From the NCBI RefSeq assembly GCF_006345805.1, contig NC_043004.1:61938001-62002000 (forward strand): a stretch of 64,000 nucleotides of DNA. Reading direction: 5' to 3'. Numbering within the stretch: the first letter of the stretch is position 1; each line of letters opens with the position of its first letter. Both the position numbers and the translations under genes were made by a program. The notes under the pieces are model-generated. The model searched no databases. It was given only the letters and a program-made list of their open reading frames with translations, and was not told the DNA's origin. Below are positions 1 through 64,000 of the stretch, piece after piece. This DNA comes from Octopus sinensis (lineage: Eukaryota).

Positions 1-865
1 AGCTGTGAGAACACAATATATTAATTTACTTTCTGTGCAAACGTCTATAATAAAACGCAGCGTTGTGAATAAAAATATTTCCTCACTAACTAAAGTATAA
101 TATTAGAGTAAGAAGTAGGCGAAAGATAATAATGAAACTAAAATAGTGATTGACTGTGAGGCAAATTACCTGAAGGAAGAGAAATAGCATAAAATATTAG
201 AACAGGAAATATTGGAGGATGGCGATTACGGCAAGGTAAGAAGAGAGATACTTGTGAGCAGCAGTAAGATATATGCACAGAGAAAACAGCCTATAAACAC
301 ACACAGACTGAGCATAAAGAACTCAAACGTAAGAATACCTCACGACTAACACAGATACGTTTCATAGAAAACACGCAAACATGCGGAAGTACATGCACAT
401 CACTCAGCTTAACATTCACAAAAGAAAGTATCACACACACACAACTCATAATTGATATGGGCAGATGATATACATAAATGATATGCTTTTTCTTATGAAA
501 ATCTAGCTGAAAAACATCGAAAATATAATAATATACCCAATAATTACAGAAATAAATGTATTTTAAAGATTTCTAAGAGTGCAAGTATGAAGAATTTAGC
601 AATATATACTTGACATTATTGAACTGAATTTTGGAATAGATTAACACAAATATGGAAGGAAAATTATATTTGAAATCACTTAACACAGGAAGTTTCTATC
701 AAAGAATTACGGATGTCAAGCGGGTTGCTATCAAAATAGCGGGTTGCTATATTTATAAAAATCAGATTCTCGCGTTTGTTTCAGTTCGTTTTAAGTTTGT
801 TTTTAAATGAAAAATATATAGATACGTTATCAGAAATCTGACTTAGCAAACAGTTTTCGAATGCC

Positions 866-1432
866 GCTTCTTCTTCTTCTTCTTCTTCTTCTTCTTCTTT
901 TCTCTTTCTTCTCTTCTTCTTCTATTCTTCTTCTTCTTCTTCTTCTTCTTCTTTCTTCTTCTTCTTCTCCTTCTTCTTTCTTCTTCTTCTTCTTCTTCTT
1001 CTTCTTCTTCTTCTTCTTCATCTTCTTCTTCTTCTTTCTTCTTCTTCTTCTTCTCTTCTTTCTTCTCTCTCTTCTTCTTTCTTCTCTCTTCTTCTTCTTC
1101 TTCTTCTTCCTTCTCTTCGTTCTTCTTCTTCTTCTTCTTCTTCTTCTCTTCTTCTTTCTTTCTCTTCCTTCTTCTTCTTCTTCTTCTTCTTCTTCTTCTT
1201 CTTCTTCTCCTTCTTCTTCTTCTTCTTCTTCTTCTTCTTCTTCTTCTTCTTCTTCTTCTTCTTCTTCTTCTTCTTCTTCATCTTCTTCCTCTTCTTCTTC
1301 TTCATCTTCTTCCTCTTCTTCTTCTTCATCTTCTTCTCCTCCTCCTTCTTCTTCGTTTTCTTCTTCTTTTTCCTCTTCTTCTTCTTCTTCTCCTTCTTCT
1401 TCTTCTTCTTCTTTTTTTCTTTGTCTTCTTCT
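866..1432. repeat. (CTT)n / polypyrimidine microsatellite, followed by (TA)n and (TTA)n to ~1540
   Basis: Directly visible. It accounts for the poly-K/L/S ORFs at 830-1627. Confidence 0.98.
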
Positions 1433-1457
1433 TCATTATCATCATATATATACATAC

Positions 1458-1516
<59 letters not shown>

Positions 1517-2732
1517 ATATTATTATTATTATTATTATATATACATCGGGTTGCCAACCGTCATTTATTTCAAAGGACAGTCCTTTATTCAGCTCTATAC
1601 AAGAAGCACAGAGCGACAGACAGCTGACCAGGGTGTAAAATTAACCTCATTTTACGTATAACTCAATTCTCCATTTCAAAGAAAAGGCACTCTTTCTGGG
1701 AGGAGAAAATCGTAAATTATGTTACTAAATATGGGAATCATTGCCCCCACAAAAAAGAAAAGTCAATAACAATAGAGAAGGAAAGGAGGTGCCGTTGGAC
1801 GTTTTGAAATGCAATACCTCCAACTGAACTGAACTGGGATTCACTGAGAATAAACCAATACAAAAATGGCGTATAATACAACAAGGTAGTGATGAGGTTT
1901 TTCACAAAATCGAGCCGTAATTTGTTATAAATATCAGAAAAGACAATGAAATCTATGTGAAAAATCTTGTAATAGTAGTACCAGATAATTATATTAAATG
2001 AAAGTGTGTTTTCGAAACATGATAATTTTTACATTGTTACAAGAATGTACTAATTAGGACCAACTTATCAAGTGCTAGCATTTCGATATCAGTTCACATT
2101 TCAAGTTATGCGCCTTTTAATACATGTTTGTTGGGCCATATAGTATCTTTTTGCTTAATATTGTCATGGTTGGTGAAAAACTATAATTCGTTATTATTAT
2201 TTTAAAGCTAAATATAGCTAGTGACATCATCATGAGCCTGTGAGGCCCAGTGCTTTTTGCTCGTTCAATTTGATGCTAGTTCTCTTGCACCCCTCCATTA
2301 AATGGCCAAGAACTAGGCTAGAGAGTATTTCTTTCAGTAAGTTAATTTCGGGAGCTGAGTCCTCTTTTCGAGATCAAATGTCACCTATTATATCTTGAGT
2401 GCGTCCAAAGCTCTGTGAGTGGAAAGTTATTTACAGAAATTCTCCGCTTTATACGCTAGCACAATTTGATTTTTCAGAAGCTAAATAGACCTACCATACT
2501 CTAAGATATATTCACATATTATTTGAAATATCTTCTAACAGTTTCTGTGCGAGTGAGCAAATCTGATTGATCATTGACCTTCTTCTTGACCTGTTTTCAA
2601 ATACATGCATCGACTCTAGACCTTATTTCGCAACATCTTTTTTATTTCAAAGCTAAATCAATTTTTTTCTTTCACAGGGTTTTAATATTTTAGTAAGGCA
2701 GGACCGCAGCGACTGCGAAATATTTTGTAGTG

Positions 2733-4024
2733 ATGGAACACTCTATAAAAAAGAAAAGATTGTGCTCATACAACAAAGACTGGAAAAAGGAATATGAATG
2801 GTTGGCAGCAACTAATTATCCACAAGAGGTAAAATGCATTATTTGTGATAGTCCTTGAAATTGTCTTTATGGTGTTGTAGCTATGTAACAACATCACACT
2901 TCTGATAGTCATAAAAGTAACTGTAATGCTTCAGCTTCCAAATCTTTAATTACTCTTTTACTCTTTACTCTTTTATTTGTTTCAGTCATTTGACTGCGGC
3001 CATGCTGGAGCACCGCCTTTAGTCGAGCAACTCGACCCTGGGACTTATTATTTTTGTAAGCCCAGTACTTATTCTATCGGTCTCTTTTTACCGAACCGCT
3101 AAGTGACGGGGGACGTAAACACACCAGCATCGGTTGTCAAGCAATGCTAGGGGAACAAACACAGACACACAAACACACACAGATACATATATATTTATAC
3201 ATATATACGACAGGCTTCTTTTAGTTTCCGTCTACCAAATCCACTCACAATGCATTGGTCGGCCCGGGGCTATAGCAGAAGACACTTGCCCAAGATGTCA
3301 CGCAGTGGGACTGAACCCGGAACCATGTGGTTGGTTAGCAAGCTACTTACCACACAGCCACTCCTAGATTTTTCATAAAAACCGATACAAAAGAAGACAA
3401 TATCTTATGCAGTTAAACACAATCATTCCAACTCCTTTGATTGTAGCTTGAAATTGAATTCAAACCTTTACCAGGATTCCAAAGTAGCTGGAAAGTTATC
3501 TTGATGTCGCACCAAATCGGAGGCCATAGTTACGAATGTGCTAGGTAAAAATGCATTGAAAGACTTGAAATAATATGACCCTCCTCTTTATTTTTGCCTT
3601 CCAATTGATGCTTCTAACCAGAAAAACAGGAAAATCTTTCCTGTATATGTTCAATATGTCAATACGGAATATGGTGCAGTGAATTATATTATTGACGTTT
3701 TTGAGAATGCTGATGAAAGTGCAGATTGAATGTTTAGATGTTTGAGAAAGACTACTGACAATTTGCAACTTGACTGAGAAAGAGTTTCCTCTTTTAGTGC
3801 AGATAATGCAAATTGCAATTTTGGAATAAAGCATTCTTTATATACTAAAATTCTCACACTGAATGACTGTTATTAAAGCTCATTGCAATGCGCACATTTT
3901 ACATAAATCAGTAAAAGTACTTTGGAAAACTTGAATGTTGATGTAGAAAATATTATCTTAAAGATATATGGGCATTTTTCAATATCGGCAAAAAGAACTG
4001 AAGCTCTTAAAGACTTTCATTTAA
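2733..4024 (+). pseudogene. hAT-like transposase pseudogene (N-terminal Zn-finger to mid catalytic region)
   Basis: Manual translation gives MEHSIKKKRLCSYNKDWKKEYEWL..VKCIIC, then after the SINE KHNHS..CRTKSEAIVTNVL, IDASNQKNRKIFPVYVQY, FSADNANCNFGIKHSLY, HCNAHILH, VENIILKIYGHFSISAKRTEALKDF. Contains stops and frameshifts. Confidence 0.8.
2952..3365 (-). mobile_element. tRNA-derived SINE (family A), near full length
   Basis: Near-identical to the copies at 36773, 48849 and 49511. Has a tRNA-like head (GGAGTGGCTGTGTGGTAAG...GGTTCAGTCCC), an internal TA/TG repeat and an (AAAGAGT)n tail. Confidence 0.92.
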
Positions 4025-4384
4025 GCGACTGCTTAATATTTTGTAGTGATGGAACACTATTTTAACACAAAAGACAGTTGCTTGGAATTCTCTAAAAACA
4101 TCAAAGATGATACAGATTTTGTGAAGGCAGCAAAAAGCCAGGGCAAATAATGTTTTAAAGATTAGAATCTTTTGATCAAGGTAAAATAAGTGTCTTCTCA
4201 TTCTCGGTTTTTTATTTTCATTTAGGTAAGAGAAATGTAATTTTGAACTGCATTCAATATTGGCGTCTATCATAATCTGTAGGAACTGAATCATAATTTG
4301 TGCAATTGTATAAATATCGATATTGTAGCTTAAGAGATTTGGCAAACTTATATATACAAGAATCAGAAGAATTTGAACTCTTCA

Positions 4385-4600
4385 TAGGCAATAGTGTCAC
4401 ACTCCCGTTTCCACACTCAAACGTAGTTAGTGACAAGCTGGTAGTTCACATTAAACAGGAAATGTTCATGTGTACAACATATCGCCCCTCTGGTCATCAA
4501 AATCATGGAAGCATTCGAATGGACCTGAAAATGATGGAAGAACTATCAACTAACCTCAATGACACCTCCACACTGCTTTTTAAGAAATTTCAATCGTCCT
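4385..4600 (+). pseudogene. Possible LINE apurinic-endonuclease fragment
   Basis: HSNVVSDKLVVHIKQEMFMCTTYRP resembles the 'YRPP' region of CR1-like endonucleases. Confidence 0.4.
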
Positions 4601-6419
4601 AATGTCGAAATTAAATAGCAGTGAAATGATGGGCCCGATATTGTCGAGTATACACCTCCTCAAAAATTCAGGCCTTGTTCCTCTAGTAGGCAGGCTTACA
4701 ACTATATTTATTTCACCTTTTATAGGCACAGCACAGCTATTATCGGTATCATTAGGTTGTAGACGACAGAATAAAATAGGAGCAATTATATGCATATTCA
4801 AAAATGTTTCTCGTAAACGTTTGTATTTGCATAGAACATCAAATTGCATATTGATATACATGCTCTTCTGCGGATATGCATGTGAACATATAATTACATC
4901 ATAGCTAAAATAATGGAAGAAAATGAAAACTAAAAAGGTATGAAAAATGTATTGATATAATGTAATACTAAAATAATCTTTCACAAGGAACGTAAAGTAA
5001 TTAATACTAATAATGCAGTGACTCTTTTTATGGAAATCAGGTAAACAATATTACGCAAATGTCAAGTTATTTTCAAGATACTTATACGTATTCTCACACA
5101 TCCATGATTTTATAATGTCAGCTCAATGATGCTAAACATACATAAAATAACATCAAATATAAGGTAAATGTTAGACGCTAGCATGTGCTGCATACAATGT
5201 AGGACACTTGTAAATATTGGTTGAGATTGTTTGTCATTCTGATGAGATTTTATGGCCAAATGATTCCCTAAAATCTTCCACAGCTTTTTGTAAATTCACA
5301 ATTTCGTAAGTTTATAGGAGAAATGTTTTTATCACCGAGCAACGTTAATAGAATTCAATTATATTTATCGGATTTCCATTAAATATCGCATTGTTGACAT
5401 CAACATCATCGTTTTCTTCAGTGAAGACTTGATTTTTATCAGTTCCTTCATATTGGTAGTGCAGCGAGTACGTAGCACGGAGCATCTATATTGGAGTAAT
5501 GGCGATAATAAATCCAGTCACAAAATTGAATCTCGACAGTTCTATTGAAGATTTCATTGAATGAATGGAATAAAATTTAATGTAGTGATACAATGCGAAA
5601 TAAACATTCAGCGTTCTATAGAAAATTTTATTTTCATACAAAGGAAATATAAAATATAATTTGATATCTAGATTGATTAATTCTACCCCGATATTCTATT
5701 TTAGATATCTTTGTAATTGCTGACTTTATAATAAATAACGGGATCATCATATAACGGTGGAAGCTAGGTCGTTCTTTCTTCGTAAATTTCTTTGTCAGTA
5801 TCTACCTATTAATCTCTCTCTTTCACTCTCCCTTTCAAACAAACATACACACACATATATATATGAGTGCGTGTGAGTGAGTGTGTGTATGTATGTGTGT
5901 GTGTGTGCGTGCGCGCGTGTGTGTGTGTGTGTGTGTGTGCGTGTACTTATTATTTCGACGTAAAAAATTTGAACTGCAATGAAGGTAATTGTTCAGAAGT
6001 CAAAGAAATTTACTATTTTACCACGCTGAATTTGAACCCATTGTTCTCCAGTGTTCAAATAAATAACACAAAATTGATCTAATTATCGGTGAACTCGAAA
6101 TGCATTACATTCTCACGATGAAAAGTAAATCGAATCTTGCTCGTGTGGTTCGAGGTTCCCTCCCAATCCTCTTGGTTCTGAGCTCAGAATCCCGTAGCAC
6201 ACAGACACAAACGCACACATACACTCATACATATATATACCACACCGCATCATACTAACCTATACCACTCCACACACCCACACGTTGCAGACGCACACTT
6301 ACACACAGTTAAAGGCAGTAGTCCCTATCCACACACATTCGTTTTGGGATCACCAGTACTTCATTTTATCTCCTCTTTCAATCTGTCATGTGAAACCCAT
6401 TTTCTTCTAATCAGTCGTC

Positions 6420-6606
6420 ATATTTGACCGACATCTCCACGAGGTTCTTTTTAATTCTCTTTCTTCTTCTTTCTCCTTATTCCTTTCGGTTGAAGAGCGA
6501 AGAGTCGAAAGATTAAAGGCATTTCCCCTTTCCTGAGATTGAAATTATTACACCTCCTTGTTGCTCATAAACCTATCTTCGTCTTTTGTTTTTCTTTAAA
6601 TTTCAA
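6420..6606 (+). mobile_element. PLE 3' terminal repeat (pLTR) remnant with decayed hammerhead
   Basis: Homologous to 19080-19260 (-) and 62760-62925 (+). Carries GAAGAGCGAAGAGTCGAAAG and ends in (TA)n/(GATA)n. Confidence 0.6.
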
Positions 6607-6628
6607 ATATATATATATATATATATAT

Positions 6629-6723
<95 letters not shown>

Positions 6724-6725
6724 TA
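6606..6725. repeat. (TA)n + (GATA)n microsatellite
   Basis: Directly visible. Confidence 0.97.
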
Positions 6726-6921
6726 ATACAAATAAGAAAATGGAGAAACAACATTAGTTTGTTCATTAACTTTTGATATTATAATGTTGGATTATTTATT
6801 CATTTAACAAAATGAGAACATCAATAGCAAAAATAGATATCTTAATTTGATAATATAAGATATACGATAAGAATCCAAATTATAAAAGTGAAATATACAT
6901 TACTGAAATCGTTAAAATCAC

Positions 6922-7053
6922 TTCTTACAACTGTTTCAGCCTATGGCTAAAAGTAGATTATTTTATTTTAATTGCCAATAGGTGTCAACATACTGAGGTT
7001 GTAGGCATTTAAAAATAGAGTACTTATATATAACCATAGGCCTCGTCAGAGGT
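6922..7053 (-). ncRNA. Type I hammerhead ribozyme motif with extended stem II
   Basis: Minus strand reads CTGACGA-GGCCTATGGTTA-(~70 nt)-TAGCCATAGGCT-GAAAC-AGTT-GTA. Stem II is 12 bp including G-U pairs; stem I is weak. Confidence 0.7.
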
Positions 7054-7339
7054 TATAAGGAACTTTAAAAATATTAATATTAATACATTAAACATGATAC
7101 ACGTATTACTTAATATATATAAAAAAATAAACAAATCTCCATATAGACATATACATATATATATACACATATACACATATAAGTAAAGTGTATATACTAT
7201 TTACATGCGCAAAATATATAAATAAACACAATTAATCAATAGGTTCATATAGATATACCATACGCAATATACATATATAAAAACATTGGAACATATAAAC
7301 ACGTTTATGGTTATGGCAGATAAATATAAATTAATTGTT

Positions 7340-7389
<50 letters not shown>

Positions 7390-7401
7390 TAATAATAATA
7401 A

Positions 7402-7917
7402 ATCTTAACTGATTGGAAGTGTTATCATGTACATTGTTTTGTCTTGGTATAAAAGATGGGCTACAGCAAATATTCTGCTCAATACCACATATTTGCTTGT
7501 CAGTTGTTTGACCTTAACCAGTTGAGCATGTCCCTTAGTGGCTGACGATATGTGCATCTCTGATCACGAGCAGAAGTAGTGGGGGAGCATCATAGCCATG
7601 TGTTGAGAGGGATTCTTTGGGGTTTGAACAGTTCACCTCTGGAAACATGGGTGGTTCTTTCAACACCCTTAAACAACCCTTATTCAGGGACCGTTTGAGG
7701 GGGATGGGCTACTCAACCTGAAGAAAATTCTAACTGGGCCCCACCTGCAAGGTCATGTGCTGTTTATCTTGATATGAGATCACCATGTCGCGCACATATG
7801 GTTGTGATGCATGTGCCTGGTGTACCTTTATCAGACGGGTAGTCATGATGGGTATATTGGGCTTCGTATATTTTACCCCAGTGTCACTTTGATGGCATGC
7901 TCTGCTCGCTCACTCAA
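7402..7917. mobile_element. ~520-bp non-coding interspersed repeat inserted in (TAA)n
   Basis: Near-identical reverse complement of 58864-59380. Flanked on both sides by (TAA)n. Confidence 0.9.
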
Positions 7918-8719
7918 TAATAATAATAATAATAATAATAATATTATATTATTATTATTATTATTATATTATTATTATTATTATTATTATGTTTATCAAT
8001 AGTAACAATATTATAACATGTCTATGCTTATGATCAGATAGATAACAATCAATTATTAATAAAAATACTATTATTATTATCAATATAGATATTATTATTA
8101 TTATTATTATGTTTATCAATGATAACAATATAGTTATATTTATAGTAATCTTCACTAGACCATACATATAATAGATTCTAACATATCAGAAAATTACGAT
8201 ACAAGATTAAATACATATATATTCATACATGTATACATGTATGAAAATATATATGTATAGAAACATATAACATACATTTAGAATATGGTTATCATTGTAT
8301 ACACCCTCAAATACAAACAAATTCAATTGTAATATCCAAATGAACATTTTTTATCTTTTCGTCAAAGCTGAAGTTGGGCCACAATATTTATGTTCTAAGT
8401 TATATTTATATTAAAAATGTTCAAAGTTACTGGGGGATAATTGTAAGTTAAGTCATTAATAGATATTTACAAAAATCAATCATTTATAACTCCGACCATA
8501 TTGTATACTCTCGAAATGCATGTATACACACACACATACATACATACGCATACGTAAACAAATGTACATACGTTACACACCATAAACATACATCCGTTGA
8601 AAAGCATAGATATATACGTATACATCCACTCACATATACACAAACATATATATATATATATATATTATTATTATTTTTCTTCTCATTATTATAGTAGTAT
8701 TATTCATCATTATTATTAT

Positions 8720-9035
8720 TCAGATCACTGCCTGGAATCGAACTCGGAATCTGGGGTTAATCCCCCGCGTTCTTAACCACTACGCCATATGCCTGTGGTC
8801 AACTATGGATTGAATTTTAGGGTTTATAAATCGAATATTCTCCTATCCTTCTTTAATACCGGTTCCTATATGCTGTTCGGTCGGCTGAGGTTGTTGTGTC
8901 CTAGCATATGTGTTGCTTCTCTTAGTTTGCGTATTTTCCGGTGGTGTTCCCTGTCTATTATTTTAACTTCGTCCCACAGGGGGAGGTGGTGTCCGGTTTT
9001 CCACTCATGATAAGCTATACCCGATTTATCACCTA
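8720..9035 (-). mobile_element. PLE GIY-YIG C-terminal fragment followed by a tRNA-like segment
   Basis: Minus strand translates in part to HHLPLWDEVKIIDREHHRKIRKLREATHMLGHNNLSRP. This is followed by A-box TGGCGTAGTGG and B-box GTTCGATTCC at ~8790-8727. Confidence 0.7.
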
Positions 9036-9046
9036 TAAAATTATAT

Positions 9047-9093
<47 letters not shown>

Positions 9094-9108
9094 TATATTA
9101 TACTATAT

Positions 9109-9159
<51 letters not shown>

Positions 9160-9220
9160 ATAATATATATATATTTGCGTTCTTGTCCCATTTTGTATTA
9201 TATATATATATATATATATT

Positions 9221-9523
9221 ATATAAAAGGGCTTAGTAAAATAAATTAATTTGCCGCATACTGAACTCATTAGAAATAGCAGTTAAAAAAACTTTTTTAA
9301 AACTATTTCTAATACTTAAAGAAAAGTTTTCTTTAAGTATTAGAAATAGTTTTAAAAAAGTTTTTTAGATGCTATTTCTAATGAGTTCAGTAGCGGCAAA
9401 GTAATTTATTTTACTAAGCCCTTTTATATAATGTAATATTGAATTCGCCTTAATTGGTCCCTTTGCATACTGAATACTTGGTGAATTGATTAATTAATTA
9501 ATTTACCCTCAATTGTTGAAATT
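9221..9523. repeat. Fold-back cassette (~100-bp arms, almost no spacer) plus unpaired tail, inside (TA)n
   Basis: 9221-9323 is the reverse complement of ~9328-9429 (ATATAAAAGGGCTTAGTAAAATAAATT...AATTTATTTTACTAAGCCCTTTTATAT). Confidence 0.9.
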
Positions 9524-10224
9524 ATATATATATATATATAGATATATATATATATATATATATATTATATAATAGATATACAGATAATTACCAGTGATGC
9601 AAATTTATTGACTCTTGAAATCCAAGTAGAGATAGTGGATTATCCAGTTCAGGTTTTTAAACTCACTCAAACCACTAGTCTACCTCGTCGTAAACCTGAC
9701 TTGCAACTTCGAGCACCTATACTACTTCGTTACAAAACTGTGTAAGGGAGTAAGAATTATTGTGAAGAAAATGATACCACGTTGTAGTAACTATTGTACT
9801 GTCCAGATGTAGATCACGCGATGTGTACATTAATACCTACTGATTTCTCAGTAAAATTTAAAGAGTACAATTTCCAATGTCCATCAAAGAATCGAAAGGT
9901 CAGACATTGTCAGTAACTGGACAATTGTATGTTGTGTTCTCACATCTTGGATATTCAAAAAAATTTTTCATTTATGTTACACTGGGAAAAACTTATAATG
10001 TTCCATATAAATAAGTTTTATCCTAATTTGGTTTCATGATTTATTATTGATCTGACGGAATTTGCTATACCAGAAATTTTTGAATTACTAATCACAATAA
10101 TTATTAAGAAAGAAAAAAACTTGTATATCAAGATTTTGAATAAAATAGCATTATTATATTTAATCCTGGGAAACACCGGTGACTTCTCATAGTACACACA
10201 AACATACACACACTCACACACACT

Positions 10225-10258
<34 letters not shown>

Positions 10259-10270
10259 ATTATAGATATA

Positions 10271-10644
10271 CTAGCAGTATCGCATGGCGTTGCTCGGGTT
10301 TGTAAGGGAAATAACTATAAGCATTTTTAGAGAGTTATAGCCAAAAAATAGCAAAACGGGGGAAAAAAATATGGTAATTTTTTTTGATAGTTAAAAAGGT
10401 CGAGTTGACGTCCCCTAGACCATCTGTGGTTTGTTTCTGATTGTCGAACCCATGTCGAATTATCGATCTTTTTCAGAACTGGGGGAACTTTTCAAAATTT
10501 TCGCTGCGTTAGTTTGAATTATGACATTGGGCTATGTGTGTGTCAAGTTTCATCAGAATCGGTTGAAGCCGTGGTCAGAGTGAGGGTACAACCAAACAGA
10601 CACACAGAAACACAAAGACAAACTGCCGTTTATATAGAGAGAGA
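10271..10644 (-). mobile_element. Non-autonomous Helitron
   Basis: On the minus strand it begins A|TC and ends CTAG|T, with a subterminal GC-rich hairpin remnant (CCCGAGCAACGCCATGCG) and an internal short tandem repeat. Confidence 0.75.
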
Positions 10645-11804
10645 TATACACACGCACATAATCTTCTCTATCATTCAATGTCTGAAAATCTCGGAGAAAG
10701 TGGTTTTCCGCAGGTATATAACTGCCCATGATGCGTACGTCACTGCTAACGATGAACTTCTCAACAAGATTTTGATGACCAAAGATCGAAAGAATGAATG
10801 AAATACAGGTGCTTTCATTCACTCATTCATTCATTCATCAATTTCAATAATATTGTTTATCCTCTGGAGAATATTTGATAGCTACTGTGTATCAAACTAT
10901 CATATCAAAGCCAAAAAAATCATATTCAATCTTTATGTGGCATTATTTGAATAAACCTGTGAGCATTTCTTCCGATCTTCAATGCGAAACTTTTACAAGG
11001 CTCAGATTCATTACATATGAATTTATATTTTATGCATCAGTTTGCTTGCATATGTACTGTAAAGGAAGCGAGTTATGACTATTAATATCTTCTGATATAT
11101 TTAATAATCGAAGGACACAGCAAATGCCGAACAAAAGATGAACGGTCAAATTACCTGATGAAACACAAATCTCTTGAAATTCAGTGCAGGTGAAATGAGA
11201 GTTACCGTAATGGAAAAAGCTTAGATTATTTGAATGATGATACATGTGTGTTCATTGACTGTTGCATTCATACGTTTACTGCGCATCTGTATTCGATGAA
11301 TGGATTCCCGCCTAAGTATAAGGGGTAGGGAAAATATATATTCATGTATATATACGTGAGTTTCACTATAAGCCATACAGACACTCACACGTACAAACAC
11401 ACACACATGCAAACACATATATATAGAAAACAAAGAGATGACACCAGAAAACCAATTGTTTTGTAATGAATTTGATTAATCTTGAGCTGCTTCCAGGTTC
11501 TGATGCGGAGGACTCTTAGTCGAGTACTAGGATAATTTTCTATACCTTTCTTCCTATCGTGAAAACGAAGTGCTCTATATTTGGAACTGTTACATTTTCA
11601 GAACCTACAGGCGTTATCAGTGACAAAGTTTATGTTGATGGCTATGGAACATTCTATCACGAGGTAGAAAAGAACATGAAATTATACGCGTGTTCCTAGG
11701 GTAGAGCAAAAAGGGGAACAATATTCACCACTATGATCTAAGATTCTTTTCGATTACCTTCCATCCTTTTCGTTTTTCCCCCACTTACTCCAAGAACTGT
11801 AGCA

Positions 11805-11875
<71 letters not shown>

Positions 11876-11982
11876 ATATATATATATTAAAATATTATTA
11901 GAGACAAAACCACTATTTTGCAAAACAAACAAGGAAAGACTTAATCAATACATAAAATTTTAATAAATAGTCAAAAAAACCG

Positions 11983-12024
11983 CCACTACAATCGTTTCTT
12001 GTCTGATCGACAATCTTCAGGTGG
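11983..12024 (-). ncRNA. Minimal type I hammerhead ribozyme
   Basis: CCAC-CTGAAGA-TTGTC-GATCA-GACAA-GAAAC-GATT-GTA^GTGG. Stem I CCAC/GTGG, stem II TTGTC/GACAA, intact core. Confidence 0.85.
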
Positions 12025-12054
12025 ACTTCCAATAATCAGTGTCAAATTTGAAGT

Positions 12055-12097
12055 CCACCTGAAGATTGTCGATCAACACAAGAAACGATTGTAGTGG
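12055..12097 (+). ncRNA. Minimal type I hammerhead ribozyme (one stem II mismatch)
   Basis: CCAC-CTGAAGA-TTGTC-GATCAA-CACAA-GAAAC-GATT-GTA^GTGG. Confidence 0.8.
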
Positions 12098-12301
12098 CGG
12101 TTTTTTGACTATTTATTAAAATTTTATGTATTGATTAAGTCTTTCCTTGTTTGTTTTGCCAAAATAGTGGTTTTGTCTCTAATAATATTTTATAATATTT
12201 TACTATAAAATCGATTTAATCCTAAATCTGATTTTTTCCCTGTAAATTTGGATTTATTCCCTAATATTTATTATTTATATATATATATATTATATATATA
12301 T

Positions 12302-12381
<80 letters not shown>

Positions 12382-12409
12382 ATATACATACATACTGCAT
12401 ACACACACG

Positions 12410-12543
12410 TGTGTGACTTGCCTACTTCTGCTCTGACTGTGTGATTATTTTCCGAGTACTTTCATGTTGATCGATCCAAGATTATAATAGAAGTCACTAG
12501 TCCAAGATACTGCGCAGTGGGTTTTGACCCGGAACTATGTGGC
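12410..12543 (-). mobile_element. Degenerate SINE family A fragment abutting the 5' end of the LINE
   Basis: TAGAAGTCACTAGTCCAAGATACTGCGCAGTGGGTTTTGACCCGGAACTATGTGG matches the SINE A body. Confidence 0.6.
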
Positions 12544-15135
12544 TGAGAAGATGTGACAGAGGAAAAAGGCGAGGTGGAGGTGTTGCTGTGTATGTTAAGT
12601 CTGAGCACAAGCCGTCCAGCGGTATTCTACCCACAAATGCTCAACCTACAACAAAATTCGATGCCGTCTATTGCAAGCTGAGCCTATCTGAGTTTTGCCT
12701 GCCCTGTTGGCTGTCTACAGGCCGCCTCTTGCCGACCCCCAGGACGATGCTCATTTAAGATGAGCGATAAGATTCGTTTCAGCTTCGCATGACTGTTTGG
12801 TACTAGGAGACTTCAACGCTCCCACGATCGATTGGCCCGCATCAATTTGTACAACATCTTCCCGGTTCGGCCAGGCCCTTCTCGACGTCGCTGAAGATTG
12901 TTTTCTATCGCAACATGTTGAATATCCGACAAGGCGTCGGTCTGGGCAGCAGCCATCTATGCTAGATCTGGTAGTCTCCCGCTATCCAACATCAGTGTCA
13001 GACGTATCTGTGTGCGCCCCTCTTGCCAAGAGTGATCATGCGGTCCTGAAGTTCGTCATGCACACATCTTTTTCTACGCCCACGATTACTTCGCTGCCAC
13101 GTAGAGTCTTCTCTGCAATTAATCTTGAAATTCTAACCGAGGCTTCCGCGCTTCTGGACTAGCGATCCCTGATGACGTTGTCCTCAGTTGACGAACTATG
13201 GTCATCCCTCAAAGCATATGTAATCTGTTTGACTGACCAGGCAGTTCCCGTTGGGCTTCCCAAGAGGAAGAAACACAAGCCCTGGGTGACGAAGAAGGTT
13301 AAACGAGAACGTCGACTCAGAGATATTGCTTGGGCTGAATTCAAAAATCTGGATTCGACTGCAGCTTTTGAGGTGTACAAAACTCAACGAGACCGAGCCG
13401 TGAAAATTGAAAAGAAAGAACGCTTCAGTTATGAATACAAAATCGCGGCTAATGCCAGTAGCAATCCAAAAGCCTTCTTTGCCCATGTCCAGCGGAATTC
13501 CCGCTTGAACAACCAGATTGCAACGCTGGTAGACTCAACAGGCGTATCGATTGAGGACCCTTATCAACAGAGTCAATTATTTGCCGAGGCTTTTTCAACT
13601 ATTTTCAAACAAGATGATGGTCGTGAACCCCCTCCATTTGATAGATCGGTACCTCCAATGCTTCGATTGGTCATCACGCGGGACGAAGTCAAACGTGTTA
13701 TTCAAGGCATCGATGTCAACAAGGGTCACGGCCCTGACGGCATACACCCACGGGTTATCAAAGCGTTGGCTCCAGTCATCTGCGAGCCCTTAACACGACT
13801 ATTCAATATGTCATTGGCGACGGGTGTTGTACCTGCAGACTGGAGAACAGCGATAATCTGCCCAATTTTCAAGAAAAGGAGCCGCGAAGACCCGCTTAAC
13901 TACCGACCGGTTTCCCGTACATCAATAATCAGCAAGATGTTCGAAACCATCCTTAAGAAAAGTATGATGCTCCACCTCCTAAACACAGCCTCGATCACTG
14001 ATTCCCAACACGGCTTCGTGCCGAAGAGATCATGCTTGTCCAACTTACTAGTAATGGAAGAATTGGTGACGCGCATCCTCGATGATAGTGATGCTGTTGA
14101 CATCGTTTTATTGGACTTTGCCAAAGCTTTTGACTCGGTAAACCACCGCCTACTACTTGTCAAGCTTCAAGCATATAGTTTCCATCCGGATATTGTACGA
14201 TGGGTTGGTGCCTTCCTCTCAGATCGCTCCTTCCAAGTCCAAGTTAATGGCTCGCGGTCCGACGTCTCCAGCGCGAGCAGTGGCGTGCCTCAAGGTTCAG
14301 TGCTTGGGCCCTTGTTGTTCTTAGTCTTCATAAATGACTTGCCCGACGACCTCACGCAACACACCCTTCTATTTGCCGACGATATCAAACTGGTCGCTCC
14401 TCGCGATAGTATAGAGGATCTTCGTCGATGCCTCCACCAAATTTGGAAGTGGTCTAACGATTGGGACCTGTGTCTGAACGTGTCAAAGTGCTGTCATCTG
14501 CCTGTCGGCTCTACTCCTGCAACTTGATTTCGAGCCGGGTCGTCTGCTGCTGGAGAGGACCGATCAGGTAAAGGACCTGGGTATCTTGGTGGATTCCTCC
14601 TTTTCGCCTTCGGCCCAGTGCGTCCATGCTGCCAACAAAGCACGCGGAATTCTGTTTTTGATTCGACGGTCATTCGGAATGCTCACAGCAGCCATATTCC
14701 TACCACTCTATGTCACGCTGGTGAGACCCATATTGGAGTACGGGATTCAAGCCTCTTCTCCTTATCTCCTCAAAGACATACAGCATGGTTCATGGTCTAA
14801 AAAATTTGTCCTACGAAGAAAGGCTGAGGACGCTCGACCTTTATTCTCTTGAAAAACGCCGCCGCCGTGGTGATCTCATTCTCGCCCACAACATCATAAG
14901 CGGGAAGTGTAACCTCTCGAAGGAGCTGTTCTTCACTCCTGCTCCAGAGCGTCGGCTGCGGGGTCATTCCGAAAAGCTCTACCTGCGACGATTTCATCTA
15001 AATCGAAGGAGAGGAGCTTTCTCCGTCCGGGTTGCAGATCCGTGGAACAAGCTGCCAGACGAGATGGTGAAGATGCCGACGACCGCTTTGTTCAAAGCCT
15101 CCCTGGACCTCATGTGGCCTGAACTCTTTACATGA
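12544..15135 (+). pseudogene. LINE ORF2 pseudogene split over ORFs 12537, 12797, 13172, 14586 and 14785
   Basis: Frame breaks near 12700-12780, a TAG at ~13160, a frameshift at ~14520 and an apparent short deletion at ~14785. The 451-aa RT core remains open. Confidence 0.9.
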
Positions 15136-15216
15136 ACACCACCCTGTACTTAACTCCATGTCCCCCTACATGGCCTTGCTATTTGCTTTTGAGCCAAATT
15201 AACTAACTAACTAACT

Positions 15217-15219
<3 letters not shown>
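12544..15219 (+). mobile_element. 5'-truncated CR1/L2-group LINE (APE endonuclease + RT) with (CTAA)n tail
   Basis: Motifs RRGGGVAVYVK, VLGDFNAP, LDLV, SDH, GPDGIHP, NYRPVS, QHGF, DFAKAFDSV, SGVPQGSVLGPLLF, FADD (14372), RPILEY, RRRRGDLI, WNKLP. The 3' tail is AACTAACTAACTAACTAAC. GC content is clearly above the flanks. Confidence 0.95.
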
Positions 15220-15254
<35 letters not shown>

Positions 15255-15371
15255 TAATCCAAACAAGAAAACAAAAACAAAAAAGCAACAACGCAAGGAC
15301 GTGGAACAAATAAAGTATTATTGGACGCTCAGAAAAGAAGGGAAGAAGGGAAGAAGGGAAGAAGGAGGGTA

Positions 15372-15402
15372 TGACGTTTCGAGCGGAGCTCTTCCTCGGA
15401 AA
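15372..15402 (-). ncRNA. Variant/decayed hammerhead in Neptune pLTR
   Basis: CCGAGGA-A-GAGC-TCC-GCTC-GAAAC-GTCA. One substitution from CUGAGGA. Confidence 0.5.
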
Positions 15403-15569
15403 CATAGGAGAAGGAAAGATCCAGAGAAGGGAAGACAGGGGAAAAAATCGCTAGTGATACAGACGAGGTCACATACTAAAAGACGGAAGTACTAAAAGTA
15501 GAAGAATGATGTTTTTTGAAAGACAGGAGAGCTATATCAAAGACAGTAGGTGAAGAAAGTGAGAGGGGG

Positions 15570-17970
15570 AATGTGTGTGGGTGTAGTGCGTGCGGGGAGG
15601 TCAGCGTGTGCGCATGTGTATGTATGTGTGCAATGATGACAGGTGTGTGTGTGTGTGTATGGCGAACAACTGGCTAGCAGGCTAGTAGTAACAATTAAGG
15701 AGTGGTGTTTAGGGTCCAATCGCAGGTCAAAAACAAGGAGTTATGTGTGTGCGTGTAGGTATATGTATCGTGTGTGTGTTTTATTTGTAGTATGTGTGTG
15801 TGTATGTGTGTGTTTTTGTGTGTATGCGTGGAGTTTGGGTGTGTGGCGAGTAACTGTGCTTCACTTAGTGTACGTATGTGCTTGTACGTGCGTGTGTATA
15901 TATATGTATGTATAATTGTGTGCGTGTATGTATGTGTACGTATGTGCTTGTACGTGCGTGCGTGTGTATATATATGTATGTATAATTGTGTGCGTGTATG
16001 TATGTGTATGCGTGTATGTATGGTTGTGTGCCGTGTGTATGGGATGTATGTGTGGGTTCATTTGTGTGTGTGTGTATGTATGTGCGTGTAGTTGTGTGTG
16101 CGTGTATGTGTGCGTTTGTACGTGTGTGTGTAAGCTTATATGGATGTATATGCGTGTATCCGTGGGGTTGTGAGTTTTTTTCGCGCGTGTGCATGCGTAT
16201 GTGTGCGCATGTTTTGGTGTGCGTATGTATGTGTGTGTCTGTGCTTATATGTGTGTACGTATGTGTATGTGTGCGTGCGCGTGTAGGTATATATTGTGTG
16301 TATGTATATGTGTTGGTGTGTATGTGAATTAGTGTGTGTTTGTACGTGTGTATGTGTGTGCGTGTATTGTATATATATGTAAATGTGTGTGTGTGTGTGT
16401 GCGTGTGCATGCGAGGGAGTGAATGTATGTATATATGTGCGTGTGTGTACAAATGCAGGGGCGCATATGTGTGTTTATATGTTTATATGCGTGTATATAT
16501 ATATGTATGCTAGCACACACTTTATAATTCAAAGATAGATGGAATTTTTTTTTGTGTGGGTGTATGTGAATCCACAGGCACACACACACACGCACTGACG
16601 CACGCCTGCAATAGAGCCAAACCCATATGCATGTATGTGTGTATGTATGTATGTATGTGTGTGTGTATGTATGTGTGTGTATGTATGTATGTGTGTGCGT
16701 ATGTTATGTATGTATGTGTGAGTGTATATCTGTATGTATGTATGTCTGTATGTATGTATGTATGTATGTGTGTATGTGTGTGTATGTGTGTGTGTATGTA
16801 TGTATGTATGTGTGTATGTATGTATATGTGCATGCGTGTATGTGTGTGTGTATGTGTGTATATATGTGTGCATGCGTGTATGTGTGTATGTGTGTGTGTG
16901 TGATGTCTGTATGAATGTGTGTATGTATGTGTGTGTATGTGTGCATGCATGTATGTGTGTATGTATGTATGTATGTGTGCATGCGTGTATGTATGTATGT
17001 GTGTGTATGTATGTATGTATGTATGTGTGTATGTATGTGTTTGTATATGTGTATGTGCATATATGTGTGTGTATGTATGTGTGTATGTGTGTTTGTGTGT
17101 ATGTATGTGTGTATATGTGTATGTGTGTATGTGTGTGTATGTATGTGTGTATGTATGTGTGTATGTATATATGTGTGTGTATGTGTATGTTTGTGTGTGT
17201 ATGTATGTATGTATGTATGAATGAATGTATGAATGTATGTATGTATGTGTGCATGCGTGTATGTGTGTATGTGTGTGTATGTATGTCTGTATGTATGTGT
17301 GTATTTATGTGTGTGTATGTGTGCATGCATGTATGTGTGTATGTATGTATGTGTGCATGCGTGTATGTGTGTATGTGTGTATGTATGTATGTATGTATGT
17401 GTGTATGTATGTGTGTATATGTGTATGTGCATATATGTGTGTGTATGTATGTGTGTATATGTGTTTGTGCGTATGTATATGTGTATGTGTGTATGTGTGT
17501 ATGTGTGTGTATGTATGTATGTGTGTATGTATGTGTGTATGTATATATACGTGTGTGTATGTGTATGTTTGTGTGTCTGTATGTATGTATGTATGTATGT
17601 ATGAATGAATGTATGAATGTATGTATGTATGTGTGTGTACGTATGTATGCGTGTGTGTGTGAATGTATGCGTGTGTCGGTGGGGTTTCCTCTGGAGTTGT
17701 GTGGGCGTAATGTACATGCGCGTGACGTGCGTGTATGGGTGTGTGTGTCTCTGCTCGGTGTTTATAAAGGTGTGCTTCTCTGTATGAGTATTGTTTGTTG
17801 GTGTGTGTGCATGGGCATGTGTGTGTTCGCGTGGATGTGTGTGGGTGTGTGTATAGTTGTGGAAGTATGTGTGCATACATGTGCGTGTAGGTTGTATGTG
17901 TGTGGTGTGTTGGAAGTATGTGTGTTGGAGGGTGTGTTCGTGGATACGTGAGTATATGTGTGTGTGTTTG
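15570..17970. repeat. Compound (TG)n/(TATG)n low-complexity tract with internal higher-order duplication
   Basis: Directly visible. It is the source of all the HT/CV/MY pseudo-ORFs. Confidence 0.97.
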
Positions 17971-18639
17971 TATAAGGATAAAAAATAAAATGGGGGGAGA
18001 TGTGGAGCGCAGTCACTAAGAGGAGGGGCTGTGTTGAGTCCGTGTGGGGTATTGGTTTGTAGAGTGAAGATGAAACGTTGCTCCAAGTGAAGCCTGGATT
18101 GTGGAGGACCGATGTGTGGGGCGAGACCAAAACACAGAGATGTCATCGGGAGAATACCTGGCCGAGCGGAAGTGACGAGCGAAGGGATAAAAGGACCGTA
18201 GACGAACATCCCTTATATGTTCGGCGAATTGTCTGACAACCGGCGTCCCGTCTGTCCTATATACAAGATGCCACAGAGGTTGCATTTAATGCAGTATATG
18301 AAGCCAGACGAAGTGCACGTAAAAGAATGTCTGATACGTACAGTTCGCTGGTTGGAACCGGTGACAGCAGTGGTGTTGATGATAAAGGGGCAGGTGTTGC
18401 AGCGGGATCTAGAGCACGGGAAAGATCCGTGTGGGGCTGAAGGGGAAGAAGAGAGGGTGCTATGGACCAGGAGGTCGTGTAGATTCCGGGCTCGTTTGAA
18501 GGAGGACAGGGGTGGGTTGGGGAAAATGGGGCGGGTCGTGCGATCGATCTGGAGGTGACGGAAGGCACGTAGTATCTTCCGACGAAGGGATAGAGTAGAG
18601 GGGTGGAAAAGGAGGTCATAAATGTTCGTGGAATTGCAT

Positions 18640-18913
18640 ATAGAAAGTTACCCTCCGAGGCACAAGTCTGGGCAAAGTAGTTTTATGGAAGACCAATTGT
18701 CGCTACATACTACATTCCCCTCTCAACGCCGCCCATGTTATCGAAAGGTATGGCGAAGACCGATATAGCTTGGCACTACCGACATTGCAACTCAATTCCA
18801 CAATAGAGTAAGTCGTAATAAAAGATCTTTCTGAATAACGCAAACAAAACAACCTGTTCCGGGAATTGAACTCTCTACCTCATCATTTTAAGCCCAACGC
18901 TCTAACCACTCAG
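18640..18913 (-). mobile_element. Degenerate tRNA-derived SINE (family B)
   Basis: Head (rc) CTGAGTGGTTAGAGCGTTGG...AGTTCAATTCCCGG. Body similar to 61190-61500 and 22860-23015. Confidence 0.6.
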
Positions 18914-19079
18914 ATATGTATACATATGTATACATACACATATAAATATCTGCAATGTCTCCATATCTACCGTCTCTGCTATAACGTTTGAGCCCTAGTA
19001 ATCCGTTAAAACACATACGTAGTGTACCTAATCGTTTAGATCACCTGTGAACTAAACACCGTGCTTTATATGAATATAT

Positions 19080-19260
19080 AGAGAGAGAATTCAGGAAAAA
19101 AAACAAAAGACGAAGACAGATGGTATAGAAAACCAACAGATGTATTAGTATAACGCTTGGGAGTTGAAAAGTCTTTAACGTTTCGAGCCTACGCTCTTCC
19201 ACAGAAAGGAACACAGAAAGAAACAAGGAGAGAAAAAATGTGTGTAGTGGCTGCTGATAT
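19080..19260 (-). mobile_element. PLE pLTR remnant with variant hammerhead
   Basis: CTGTGGA-A-GAGC-GTAG-GCTC-GAAAC-GTTAA at ~19204-19175. Homologous to 62760-62925. Confidence 0.7.
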
Positions 19261-19316
19261 ATCATCTCTCTCTCTCTCTATCTATCTATCTCTCTCTCTC
19301 TCTATCTATCTCTCTA

Positions 19317-19360
<44 letters not shown>

Positions 19361-19383
19361 CATACAAGTACACACCACAAACC

Positions 19384-19429
<46 letters not shown>

Positions 19430-19442
19430 AATATATATATAC

Positions 19443-19499
<57 letters not shown>

Positions 19500-21082
19500 A
19501 TGTAACGATAGTTACTCAATGATATTTTGTCCGTTACCGTTGATAATGAAGCATCTGCGTATGTGTCCTTCTTGATTCATAATCTGTACTGTTGAGGAAG
19601 ACGTCTGTAAAATTTGGCGAAAGGGTAACGTATATTTATGATAGTTATTTTTAAATTTCATCATATGGTTATTTAATATCCAATTAACATTAAGCTATTA
19701 CGTATATAACCGTGATCGTAAAGGCTATGCAGAAAATACAGATAAAATTTCTAGAGACCTCAGGATGCTGGTAAATAAAGAATCATACATCAGCCACCTT
19801 CTTGTACGTGCATGCTCGAAAGAAAGGTGATGAAAATCTACTGATATTGGATTAACGTTTCAAATACAGGGCGTTGATAACGTATTGCACTCTCCTTTCC
19901 AACATGTATACGAGTGGAAGAGACGTGTGATAACCAGTTGTATTAATAAAAAGAAAACAATATAAGTAGATGATGTAGAATATTGTTATGATATTTTGGA
20001 GATAAATATGTTAAGACAGGCATTATTATTTACTCCATTCCTGTTCAGCATATTTTATAGAGCTCTCTCCATCATCTACATCGATTCGGTTTTAAGTTAA
20101 TTAAAATAATTGTGAATTAATGTATGGACTTTACATGTGAAATTGTAAGCATATTCTCTACTCAAGTATCAGCTGTACGTTACACATTCTGTTGAACAGA
20201 ATTATTCTTAGAAATGGTTGAGAATGTGGTAACAGAATAGAACACCTCCATCAAATTTGGCATAAGTATGATGAGGTATATTATTCTTCGACCAGTCTTC
20301 TGATACAAATCTCGGTAAAAATATAGAATGAAAGCAAAATGCAAAATAAACAAAACAAACAAATAAATATAAAATGAAAAAGAAAACTGTAAGGAAATGA
20401 TGATGATATTAAACTCAGTTAGATGAGTTGTGCGATGCAAGAAAACACAGGCTTCGCTGCCGCCTCTTTTACAACAGAATATGTCTGAATAACATTCACA
20501 TGTTTAACTAATATCTTTGATTAATTTATTTATTTTATAACAGACTTTATGTCACATTTATAACCAAAATTCCAATAAATAATACCAATGAACAATATTT
20601 TTGTTAATAAGACATGTCGTGACGCAATGAACAATGAATCTAATGAATTTGCATTAAACAGTTAGAAGAAATACCAATGTCATCACATAATATAGATATT
20701 GGAAATATCATGATTGGTTTGATTACTTTGTGAAATAACACATCTCGTATTCTATAACGATAATATAAAGAGATTTATTAGTATCCCGCTAGTTTGTCAT
20801 CAACACATAATTAATTTTGTATAGAGTAACTACATGATAAACATTTTATTAAAACTCATCTGAGATTAGCGAATTTATCATAATGTGTATAATAGAAACT
20901 ACACTTTCTAGATCGTCTACTAATGTCTCCATCTAAAATTTCTCCATTATTTCCCATACAGATATGGTTTGTGGGTGCGTGTATATTATATATATATATA
21001 TATATAATCTATATATATATAATATATATATATAATTACTATATATATATTATATATATACCATATGGGTTTGTTGTGTGCG

Positions 21083-21129
<47 letters not shown>

Positions 21130-21177
21130 ATATAATATATATATATATATATATACCAAATATGGGTTTGTGTGTGC

Positions 21178-21216
<39 letters not shown>

Positions 21217-22494
21217 AATATGTGTGGTGTGGTGCCTCTGTTGGGTGTGTGTCTGTGTGTGTCTCTGTGTGTGTCTCTGTATTTGTGTCTGTGTGTGCTC
21301 TGCTGACGAGAAAGACCCACTAGGCATGTCCATAAATTGATCAATTCAGAGTTATTTTATTGTTATCAAGTTTCCCATAGACTTGCTCCCCGATTTCAAA
21401 ACGTTACTAATTTTGTGATGATTTTTAAAGTGTTTGGTCAATCTGACGTCTGTTTTCAGTATATAGGCTAGACTTTTTCTATGCTCTTAATTATATATAT
21501 ATATAAAACCAAAAAATAAGAATAAAGCATCCAGGTGTGTACCATATTATGGCTAGTCTCATCGATTTGTAAGGAGTACATTAAAGTCACTTAAGGTAAG
21601 CAATGCCACTGGCAATTTCATCCGGTGGGCAAACACTAAATACTGTTCTGCAGATTATAAGTATTTTACTGAGTGTATATCCAGCATAATTACCATAAAT
21701 ACGGAGATTGTTACATCTGCCTATTTTTTTCTACAGACATTTATACAACATAATTTGTATTAATTTGTTCGACGCATGGTTCTGCTGCATGCAGAACTAG
21801 CAAGTTCATTTGCATTAATTTACCTTCACCTGGTTAATATTCTATATAATCTTATTCAAGAACCGTCTAAACTAGCTATATACAACGTATATATAATCTT
21901 AGCTAGATTAAATGAAAAGAATGTGAGAGGAAGATTTAGAAATTTGTTACGGCTACAAAACCGCTATGAGGTTAAACTAATACTGACCTTAGGTCTGAGG
22001 TTAGAAATGAGAATACTAGATCTATAATTGGATTAAAGTATTTCTTAAAAATAGACCCACTAGCTATATGTGGACTATCAATCTTACGATATTTTGTACA
22101 ATTATTGGCTACTAAATTAGATATAATCAATATATTCAGGTATGGATGATATATTTGTGAACGCAGTTCGAGTTATTTTCTTTGGATAAATCAAGTTGAC
22201 TATTAGATGCAGTTTTGTTAGATATATGAGTTATACGAGCTTTTTAAAATGTGCATAGACTGATGATCAGTTGAAAGTAAATGGATCCCAATGCAAGTGT
22301 GTGATCTCTATGCAGCGGAATCTTCCATCGCATAAGTTTAAACTAAATATGATGTAAATGACTATAGATAAAGTAAAACAAATATATAGATGTACTACAC
22401 ACCGTAATAATTGCTACGATATATATATATATATATATATATAAACATACACACACAATCGCATATAATATATATGCACAGATACATACATATA

Positions 22495-22539
<45 letters not shown>

Positions 22540-22542
<3 letters not shown>

Positions 22543-22670
22543 TATTTTATAGAAGGAGCTTCTACAGGACTAGAACTGTTTCATTCAAAAGAAATCATCA
22601 GGAAGCTCTGATGATTTCTTTTGAATGAAACAGTTCTTTAGTCTGTAGAAGCTCCTATATAAAATAAAAT
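22540..22670. mobile_element. Tiny fold-back cassette in (TA)n consisting almost entirely of two overlapping opposed hammerheads
   Basis: Arms 22540-22601 and 22608-22670 are reverse complements. Confidence 0.85.
22556..22608 (-). ncRNA. Type I hammerhead ribozyme with all three stems
   Basis: GAGCTTC-CTGATGA-TTTC-TTTT-GAAT-GAA-ACAG-TTCTAGTC-CTGT-A^GAAGCTC. Stem I is 7 bp, stem III 4 bp, cleavage triplet GUA. Confidence 0.88.
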
Positions 22671-22687
22671 ATATTATATATATATAT

Positions 22688-22767
<80 letters not shown>

Positions 22768-23060
22768 GTATGTATGTGTATATAAATATATATTACTCAA
22801 CTCGTATTGTTACGAATGACCCTGAATGCACAGAAGAGGTTCCAATCTAGATTACAGTAGGAAGTCGCCTGACAGGCGAACACCCGGCCTAAGATTGCTT
22901 TTATGGAAGACCACCAGTCGCCAATATATACCAGCCTCTCCTCTTCACTCCACCTTTGTTATCCAAGGAAAAGTTAAATGATGATACAGATTGGCACCTG
23001 TGACGTCGCAACTCATTTGAATCGGACTCATACATAACCATATATATATATATATATATA

Positions 23061-23595
23061 TAAACGTAAAGGCGCGTGTATCAGTAGTTACAGCGTCGAT
23101 CATACGATCGTGAGGTTATGTATGAGTCTGATTTCTGTACCGAGCAGCGTGTTGTGTTCTTGAGCAAGACACTTTATTTCACGTTGCTCCTGTTCGCTCC
23201 GCTTTTCAAATGAGTTGCGATGTCACACACACACACACACACACCACACACACACACACATATACATGTGTGTGTGTGATTGTGTATGTGTGTGTGTATG
23301 TATGTATAATAAAGGGGTTTTATTCGCAATTTACAAAGGAAAGGCAGAATTATAGACGTCACTAAAGTGTCTAAGCAGTGATAGAAATAAGAGTTAAAAC
23401 AGCTCTTAGCCCCGAGAAAGCACTATTACTGAGAAGGGAGGCAAGTTCCTTACAGCTACATCCCGGACGCTATAGGGAGCTTGCCTACCTTGTCAATCAT
23501 AGGATAAGTACTTTCTCGTGGCTAAGTGTGTGTCCTGAATCTTATTACTAGCAATACTGGTGCTGACTATAACCCTTACACGTTAGTGGCGTCTA

Positions 23596-23669
<74 letters not shown>

Positions 23670-24196
23670 AACGTAAAGGCGCGTGTATCAGTATTACAGC
23701 GTCGATCATACGATCGTGAGGTTATGTATGAGTTTGATTTCTGTACGCGAGCAGCGTGTTGTGTTCTTGAGCAAGACACTTTATTTCACGTTGCTCCTGT
23801 TCGCCCCGCTTTTCAAATGAGTTGCGATGTCCACACCACACACACACACCACACACACACATATATACATGTGTGTGTGTGATTGTGTATGTGTGTGGTA
23901 TGTATGTATAATAAAGGGGTTTATTCCGCAATTCCAAAGGAAAGGCAGAATTATAGACGTCACTAAAGTGTCTAAGCAGTGATAGAAATAAGAGTTAAAA
24001 CAGCTCTTAGCCCCGAGAAAGCCACTATTACTGAGAAGGGAGGCAAGTTCCTTACAGCTACATCCCGGACGCTATAGGGAGCTTGCCTACCTTGTCAATC
24101 ATAGGATAAGTACTTTCTCGTGGCTAAGTGTTGTCCTGATCTTATTACTAGCAATACTGGTGCTGACTATAACCCTTACACGTTAGTGGCGTCTAT
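23061..24196. repeat. Tandem duplication (~607-bp period): SINE remnant + CA/TG repeat + rod-like hairpin
   Basis: 23061-23596 and 23668-24196 are near-identical and separated by (TA)n. Confidence 0.93.
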
Positions 24197-24197
24197 A

Positions 24198-24248
<51 letters not shown>

Positions 24249-25599
24249 GGGTATCGAGCATCTTTAATTATAATTTACAATTGTTTCGATAACACGAAGT
24301 TCTTAATGCCATTGCACATATTTCATGGAAAATGCTATGTAATATTTGTGGTGAGAAACGAAACGAACTGTTACAATTGTTTTACGTACTAAGTTCTCAT
24401 TCCGTCGAGGTCGAGATTGCCTTTCAATATTTCGGGCAGCACAAATGATACTATTTGGACAAAAATGGCAATGAAATCAACTTATCTTGTCCCCCGAGGT
24501 TCCCAGCCTTGTACCAAAAAATGGACTAGTATTTGAGCTGATTTAATTTAGAGTAGCACTACATCAAATGCTTAGCCGTTGCACAATGCGAGGGTAAATT
24601 ATTTGATGTAAGGCTGATAAAATGTAAATATTACTTGAATTTCCACATGAATATTTGCGTGCAATAGCGCCCAAAGCGGAGTGTAACTGAAACAATTGTA
24701 GAAGTAATTAAATTTGTGATATACTTGTTCTTTGTCATTGTATTTGGATATCATAATGCTCTTCATAACATACAAACGTTAGATTTACCGATGATGTTCT
24801 CGGATTTCTTACACTTGTCAATTTTCAGTCTTCCGGGAGATTGTTAGCAAACAGTGTAGACAGACACGGCTTCGCGCGAAGAGTTGCTTTGGAAATACTC
24901 CGATTTTCGACAGTATCAAGATCATAACATATACTTGAAATCAAATATGCACACACACACATACACACAGACGTATATACACACACTCGCGCGCGCACAC
25001 ACACTCACATCCACAAACATATATTTATAGTCCCAAACCTGGATGTATTATAAGAGACTTGCTTCTAGTCCTTGTGTGTCCAGATTCATTTGCACAGCGT
25101 TGCAAGTTATTGGCAATTGTCTCCTACTATAGTCACTGCACGGCCCACCCGAAGCCTTCTGAGGGATTTTAGTAGGTGGAAGAATAACGCTATTCATACA
25201 TGCTACATCTATACACATACACGTAAATACATAATTACATACATACACGCAAACACACACACAGACAGGCGGGCGCACAAAAAATACAATTGCGCGTGCA
25301 CACACACACACAAATATAATCTGATGTAGCCTTCGTGTAAATTAACATTCTAGACCTTATGTTCGGGTATGTTGTAGTGCATATATATATATATATAAAA
25401 ACCCTTATACTAGAAGAAGATCCGCTATGATCTCAACCACTAAGAATTGTTCTCCAGAAAATTTAGCACACCAGAAACATAAGCGAGCAAGACAAATGAA
25501 AAATAACAAAAATATAGATTAATCACAAATAATTGTTTCACTATCAATAAATTACGTAATTTTACCTACACAATTTGTCTGTAGATCGTGAGTGTGATC

Positions 25600-26458
25600 C
25601 TCTTTGCAAGGTATAATTTGTCGAATTTCACGCCAGATATCAACACGATATCAACATCTTTATGTTTATCTCCATCTACCGAAAGTATTTCGAGGTATTT
25701 ATTGCTGGACTGAGGTCGAATTGCCTTCATCATTTCACCACCTGTCAACCACATGCCTTATGCCCTACAAGCCTTCCTCGTCTCATTGCCATCATAGCAT
25801 ATTTTGCGAGTCCAAACTCCATCTTAATATTATTGAAGAAAATTCGCATAGACTGGACTAGGCGGTCCACTTCAACCTCAGATGATGTGAATGGGTTCAA
25901 ATCCTCCCTGAATAGCAATGGTTCAGTTTTCCTTTTTCTCTTCCAAATTCATATCGTAACTTTGTTTTCTGTTGTATTTTCTCAAGAGGATAATTCCTAG
26001 CACGAATATCAGTGGATACACACTCTTCCCCTGGAAGATCCTCTCTTGCTTTTCTTCTCTCCTAGTACTTATTTCCCTGCTATCAATTCCGTTCTCCAGT
26101 ATTTTATGCTATTCCATATAGAGCTTCACATAGTCTGTGCAATTCCAACATTTCCATTCTTATTATTATCCAGGAATATGGTATCATATCGTATGCTTTG
26201 CGATAGTCAACCGATGTCATGATTAGGCTTGTATGTCTTCTCTTGCAGTTCGGGATCATTAGATTATCAATTAAGAGCTGATTCTTTTCTGGTTCCTTTT
26301 TCGGCAACCTTTCTGATCAATGGTTATCGGCCCAGGTTTTTCCAAGTAGTTGTACAGTTCAAGGGCCATAGCACCTGGCACTAGATTCCACATTAGCGAA
26401 AGGCTTGTTATTGTTCTAAAGTTGGATGTAACATTTACATTTTCAGGATCTTTGCCAC
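25600..26458 (-). pseudogene. R4/Dong-type non-LTR reverse transcriptase fragment
   Basis: SNFRTITSLSLMWNL, DQKGC, QLLIDNLMIPNCKRRHTSL, VDYRKAYDMIPYSWI, RIFQG, NKYLEIL. Frameshifted. Confidence 0.75.
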
Positions 26459-26498
26459 ATAGTTCAGGAGTAAGTTTTCCTAGAATAAACTAAACACA

Positions 26499-26583
26499 TC
26501 ATCTATGGCCATTTCGGGGGCACATCACCATAGTTAGATTGCAATTGATGCATGTCATGGTAATGGCCCACTCGTCAGGATGA
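26499..26583 (-). ncRNA. Type I hammerhead ribozyme with extended stem II
   Basis: TCATC-CTGACGA-GTGGGC-CATTACCAT-(25 nt)-ATGGTGATG-TGCCCCC-GAA-ATGGCCAT-A^GATGA. Stem I TCATC/GATGA; stem III region is the palindrome ATGGCCAT. Confidence 0.85.
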
Positions 26584-26806
26584 ATAAAGAGATAGGATTC
26601 AAACACCAGACCAGGAAAAACCTTATCATACCGAAAGCCTAGTTTAATACTTAAAAAAACAAAGACTTTTTTTTCATTTTCAATTACATTGCTCAAAGGT
26701 CATTGACTATTTTTAATAAAGATAAAAACGCCGGTTTCAAACCCAGAATTAATTTAGGTGTGCCTCATGATAAATTTTATCCTGGTCTTGTATCCTATCT
26801 CTCTAT

Positions 26807-26892
26807 TCATCATGACGAGGGGGTCATTACCGTGATATGTATTAATTGCAATCTAACTATGGTCATGTGCTCCCGAAATGGCCATACGTGAA
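26807..26892 (+). ncRNA. Hammerhead copy with core mutation (C3>A)
   Basis: TCATC-ATGACGA-GGGGGTCATTACCGT...ATGGTCATGTGCTCCC-GAAATGGCCATA. Confidence 0.6.
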
Positions 26893-27629
26893 GTGTTTAG
26901 TTTTAGTTTATTCTGGGGAACCTTACTCATGAACTATTAAATTCTGTGTGGACGTATTTTTGATTCGACATATCTTACTCATGGATTATTACCTTTTGGT
27001 GAGTGTGATGTAAGCATAACTTTTTAGTGGCTTTATTCTTTATTTGTTTACCCGCTTTCTCAACTTGTTCAGTATGACAGAGTTTTTGTTTATTAGGTAT
27101 CTTATAAAACTTTAGTCGTTCTTTGATGGGACCTTCCTATACGTGTCTTTTCATAAGTATATGCTTTTACCTTTCGTGGTTTTCTGTATTTGTATGTCTT
27201 ATATATTTTATGTTCTAATTTATATATTATGAAAGCCATGGTAATGTTTATTTATATACGATGTGTGTAGGAGTTTTGATACAGTATATAAAGTCGTTAA
27301 CTCATTTTAATGTTTGTCCCATGACCAGTGTTTAATTACTCTTGTCGCATTTATTTGATCCCTTCGTAGTCCTATTGACTCTTTGTCTCTTTTGAAAGAA
27401 ACAATAGTTATTTCTTATATATATGCATATGCATATATACATATATACATATATAAATATATATATATATATACACATATATATATATGCATTTATATAT
27501 ATATTTATACATATATATATGCATATATATATGTGTGTATATAATTCATATACGTATGTATATACATAAATATATAACTATGTATATATATGCATTTATA
27601 TGTATGTATATATATATATATATGCATGA

Positions 27630-27683
<54 letters not shown>

Positions 27684-28294
27684 ATGTATGTGTGTGTGTA
27701 GGTATGTATATATATCATTTTTATATACTTACTAATCCTCTCGGGAAAAATATAAAATGTTTATGTCTAATATTTTATATCAGTATATCTATCCATAGAT
27801 TATCTGATATCTCATGTGAATAAAATAAATGTTATGGCTCTAAAATTTTATTTCTCGATTTTGTGTCATAGCTCTGAAGGCTTTTCAAAATTGTTAGACA
27901 CATACACACTATCAGAAATTATAAGAAACATATTATAGTTGTAGCTTAATATAGTAACGTAAAATTACATTCTGGACAAAGTTTCTGTAGTAGCCTTACT
28001 ATTTCCCGAAACACTAATACTTTATTTCCCTAAGTGTTTCTAATGCAGCGGATACATGATTTTGTACAACGTTCTAGATTTTCTCACAAACAATTTATAG
28101 GCTTTTGCAGAAAGGGCATTCAAATAGGATTGCAATTTTTCTTGACGTATGTTAGCTTCTGTGTGCTACGTTACTTTGATGTATACAAATATTTACTTAA
28201 ATAAGCATATATTTTAGCATGTCGGTACGAAATTACGTCCTCTGACCAGGCAATGTATAATAATACCATTTCTTAACTTAGAAATATAGACACA

Positions 28295-29818
28295 CAGTCT
28301 TCCTCAAAATTGTTCATACTCTTGTTAATTTTTGTGATTTTTGTTTTATTTTTATGATGAAATGAATGCATTTTGTCAAGTTTGTTTATGACGTATATGT
28401 GACCAACAGGTGAAAGCACAACACAATATACAATTCAGGAAATTCTTCATTTCAAGGGTATTTTATTCATGGATCTTCAAAAAGTGCCAAATTTAAACTT
28501 ATTCATACTTTAGGTTTACTGAGTGGAATATCTTTCTTTAATGGTTAATAGAATATTTTTATGACTGTCTCTAGACGATTCTTGTACGTATCTACAATCT
28601 TCCTGAATGTCAACTGTGAGATGTTGGCCCACACTTGTTTGCTTGGCCATCATTCTCGTCTTCAAGATTCGCCACAATTTTTTGATCGGATTCAGGTCAG
28701 GACTCTGAATTGGTCACCCTAGAACGTTGACATCATCGTTTTTTAATCATTTCTTCACTACTTTGGCGGTGTGTTTTGGATCATTTTTCTACTAGTACTT
28801 CCACTTGTGGCCTAGTTGGGGTTTCTCAGCGGATTCTTTCACGTTTTAATCAAGAATCCTGATGTAATCCCCCTTCCTCATGATTCCTTGGATCTTGAAA
28901 AGGTTCTCTTTTTTTGGGGGGAGGAGAAACATTCTCATAGCATAATGTTTCCAACAGCATGCTTTACGGTGGGCACAGTGTTATTGGATGTCTTCCTCCA
29001 GAGGTATTCAGCATACATATGGCCGAATAATTCCAACTTCATCTCATCAGACAGTAAGATGGTTGACCAGAAGCCGCGACCTTCCTTCAGATGACCTATA
29101 ACAAAGTCTAGGTGAGCCTCCATGTGTTTCTTCCTGAGCAGCGGCGTCTTCCGAGACTTACGTCCATGGAGCCTGTTCTGCGCAAGAGTCACTCAACGGT
29201 GGGCTGTGACATCTTCATCCCTCTCTAGTCAAGCGTTTCAATTAGGCCTCGGTTGTGGTCCGGGAGTTGTTGTCGCCCTGTCAGCAGATTTTCCTGGCAC
29301 GCTTCCTACCACACCCACTGAGGTTTTAACAGTGTTGAACCTCTTGCGTTTGTTGATTATGCCCTGGGTGATTGCCACAGTGATATCATACTACCTTGAA
29401 ATGGCCTTGTACCCATTTTCTTCACTTTGAGCGCGCACAAAGCTTTCATGTAGGTCTTCCTTGAACTCCTTCTACTTGGCCATGAAGATCAGAAACTGAG
29501 AATGACCAGAACAGTTTTCCACTATTTATACCCTATTTGGACTTTATACTCCTGGAAATAACTACATGACAAAGACTAGCATATTCATAGGAAGTGAAAA
29601 CAGGGATTTGAATAATTCTGAACATGTGCAACAAAAGCACTTTAGTCCCTATCTATTATTTTGCAAATGAAGTTTAGCCAATAAATATATGGACGTGTGC
29701 GTAGCAACAAATAGACAAAGGATACACAGGAAATACCAATATAATAGTTTTTACAAACGAAGACTCGAAAATAGAATGTTAGTTTCTAGGGGTTTGAATA
29801 ATATTTCGGACGGTACTG
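28295..29818 (-). mobile_element. Full-length decayed Tc1-family (DD34E-type) transposon
   Basis: Degenerate TIRs begin CAGT (28295; 29818 followed by TA). Inner direct-repeat-like motifs lie near 28500 and 29610. Length ~1.5 kb. Confidence 0.85.
28515..29483 (-). pseudogene. Tc1 transposase pseudogene
   Basis: MAK*KEFKEDL..GYKAISR, LHGRKSRKTPLLRKKH, FWSTILLSDEMKLELFGH, TVKHAVGNIML, NDPKHTAKVVKK, QSPDLNPIKKLW. Confidence 0.92.
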
Positions 29819-30618
29819 TAGCCTTTGCTTGAAGCTCTGCAATTTTGTTGTCATCAACAGTTTTATAATGTATATTTAATAATAAAGAACACAGGTACTT
29901 CTGTGTATTGTACTGAAGCTGTAACTCATAAAGATATATTACTGCATAGGTGTGATTTAATTTGAAAACACATTCTGATATAAATCGTATGCTCTACTTC
30001 TCTAATCACCACTCACTCAACAAATTTATATGGGAAATGAGGGGTTTACCAGCTAACACACATAAAGAAATAGTTATTCGTCAAGCAGTAATACTAAAGA
30101 ACCAAACTGTACACAGAGGAAATATAATATTAATGAGAAATTGCCGTGCTCTGTCAATTAGTGAGCAAAGTTTTGATGAGCATGGCCGAAGCAACATTTA
30201 AAAATCACGTATGAAACTTCATTTTGAAAGAGATTTAGGCTTTCGTTTAAGGGGCTGAATGACAGTTGGAGGGTACAACATACTTGACTTTTCAATGTAG
30301 CTTATTTCAATGCATTTTATGATTAGTTAATTATTTAACGGGATGTGCAGTAGATGCTATCAACACATTATGTTTTAAAACACACTTATATGAAAACTTT
30401 GTCCACTTGAAGATGTCCTTCAGATAATTCGCTTAATTTGAAGGAAGATTAGATTATTAAGAAAATATTTACATTAATAGGCACGAAAAAAATATTTATA
30501 CGTGCTGCTTTATATATTTGTGCGTATGTACCGAAGCACATATATGTATATAAAAATTCATGCTCATATTAATATCAGTGTGTGTAGATTTATAAATGAA
30601 TATATCATGTAATATGTG

Positions 30619-30673
<55 letters not shown>

Positions 30674-33209
30674 TATATATATTTCTGTGTGTGTGTGTGT
30701 GTGTGTATCTGTCTCTGTGTGTGTGCTTATACCTAAATGTATCAATGTTTATAAATACTTAAAGACATGCATAGAAACACACGGAGACCCACACATCCAT
30801 CCATATGTCTGTAAGTGAGTGTGCTTGTGCGCGTGGGTGTGTGTATATATCTCTTTCTATCTGTATGTCTGTTTATATATATCTATGCAGTCGCACACTA
30901 ATACATTTGGTTATTACACAGACATGCATTCAAACATAAATGACATTTCCAATGTTGTTGTAGCTAATAATGCAGTTATAGTTCCATTAAATGATTCAGA
31001 AAATCATTTATGGTTTTAAATGAGAAAGTAATTGTATTGATGTTGTGTCTAAAGTTGACGAGAACTTTTATATGATAAAGCAGTCTCTGATATCACCAAA
31101 TATTGATTTTCACCAAAATTCTTCCCTTAACAATTATTTCCTGCAGGCTCAAACATTATAATATTATTCTTTATGCACTTATAAAGGTTACTAATGGTGA
31201 TCGTTCCACAGAATTCGTAGAGAAACCCACTATGTAACTCGTGATATTTAAAGACGAATTCCAGACCATAAAATGTACAACATTTTGTGTTCTGTTTTGA
31301 ATTGCTGAGATATAAACCGGCAAATTTTCAAACACAGGTGGTGGTTGGATTTTGAACCCAAACCCAGTCTTCAGAATGTTTGGTCAACACCTTGTTGCTT
31401 CTATAACTCCATGTATTTCTTATTCAATAAGTGTCTGCAATGGCTTTTCGTATTTTAGTAAACGAAAAATATTGTGTTGTTACATAATTATTGCGGCTTT
31501 TTTGCAACAAATTTTATTCAACAAAAACAATAACAATAATTGGCGAAAACAAATTTAAATGATTATTCCGGTGCATATTCATCATCTGCCTCAATTGCTG
31601 CTTCCCATTTGCTTGGCAGACTGTTAGAACGTCATTTAAAGATAATTATCACTAACCCAATATATGAATATGTAGTCAATACGATTTCAAATTATGCTAG
31701 CTATCATACATTGACATTATGAATGCGCAAGTTACCGTTGTTTAGGTGCTTAACACGATTTCAAATTATGATAAGTATCATACACAGGTAACATGAATGC
31801 TTAGGTTATCGTTCTTTGTATGTTCAGATGCTCGGGTCATTATTCTGAATTTATGGAACCAAAACGTGACCAGTGTAGCTACCAGTCTGCATTTTTCACA
31901 TCCTGGATCATCTGCTTCGTAAAAGTGACCAAGAACGTGTTTGTAACTGCTAGAAACTACAAAGTCATATAAAGCTATAACAGAAATCATGCTACATGTG
32001 ACCATACCATATTCATCGGGGTTCTATTGAGATTATTCTGGGCCCAGTACAAAATATAATTTTGTTTCTCCTATTATATACAACATTGTATTTAGTAAAA
32101 TGAAACTAAGTGACTTCTCAGCTAAAATCCGTTACATCGTATATAAAAAGTCTGTAATATGTATTTGTAAAATTAGCTTCACGTTATAAAAGTAATTTGA
32201 AATTGTTATTATCCAGTATGTTCAAACGTATGGCAAATAAACAAAAAATGAGAGTAAGACATTTTAAAATACAACTATGAAGTGCAAATAAAGAAGAGCC
32301 AAAACCTTCAGCGAATATAATTGATAACAACTTTGCAGAGAGCGTTACATATGCAATGGAAGAATAGGAATGATGTGGTCCTCAATGTATCCTTAGGAAT
32401 ATTTTGATTCTCACCAGGAAGGAAAGATTTGAAATAATCACCTGCGGTAATTCAGCAACAGGATTTTATGAAATTATCATTTGTAACGAAGCAAATGTGT
32501 TTTACACAATTACATATGCAGCAGAAATACTTATCACTAGTATCACAGTAAGTAGATAAGTCCGCACATATATAGCAAAATACATCTATCAATATACGGT
32601 AATTAAACACAAACTACCTTTTCAAAAGAAACATATCAAGTAACCTACAGCCTTCCTACAGTTACATATGACATACGACTGAACACTTCAGCAAAAGGTT
32701 TCCAATCTCTGATAGAGTCGAATGGGAAATTCTATATATAGCAAATTCTTTCCATCTGTCAGTAGAACTCTAATAATGTGTATTAATGTAGCAATGCACT
32801 CAACGTTACATCTAACAGTAAGTAGACATGCCAATCTAACACACGTATTAGAATTAAGAGCAAACCATACCGACATTTTATTTTAGTACTTACCGAGAAT
32901 GTGGAAATTATTATTGGCGAATTCATCACAATGTATCTCCTTGAGAATATATATATATATATATACACATATATGTGTGTGTTCCATGAAATATATTTCC
33001 TTTGCATTATCGATGCACATAAATGCTTCAATTCACGACAGTATACTTAAGTTTGTTTACAACTACATGTCTGTGAATTACATCAACCTCCATTTTTATT
33101 TATACACTCAACGTCCAGATATTTCAATCAGTGCATCTACATACATGCAAAGATTTTCTGTGACAAAACGTACCATTACATTCACCTCTCTTTCTCTCTC
33201 TCTCTCTCT

Positions 33210-33252
<43 letters not shown>

Positions 33253-33547
33253 TAATCGTCAATTCTGCTATTACAAACTATATATAATCCGCACAAGTAA
33301 CCACATTATATTTTATTCTCTCTTGCACTTATCGTCTCTAATGAGATTTCAAAACTCCAAACTAAGAACGTATGTCAAGATTTTACTGTATATATTATGG
33401 TACCTTTAAAGAAATTCTCTTTCGCCAGACTTATTTAGACGGTCAGGCATTTTTCATCGTTTAGTGATGAAAGCCATGTGCGCAGACATTACTAAGAATC
33501 ATAAATGTTTTGTGAGGGCGAAATACAGAGGAAATAAGAGACAGAGA

Positions 33548-33579
<32 letters not shown>

Positions 33580-34927
33580 ATGAGAGACAGAGACAATGGA
33601 ATTATAAAGTTGTCATCTTTCTTAGGAAAGTGTTATTGGTGACAATACGCTATGCTTTTTTTCTTTTTATTTCCGTATTTAATTCTATTCCCTTTTCAAC
33701 CTTAGTCGCATTGTTGTGATGCTTTTTTCCAAAATGCCATTCAAAAGACCCATTAAAGTGATGACGAATAAATGCGATTATATATTCGAAAATGAACATA
33801 GAAAAGCGTTCAACATTTCAGACGCATACAAACGCAGAACCGTTCATATAAATATCAGAAGGCTACATTGTTGTTTTCTAATCACGGATAATCTCTGAGG
33901 CAGTTGGCATTAAATTCAAAGGGCTCCAACAAGGATCAACCACTATTTCATTTAATAGGAATATTAGAAAAACTTCATTATCAGCCACCTCTATAGGACT
34001 AAAGCTGACATGTGTAAAGAAATTTTAATTGCCCTGTACAGCCACTGCTTACGTAGGCACAATAGAACATTTTTTCTCATGTACAGGGTGCATATAATAT
34101 TATAATGCGGGTGTTAGTGACGATTATATACCACTGAAATATACATTCCGAATAGATATAATAGTTAACTATCCCTCTGAATGTCATAATCTCACTCTCG
34201 AAAGTTTTATAGTATTGTTTCATTCATTTTAATATTCTACTTGAATAAAAACGTTTGGTACTAATGAAAAACCTTGGATGCCTAACACAGATAATAAAAT
34301 GCGTAGCCCACAACAGAAAACTGCATATTGTCATATAACGTGCAACAAATAATAGACGAATTTCAGTCACACGATAAATTCTTCTTCCAAGTTCGCTAAT
34401 GAGATTCATTTCGTTTTAATTTCATATATTATCACTTTTTGTACAATATTTTGTCGATTTCAGTTTACAGAAAAGAAAGAATTTTCAGAGTTCATAAAAT
34501 GAAAATTAGGCTGTTCTGCTATAATTGTGTTCGTCACAAGGAACACTTCTGAACTGTCTCTAAGCATCTAATATTAAAACATATGAAAATTTTATTCACA
34601 AATTACAGTTAATTTCATATTAGGCGTTGGTAGAATTAAGTTTGATGTTTGATATTTTTCGATTCACGAGGGAAATTTTAATAAATTCAGAATAAATAGC
34701 ATATGAAATATAGAGCACCCTTGCATTTCCACGCGTACACATGCACACACTCACGTTCGCACCACACAAACCCACGCAAACACACAGAGCATAACACAAA
34801 ATGACGTTTAATATATGACTTCATATAAGTATGTTTATATCTATAATCTGTCTGTCTGTCTGTCTATCATCTATCTATCATTCTATCTATCAATCTATCT
34901 ATCTATATATCTATCTATCTATCTAAC

Positions 34928-35043
<116 letters not shown>

Positions 35044-35085
35044 TATTTACATTACTTGTTAGGGTTATCTCTACACAATTACAGC

Positions 35086-35330
35086 AGTGGTAATTATAGA
35101 GAAGGTAGATATATAGACAAAGATGTGGATTTAAATTTTAGCAACATTTGAGGTAGTGGAGCTTATCAAATAACTGACTGAAATTCAGTCGCTCCAAAAT
35201 ACTGTAAGGTTCTGAGAGGAAGCAACTGAATTTTAGTCAATCAGTTGATAAGTTCCATGACCTCAAACGTTCCTAAAATTTAAACCCACATCTTTGTCTA
35301 TATATCTACCTTCTCTATAATGTTACCACT
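35086..35330. repeat. Inverted repeat (~110-bp arms, ~25-bp spacer); MITE or fold-back cassette
   Basis: AGTGGTAATTATAGAGAAGGTAGATATATAGACAAAGATGTGG... versus ...CCACATCTTTGTCTATATATCTACCTTCTCTATAATGTTACCACT. Confidence 0.88.
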
Positions 35331-35612
35331 TGATATGAAAATTATGCATTAATGGAAAACCTCTATTAATGGCTGATGAGTGCTCATCATTTTAAAACTG
35401 TTGCAATACTTACAACATTTAATAAAATGATGTAGTGCGAAACGATAGTACCAAATTACCGAAGTTAATCTTGTTGCTTATTTTCATTATAATCACCCCA
35501 TGGATTTGTATGGATAACACCATACAGAATTCTGGTGCATCCAACTTAAGTACCATATTCATTTGAATCTAAATTTTGCTGAACTCTCCTCTCTCTCTCT
35601 CTCCTCTCTCTC

Positions 35613-35676
<64 letters not shown>

Positions 35677-36281
35677 ATATATATATATGTATGTATGTTT
35701 GTGTATATATATATAATATATATATATATATACAAACATACATACATACACACATATATTATGAATTATAATGATGAAAGGCACGTGTTATTCGTCTCTT
35801 AATTATATGTTTGTGTTATTCACGTACGAACTATTTTATTTGTAAAAAATATTTTCAAACCTAGATCTGATCAGAATAAAATAAGGTATAATTTATATAT
35901 ATATATAACATTCCAGCTGATCCGATCAACGCACACACCCTCATATACATGACTGTGTGATATATATATATACAATCATATCAAAGGGAAATGGAAATTA
36001 ATTAAAATTTACATTTCCAGTTGTATAACGTGTAAAAAAAATAGTGAAAAAGACTATTTATTAGTCACGTGATATAGTGTATATTTAAACACATAAAAAA
36101 TCTACTTATAGGAATTCAACATGCTAGAAAGAATAGCTAGATTCTATAACCACAAAAAATATGGATAATTTCGACAGGAACGAATTGAAAAATATGTTTT
36201 TCATTTTTCAATTCCTTATGTGTTTAAGTATACACTATATCGTATGACTATATATATATATATATATTATATATATATATG

Positions 36282-36335
<54 letters not shown>

Positions 36336-36339
36336 ATAT

Positions 36340-36370
<31 letters not shown>

Positions 36371-36603
36371 ATGTTTGTGTGTGTATGTGTTGGATAACAA
36401 CAGATATAGATATCCAAACTACATTCGCAAACAATTATGTCTGTGTCTGGAGACAGTCACAGACATAGACCGATCTGCACATGTACAAATCTATTCATAT
36501 GCATATGCATAGATAGACGCCTGTACATGCACATTATAGATATATATGCCCATTCATATATATAGACATGCATATCTCTACACACACAAATACACACACA
36601 CAT

Positions 36604-36642
<39 letters not shown>

Positions 36643-36661
36643 ATGTGTGTGTGTGTGTATG

Positions 36662-36692
<31 letters not shown>

Positions 36693-36700
36693 TATATATG

Positions 36701-36750
<50 letters not shown>

Positions 36751-36772
36751 TATGTATATGTATGTATATATA

Positions 36773-37087
36773 GGCGCGGGAGTGGCTGTGTGGTAAGTAG
36801 CTTGTTTACCAACCACATGGTTCCGGGTGCAGTCCCACTGCGTGGCACCCTGGGCAAGTGTCTTCTACTATAGCCTCGGGCCGACCAAAGCCTTGTGAGT
36901 GGTTTGGTAGACGGAAACTGAAAGAAGCCCGTCGTATATATGTATATATATATGCGTGTGTGTGTTTGTGTGTCTGTTTTCGCCCTCTAGCATTGCTTGA
37001 CAACCGATGCTGGTGTGTTTATGTCCCCGTTACTTAGCGGTTCGGCAAAAGAGACCGATAGAATAAGTACTGGGCTTACAAAAGAAT
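36773..37087 (+). mobile_element. SINE family A, lacking its 3' end, embedded in (TA)n
   Basis: Matches the other family A copies up to ...GGGCTTACAAAAGAAT. Confidence 0.92.
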
Positions 37088-38789
37088 ATATATATATATA
37101 TTATATATATATATATATATTATATATATATATATATATGTATATACGTATATATATATACGTATATATATATTCAAAGACGGACACATGCAGATAGAAA
37201 TAGAAAGATGAAATGCCTACAGAAAGACACAGATATGTCTAAACGTAGTGATATCAACAGGAGCTTTAACTAGATATCTATGAAACTTTCTGCATTGTCA
37301 GTAGCTCTCCTAGTTTCTCTTTTCGCTCCTTAAATGTGTAGGTGTGTATGTATTGATGTATGTATGCATGTAGGTATGTACGTATTATGTATGTACGTGC
37401 TGAGTGATCGCTAGCAAAGCGAAAAATTCGAGAAATAGCGATTTATATTTTCACGAGATCGATTTGAAGTAAACAATGCTCGTCACAAAATTTCGGTAAG
37501 AGTTAAGCATTTAGTCAGCTTACAAGTCAGATTTTCACTACTGAAAAGTACAATAATTTGTCTCTGAAATTCTAATAGATGTTTCCTTCCCTAGTTTTCA
37601 TCTATGTTGTGGGGTTCACTCAGACGCAATCACGTGTATGCTTGTCATCATTACGCACTCGTTCTATAACAGAAACAACCATCAGAAGCCATTCATCACA
37701 CAATTTATTGATGATCTCATTAATACCTGTTAGTTTTGCCTTCAAATTGTCCGCTTTTCTAGCGACCAGCCTGCATGTATGCATGTTGGTATGTACGTGT
37801 GTATGTATGTATTTATGTATGTCTCTTCAATTTTCTAATTATTATAAATCTTCCGCTGATGAGGAAGCCGGTTTTCAACAAAGATACAGGTCTCCATCTT
37901 TGGGATGTAGCTAACAGAGTCAAATTCACATTTGGGTCATTTGGAAAAGTCATGCATATTTTTACAGTTCCACTCACAGAGTGGATTTGCAATGAACAAA
38001 TCAGCCGATTAATTTCTCTTTCTGAAAATCGAGATTCTCATTTAAGTATTTACTAACAAACCCTAGTGACCTAATTGTTATTGGTATAAAAATGAATTCA
38101 TAGTCTGGATATAGAAGCTGGAGGTTTCGATGCAGTTGTCCATAGATATCCTCTTTTTCTTTGATTTTCAAAGAGGTTTTTTATATCTGCAGTGCAGCTG
38201 ACCTGTATGGTGGCACATACTTTTGCCTCTCTGTCTCAAACAACAACATCCATCCTTTTACGCTTGCATTTGACAGATATTTTGATGGGAATGTTCTACC
38301 AGTATTCCTCGAGTTGGTGTTTATAAATGTATTACACAACAGAGGGATTTTCTAAGTTTATTTCAGGACAGTCATTTTTGCGGATGTCATTGTAAATTGT
38401 TTTAGCAACAACATCGTGCTGCGTAGGAAGCGTGACGACATTTTAGGACAGCTGCTAATCCCATAAGCGGTTGCACCTTCGGATGTATGTACGTACGCAC
38501 GTATGTATGTATGTATGTATGTATGTAGTATGTATGTATGTATATATATATATATATAGATAGATTTTATGCTAACACTGAAATAATCTCTACAATTTAT
38601 TACTCCGATTGTCACGTGACATTCTATCAGTCAGCTGTGGCGGTAATCATCTCAATTGTCCGCCTGACTAACAGTATCGGTTTGTGAATTTTTTTCCAAC
38701 GTTGAAATTAGCATAGTAATCTGTCTATGGTATCCAAGTAATGTTTGCATTTATTTGCATAGGTGTATGTCTATATACACATATACATA

Positions 38790-39390
38790 AATACATCTGG
38801 TCTCCCCACACAAAAGAAAGCATCTCGAAAATTGAATCACCACAGAGGGCATTCACTAAGAGAATTAGGGACATGACTGATCTCAATTACTTGGACCACC
38901 TAAAAACATTCAAACTCTACTTTCTGCAATACCGCCCGAGCGATACATCATTTGCACAATGTGGAGAATATACCGCCAGCATTGCCCAAACGATCTCAAC
39001 TTTAGTTTCAAAGTTCATCCAAGGCTAGGACCACAGGCCATACATCACTTGCCGAATTCAGGATCACAACGCATCAAAACAATGTAACACAAATCCTTTT
39101 TCTCAACAAGTCCTGCCTATTTAACATTGTCCTAAAACAGATCAAAAAGGAATATGAGCCCATCACCTTTAAACGGAATATGGGCAAATTTCTCCAAAGA
39201 ATACCAGATAAGCCAGCTATACTTGTATACAACCCACAGAACAAGGACTCCCTACTCGAGTGGACCATGATACCACAAAACCTGACTTAAAAAGGATTTA
39301 GATAAACCTATCAGTTGGTGCTATAAATTAGATATGGCCTGCACCAATCTTTGGTCGAAACATATCTAAGTTTTCTAAGTTTATAAGTTC
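38790..39390 (+). mobile_element. 3' fragment of a second CR1-group LINE
   Basis: WSPHTKESISKIESPQRAFTKRI..NYLDHLKTFKLY..LFNI..FKRNMGKFLQRIPDKP..DSLLEW, with a short-repeat tail CTAAGTTTTCTAAGTTTATAAGTT. Confidence 0.8.
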
Positions 39391-40460
39391 ATCACAAAAC
39401 CTTGCAAAGCTAAGTATATATTTATATTTAAGATTTTAAAATTTTAAATTTAAATATTTTAATAAGTCTTATTGTATAATTGTTATGTAGTGATTTAGTT
39501 ATCGTAGTTTTTCATATAATTATTAGATTTTAACTCTACGTTTATTCGTAGCCAAAGAGATATATAGATCATTAATAGTAATACGATTTTTTTTTAAAGT
39601 TAGGTTTCATGTATATACATGTATTGATAGCATAAATTTTAGTCTTTAATAACTATATTTTTTGATAGTTATTTTAAATATTTTATAATTTGTTATTATA
39701 ACTTATTGCTTTTTTCAATTGATAACGTGTAGTAGGATTTTTTTCATTGATAAATATATTCGTAGTATTTATTTGATACTTTATAACTACGGATTGATTA
39801 TTTCATTAAGTATTTTATTATTTCATTTTAGTTCTTAACTATATGGTTATTAATTAGCCAACAAGATATATGGATCGTTAATTAGTTATAGCGTTCTTTT
39901 AAGATAGTTTGTTTCTTTGTTTACAATTTGCTTTTTTCATCTTTAATCTTTTAATATATATATAAGTAATAATGAATAATTCATTTATTAGGTTTTTATT
40001 ATACGTGCATATATATTTATTGATAGAGATAATTTTAGATCTTAATTTTTATATTATATACATTTATATATATTCATTGATAATTTAGTTATTATTCAAA
40101 TATTATATAATTATTTGACTTGAAATTAAATTTAATAATATCAATAGTGATTTTTTGGATTTTATTTTTAATATTTAGGTAATTAGATATTGACTATAAC
40201 TGAGATTAGATTGTTTGTGCGTTTATTATGTTTTTTAAAGCCACATTATATATGAATAGACAAATACATTTTCTATCTATTCTTACATTAAAAATTAATA
40301 CTTAAAAATTAATATTTAACATTATAATCGATTGTATGACATAATCATAATCGTTAAAGTTTCAAGTTTGATAATAGAGTTTTTTATAAGAAAAATTATT
40401 TTATTTATTTTTTAAAAAGTATTGTTTAAATATATTTGATTATCTTTTAAATATTATCAT

Positions 40461-40557
40461 TAACCTGAAGATTGACTATAACCATAATTCGAATTATTAA
40501 TTGAATTTAAATTATTGTTATTCGAATTAGGTTATGGGCATGAAACAATCGTAGTGG
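40461..40557 (+). ncRNA. Hammerhead motif with long extended stem II (copy 1)
   Basis: CTGAAGA-TTGACTATAACC-A-TAATTCGAAT-(25 nt)-ATTCGAATTA-GGTTATGGGCAT-GAAAC-AATC-GTA^GTGG. Confidence 0.75.
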
Positions 40558-41753
40558 TTTTACTTTTTATCTTATATTAAACTTTTTAATACTTTTTGAT
40601 AGTTATATATGTTTAAAAAAGATTAAATATATATATGATTAAATAAATAAAAAATAAAAATAAAAATAAAAAAATATATATAGATAGATATATATATATA
40701 AATTGATAAGTATAAATTAATACTTTAAAATTTTTAAAATTTAAATATTTTAATAAGTCTTATTGTATAATTGTTATGTAGTGATTTAGTTATCGTAGTT
40801 TTTCATATAATTATTAGATTTTAACTCTACGTTTATTCGTAGCCAAAGAGATATATAGATCATTAATAGTAATACGATTTTTTTTTAAAGTTAGGTTTCA
40901 TGTATATACATGTATTGATAGCATAAATTTTAGTCTTTAATAACTATATTTTTTGATAGTTATTTTAAATATTTTATAATTTGTTATTATAACTTATTGC
41001 TTTTTTCAATTGATAACGTGTAGTAGGATTTTTTTCATTGATAAATATATTCGTAGTATTTATTTGATACTTTATAACTACGGATTGATTATTTCATTAA
41101 GTATTTTATTATTTCATTTTAGTTCTTAACTATATGGTTATTAATTAGCCAACAAGATATATGGATCGTTAATTAGTTATAGCGTTCTTTTAAGATAGTT
41201 TGTTTCTTTGTTTACAATTTGCTTTTTTCATCTTTAATCTTTTAATATATATATAAGTAATAATGAATAATTCATTTATTAGGTTTTTATTATACGTGCA
41301 TATATATTTATTGATAGAGATAATTTTAGATCTTAATTTTTATATTATATACATTTATATATATTCATTGATAATTTAGTTATTATTCAAATATTATATA
41401 ATTATTTGACTTGAAATTAAATTTAATAATATCAATAGTGATTTTTTGGGATTTTATTTTTAATATTTAGGTAATTAGATATTGACTATAACTGAGATTA
41501 GATTGTTTGTGCGTTTATTATGTTTTTTAAAGCCACATTATATATGAATAGACAAATACATTTTCTATCTATTCTTACATTAAAAATTAATACTTAAAAA
41601 TTAATATTTAACATTATAATCGATTGTATGACATAATCATAATCGTTAAAGTTTCAAGTTTGATAATAGAGTTTTTTATAAGAAAAATTATTTTATTTAT
41701 TTTTTAAAAAGTATTGTTTAAATATATTTGATTATCTTTTTAAATATTATCAT

Positions 41754-41850
41754 TAACCTGAAGATTGACTATAACCATAATTCGAATTATTAATTGAATT
41801 TAAATTATTGTTATTCGAATTAGGTTATGGGCATGAAACAATCGTAGTGG
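41754..41850 (+). ncRNA. Hammerhead motif with long extended stem II (copy 2)
   Basis: Identical to 40461-40557. Confidence 0.75.
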
Positions 41851-42212
41851 TTTTACTTTTTATCTTATATTAAACTTTTTAATACTTTTTGATAGTTATA
41901 TATGTTTAAAAAAGATTAAATATATATATGATTAAATAAATAAAAAATAAAATAAAAATAAAAAAATATATATAGATAGATATATATATATAAATTGATA
42001 AGTATAAATTAATACTTTAAAATTTTTAAAATTTTTACATTTTATATATTTTGTATATTATATTAATTAATTTCATTTCTATGTTTTGCTTTATGTTTCT
42101 CACTGTTTGGTTTGCTTAATAGTGGTTTTATCTCTAATTTAATATATATCTATACTGCAAAATTAGATTTAATCCTAAATCTAATTTTTGGATTACTCCC
42201 TAATATTATTAT

Positions 42213-42270
<58 letters not shown>

Positions 42271-43194
42271 ATATGTATGTATGTATGTATATGTATATAT
42301 GTATATATTAAGAGAAATAGAAACCTGATGATCTTATAAATGATACTAACTCCACATATACCTGTCGATTTGTAAATCGATATGCGAAGGTGTAATTATT
42401 GTTTAACTGTAAACTATTATTTAGAGAGGAAGTTTAACTATATTATTTGATAATGGTGATGTACACATAAGTTAAATTATTACAGTTCAAATAATGAGAG
42501 GGAATATAGGGAAATATAGCGAAAGAAAGAAAAACAGACAGTAAGAAAGAAAACCAGAACGATATTTTAAAGATCTAGATTTAGAGAATCTTGGTGTATA
42601 CTCCGGATGAATACTCTGTTTGTGTGAGAGAGCAATATTCTAATCATGTAAAACAATCATATTGACATTCAAATATATTCATGATCTCAGTGAGTTTCTC
42701 TGGATTACCTTTTTTCAGCTAGGAAAATTTTAGATGAATACTTCATTTTACATAATTCCAATATTTTTCAACAATTCTCTAGTTGATGCAGCTTCTCATA
42801 AATTTTATATTTAGATCCAGATCTAATTTTCAAGCTACATTTTCTTTCTGAACGTTTCTGATAGATGGATTGTGATTCTTTTGCTTTTATCAGATTTCCT
42901 CTGAAAGCATTACTAGGGTCGAAACAACTTTCAGCTGCATAGATTTGAATTTTGCCTTATAAATACTGTTGTCTCTATTACAGTTGCAACCCAACGGGCA
43001 CTTATCCTAAAAGGATATGATACGCTCCACTAAAAGGAAATGATACGCTATACTTTTGAACTATGCCTTATACATACATACGCACATACACGCGTACACA
43101 CACGCGCACAACACACGGTCCCCTAGCCCCTACCCGTATATAAACATACGTGCTTATATATATATATATAATTTGACACTGAATTATTGGAAGT

Positions 43195-43237
43195 CCACCT
43201 GAAGATTGTCGATCAAGACAAGAAACGATTGTAGTGG
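43195..43237 (+). ncRNA. Minimal type I hammerhead in a 160-bp cassette (43170-43332) within (TA)n
   Basis: CCAC-CTGAAGA-TTGTC-GATCAA-GACAA-GAAAC-GATT-GTA^GTGG. Confidence 0.87.
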
Positions 43238-43759
43238 CGGTTTTTTTGACTATTTATTAAAATTTATGTATTAATTAAGTCTTTCCTTGTTTGTTTTGCA
43301 AAATAGTGGTTTTGTCTCGAATAATATTTTATATATATATATTATATATATATATATTATATATATATATACATTATGTGTATATATGTATAAGTGTTTA
43401 TATAAGGTATAAGTTTAGAGATGTAAACTTTAGGAGTATCCAGAGGCACTCCTGGTAAATACCTCCGTACGTATGGTCCTTGGTATAAGATATACGGACG
43501 CAGATAATTTAAAAGGGTAAACCGTAGTATAATGTGTATATAGACGATCAGAAAATAGAGGAAAACAACAAATAGAAGTTAGTTTTGGTGCTAAAAAGCC
43601 ATTATTTAATTAGTTAAGCAAGGGGAAGCTGAGAGTGAGTTACTGTGCACCATATTGGGGTAAATAAGTATTTACCGCGTTGCAAATGGTAGACGTAATC
43701 AGTACTAAGAAGGCAGAGATAGACAAAGAGGAGGATAGAGCGAAAGATAGAGACAGAAT

Positions 43760-44120
43760 ACTTCAAACGACACCCGCTAGGAAACAACAGCCACCAAACA
43801 AAAACCTAAAGGACTTACTATATAAACTGAAATTGCAAATGGGAATTATTATACACTCCGATAAAACAAGGAATTCTTACACATTGGATATACATTAATA
43901 CCACCAGCTGTTACATAAACAAATTACGAAAAAACTTACAAAATAGCACCTAACAGATCTATGAACTTAGCAGCCAAGAACATTATGAGAGACTATAACA
44001 TCGATGTGAAAACCGAACCTACATACCTACCAGACCGAGCATAACAATAAAAAACCATAAACATCATTTCTTAACAGATACATAAGTTAAAGTAATATGC
44101 CCCAATAAACCCCAAAATTG
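43760..44120 (+). pseudogene. Naiad-type PLE fragment (region N-terminal to the RT core)
   Basis: HSDKTRNSYTL..YHQLL..YKIAP..NLAAKNI..ITIKNHKHHF..KVICPNK resembles the ADKT.N.Y / T.KDHK.NF / RLINP pattern. Confidence 0.6.
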
Positions 44121-46074
44121 TCAGAATAATTAATCATTCAAGCGCTGAAAAAAGAAATACAAGAGTTAGTTATGGAGAGTATAATATATTTTGACATCTG
44201 AAAAATCTTATATTTTCACATTCGAATTTATGTTATTCAGTCAAAGCCAGGAGCAGAAAATCGGTGGCAGAGGAGAAGTCATTTCTTTTAATCCACATGG
44301 GAAAATTCTCTTTGCTGCAGCACGACAGTCAGAATCTTATGTTTCTGTACAAAAAAGCAACAGGACTAGAAGAAAACTTGTTAAATGTCTAAACGAGTTA
44401 CGTGTCAGAATGTCGGAATGTATTGCAAATCTTTTCCCATTAAATGTTTCGCACTTGATTCATTATAATTTAAGAAGTGAGACATACTGAGCCATTAAGC
44501 TGTCTATGTTTTTTCTTCTCACATGTCACTGTTTTCATTTCGATTATCTCCTCAAAATTCATTATTTTTATAACTACATTCATGTTAATTTATTTCAGAC
44601 TTTAATGTTCACTAATACACCATGGCATCGAAGCACACGTTATTCAGTTCCTTGCCTCTACAACTGTACGAGTGACAATTTCGACTTCAGGCGCCTTACT
44701 CAACTATTCCGAAACACGTGAGCTTGCTGCAGAACTTGTGTTCTTGAAAGTAAGGTCTTCTGCTGACATCACATTTAAAATGGATATTATCTGTAACAGA
44801 GAAGTGATTCTCCAGAAAGCCCATAACTTTTTGTGTTTTAAAAGTAGATGTAACCATTCAATGACAAGCCCAGAATCAAATTTTTAAAAGAATTATCACC
44901 TTCTACCACATGCGTCGTTACACCACTGCGCAAGAGGGTAATCAAACGATTTCGAGAGTATCGCAGCAGAGGTGGCTTTTAAGGAATGAATCCAAAGAAA
45001 AATAAATAGAAAGTGAAGGTAGTATTGGTAGGGAAGCATGTAGTACCGAGAGTGGAGGAGGAAAGCATGGATTCGTATGAATGATATAATAAGGTATATA
45101 AAAATATAATGTACAAAAATAAACAAGAAGATGAATAAATAAATGTATAAGCGTAAATAAGGATAGAGGAGGTGATAAAGGAAGATAACATTAAAATATA
45201 CAAAATAAAGTAAAATGAAAGGGATTCAAAGAGAATAGTAGGTACCAGTGCTATTATTCATGTTTGTTGGTGTTGGGGAGGAAATCTACTAGTATGTGTT
45301 TGTATCCGTTTTATAAATAAGGTCAATGGCTGTAAAAATATTTCTAGCTCTGGTGGTACGAGCGAGTAGGTACTCAGGAATTGAAAAACCAGTTGAAAGT
45401 TAAATGGTTTAGGAATAACAGTTGCGACTAAATATCTGGAGATTTAATAGGATAAGGTTTAAATATATACTAAAGAATTAACGGTTATCTTCTAAGGTAC
45501 TAAAGTTAATAGAAGATATACACAAGGGTATGTATTAACGAACATCGGGATATGTATGTTAGTGTTATGTGTGAGCGTGAGTTTACATTTGGATTTATGA
45601 AAGAAATTAAAGGTGCGGAAAAATTTTTGTTACACATTGTGAAGGCTTCGCTGTATTTGTTAAGCATTTGTGGTGAGTAATGGATTAAAATTTTCAGGGC
45701 TTCTTTTAGGTAGAGTCCAACAGTGGAGCACTGGCCCTGATATGAAATACCAGATACTGTTATAGCCCAGGATAATCTATATTGTATTTTTCTAATAATT
45801 AGATAGTGTTCGTGGCTTGTTAGTGATATGGAATTGCTATGCTCATCATATTCCACGTCACTAGCCAGCAATTATATATCTGCTATATCGGAAATCTACA
45901 ATTGTCCCATAATCCCGTCTCGTCTATGACCTTGGAGCCATGGTAATCCGTTACAGCACTTACCCAGCTTACCTAGACGTTTAGAAAATCTCTGTGAACA
46001 AAACCCCCATATTTTGTGTGTGAGAGTTTATGTATATATATATATATATGTATATATATACACTAAATATTGGG

Positions 46075-47235
46075 CTTGATTGGTACACCTCAGTACATGT
46101 CAGGTTCGTCATGACACAGGTCGCATATGCCGTTTAGTGTATTATATGTGTGCTCATTTTTTTAAACATTCTATTACGTATTTTATTTTTTCTTCCTTTA
46201 ATCTCCATACCTGGTCAGCTAATTATGCTGCGTGTCTCCAGCTTATCTTTCGTTAGGAGGAGATAAGTTTGAGATAGCACTCCTTAAATTGGTTTTCCGA
46301 GAATTATATGTATGCGTATTTCTCTTGTAGTGTGACAACTATGCGTTTTACTTTTCTTGACTGCATTGACTCCTGAGCAGAAATGCAGATTTCCGACAGC
46401 ATCAATTATTTGCAATAATATTATTTATGTAGTTATATGGTGAATTGTTTTTTTTTTGCGAGGCTTTAGTTGATTAGTAGCGTCTGAAGTGTCCTTGATA
46501 TTATAACCTGTTCTCTGGTTCTTTTGGTTTTTTTTTTTTGAATCGTAGTATAACTGTAGGGGTAGCTATCTATGTGTCTGTGGCCCTTATTGTATTTAGT
46601 TTTCTTATTGTTTCTACACCTTGTGTTGTTCTGATCTGTGTGCTCCTTGTCTCTGGTCGCTGTTTGCATGTATATTTTTGTTTCGTTGTATTCGGATATG
46701 TAGTACAACAAGTGGGATGTGACCTACGTTACTGGCACTCTGTGCTTGTTAAAGATACGACGTTATTTATGTGCTTTAGGGAAGCACCTATCTAACGAGA
46801 CAAGGACTTGTTTACCTGTCTTCGATGGTATTTGCGATCCGAAAATTAAGTTATGCCATTTGGACCTCGGAGTTTTTATATATTTGGTCTGGTTCCTTTA
46901 GCTTCGCTTGTGTGTTGTTGGTATTTTGTGCGTCGCGATTGCTATTAATGCTATTCTTTTAGCGTCTGTTCATTTTTTCCTATCCTTCCAATGTGTCTTG
47001 GATTTTCTCTTTTTAATTTATGTGTTGTTGTCGTGCATGTTGTATGTGTCTTCTAATTTAGATGTGTGTTTGCTAGTAATATTTAAGGCTTCGATAGGTG
47101 TGAATTTCATTTTTTCCTAATAGCCTGCTCTAGCTAGTCCTTCATTGTAGTAAAATGCATGGGGGTTGAATATTGTCTAGGTGGGTGATAGGAGAAGATA
47201 ATATTTACATATCACTCGAGGAAAGACAATTAGAT
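46075..47235 (-). pseudogene. Naiad-type PLE thumb/linker/GIY-YIG remnant
   Basis: FYYNEGLARAGY, KWHNLIFGSQI..LDRCFPKAHK*RRIFNKH, AYI*FSENQFKE, LADQVWRLKE, GICDLC. Confidence 0.7.
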
Positions 47236-47343
47236 TTCATAATTCAGGGAAACAGTTGCATAACCAAAATTGCGCGGAAAAACTTATAGCGATTAAAAAT
47301 AAATCTCCAATCGTACTCCTCCGTTTTGACTCCATTTCTTTTA

Positions 47344-47417
<74 letters not shown>

Positions 47418-47444
47418 GAACATGTAAGTGTGTGTGGACGTATA

Positions 47445-47505
<61 letters not shown>

Positions 47506-48848
47506 CAGTTTCACACACACGCATTTGAGCGCTGACCTCCTATAGGCTATAAGAGCGCATTAAAACAGGGCACGATATATTATCGCTAAAAGGGACCGTA
47601 GTCCTTAGGTTCTCTGGATAAAGGCAGAAACGCAGAGAATAGGGGACAGACAATCAGAGAGGAGTAGAGAAGATTGGAGAAGAACAATTACGATGTAAAA
47701 AGCATGGTGTAGAATGAAAAAGGTACAAAAAGTAAGAAGTTTATGGTAAATAAACAGAGAAGGACCGCGAGGCACAAATAGAAATAACTAAACAATGGTG
47801 TTTCAACGACGACAGGGAAAAGTATGGAAAAGTTAAATGATAGAGAGATGGTAAAATATAAAAGTATAAGAGAAGGCATTAGATACGTATCTAAAGAAAG
47901 CAAAATAGACGGCTAGAAACGAGAGAAGAGTATACCGCATCGAAAGCAGATCTCTGTGTGGGGTGCAATAGAGCGTGCAAGACGAAGGGGATTAGTGACA
48001 TTGCATTAAATCATGAGAATAAAACATTGCACAGGATGACATCAAAGGAAGAGAAACAACAGAAAAACAAAAGACTTGGACGCGTTGATCCATAAACCTA
48101 CCGATAAAATCTCAGGAAAATTCTTGTAGCATTATCGGTGAGTTTGTGCGTTTTGGTAGCGGCCTCAAACGCAAAACCAGCGCCAGGATATGTGAGAAAA
48201 CGAGAATGGGACCATAGAAAAAAAAACAAAAAAAAAACAGAGGCAACGAAAATCAACGACGGTTACAAAAAAGTAAATACCTAACACATGAAATGTTTTT
48301 CTATATATGATAGAAGACTTCCTCCTATACAACAGAATATAGAAGAAGCATTAATTTTGAAAACCAACTGTTAGGCATCATATTGTGTCTATTTATTTAT
48401 TTTAAAACATATTAAGGACTGTGTATTAAATAGAGACGTACCAGTAATTAATAGAATAGAAAACGAATAATTTCTGATACGTATGTAATACGTAGTCTTT
48501 ACATATGTATATATTCTCATAAATGTCTTAAAATAAATAGACATAATATAAATATTGGTTAACTATATTTGTTTCTGTATGTTTCTGTGCGTCTTTGCTT
48601 CTGTGTGTTTGTGCGTGCGTGTATGCGTCTCCCTGTGTGGTGGTACATGGTCTGGTGGGTAGGGCATTGCACTCAGGATCGTGATACCGTTATTTCAATT
48701 CGTAGACAGGAGGTGCATACCATTCTTCAGAAACTCTTTTCATGTAAATGTGCCCCGCGATACATGGGCACCTGACGTGCGGTACACCTTATGCCTCTTC
48801 AGGCAGCGTCTATGTACGGCACATATATTTACTCTCTCTCTCTCTCTC

Positions 48849-49321
48849 TTTTACTTGTTTCAGTCATTTGACTGCGGCCATGCTGAAGCACCGCCTTTAA
48901 TCGAGCAAATCGACCCCGGGACTTATTCTTTTGTAAGCCTAGTACTTATTCTATCAGTCTCCTTTTGCTGAACCGCTATGTAACGGGGACATAACACACC
49001 AGCATCGGTTGTCAAGCAATGCTAGGGGGACAAACACAGACACACAAACACACACACGCATATATATATATATATAATATATATATATATATTATATATA
49101 TCTATATATATATATCTATATATATATATATATGTATATATATATACATACATATATACGACGGACTTCTTTCAGTTTCCGTCTACCAAATCCACTCACA
49201 AGGCTTTGGTCGGCCCGAGGCTATAGTAGAAGACACTTGGCCAAGTTACCACGCAGTGGGACTGAACCCGGAACCGTGTGGTTGGTTAGCAAGCTACTTA
49301 CCACACAGCCACTCCTGCGCC
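48849..49321 (-). mobile_element. SINE family A, full length
   Basis: Reverse complement of 49511-49920 apart from the length of the internal microsatellite. Confidence 0.93.
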
Positions 49322-49426
49322 TATGTATACTATAAACAAATCATTTCGCTGATTTACGAGAGAGAGATTGGAAGAGAGAGAAAGGCAGTGTGATATATGT
49401 CTTCTCTTTATGTCGTACGTGCGTAT

Positions 49427-49510
<84 letters not shown>

Positions 49511-49920
49511 CGCAGGAGTGGCTGTGTGGTAAGTAGCTTGTTTACCAACCACATGCTTCCAGGTTCAGTCCCACTGCGTGGCACCTTGGGCAAGTGTCTT
49601 CTACTATAGCCTCGGGCCGACCAAAGCCTTGTGAATAGATTTGGTAGACGGAAACTGAAAGAACCCCGTCGTATATATGTATATATTATATATATGTGTG
49701 TGTGTGTGTGTGTGTCTGTGTTTGTCCCCCTAGCATTGCTTGACAACCGATGCTGGTGTGTTTACGTCCCCGTCACTTAGCGGTTCGGCAAAAGAGACCG
49801 ATAGAATAAGTACTGGGCTTACAAAAGAATAAGTCCCGGGGTCGAGTTGCTCGATTGAAGGCGGTGCCCCAGCATGGTCGCAGTCAAATGATTGAAACAA
49901 GTAAAAGAGTAAAAGAGTAA
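49511..49920 (+). mobile_element. SINE family A, full length with (AAAGAGT)n tail
   Basis: tRNA-like head, body and tail as in the other copies. Confidence 0.93.
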
Positions 49921-49929
49921 ATATATATA

Positions 49930-50376
49930 TATAACTCAGTGAGAGTTAGAGGGTTGTGAATCAAACCGACTAAAGGGTAGTAACTATCAAATATACTGCT
50001 GGAATTCTACCCAATTATTAATACCAAAATAGTGGTTGTTGCGTGGTAATTTCACTATTGAGCATAAAAAGTACTTTACACATAATTTATACGGCAAAAG
50101 AAAATGGAGGAGATATAGAAATTTTATACATCAACTGTTAGACATCATATTATGTCTATTTATTTATTTCAAAACATGTTAAGGACTGTGTATTAAATAG
50201 AGACGTACCAGTAATTGATAGAATAGAAACCGAATAATTTCTGATCCGTATGTATGTAATACACAGTGTTTACATATGTATATATTCTCATAAATGTCTT
50301 AAAATAAATAGACATAATATAATGTCTAACAGTTGATGTATACTACTTCTATATCCCCTCCATTTTCTTCTTGCCA
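49930..50376. repeat. Fold-back cassette (~85-bp arms, 50093-50375) with unpaired tail; partial second copy at 48365-48551
   Basis: GGCAAAAGAAAATGGAGG..CATCAACTGTTAGACAT versus ATGTCTAACAGTTGATG..CCTCCATTTTCTTCTTGCC. Confidence 0.85.
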
Positions 50377-53312
50377 TATATATATACATATATGCCTCTA
50401 AAGCAAACTTCGTTTGTTTTATTACGTTCATCGTAATTTGAATTTAAAATATATATATGTGTGTATGTGTGTGCGAGCGTGTGTGTGTGTGGTAAGTGAA
50501 AGATTCATACAGATACATACGTACATAGATATATGCATAGATATATGTAATATATTTGTAGTCAGACACACACAATATTGAATATGTTGAAAATAGATTT
50601 GTAAGTGCAACTAAATACTGATTTCTGAAATTAAAGTTGCCGTTATACATCGTCAGCTGAAACTACTTAAATAGTAAATAGAATCTGAAAACCTGACGCC
50701 ATAATGGCTTAATTAAGAACTGGACACTTAAGTGGTGTATTCCCATTAACGAATATATGTTTATTAGAGCAAGATATTTCCATGTTGATGTTAGGTTTTC
50801 AACAGAAATGTCAACTGTCACTTTTTCCTCGTCAAAGGAAATGACTTAATAATATATGCACATATTTGAGCAGTAGCTGAACGACATAAGTAGTTCAATA
50901 AGCATGCTATGCACTCATGTGTGATGTATAAACTTTCATAGACGTTCATCCGCTTAAAGTACAATGACATTTACTCATGAGTTAATCTCAACATTTATTT
51001 TACTTTACTCCCGTGTTGAAAAGTTTCCTGCGGCGATATTCTAGCAGGCATATACAACTAGCCATCAACACATCCGTTTCCATAGAAATACATATCTTTT
51101 AGATAATTATTGTCACCAGGTTTCAGCTTCTTTTTTTTTATTTTTGTAATCATTTGCTGAGAACCATAGAATTACAAAAAGCGAATGTATGTATAGTAGT
51201 GCGGGGGATTTTTGGAATGAAGTGATGGTGTGATCGGACAATAATAAATAGTTCGCATGTGAATTTGCATTATGCGTCGTGCGTTCATTTATCATGAGCA
51301 TTCGACTGCTCTGTTTTTCTTACTGTGAGATAAAATAGGGCTAACATCATTTTAGAAACGATAGTTTTTTTTACTGGAAATTTCGAGTTCTGTGTTCATG
51401 TCCTTTATTAGTTTATGATGCAAAAAACAATATGCTAGTCTTAGGTGGTGATAAACCAAAGTGTCAGAATATTGGCTCGGTACATTGTGGTCTATCATTC
51501 TCACATTGTGTTGTGGTCTGACTTCACAATCTATCGTACACTGTTTTTGGCGTGTTTTGTCCCCTATTTTAATTATAATGCTTGCTACATTAGGTACCTT
51601 AAACAGAGTCCATTCAGTTGAAACCATCCAGGTCTATCATCATTTTGAGTATAATGTTTTATTTCCCTTTGACCAGTACTGGAGGCTATGTAAAATTACT
51701 CTGTGTTGTACTGCCTCCAGAATATAAAATAAGAATACAGGAAAAGTACCCGTTGTTGTTCGCAACTGATTCTATGTCCTCCACTCGGTAAAGCAGAACA
51801 ACGAAAGCTAGTGCTACATATTCAAATAACAAGTTGTCCTCAAAATATAAGTATTTATAGAATCTCTCAGCAATTCCCAAACTCGTAATGCCGAATGATG
51901 AGTTCAGCATGGTTAGAATAGCTTTGATTTTCAGTCGGTTTAATTGCAATGGCTACAGTAAGGACCGTCTACCGTAAGAACTAAATCTTTACATCACGTA
52001 ACGAAATCTGATTGAAATGTAGGAATGCGTCGGAACATGCGACAGGTATTTGGTGTTTTAAATTCAGTGGACCGAATAATTCTCCTTATCTCCGCTCCAG
52101 AAAGACATGGAGCATGAGAAAGAAGATAGTAATACAGAGAAGAAAAGTTTCCTTCATTTCAAAATTGCTATTTTACCTCAAATCATCCCTTCTACAATAG
52201 GCACAGGAGATATAGTCGATTATATCAAGCACAGGAATCTTCGGAACTGTAAATTTAAAGACATGTCACATGCCGCTATTTTGGCCCGTTGCTAATGATT
52301 CTGCAAGATTGCCGTCTTATTTACCTGAAATAATGAAAGCAACAAAAATCATCACTCTAAAACATCTACCGACTTGTCACTTGAAACAAGTATCAGGCAT
52401 TTTATAATGTAGATTTCTTTCTAAAAATGTAACGTAAAATTTTGTATTTTAACTTTGATCTTAAACTTAACTATTATATAAATTTCTATCAAAGAATTAT
52501 ACAATTTAGCAGCTAAGAAAAATCAGAATGACCATGTTTGGGATATATCTCCATACACAAATTCAATCACAGTAAGCCAGAAACGAAAAAAGGAAGGAAA
52601 ATATCGCCGCAATACGATTAAACATAGCTGGCATATATAGCTTTGAAAAAATATCATTTACTTTGAAAAGTGTTTACATCTTTTGGATATTTAGAACAAA
52701 CCGGAAATAAAGCCAACCTAATGCGAAGTAAATTAAGACTATGAGAAAACATTTCTTTTCTTTATGAATTCTCGTAGACTATTTACAACTAAGAACACAC
52801 ATTCTATTGATTTTATTTAGATTGTATTGAAATATTTTATATAGGTCCCACATTATAATGTCAATGATATATCATCGATTACAAAACGGAAGTATATTTT
52901 CCCTTTTAATACCTTTAATACTGACAAATAATTTTCGTAAAGGAAAGATTATAGGAGTTCTAGGGTGTCGAAATATAATTGTCTGGCTCAATGTCGGTAA
53001 TCAATATTTATGTAGCTGTAATGAAGAGAAAATACATACAAGAAGTTTTTCACTTATATATGATCGACGTTACTAAACGTAATATTGTGAAAAATTTCAT
53101 CGTTTTCGTATTTCAATTCAACGAATGTTAAAAAAAAGAACAAAAAGAAAACGCCAGCAAGCAATTATAAACAAAACACCATTACACACTACGAAAGTAA
53201 TTCATAAATTCCTGATCTTTTGAAAAAAATACTCTATGAAATACTAAAGATAATTGAGGAGAGAAAGTTATTGAAAAATTTGGGAGTTATGTATTGCCTA
53301 AAGGTTTTAATC

Positions 53313-53541
53313 AAGTGGTTCCCAATCTTTTCACACTGGTCCCTAACAGTGGTTCACAACCGGGTTTAATTTAATGAGTCTTTTAATATGCTTAAACCAG
53401 ATACACACACACACAGACACACACACACACACATACATACATATATATTAAATATATATGTATTTTATATCTAGCTTACGAACCCACAGTACTACATTGC
53501 CGAATATTAGGGCTCCGGCGACGCCATGTTGGGAACCACAG
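53313..53541. mobile_element. hAT-type MITE with 8-bp target-site duplication
   Basis: Ends AAGTGGTTCCCAA / TTGGGAACCACAG, flanked by TTTTAATC at 53305-53312 and 53542-53549. Confidence 0.82.
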
Positions 53542-53582
53542 TTTTAATCTGTATAAATGCATACGTATAACTATCTCTTTCA

Positions 53583-53613
<31 letters not shown>

Positions 53614-53639
53614 CTGGGCTATATATAGGTTACACGTTT

Positions 53640-54097
53640 TGGCATTTTCTGTTTCAAGATCTTTATACTTGCTCAGTTTTGGTAGGTCTTGACAGATACA
53701 TTTATGTTGATTAAGACAGTCATATCAACGAGGAGGCATCAGTTGTGTCTGAAGTCATTCAGTGTATTGTCTGGTCTATTAGCGTCTATCTTTCTGTCAT
53801 TTTCAGTGGTGAAGATCAAGAGAAGTGAGATGTGATCATTTTCAAGCAGTGGAGGTGGTTTGTGTTCTCACCAGCTTTTATCATGTGGTAGGTCCAGGTT
53901 TTTGAAAATTACACATTGAATATGTTGGGCAGTTTTATCATGCCTGTTGTGATACGCTGTATGCGCCAGACGACTGCACACGGAGACACCATGATCAATG
54001 GTTTCATTTTGTTGTTGACATACACATTTTGGGCTAATGTCATTCTTTAATATGTTGGCCTGGTAGTTCCTTGTTGGCAGGCATTGATCTTGAACTA
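53640..54097 (-). pseudogene. R4/Dong-type LINE C-terminal fragment (CCHC + restriction-like endonuclease)
   Basis: QDQCLPTRNYQANILK..PKC.CQQQNETIDH..C..RHD..IDANRPD..KLSKYKDL. Confidence 0.85.
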
Positions 54098-54104
54098 CTA
54101 TCAA

Positions 54105-54144
<40 letters not shown>

Positions 54145-54193
54145 GTCATCGTCATCATCATCGTCTACGTCGTCATTATTATTATTATTATTA

Positions 54194-54240
<47 letters not shown>

Positions 54241-54545
54241 TTGAGTGGGAGAGCAGTTCACGCCATCAGATCAAGACTAGGGTGGAAATATCTGAAGCCC
54301 AATATACCCATCGTGAATACCCGTGTGATAAGTGTACGCTAGGTACATGCATCGCAACAATATGTGCGTGACAGGGTGACCTCATATAAAGATAAACAGA
54401 TTGACAAGTAAATCTATGGTGTTGATCTCAATATTTGCTGTATCACATATTTTATACGAAAACAAAACCTGTACATGAGAACACTTCCAATCAGATAAGA
54501 TCAAAAGCTTTGAGAGCCACTACCTGTTACTGCATCAGGGCATGT
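54241..54545. mobile_element. Internally deleted, diverged copy of the (TAA)n-inserted repeat
   Basis: Both ends match 58864-59420; about 250 bp of the middle is missing. Confidence 0.8.
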
Positions 54546-54570
54546 ATTATTATTATTATTATTATTATTA

Positions 54571-54611
<41 letters not shown>

Positions 54612-54669
54612 GTAGTAGTAGTAGTAGTAGTAGTAAGTGTTGTTGTTGTTGTTGTAGTAGTAATATTTA

Positions 54670-55145
54670 ATCTTTGAACAGCTTCTAATGCTGGAGATGC
54701 ACTACTGTGGCAGCTGTTCACTACCAGTGAACTAAGGTAATACCCTTAGTTTTCAAGTATCATCTGGAGTATTCGAACTGTTACATGCAGTACTGTCTTC
54801 AGCAAGTACTCTACCCCTATTGCAACCCCTATTTGTCCGATGTATTTCTCAAGATTTTTACTCACTGTTCTCAGGGCTCCGACAATTATTTTACTTCATC
54901 TACCTTTTTCAGCGAACAAAACTGCTTAACCTCCCAAGCTAACCTGTCGTATCTATCGACTTTTCTTTCTTCCTTATCGCATACCTAGCTGTCAGATGGG
55001 CATGCTATATCTATGACCACAATGTTTGTTTTCTTTCTCAATTAAATCTATGACTGGTTTCCTAGAATATATCTCATGCTCGCACTGGATCATGAAGTCC
55101 CATAGCATCTTCGCATTATCATTTTCCATGATGCCTTCAGATTTA
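54670..55145 (-). pseudogene. Second R4/Dong-type endonuclease fragment with 3' UTR
   Basis: GIMENDNAKMLWDFMIQCEHEI..RKP..KVDRYDRLAWEV. Has a 3' hairpin GTTCACTGGTAGTGAAC, followed by TAC/TAA repeats. Confidence 0.75.
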
Positions 55146-55226
55146 TGTCCGTACACATTTTTGTCAAGTCCGTAATTGTTGCAAAGTTGTTGTTGTCGTT
55201 ATTGTTGTTGTTGTTGTTGTTATTAC

Positions 55227-55321
<95 letters not shown>

Positions 55322-55476
55322 CATCATCATCATTATTACGCGTGTATTGATCATTAATTATCGTTCTGAATTATAATTAAACATAAAGGACCGTTTCTGT
55401 GCACTATATATTGATTCTTAACCTTGATGTTTGTTTTCTGGTGCATTCTATATAATATGTGTATTTGAGTGTGTGC

Positions 55477-55509
<33 letters not shown>

Positions 55510-58500
55510 ATATATATAAACTAACCCACATACATATATTTAAAGTAAAGATATTTCAACATATACCTATTATAAGCCAGAGAGGGAAATCAGTGAAAAA
55601 TCCGCACGCAGAAAAGGATATGCACTATTATTATTCCAGGACTACTCATCCGCGCTAGCACGTGAGCTGATACATACATTTGGGAGAGGAGCAGAATAAA
55701 CGTTGATATTTGAAAAAAGCATTACTATAGTTTTTCTTTTATTCATTATTACATGAAGCATTCATTACCTAAAACTTTATCAACAGGAAGATTTTATATA
55801 ATATTCATGTTATTTATATAAAAATTATCGACATAGCATTACGTGAGCCGATGTTGATCTACAACTGATCGATTTCCTATCGCAACTTCAATCGTACTCA
55901 TGTGTTTGTGTCTATGCAATTATGCTTTCATTCGAAACTCTATAATCATAGAGTGTTGGATGTGAGTGGTTGTCTTTGTATTTCAATTGGGATTTTGTTC
56001 ATGAATATAGATATAGAGAAAATTTTAAATACTGATAGGTTTAGGAAGCTGAACTTTGAATGCAGGTAAGTTTTTTAACATGCCATTTTTTGCGTGTCAT
56101 GATATTGTGTGTTAGTTTATATGATGGATTATGAGCTATTATAATTCATTTGTTGGTATGCCTTCACGTTTTCTAGTGTGTTATTTAAAATTGCTGCAAT
56201 TAGAGAGAACATCCAGATGAAGGAGATAAATTTCCTTGTGTGTGAATATCTGTAACTACTACGGATTTATTGAACAACGCAATACCTCTTCAAATCAGGG
56301 ATTAGGATCAAATTATGAACGCTTTATATTTTTTTTTATTTTGCTTTGGCGGTCGCAGTGCCATGCAGGCTAAGAAGTAAAAGAAACACATTATGAATAA
56401 CTTATTGATATTTACTCTCTGAGTTATTCCACACAAACAATAGCTGTTTTATAAGGGTTTTTCAACGTTCAGAACGTTGCCAACATTTGTGCCAATATAA
56501 AATACCCTAACACATAGTTTATTCATAATTCGGAGGATTGTTCTCATAAAACATGAAAAGTGTTTAATGAATATTGGTGGTCCCAATATTTTTACAAATT
56601 ACGGTTTGTTTAGAAAATTACCAATGAAGATATACGAACTCTTGAAGTACAAGTCATTCCTGGAATACTGCGAAGAAGACTTTATATTTTGGACGATAAT
56701 TAAATAGTTTGAACAAGATGTGGATGGCAATACGTTACATACGGAATGTGTAAGTAGAAGGCATTGGTACTGAATGAATGAATACAGGCTACTATTCGAA
56801 TGCATGTTTTATTCGGAAAATGATTTGCGAATGTCTATCACTGCGTTATTAAAGCACATAACATCATGTGATGTATTTATTCCTTTCCTAATGTTAAAAC
56901 TTAATTTGTTATATTAGAACGATGTCACAAGTTTTATAAACGTGGCTTACTACATTGGAACAAGGCCAACACGATTAGTTCTATCTTTGACAATCGCAAG
57001 TCAATGTAATGCCCCTGAGATTTATTTGTTAATACTAACCTTGATGAATGAATTTAAATTATAAATCAGTTTGGCATTCTAATCAAATATATAGATTTCC
57101 CATTATTAATCACAGTAGATCTCACAAAAATATATATATACCGCTTACAAATATGCGATTATTGTAATTGAAATTCATGAATGAGGTTACAAAAACTCTC
57201 AAGAAATCTAGAATAAAAACAGAGAAATTAAAGAATAGATTTTCTGTGATAGTACAAGAATAAAACGATGTAATGACTATTAAAATGATATAGTTTAACA
57301 ATACTAAATAATTTTGCAAGTGTATAAAGCGAATTTAGATTTCATTGCTTGTATATGTAGAAAAAATCTTACTAGATTTTGAATGTATATTTGCGGGTAT
57401 TAAAATCCTCCGTTTAATCATAATTTTCGGTATACACATGTTAGAATATAACATGTGACGTCACCTACTATAAGGTACATAGCTGTACTTTCAAATAATC
57501 AGAGGAGGCTTCGTGTAGTACCTAGCAAATTTTGGTAATGGATGAAGCTGGAAATTCGATGGTCGGATCTTGCATGGCTGTTGTACAAGTCTCTCTGTGA
57601 ACAATTGTATCTATGCAAATGAGACATAAAAGATGATGAAACACACGTAGTGCTACGGCCTTCATTTGATTGTGTTTGTGACTGTGTGCTTGTATGTTTG
57701 TATGTGTGTGTGACTACTTCGGTGTAGCCCATTCCCACATTACTAAACAATATTAGTTTATCCGTTATTAAAAAAAAAAACATTTTGATTACGATCGAGT
57801 CTTTTATGAAAGTAATTGTAGTATTTCTATTTTAGAAAACCAGGGAATTCTACTCGAAATTTTCTGAGAACTTTGACGTGTGTCGAATAGTCTTTAACAA
57901 GTTGACAGAGTGAAAGGAGCAAAATGCGGAACTACCAAATTAATGAGAAGCACTAATAAATTTACTGCAAATTCCTGACAGAGAAATGAACATTGTTATA
58001 GACTAAAAGGTTATAGTGATCGCAAGGTGTCATCGACAGATCATTTGCGTGGTGGATTGAGCTACGAGAAACATCAGCCAATTATTACGTCCTATCATAT
58101 TAAAAATAAGGAGACAAATTGGATGAAATACCCATAGGTAAGAAAAAAATGGGATATTGAATAACATGAGTGCATTTCATTGCCTGTTAGTGTGAGATGG
58201 CGGGCATTATTTATTCTTACATTACAATACATATTTGTCAAAAGCAACTTGTACGATAAAAATATATCATGGAAAAACATATATTCAACAATTTTGATTT
58301 CTAGCGAGTATACCAATGAAATATCCTCAGATTCTAAGGGGGAAATATTAGGCTGCTCCCATTATTTCCATGGAAAATTAAAAGAGTATATGAACTGCAA
58401 TTGTATCGTGCTGACTTCTGTCTAAATTTATTGTAATCATACATTACTGAGAAGAACTGAGAATTAATGGTCAGAGCGAGGTGGCATGAGATGTTTACAG

Positions 58501-58680
58501 CAATCTTTCAGATATCTGAAGACGATATATTCCCAGAGAAATTCAGTGGGGTATACATACAAACATCCGTATATACACGTGTATGTATGTATCTGTCTCT
58601 TTGACTATCTGTCTTATCTATCTATTTATCAACTATCTATTGATCTATCTATCACCTTCTCTGTGTGCGTGTTTGTATAT

Positions 58681-58750
<70 letters not shown>

Positions 58751-58863
58751 CTGTGTGTGTAGAGAGATAGATAGATAAGAATATAGGTAAATAGATAGAT
58801 AGATAGATACGTACATATATACATACATACAGTTAATTTATTATTATTATTATTATTATTATC

Positions 58864-59418
58864 ATTGAGTGAGAGAGCAGTTCATGCCATCAAAGTGACA
58901 CGGGTAAAATATATGAAGCCCAATATACCCATCATGACTACCCGTCTGATAAGGGTACACCAGGCACATGCATCACAGCTATATGTGCGCGACATGGTGA
59001 TCTCATATCAAGATAAACAGCACATGACCTTGCAGGTGGGGCCCAGTTAGAATTTTCTTCAGGTTGAGTAGCCCATCCCGCTCAAACGGTCCCTGAATAA
59101 GGGTTGTTTAAGGACGTTGAAAGAACCACCCATGTTTCCAGAGGTGAACTATTCAAACCCCAAAGAATCCCTCTCAACACATGGCCATGATGCTCCCCCA
59201 CTACTTCTGCTCGTGATCAGAGATGCACATATCGTCAGCCACTAAGGGACATGCTCAACTGGTTAAGGTCAAACAACTGACAAGCAAATCTGTGGTATTG
59301 AGCAGAATATTTGCTGTAGCCCATCTTTTATACCAAGACAAAGCAATGTACATGATAACACTTCCAATCAGTTAAGATCAGAAGCCATGAGAGCCACTGC
59401 CTGGTACTGCATCAGGGC

Positions 59419-59421
<3 letters not shown>
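58864..59421. mobile_element. ~560-bp non-coding repeat inserted in (TTA)n, full length
   Basis: Near-identical to rc(7402-7917), with ~40 extra terminal bases. Confidence 0.9.
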
Positions 59422-59455
<34 letters not shown>

Positions 59456-59480
59456 GTTATTGTTATTATTATTATTATTA

Positions 59481-59527
<47 letters not shown>

Positions 59528-59531
59528 GTTA

Positions 59532-59588
<57 letters not shown>

Positions 59589-60178
59589 TATTATTATTAT
59601 ATTATTATTATTATTATTATTATACGTAAAGAAGAGACTTGGTTGTGTGGTTAAAAATATGGTGACATGTTTCGCTTCGTACAAACGGCATTTCAAAGTC
59701 AGAATCTCCTGTGCGACATTTTTAGCACATGAATCCTCTTTTCACCCCATTTATGGCAACTGTGTGAGTTTAGTAAACAGAAAAATTTACACGAAAAGTT
59801 AACCGCATATTTCATTGCAGATGGATCTGAAGTATCGTGGAAAAACATGTTAACATCAGTATTTACAATACGCCGAACAGCATCTCATATTACCTTCGTA
59901 TAATTAGCATGTAGACGAAGAAATGTAGAAGAAGAAAAATGTTATATATATATATATATATATATATATACTATAAGATTTGTAAATACCTTCGGGATAT
60001 TTACAAACATTTGTTCTTAAATTTTAAGTTCACATGTTTAAAGGAACAGTTGTATCCATAGACTCTAAGAAGACGCAACACTGTTTTAAACATTGTCTCA
60101 TATCTCACGTATCGTATTTCATATGTACATACAGACATACATGCATACATACATATATATATATATATATTTATTTAT

Positions 60179-60405
60179 AAACAATTCATAAATAAGGGCA
60201 AACGAAAAAATTTCTAATGCCTAATATGCCGAAAAATTGGACATATTGTCCATTAACCATATAATTTTTTCACAATACGCACAATTTTTTCGTTGCCCTT
60301 ATTTATGAATTGTTTAATTTTAACCTTTAAAGGTATTTTTTAATATGCTGGCCATTGATAAATTGGGGGGGAAAATAATTTTTTTCGAAAAAAATGTTAT
60401 CCTAC
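60179..60405. repeat. Fold-back cassette (~35-bp arms, ~70-bp spacer) plus tail, in (TA)n
   Basis: AAACAATTCATAAATAAGGGCAA.CGAAAAAATT versus AATTTTTTCGTTGCCCTTATTTATGAATTGTTT. Confidence 0.8.
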
Positions 60406-60413
60406 ATTAGATA

Positions 60414-60454
<41 letters not shown>

Positions 60455-61014
60455 ATACATATATATATAGAAAAAGAGGTACGACATGGCACCAATGATT
60501 GCTAAAAATAGCAGTCAGTAATGATACCATGCTATGTAAAGTTTCACTGAAATATATACTGGTAAATATATATGCGGGCAGCGAACTTAAAACATTTCCT
60601 TCTTGCATGGACAACGCAGGATAGTCGAGGACCCGTGTCTCGTACTTCCTCTTTTGTTAACAGATATTTATTCAGCCGAATATACTGGCATGATGTACTG
60701 CTATCTTAAAATTTCATACCACTATTGCTTGTTCATAATTCTAACTCTACGGTGAGATTTTTGTCCGGAGAGTGATACTTTTATATTACAATGATATTTA
60801 ATAAATAAATATACATATATATAATATATATATATATTTATTTGGTGTATGAAGAATGGATCTGAACGAATTTAACAACATTCCTTTTTATTATTTTCTA
60901 CATATGCGTGATTTTTCTGTTGTGATTTTTGCTACCCAGGTATCGGTTATCTTTTTGAATAATCCGTAACAAGATATTCATTTATCCATTTCAATATATA
61001 TATATATATATATA

Positions 61015-61071
<57 letters not shown>

Positions 61072-61081
61072 TATATATCTT

Positions 61082-61120
<39 letters not shown>

Positions 61121-61189
61121 CATATATATGTGTGCGTAAATATATGTTTATATATATATAATATATATATATATATATACATATATAAA

Positions 61190-61500
61190 TGACTATGGCT
61201 CAGTGGTTAGAACGTCGAAGGTACGACCGTAATTTTATGAGTTCGAATCCCGGAGCAAGGCACTTTTTTCACGTTGATCCAGGTCACTCAGCTGTAGAAA
61301 TGATTTGTGACGTCACTGGTGCCACGATGCATCGCGCTTTGCCTTTCCCTTTCCCTTGGATAACATCGGTGGCGTGGAGAGAGGAGGCTTGTATGCATAG
61401 GCGACTGCTTGTTTTCCATAAAAACTTTGCCCGGTCTTGTGCCTTGGAGGGTAACTTTCTAGGTGCAATACCATAGTCATACGTGACCGAAAGGGGTGTC
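61190..61500 (+). mobile_element. Degenerate tRNA-derived SINE (family B)
   Basis: A box TGGCTCAGTGG and B box GTTCGAATCC. Body similar to 18640-18913. Confidence 0.7.
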
Positions 61501-61689
61501 TGATGTATATATATATATTTGTATGTATCTATGTATGTATAGAATATTGGAAATGGTGTAGCGATATTGAATAGTGAGAAAAATGGAGGTCGCCAGAATT
61601 TTGGAAAAAATATCTATTCATTTGCATTTGCACTTTCATTTATCTTCAAACTTGTCAAATAATATTCTATGTGAAATGTGTTTTTTCAT

Positions 61690-62110
61690 TAACACAAATC
61701 AATATTTTGGTTTCATCTTTGGCTTCATCCTTCGGGACAGATCAAATGAAGACCTAAGTAAATTAACAATATACTGAACAGACTACAGCATCTATCAAAT
61801 TCACGACAGAATCCAGTTGCAATGAATTACCATTCCTGGATATGCACATAAAGATACAGAACTCCACAGTGATAACAGATATATATTATAAAAAATCTAA
61901 CACATACCAATATTTAATTTTCTATTCTTGCCATCCATCTCACATCAAAAAGAACATCCCATACAGCATGGTTAGAGTATCTGTAGTATAGTGAGTGACC
62001 ACCAAAATACGTGATGTCCGACTCAACGAATTGAGAGTCTTCATCACAATACAGAGATAACCCTTAACATTAATTGATGAGGGAATTAAAAAGGTGATGA
62101 AACTGAACAT
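61690..62110 (+). pseudogene. PLE reverse transcriptase C-terminal/thumb fragment
   Basis: SIKFTTESSCNELPFLDMHIKIQNSTVITDIYYKKSNTYQYLIFYSCHPSHIKKNIPYSM..RDVRLNEL..LIDEGIKKV. Confidence 0.85.
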
Positions 62111-62759
62111 CAAGGAGCAGAAGTAATGAACACACGATTCCGTTAGTTAACACACACAGCTCTTTGGATAACCAACGTCTTTCACACCATAAAATCGAAC
62201 TTAGACTACAAAGCCCCAAAATGAAAAACACATACACACACACACAAACACACTCACACACACATGCGCAAAAATATATATTTATTTTATCATAAATTCT
62301 CTTATCTTCCTTCCGGCACCTTAAGAAAAACTAAAACATGTTTTAGTGATAACTGCACTTCATCCTTTTATCATTATTTTCCCCATCCTAAAATCGACAT
62401 CTTGGAGAGGTCACCATCGATAAACCCATGTCAATAGGTGTACAATGGTAAGAAACTGAAATAAATAAACGAATAAATGGTAAATACATTCATAAATTGA
62501 AAAGTAATCCCTCCCTCTACCGATATATTTGTTTGTTTATATATCTGTATATCTATCTTTTTATCTATCTGTCTTCCTATCTATATACCTATCTCCATTG
62601 TCCTGGAGCCACACCCATCAAATCAACCAAAAAGAATGTTCTCTTTTTCTGAAAAAAGCAAAAATATAACACTTGATTTATATAAATGAACAACCTGTTC
62701 GTTAATAATAATGAATAAAGAAAAAACAATTTCCAGAATTCTGGTGTCCTCCCTGTTTC

Positions 62760-62921
62760 CACAATATATATTTTTTCTCTCATTGTTTCTTTCTGTGTTC
62801 CTCTCTACGGAAGAGCGTAGGCTCGAAACGTTAAAAGCATTTTCACTTCCCAAGCATTATACTAATACATTTGTCTGTTGTCTACACCACTTGTTCACGT
62901 CTTTTGCTTTTTGTGAATTAT

Positions 62922-62925
<4 letters not shown>
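62760..62925 (+). mobile_element. PLE pLTR remnant with decayed hammerhead, ending at (TA)n
   Basis: CTACGGA-A-GAGC-GTAG-GCTC-GAAAC-GTTAA. Homologous to 19080-19260. Confidence 0.7.
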
Positions 62926-63018
<93 letters not shown>

Positions 63019-64000
63019 CATACATACACGCATACATGGATGTCATTGCGTATCTATGATGCGTTGATGTACATCACATGGATCGACATTTGAATTCAAG
63101 AATTTATATATGATATCAACATGTTCGCTAAATTTAAAATAAATGTCCTCCGATTATTAACTGTCTTCTCCATTTATCCGTTATTTATCGCATTTAATGT
63201 TTCTCTTACACTGATACATATATAAATGCATAATTTAGTTAGGATGAAGGCTTATTATGAAACTACGCACATAGACAGACGGATAGTTTCACATTAAAAT
63301 TTAAGTTTAAATTTTATTCCCTGCAGACAATTTCTCTTCTATATCCAACATATGTATTCCAATATAATATTGGATGTATAAAAGTCTGTAGCATTATTAC
63401 ACTAAACGTTAGCATCCGACTGAATAGCGTTTAAATGCATAGAAAATTATTTATTCCAAATGTAATTTTTTTCACATACACCACACACATTCATATGACT
63501 GCAGTTCAAACGAATATACATGCAGGTATTTTTCTTTTAACTTTTCTCAATGAAAATCGTATGACTTTAGTACACAACGTTTTAGCACAAAAAGTGATTT
63601 TCTAGAATTTTTAGCACAAAAAGTTACAGCAAAATTCATCGCATATAATTCTGAATTATTATGGAAAAACAGTTAATATCACTATTTAAAATATGACGAC
63701 CAGCATGCATGTGACTTTGGTATAATTACCATGTATACAAGCAAATGCCGAAGATTAAAAATGCTATAGATATTATAACAAAATACCTTCCGTTTATTTA
63801 CAAGTATATGATCTTAATTTTTAAGATAAAAATTAATAAAATAATTTTAAAGCAATAGATATGTCTATAGCCTTTAAGAAGAAGATGCAACAGTTTTAAG
63901 CACCATTTCCAATATCACGTATCGAATTTCATGGTGTAGGCATAATCATATAGGTGTGTGTATGTGTGCGTCGTTTGTATATACATTTGAATTCAAGTAT

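What the first reader, a model, noticed from the sequence alone, without database searches (positions are those of the whole stretch)
11888..12276. Sense/antisense twin-hammerhead fold-back cassette
Seen: ~140-bp inverted arms around a ~20-nt spacer, each carrying a complete hammerhead, so both strands encode a ribozyme. A unique 85-bp tail follows the right arm. Established: PLE insertions often carry an inverted, truncated pLTR at the 5' end. Inference: a full read-through RNA would form a long dsRNA that hides the ribozyme (a Dicer/ADAR substrate), whereas transcription starting in the spacer would yield active ribozymes in either direction.
Basis: partly seen in the sequence, partly recalled or inferred. 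Interest (0 to 1): 0.75.

Follow-up and report, generated by a model that had tools for sequence, protein, structure and literature searches.

The report
Head-to-head spliced Penelope leader copies
The two-ribozyme hairpin is one of many back-to-back short copies of the spliced front end of a Penelope-type jumping gene, likely made by priming both broken DNA ends on one messenger RNA; it is probably an insertion by-product rather than an RNA switch, but its sister copies hint that the element's predicted self-cutting RNA really cuts in the animal.

Summary
The inverted arms and both hammerhead motifs are real. They are two short copies of the 5' leader of a Hydra-clade Penelope-like retroelement, set head-to-head in (TA)n. 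The 'spacer' is the element's exon 1, spliced over a ~1.8-kb GT-AG intron. The 'unique tail' has 3,027 exact genomic matches. In 97 sampled insertions, 73 have an inverted partner and 72 of those end at the same tail-less site. The inversion point varies. Arms share subfamily variants at 194 of 195 sites, yet often do not nest. Best reading: both ends of a cut TA tract primed cDNA at two fixed sites on one spliced sense RNA, and the cDNAs joined by microhomology. Opposite-strand hammerhead pairs and the inverted copy with tail are in print; this scan noted this spliced family on other DNA. New lead: 5' ends of young arms avoid the hammerhead body (0 of 95) and form a second class just past the predicted cut site, a possible record of in vivo cleavage (about 0.5). 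No RNA evidence was obtained.

The parts
11809..11887 (.). (TA)n target tract, left side
   Evidence: sequence; no target duplication can be told inside the tract
11888..12054 (-). Short arm: spliced leader copy from the inferred transcription start (+1) to the short, tail-less end
   Evidence: alignment to a spliced sister copy, 3 single-base gaps; short end has 1,313 exact matches followed by TA
11983..12024 (-). Minimal type I hammerhead motif, predicted cut after 11987
   Evidence: descriptor scan; energies
12034..12054 (-). Exon 1 of the element (21 of 23 nt); splice junction between 12034 and 12033
   Evidence: same exon is followed by GTAAGT in long copies, 1,809-1,826 nt upstream of TTTTAG/ATTGG
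12050..12054 (.). Head-to-head junction: 5-nt microhomology GAAGT shared by both arms
   Evidence: four other copies have this junction class with one more A
12050..12191 (+). Long arm, part shared with the short arm; starts 9 nt before the hammerhead core, lacks exon 1
12055..12097 (+). Minimal type I hammerhead motif, predicted cut after 12093; self-complementary stem III octamer ACGATTGT
12192..12276 (+). 85-nt PLE tail between the two fixed 3' ends; in full-length elements it continues about 50 nt to the ATG
12277..12390 (.). (TA)n target tract, right side
   Evidence: sequence

Best explanation
The cassette is two short, spliced copies of the 5' leader of a Hydra-type Penelope-like retroelement joined head-to-head in a TA tract, likely made in one insertion event by two priming reactions on one sense messenger RNA, and it likely has no job of its own. 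Shown: family identity, spliced exon junction, two fixed 3' ends 85 nt apart, variable junction, arms that share variants but do not nest. Inferred: the element's GIY-YIG nuclease cuts both strands of (TA)n; each free 3' end primes reverse transcription, one at the short site and one at the long site (so one arm has the tail); both cDNAs run toward the RNA's 5' end, the rear one displacing the front one; the two cDNA ends then join through a few complementary bases (here GAAGT). The hammerhead appears twice only because it lies between the priming sites and the cap. This copy came from uncut RNA. A read-through transcript is predicted to be a 140-bp duplex.
For: [quoted passage not shown] 1,050 homologues at E<=1e-10; of the best 120, 120 have DK[TS] and 84 of 86 long ones CxCx5C. 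Splicing; 849 exact matches of the spliced junction 32-mer. Geometry: first 100 tail matches on C1 gave 99 loci, 97 after dropping two repeats of one context; 73 of 97 have an inverted partner, 72 of 73 partners end at the short site. One template: 194 of 195 polymorphic sites agree between arms in 44 pairs, against 28.5% mean discordance (minimum 16%) in 2,000 random pairings; 3 rare variants are shared by both arms. Two primings: in 15 of 40 young spliced pairs the tail-less arm reaches at least 6 nt further 5' than the tailed arm, so neither arm contains the other; four barely overlap (L081, L083, L127, L148). The window copy is non-nested too. In print: purified PAc cuts and extends both strands, starts at two internal sites that bound the tail, is predicted to be a dimer and uses uncut RNA (PMC11167929, parts 1-2 read).
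Against: No enzyme or RNA data for this family. Shared variants would also arise if only one source copy is active at a time, or by gene conversion between arms, so 'one RNA molecule' is not proven. 25 of 40 young pairs are nested or nearly so and fit snap-back as well; 2 of the 4 sister junctions of this class do. One pair is long-long (L130) and 24 of 97 tail copies have no partner found. Both long copies read have broken frames and Pfam found no RT or GIY-YIG on their pieces; no tree was built. No target-site duplication can be seen in the TA tracts.
Confidence: 0.8

Rival explanations
1. Single priming followed by snap-back or self-priming: one cDNA folds on itself and copies its own strand, or an antisense RNA self-primes, as proposed for rotifer Penelope.
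For: Explains arm identity and palindromes at junctions; 6 of 47 junctions are perfect palindromes. Proposed in PMC3846280 (passages read).
Against: Cannot give non-nested arms (15 of 40; this copy). Zero-loop palindromic joins at AATT, AGTACT or TCATGA fit two ends annealing better than a hairpin (inference). Exact intron loss needs a sense RNA, against the antisense-template version. Gives no reason for the fixed short end.
Confidence: 0.1
2. Functional twin-ribozyme switch or small-RNA source at this locus: read-through gives dsRNA for Dicer/ADAR, internal starts give active ribozymes.
For: Predicted 140-bp duplex. The left arm keeps nearly all of exon 1, and in Drosophila Penelope an intronless promoter construct is still transcribed (PMC2377424, passages read). 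Many such hairpins in introns could feed silencing of the family as a whole (inference).
Against: Young (arms 97-98% like sisters), one of many copies with variable junctions; no host gene seen nearby; monomer hammerhead fold disfavoured; right arm lacks exon 1.
Confidence: 0.05
3. A self-contained non-autonomous unit (retrozyme or MITE-like hairpin) that is transcribed and moves as one piece.
For: Non-coding, hammerhead-bearing, high copy; animal retrozymes derive from PLE repeats (bioRxiv 10.64898/2026.07.22.740005, part 1 read). One whole cassette occurs as a 3x tandem (L073/L074).
Against: Junction differs among copies (43 strings of 47; own string once); units are not head-to-tail arrays; the leader is the parent's spliced exon 1.
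Confidence: 0.03
4. Assembly or library fold-back artefact.
For: Several 1-nt indels in the arms; one sister locus (L009) has its flanks inverted too; no contig spans this junction.
Against: Different flanks, unequal arms with family-wide fixed ends, and head-to-head joints in contigs of another run (15 of 59 joints shown, all in X5).
Confidence: 0.02

Closest known systems
Hydra clade of C-terminal-endonuclease Penelope-like elements (Craig et al. 2021, PMC8557442; section 11, passages, and part 2 of 59 of the supplement read)
   Same: DKT and RWK-type motifs, CxCx5C linker, C-terminal nuclease region, hammerhead, (TA)n target, inverted 5'-truncated copy, tail at one end. Penelope-13_HM is listed with an inverted copy and a hammerhead on each strand; a Hydra family is listed for Octopus bimaculoides.
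   Different: Hammerhead differs from that of Hydra-1_Obim. Unit is 6.3 kb (listed Hydra are 1-3 kb) with a 1.8-kb leader intron and an asparagine-rich insert; tail is 85 nt, not 30-40; many copies are spliced leader-only pairs.
PAc (Poseidon) of Anolis, in vitro mechanism (Frangieh et al. 2024, PMC11167929; parts 1-2 of 4 read)
   Same: Cuts AT-rich DNA on both strands, two internal RT start sites that define the tail, hammerhead not needed for insertion.
   Different: Here both start sites lie upstream of the ATG; the genome shows them used on opposite ends of one insertion; a class of copies begins past the predicted cut site, whereas they found no reads ending at the cut.
Dual minimal hammerheads on opposite strands in Schistosoma PLE remnants (Cervera and de la Pena 2014, PMC4209133; parts 1-2 of 4 read)
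   Same: They report pairs of minimal motifs 100-700 bp apart on opposite strands, tied to truncated PLEs; palindromic stem III, dimer cleavage; an intron ending next to helix I in Drosophila Penelope.
   Different: They did not map arm ends, splicing state or junctions in the parts I read.
Adineta vaga Penelope head-to-head repeats (Arkhipova et al. 2013, PMC3846280; passages read)
   Same: Head-to-head inverted end repeats, junction palindromes, optional tail, TCACT initiator-like motif.
   Different: They favour self-priming on an antisense template with intron retention; these copies have lost the intron and often do not nest.
Twin priming of L1 (recalled, no call; a search for Penelope-like + twin priming + inverted listed 2 unrelated papers)
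   Same: Two target ends prime on one RNA and give an inverted 5' part.
   Different: L1 parts do not overlap and the second priming site is not fixed; here arms usually overlap fully and both sites are fixed.

Membership tests
Hydra-clade PLE (parent element) | DKG motif changed to DKT | tested here: met
   SDKT in L031 and L032; DK[TS] in 120 of 120 homologues
Hydra-clade PLE (parent element) | N-terminal RWK motif | tested here: met
   RIKWK, i.e. K in place of R; [RK]W[KR] in 112 of 120 homologues
Hydra-clade PLE (parent element) | CxCx5C linker before a C-terminal GIY-YIG nuclease, with CxxC and CxH near the end | tested here: met
   CTCRDKSNC, VVYKC...YIGST, CYLC, CRH read by eye in separate frames of two broken copies; Pfam gave no hit on these pieces; one listed homologue carries PF01541
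Hydra-clade PLE (parent element) | Hammerhead in the end repeat; insertion into (TA)n | tested here: met
   the tail is followed by TA-type repeat in the 99 loci printed
Hydra-clade PLE (parent element) | Short element (<3 kb, 'generally') | tested here: not met
   unit 6,267 bp, of which 1.8 kb intron and 1.6 kb between stop and exon 1; described as a tendency, not a rule
Hydra-clade PLE (parent element) | Phylogenetic placement within the Hydra clade; absence of CCHH | not tested
   no tree built; reference proteins not fetched
Minimal type I hammerhead ribozyme | Conserved core CUGANGA / GAAA / NUH with stems I and II | tested here: met
   both arms
Minimal type I hammerhead ribozyme | Self-complementary stem III for dimer folding | tested here: met
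   64 of 64 motifs caught by a pattern that fixed AC....GT have one of three self-pairing octamers (35 G-U, 19 A-U, 10 G-C); the related family at 40464 has a mismatch
Minimal type I hammerhead ribozyme | Self-cleavage | not testable with these tools
   only the indirect genomic footprint
Non-LTR retrozyme | Head-to-tail tandem units each with a hammerhead | tested here: not met
   copies are dispersed head-to-head pairs or single arms
Non-LTR retrozyme | Circular RNA | not testable with these tools
   only contigs available

The most novel reading that the evidence does not exclude
The family is a fossil record of two RNA templates used by one Penelope-type enzyme by twin priming: capped, spliced, uncut RNA (as in this copy) and RNA already cut by its hammerhead. 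Young arms start at -36..-9 (47) or +41..+64 (30) but never at -8..+40 (0 of 95); both arms of an insertion fall in the same class (19 and 12 pairs, none mixed in the sample); genome-wide, 14 arms start exactly at the first base after the predicted cut, 7 one base later, and few or none just before it. That would be in vivo evidence that a minimal PLE hammerhead cuts, and that cut RNA is still copied.
Probability: 0.5. Interest if true: 0.6.

Novelty: new member of a known kind. Interest (0 to 1): 0.35.

Why it matters
The locus itself is ordinary. The family matters because two questions on Penelope-like elements are open in the papers read: how head-to-head repeats and one-sided tails form, and whether the hammerhead cuts in vivo. 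Here a young, high-copy family gives countable answers: sense, spliced template; two fixed priming sites used on opposite ends; and a class of copies that may come from ribozyme-cut RNA. All of it can be tested with the published in vitro assay and with 5'-OH / cyclic-phosphate RNA sequencing.

Tried and rejected
Rfam: no hammerhead family matched; only hairpin-type microRNA models below threshold. Pfam on four ORF pieces: nothing relevant. ESM Atlas gave no answer. Expression: no RNA holder listed; runs guessed as RNA are contigs only, so strand, start and level cannot be read. Empty-site test: laying the left flank on 4 runs gave no cover next to the TA tract, so presence or absence in other animals is open. 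My first idea of a separate non-autonomous subfamily with its own leader was dropped when the leader proved to be exon 1. A cap-derived extra G before +1 is only a weak hint: 12 of 24 printed contexts have G where the genome has C, but in nearly all it can come from the partner arm; it is unexplained by the partner only in L058 and perhaps L080. Literature: six answered searches listed no paper on PLE twin priming or on copies starting at the hammerhead cut; subscription journals are not covered, I read no paper whole, and 58 of 59 supplement parts of PMC8557442 (searched for two terms only) and all supplements of the other papers were unseen and may bear on this. Search of earlier findings by sequence returned nothing.

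Full report
Observation. The region lies between two (TA)n tracts. The arms are 97% complementary over 141 nt and each carries a minimal type I hammerhead motif: + strand core at 12059 with the predicted cut after 12093, - strand core at 12020 with the cut after 11987. The descriptor gave three hits in the window and none in 30 shuffles. Rfam has no matching model. Positions below count from the first C of the core CTGAAGA as 0.

Family. The window lies in a 2.7-Gb genome, likely an octopus (closest named homologue from Argonauta; earlier notes). The arm has at least 358 candidates. Exact patterns give 3,027 tail copies, 1,313 tail-less ends followed by TA and 849 copies of the leader joined to the hammerhead. 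[quoted passage not shown] These are the marks of the Hydra clade (PMC8557442 section 11). The best 120 homologues share them. Pfam found nothing on the pieces and no tree was built. The unit is 6,267 bp, longer than listed Hydra elements.

The spacer is exon 1. The 23-nt leader occurs in long copies after TTTC and before GTAAGT, 1,809-1,826 nt upstream of TTTTAG/ATTGG in six arms of five loci; a seventh arm gave 2,350 nt to the nearest exact donor. Short copies join the exon exactly to the acceptor, and in the sample none extends upstream of the A in TCACTT; L234 is an exception that carries upstream sequence. In the window, the left arm runs from the short end to that A, with three 1-nt gaps, and overlaps the right arm by GAAGT; the right arm starts at -9 and ends at the long end. 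This junction string occurs once; four copies have the same class with one more A.

Geometry across copies. I took the first 100 tail matches on C1; two shared one locus, and two repeated another context, leaving 97. An inverted partner was found in 73, and 72 of these end at the short site; the search reached 1.5 or 7 kb upstream and includes older related subfamilies. Among 47 hammerhead-to-hammerhead junctions from all loci fetched (not a random set) there are 43 strings of 11-67 nt. So the 3' ends are fixed and the inversion point is not. Arms agree at 194 of 195 polymorphic sites in 44 pairs, against 28.5% discordance in random pairings, and share three rare variants. In 15 of 40 young spliced pairs the tail-less arm reaches further 5' than the tailed arm, so neither can be a copy of the other; the window copy is such a case.

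Mechanism. These facts fit two priming events on one spliced sense RNA, from the two ends of a cut TA tract, at two fixed sites 85 nt apart, with the cDNA ends joined by microhomology. The steps are inferred. They match the in vitro behaviour of PAc, which cuts and extends both strands, starts at two internal sites that bound the tail and uses uncut RNA (PMC11167929). Snap-back cannot give non-nested arms, and intron loss argues against the antisense-template model of PMC3846280 for these copies; 25 of 40 pairs remain compatible with snap-back, and shared variants could also reflect one active source at a time.

The ribozyme. Stem III is an octamer that stays self-complementary in three variants in 64 of 64 motifs caught (the pattern fixed its outer bases), as expected for dimer cleavage (PMC4209133). 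As a monomer the hammerhead fold is 5-7 kcal/mol above the best fold, and in a read-through RNA it is inside a -226 kcal/mol hairpin. The two motifs are on opposite strands and cannot pair in cis. No RNA evidence could be had.

A possible cleavage footprint. Of 95 young arms (at least 95% identical, not reaching into the intron), 47 start at -36..-9, none at -8..+40, 30 at +41..+64 and 18 further down. The cut would give a 5' end at +35. Pairs are 19 cap/cap and 13 post-cut/post-cut (12 without the repeated locus), none mixed. Genome-wide patterns found new 5' ends in 14 of 22 hits at +35, 7 of 23 at +36, 5 of 10 at +34 and 4 of 9 at +32; the other hits are point variants of whole motifs. By eye, the +34 and +32 cases are mostly internal deletions or bases lent by the partner arm, two being ambiguous. 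Against: the class peaks at +44..+50, 10-15 nt past the cut, which is also the 3' base of the predicted fold, so RT stalling on folded RNA fits too; two of the 14 share one context and one is ambiguous; L107 starts at +26; L261/L262 is a mixed pair. I put cleavage at about 0.5.

What is known. Opposite-strand pairs of minimal hammerheads from truncated PLEs (PMC4209133), the inverted copy and one-sided tail (PMC8557442, PMC3846280), and a Hydra element with a hammerhead on each strand (supplement) are in print. This scan has noted spliced head-to-head Hydra leaders in this genome before. My six literature searches found no account of PLE twin priming or of copies starting at the cut site, within the limits of the library.

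Verdict. Real, explained, a new member of a known kind; the locus is most likely an inert insertion product. Interest 0.35, carried by what the family says about PLE mechanism.

Noticed in passing
window 43155-43338 (+): Single spliced short arm of the same family with an intact hammerhead motif, in (TA)n, no partner.
   Followed up: partly
window 39428-42215 (+): Related AT-rich non-coding family: two tandem units of about 1,290 bp, 99% alike, each with a hammerhead motif with a ~70-nt stem II (cores near 40464 and 41757), ending in a similar tail before (TA)n; stem III octamer has a mismatch.
   Followed up: partly
window 26503-26887: Another inverted repeat whose arms hold a decayed hammerhead-like core (GACA in place of GAAA); likely an older head-to-head PLE remnant.
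   Followed up: partly
window 18213-18682 (-): Fragments of a GIY-YIG nuclease with a zinc-finger-like linker, likely another PLE clade (read by eye).
   Followed up: no
window 12764-15135 (+): Broken endonuclease plus RT frames of a LINE (CR1/L2-like by eye) 370 bp right of the cassette's TA tract.
   Followed up: no
L018, L020/L021, L095/L204: Junctions hold filler between the arms; in L018 (95 nt) and L020/L021 it is copied from the flank next to the insertion, as in end-joining with templated insertions.
   Followed up: partly
L147, L152, L164, L184, L185, L301: Copies with other splice choices: 4 extra bases after exon 1, or an acceptor about 9 nt upstream; a record of alternative splicing of the element.
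   Followed up: partly
L032, L033, L034, L190: Exon 1 with its splice donor is repeated about 0.55-1 kb apart in many long copies, so the promoter region may be duplicated.
   Followed up: no
L073/L074 (G000:C1:3735968-3736931): A whole post-cut-class cassette repeated three times in tandem; local duplication or assembly repeat.
   Followed up: no
L260, L292: Arms with the hammerhead core deleted between short repeats on either side.
   Followed up: no
L031:4400-5000 region and L032: Asparagine-rich insert between RT and nuclease in the parent ORF, like those described in rotifer Penelope.
   Followed up: no

What the first reader, a model, noticed from the sequence alone, without database searches (positions are those of the whole stretch)
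22540..22670. A ~130-bp element that is little more than two overlapping opposed hammerheads
Seen: the minus-strand copy is the best-formed ribozyme in the window (7-bp stem I GAGCTTC/GAAGCTC, 4-bp stem III with an 8-nt loop, GUA site). It is mirrored by a plus-strand core starting at 22608 that lacks a full 5' stem I strand. The whole unit sits in pure (TA)n. Inference: it could cleave as a monomer, unlike minimal PLE hammerheads that need dimerisation. This makes it the best experimental candidate and possibly a minimal mobile ribozyme.
Basis: partly seen in the sequence, partly recalled or inferred. Interest (0 to 1): 0.75.

Follow-up and report, generated by a model that had tools for sequence, protein, structure and literature searches.

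The report
Mirror-image stub of Penelope retroelement
This 130-base palindrome is two copies of the front end of a Penelope-type jumping gene joined head to head in a TA repeat, one of hundreds in this genome; it is likely a dead by-product of the parent's copying, and its RNA is predicted to fold into one long hairpin rather than act as a self-cutting, self-moving ribozyme.

Summary
The two opposed hammerhead motifs are real, but the unit is not a free-standing ribozyme. Its minus arm matches, base for base over 66 nt, the pseudo-LTR of a full-length Hydra-clade Penelope-like element (RT + GIY-YIG) in the same genome. At least 695 such head-to-head palindromes exist. Most have one long and one short arm (37 of 41 classifiable); this copy is a rare short+short one. 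Both arms stop at one position, 29 nt behind a conserved TATA box: likely run-off cDNAs from the RNA's 5' end, primed on both strands of a nicked (TA)n target. The whole unit folds as a -80 kcal/mol hairpin and lacks the promoter. The seventh stem-I pair is made by the junction; without it a downstream hairpin is predicted to block the fold. The U-U pair is a Hydra-clade trait, not a defect. No junction peak at the cut site. The layout is published, and this scan noted it before in other genomes. Extra: a sister family in the window has spliced palindromes, pointing to a sense RNA template.

The parts
22419..22542 (.). left (TA)n target microsatellite
   Evidence: TRF period 2, 78% matches
22542..22607 (-). 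arm A: +1 to +66 of the pseudo-LTR / 5' UTR of a Hydra-clade Penelope-like element, ending at the proximal (short) 3' end
   Evidence: identical over 66 nt to the 5' pLTR of full-length copy L095
22556..22608 (-). type I hammerhead motif: 7-bp stem I (6 native + 1 made by the junction), intact core, U10.1-U11.1, 3-bp stem II, 4-bp stem III with 8-nt loop; predicted cut between 22563 and 22562
   Evidence: sequence; fold energies
22548..22566 (-). competing 8-bp hairpin over the cut site and the 3' strand of stem I; predicted to win when stem I has only its native 6 bp
   Evidence: MFE and centroid of window:22542-22607:-
22602..22608 (.). head-to-head junction at the family's fixed 5' end (+1 = 22607 on the minus strand)
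22608..22668 (+). arm B: second short arm, starting at core position C3, with small indels in loop III and downstream; lacks the 5' strand of stem I
   Evidence: alignment to L095 pLTR
22669..22793 (.). right (TA)n target microsatellite
   Evidence: TRF period 2, 84% matches

Best explanation
The element is two copies of the first ~66 bases of a Hydra-clade Penelope-like retroelement joined head to head inside a (TA)n repeat, likely made in one insertion event when the parent's protein nicked both DNA strands, began reverse transcription at internal sites close to the RNA's 5' end and ran off that end, leaving a copy that is predicted to be inert. Shown: identity to the parent's pLTR; parent ORF with RT and GIY-YIG and Hydra motifs; two fixed 3' ends (about +66 and +140) shared by palindromes and full-length copies; fixed 5' end 29 nt behind a conserved TATA box; both arms of one subfamily. 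Inferred: +1 is the transcription start; promoter-started RNA can give only these stubs because RT starts 66-140 nt from the cap, whereas ORF-bearing copies need read-through RNA; the two cDNA ends anneal through the self-complementary 4-mer at +1 (464 loci) or through one extra base, possibly a copied cap G (231 loci and this copy); the template was uncleaved RNA; in any read-through transcript the antisense arm is made first and captures the hammerhead arm. The ribozyme belongs to the parent, where it is under selection and is predicted to be held off by a downstream hairpin unless protein or co-transcriptional folding helps.
For: Arm runs on into an ATG and PLE ORF in L034, L054 and most of L062-L089. 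ORF P0001 has RWR, DKT (in sister copies), YRDD, CxCX5C, GIY-YIG without CCHH, and CxxC/CxH, the Hydra signature of PMC8557442 section 11. 7 of 10 full-length loci show a 3' pLTR ending at the same short or long end in (TA)n. 464 + 231 exact palindrome centres, 0 in reversed controls. 37 long+short of 41 classifiable loci, P = 5e-8 against 50:50 (44 loci examined, 3 unclassified). Arms share subfamily type in 32 of 39 loci, chance 0.18; 8 of 10 arm types (53 of 56 arms) occur in promoter-bearing parents. In 34 promoter-bearing pLTR rows (a few loci twice) 15 of 22 columns between TATA and +1 vary, against 5 of 55 in the hammerhead, all five at N7, loop II or loop III. Whole unit: -80 kcal/mol hairpin, hammerhead pair probabilities 0. 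PMC11167929 (text parts 1-2 of 4): a PLE protein nicks and extends both strands, starts at two internal sites that define the tail, and uses uncleaved RNA. A sister Hydra-like family in the window shows the same layout with the intron removed.
Against: No transcription start was measured; only contigs of runs not on record as RNA were available. The AG at +1/+2 follows a pyrimidine-rich stretch and could be a splice acceptor rather than a start, although no recurrent upstream exon was seen among the junctions. The extra-G signal is weak: 8 of 16 informative rows counted by eye (P 0.007 against 0.2). This copy is short+short, a class seen in 1 of 44 sampled loci, so it may instead have lost a tail later. 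Pooled 'constrained' positions carried fewer private changes than pooled 'free' ones (15/1908 vs 84/5445, P 0.015), which at face value suggests some constraint on the copies; the difference comes from the tail (62/3111), and the core itself is not spared (8/520 vs 7/1041 in loops). Two palindromes (L202, L208) have both arms ending exactly at the cut site, a hint that some templates were cleaved. Arm concordance cannot tell one RNA copied twice from fold-back of one cDNA.
Confidence: 0.82

Rival explanations
1. Minimal mobile ribozyme: the palindrome is itself a non-autonomous, retrozyme-like unit that is transcribed, self-cleaves and is recopied by the parent's protein.
For: Hundreds of near-identical copies with fixed ends; intact cores; animal retrozymes are reported as non-autonomous PLE derivatives (bioRxiv 10.64898/2026.07.22.740005, abstract and part 1 of 5); a tandem array of palindromes exists in the sister family (L237/L238).
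Against: No promoter inside the unit (TATA lies 29 nt outside); inverted rather than tandem hammerheads; hairpin sequesters both; junction class and its orientation vary freely within each subfamily; arm types track full-length parents; core not spared from private changes.
Confidence: 0.07
2. Same parent and same origin, but the second arm arises by fold-back of one cDNA (or self-priming on an antisense template, as proposed in PMC3846280) rather than by two primings.
For: Arms nearly always share subfamily type; the 231-copy junction can be drawn as a 5-nt hairpin loop, and the loop occurs in both orientations relative to the tail; PMC3846280 Discussion argues for self-priming.
Against: The commonest junction (464 loci) has no loop and fits two ends annealing through a palindromic 4-mer; either arm can be the long one; in vitro both strands are extended (PMC11167929); spliced arms in the sister family need a sense template.
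Confidence: 0.1
3. MITE or chance: a miniature DNA transposon or foldback in which the hammerhead look is accidental.
For: Short palindrome at TA sites; no Rfam hammerhead hit at threshold; hammerhead fold not better than shuffles.
Against: Continuous with an RT/GIY-YIG ORF; unequal arms; variation in parents confined to free positions of the hammerhead; same core with different pairing stems in two other families of this genome and in PMC8557442 File S2.
Confidence: 0.01

Closest known systems
Hydra clade of C-terminal EN+ Penelope-like elements, e.g. Hydra-1_Obim, Hydra-1_Ajap, Penelope-1_NV (PMC8557442; seen: passages, section 11, supplement passages and part 2 of 59)
   Same: RWK-like, DKT, CxCX5C, no CCHH, CxxC/CxH; (TA)n target; canonical hammerhead in the pLTR; U10.1-U11.1 in 14 of 26 listed Hydra rows; 4-bp stem III.
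   Different: A different family from Hydra-1_Obim (other hammerhead; three motif searches of the supplement found 0 hits); 8-nt loop III; pLTRs present about 4.6 kb apart with a microsatellite-rich spacer; tail about 70 nt rather than 30-40.
PLE insertion unit with inverted 5'-truncated pLTR and one-sided tail (PMC8557442 Fig. 2 legend; PMC3846280, passages and Discussion)
   Same: Head-to-head inverted pLTRs, palindromic junction, tail on one side only.
   Different: Here the unit is reduced to the pLTR's 5' UTR alone and the junction is pinned to one base in hundreds of copies.
Opposite-strand dual minimal hammerheads of Schistosoma PLEs (PMC4209133; parts 1-2 of 4 read)
   Same: Pairs of PLE hammerheads on opposite strands, ascribed to truncated PLEs.
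   Different: Those are 100-700 bp apart and lack stem III; these overlap and have a 4-bp stem III.
PAc Poseidon element of Anolis (PMC11167929; parts 1-2 of 4 read)
   Same: Two internal RT start sites defining a tail; both strands primed; AT-rich target; hammerhead near the ORF start; uncleaved RNA used.
   Different: Other clade; start sites there lie inside the ORF; its hammerhead was shown to need protein, untested here.
Non-LTR retrozymes (bioRxiv 10.64898/2026.07.22.740005, part 1 of 5; PMC7229834, search listing only)
   Same: Short, non-coding, PLE-derived, type I hammerhead.
   Different: Retrozymes are head-to-tail tandems able to release a unit RNA; this is head-to-head and cannot.

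Membership tests
Hydra-clade PLE (parent element) | Single ORF with RT and C-terminal GIY-YIG endonuclease | tested here: met
   ORF of 688 aa in L093 (frameshifted near its end) with YRDD and LVY..SYIG; rest of EN in L092; best homologue carries PF01541. Pfam scan of the ORF itself gave 0 families.
Hydra-clade PLE (parent element) | RWK motif, DKT motif, CxCX5C linker, no CCHH, CxxC and CxH around E and N | tested here: met
   IRWR, SDKT (L091, L092), CNCPDKTTC, CCDLC, NCMH read
Hydra-clade PLE (parent element) | Placement inside the Hydra clade on an RT tree | not tested
   Published reference sequences were only read by eye in the supplement; no tree built
Hydra-clade PLE (parent element) | pLTRs with hammerhead; insertion in (TA)n | tested here: met
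   7 of 10 full-length loci with 3' pLTR ending in (TA)n
Type I hammerhead ribozyme | Core C3-A9, G12-A14, A15.1-U16.1, H17 | tested here: met
   invariant in 34 parent rows
Type I hammerhead ribozyme | Three helices able to form; paired 10.1-11.1 | tested here: inconclusive
   10.1-11.1 is U-U (natural and tolerated: PMC3088659 passage). In the 63-mer stem I P 0.9, stems II and III P 0.14-0.35; in the native 6-bp form stem I is displaced; in the whole unit all P 0
Type I hammerhead ribozyme | Covariation in stems | tested here: inconclusive
   Stems are invariant within the family, so no compensatory changes; different pairing stems in two sister families seen by inspection only
Type I hammerhead ribozyme | Site-specific self-cleavage | not testable with these tools
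   No assay; genomic junctions show no peak at the cut site
Non-LTR retrozyme | Head-to-tail tandem units with a hammerhead in each | tested here: not met
   Arms are inverted; one palindrome in the window
Non-LTR retrozyme | Unit-length linear or circular RNA | not testable with these tools
   No run on record as RNA was listed
MITE / TIR DNA transposon | Equal terminal inverted repeats shared with a transposase-coding element | tested here: not met
   Unequal arms in 37 of 41; arms shared with an RT-coding element

The most novel reading that the evidence does not exclude
These palindromes are a genomic record of the Penelope reaction: each insertion uses the proximal RT start on one DNA strand and the distal start on the other, copies capped, uncleaved, promoter-started sense RNA to its first base, and joins the two cDNA ends. 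In the sister family the short copies are spliced while long ones keep the intron, so intron retention in Penelope elements would come from which transcript yields long copies, not from an antisense template; and the hammerhead whose stem I begins at the first transcribed base would be a switch held off by a hairpin that abuts the proximal RT start.
Probability: 0.5. Interest if true: 0.6.

Novelty: new member of a known kind. Interest (0 to 1): 0.33.

Why it matters
As a 'minimal mobile ribozyme' it does not stand. As one of at least 695 uniform run-off products with intact relatives of the parent in the same genome, it gives single-base predictions (transcription start, two RT starts, junction chemistry) for an open question named in PMC8557442: how Penelope-like elements form inverted structures and keep introns. 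Untested side effect: hundreds of 60-bp perfect hairpins could feed small-RNA silencing or A-to-I editing if read through (inference).

Tried and rejected
Rfam scans: no hammerhead at threshold. Pfam on the parent ORF: 0 families. Tail motif elsewhere in the window: 0 matches at 3 mismatches. Expression: no RNA holder listed; four contig sets of guessed-RNA runs cover the parent but cannot show start, strand or cleavage. Genomic footprint of self-cleavage: 36 arms start at the cut site with two non-native upstream bases; of 30 viewed, 8 are indel or deletion variants, 13 are explained by a repeated 6-mer, 9 are real junctions, 2 of them with both arms at the site; in the first 100 of 500 rows, about 46 junctions (counted by eye) spread over 17 positions, 11 within 2 nt of the site and 19 at 7-10 nt upstream: no peak. 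That the 44%-identical family (L186-L189) is the parent of the window's other hammerheads: not so. Arm-length classes from local alignment ran into the TA flanks and were dropped for those. The first fold of the parent used L094, whose variant adds a pair to the competing hairpin; repeated with the window's own arm, the hairpin still wins but narrowly (-9.4, against about -7.4 for the 6-bp hammerhead fold). Literature: 'octopus' + 'hammerhead ribozyme', 'octopus Penelope retrotransposon' (PMC13282606 passages: no hammerhead or palindrome), two intron-retention searches found no description of this family or of spliced short palindromes; Repbase, Dfam and most subscription papers were not searchable. 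Sequence look-up in earlier findings: nothing.

Full report
Observation. The sequence is as described. On the minus strand 22608-22556 reads as a type I hammerhead with a 7-bp stem I, a complete core, a 3-bp stem II opened by U-U, a 4-bp stem III with an 8-nt loop and a GUA site. The plus-strand core begins at 22608 and can form one pair of stem I. The two cores are one thing seen twice: 22545-22665 is a palindrome with a 30-bp perfect inverted repeat that folds at about -80 kcal/mol on either strand, z below -17. The flanks are TA microsatellites at 78% and 84% purity. Rfam has no hammerhead hit at threshold.

It is a large family. The 121-bp query gave 608 candidates, 40 scored, at 94-97% identity. 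Exact searches found 464 loci with a fully symmetric centre and 231 with a 5-nt asymmetric centre, with 0 hits for reversed controls. The window's junction type recurs in 8 other of 30 loci fetched. The usual unit is about 196 bp: one arm ends near +66, the other carries a further tail of about 70 nt. Among 44 loci taken in genome order, 37 were long+short, 3 long+long, 1 short+short and 3 unclassified (37 of 41, P = 5e-8). The window's copy is short+short, and the tail is absent from the window.

The parent. In L034 and L054 the long arm continues into an ATG and a reading frame; searching with that DNA gave 62 candidates, and most of the 30 loci fetched have promoter, hammerhead and tail in front of the ORF. 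The protein (P0001 and sister copies) has RWR, DKT, YRDD, a CxCX5C linker, a GIY-YIG domain without CCHH, and CxxC and CxH motifs. These are the marks of the Hydra clade of Penelope-like elements, which insert in (TA)n and carry hammerheads (PMC8557442 section 11). It is not Hydra-1_Obim, whose hammerhead differs. No tree was built. Seven of 10 full-length loci show a second pLTR about 4.6 kb downstream, ending at the same short or long point in (TA)n. The window's minus arm is identical over 66 nt to the 5' pLTR of L095.

Why the arms stop where they do. In 34 promoter-bearing pLTR rows (a few loci fetched twice) a TATA box lies 29 nt before the first base of stem I. Between them 15 of 22 columns vary among subfamilies; from +1 to +55 only 5 of 55 do, all at N7, loop II or loop III. 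The palindrome junction sits at that same +1. Inverted arms attached to ORF-bearing copies end at the same +68 or +141 but run a variable distance upstream of +1, as expected for read-through templates. I infer that +1 is the transcription start and that the palindromes are run-off cDNAs. A non-native G precedes +1 in 8 of 16 informative junction rows counted by eye (5 native, 5 overlap-type and 5 asymmetric-class rows set aside from 31), and in L038, L042, L043 and L046 both arms carry it; copying of a cap G is my recalled explanation, weakly supported. An acceptor AG at +1/+2 is not excluded. PMC11167929 (parts 1-2 of 4) shows for another PLE that both strands are nicked and extended, that reverse transcription starts at two internal sites which define the tail, and that uncleaved RNA is the template. 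That accounts for the anatomy. Both arms share a subfamily type in 32 of 39 loci (chance 0.18); N7 matched in all 100 rows listed and all 50 loci listed although the patterns allowed mixing.

Is it mobile by itself? Probably not. The promoter is outside the unit. In a read-through RNA the antisense arm comes first and captures the hammerhead arm as it emerges. Eight of 10 arm types, 53 of 56 arms, occur in promoter-bearing parents, and junction class varies freely within subfamilies, as if each copy were built anew. The catalytic bases are not spared from private changes (8/520, against 7/1041 in loops and 7/1388 in stems), although pooled constrained positions had fewer changes than pooled free ones (P 0.015), a difference driven by the tail.

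Is the ribozyme good? The U-U pair is no defect: it is in 14 of 26 Hydra rows of PMC8557442 File S2 and is reported as natural and tolerated (PMC3088659 passage). The parent keeps core and stems. But the seventh stem-I pair is made by the junction (parents have T, C or A at -1). Loop III has a self-complementary centre and a favourable dimer. Genomic junctions show no peak at the cut site, though L202 and L208 have both arms ending exactly there. Cleavage is untested; PLE hammerheads are reported as weak or protein-assisted (PMC4209133; PMC11167929).

Independent support from a neighbour. Window 11885-12265 and 43170-43330 belong to another family with the same layout, at least 2,875 arms, linked to an ORF similar to P0001. 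Long copies hold a GT-AG intron ending 10 nt before stem I (1.04 kb in L229). Of 18 opposed pairs under 80 bp apart in the first 100 rows, 17 lack the acceptor on both arms and 1 keeps it on both; 7 pairs 1.6-8 kb apart keep it on both (by eye). Spliced arms need a sense template, which speaks against the antisense self-priming proposed in PMC3846280. This is a sister family, not the finding itself.

Comparison and verdict. Inverted pLTRs with a one-sided tail and opposite-strand hammerhead pairs from truncated PLEs are published. This scan has noted such palindromes in at least three other genomes, one with the same run-off reading; those notes are not evidence, and my reading was set before I saw them. 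I found no paper on this family or on spliced short palindromes, but Repbase and Dfam were not searchable. The host looks like an octopus (inference from the 2.72-Gb size and repeats). Verdict: real motif, new family of a known clade, ordinary by-product; modest interest for what the population of copies says about the mechanism.

Noticed in passing
window 11885-12265 and 43170-43330; L220-L275: Second hammerhead-bearing Hydra-like PLE family (at least 2,875 arms). Short head-to-head copies are spliced and start at a fixed point; long copies keep a GT-AG intron of 1-1.8 kb. Bears on the intron-retention puzzle of Penelope elements.
   Followed up: partly
L186-L189: Third Hydra family, 44% protein identity to P0001, with 727-residue stop-free frames in L187 and L188 and the same pLTR layout (TATA, hammerhead with A-A at 10.1/11.1, short and long 3' ends): candidate intact elements.
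   Followed up: partly
L274:5600-9001 (-): Long stop-free frames (606 and 525 residues) that look like a host gene lie between inverted arms of the second family; possible captured, intron-less host sequence.
   Followed up: no
L054, L034, L089: Short tandem derivatives: hammerhead, tail, 190-300 bp of ORF, then a jump back to +1. Two same-strand hammerheads about 320 bp apart in L054 could release a retrozyme-like unit.
   Followed up: no
L142: One arm carries many A-to-G changes that the other lacks; could be a trace of A-to-I editing of the template or plain decay.
   Followed up: no
L237, L238: Tandem array of 476-bp units, each a complete palindrome of the second family.
   Followed up: no
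window 7049 (-), 35373 (+), 37856 (+), 10556 (-), 11155 (+): Further CUGANGA cores; 35093-35321 is a 101-bp inverted repeat nearby. Probably other PLE stubs.
   Followed up: no
window 26487-26903: 116-bp inverted arms 185 bp apart with a CUGACGA core at 26578 (-); not examined.
   Followed up: no
window 39900-42050: Very AT-rich (16.5% GC in 40001-42000) segment duplicated at about 1,290 bp spacing.
   Followed up: no
window about 12000-15200: GC-richer stretch that looks like the 3' part of a CR1/L2-type LINE (recalled motif, not tested).
   Followed up: no
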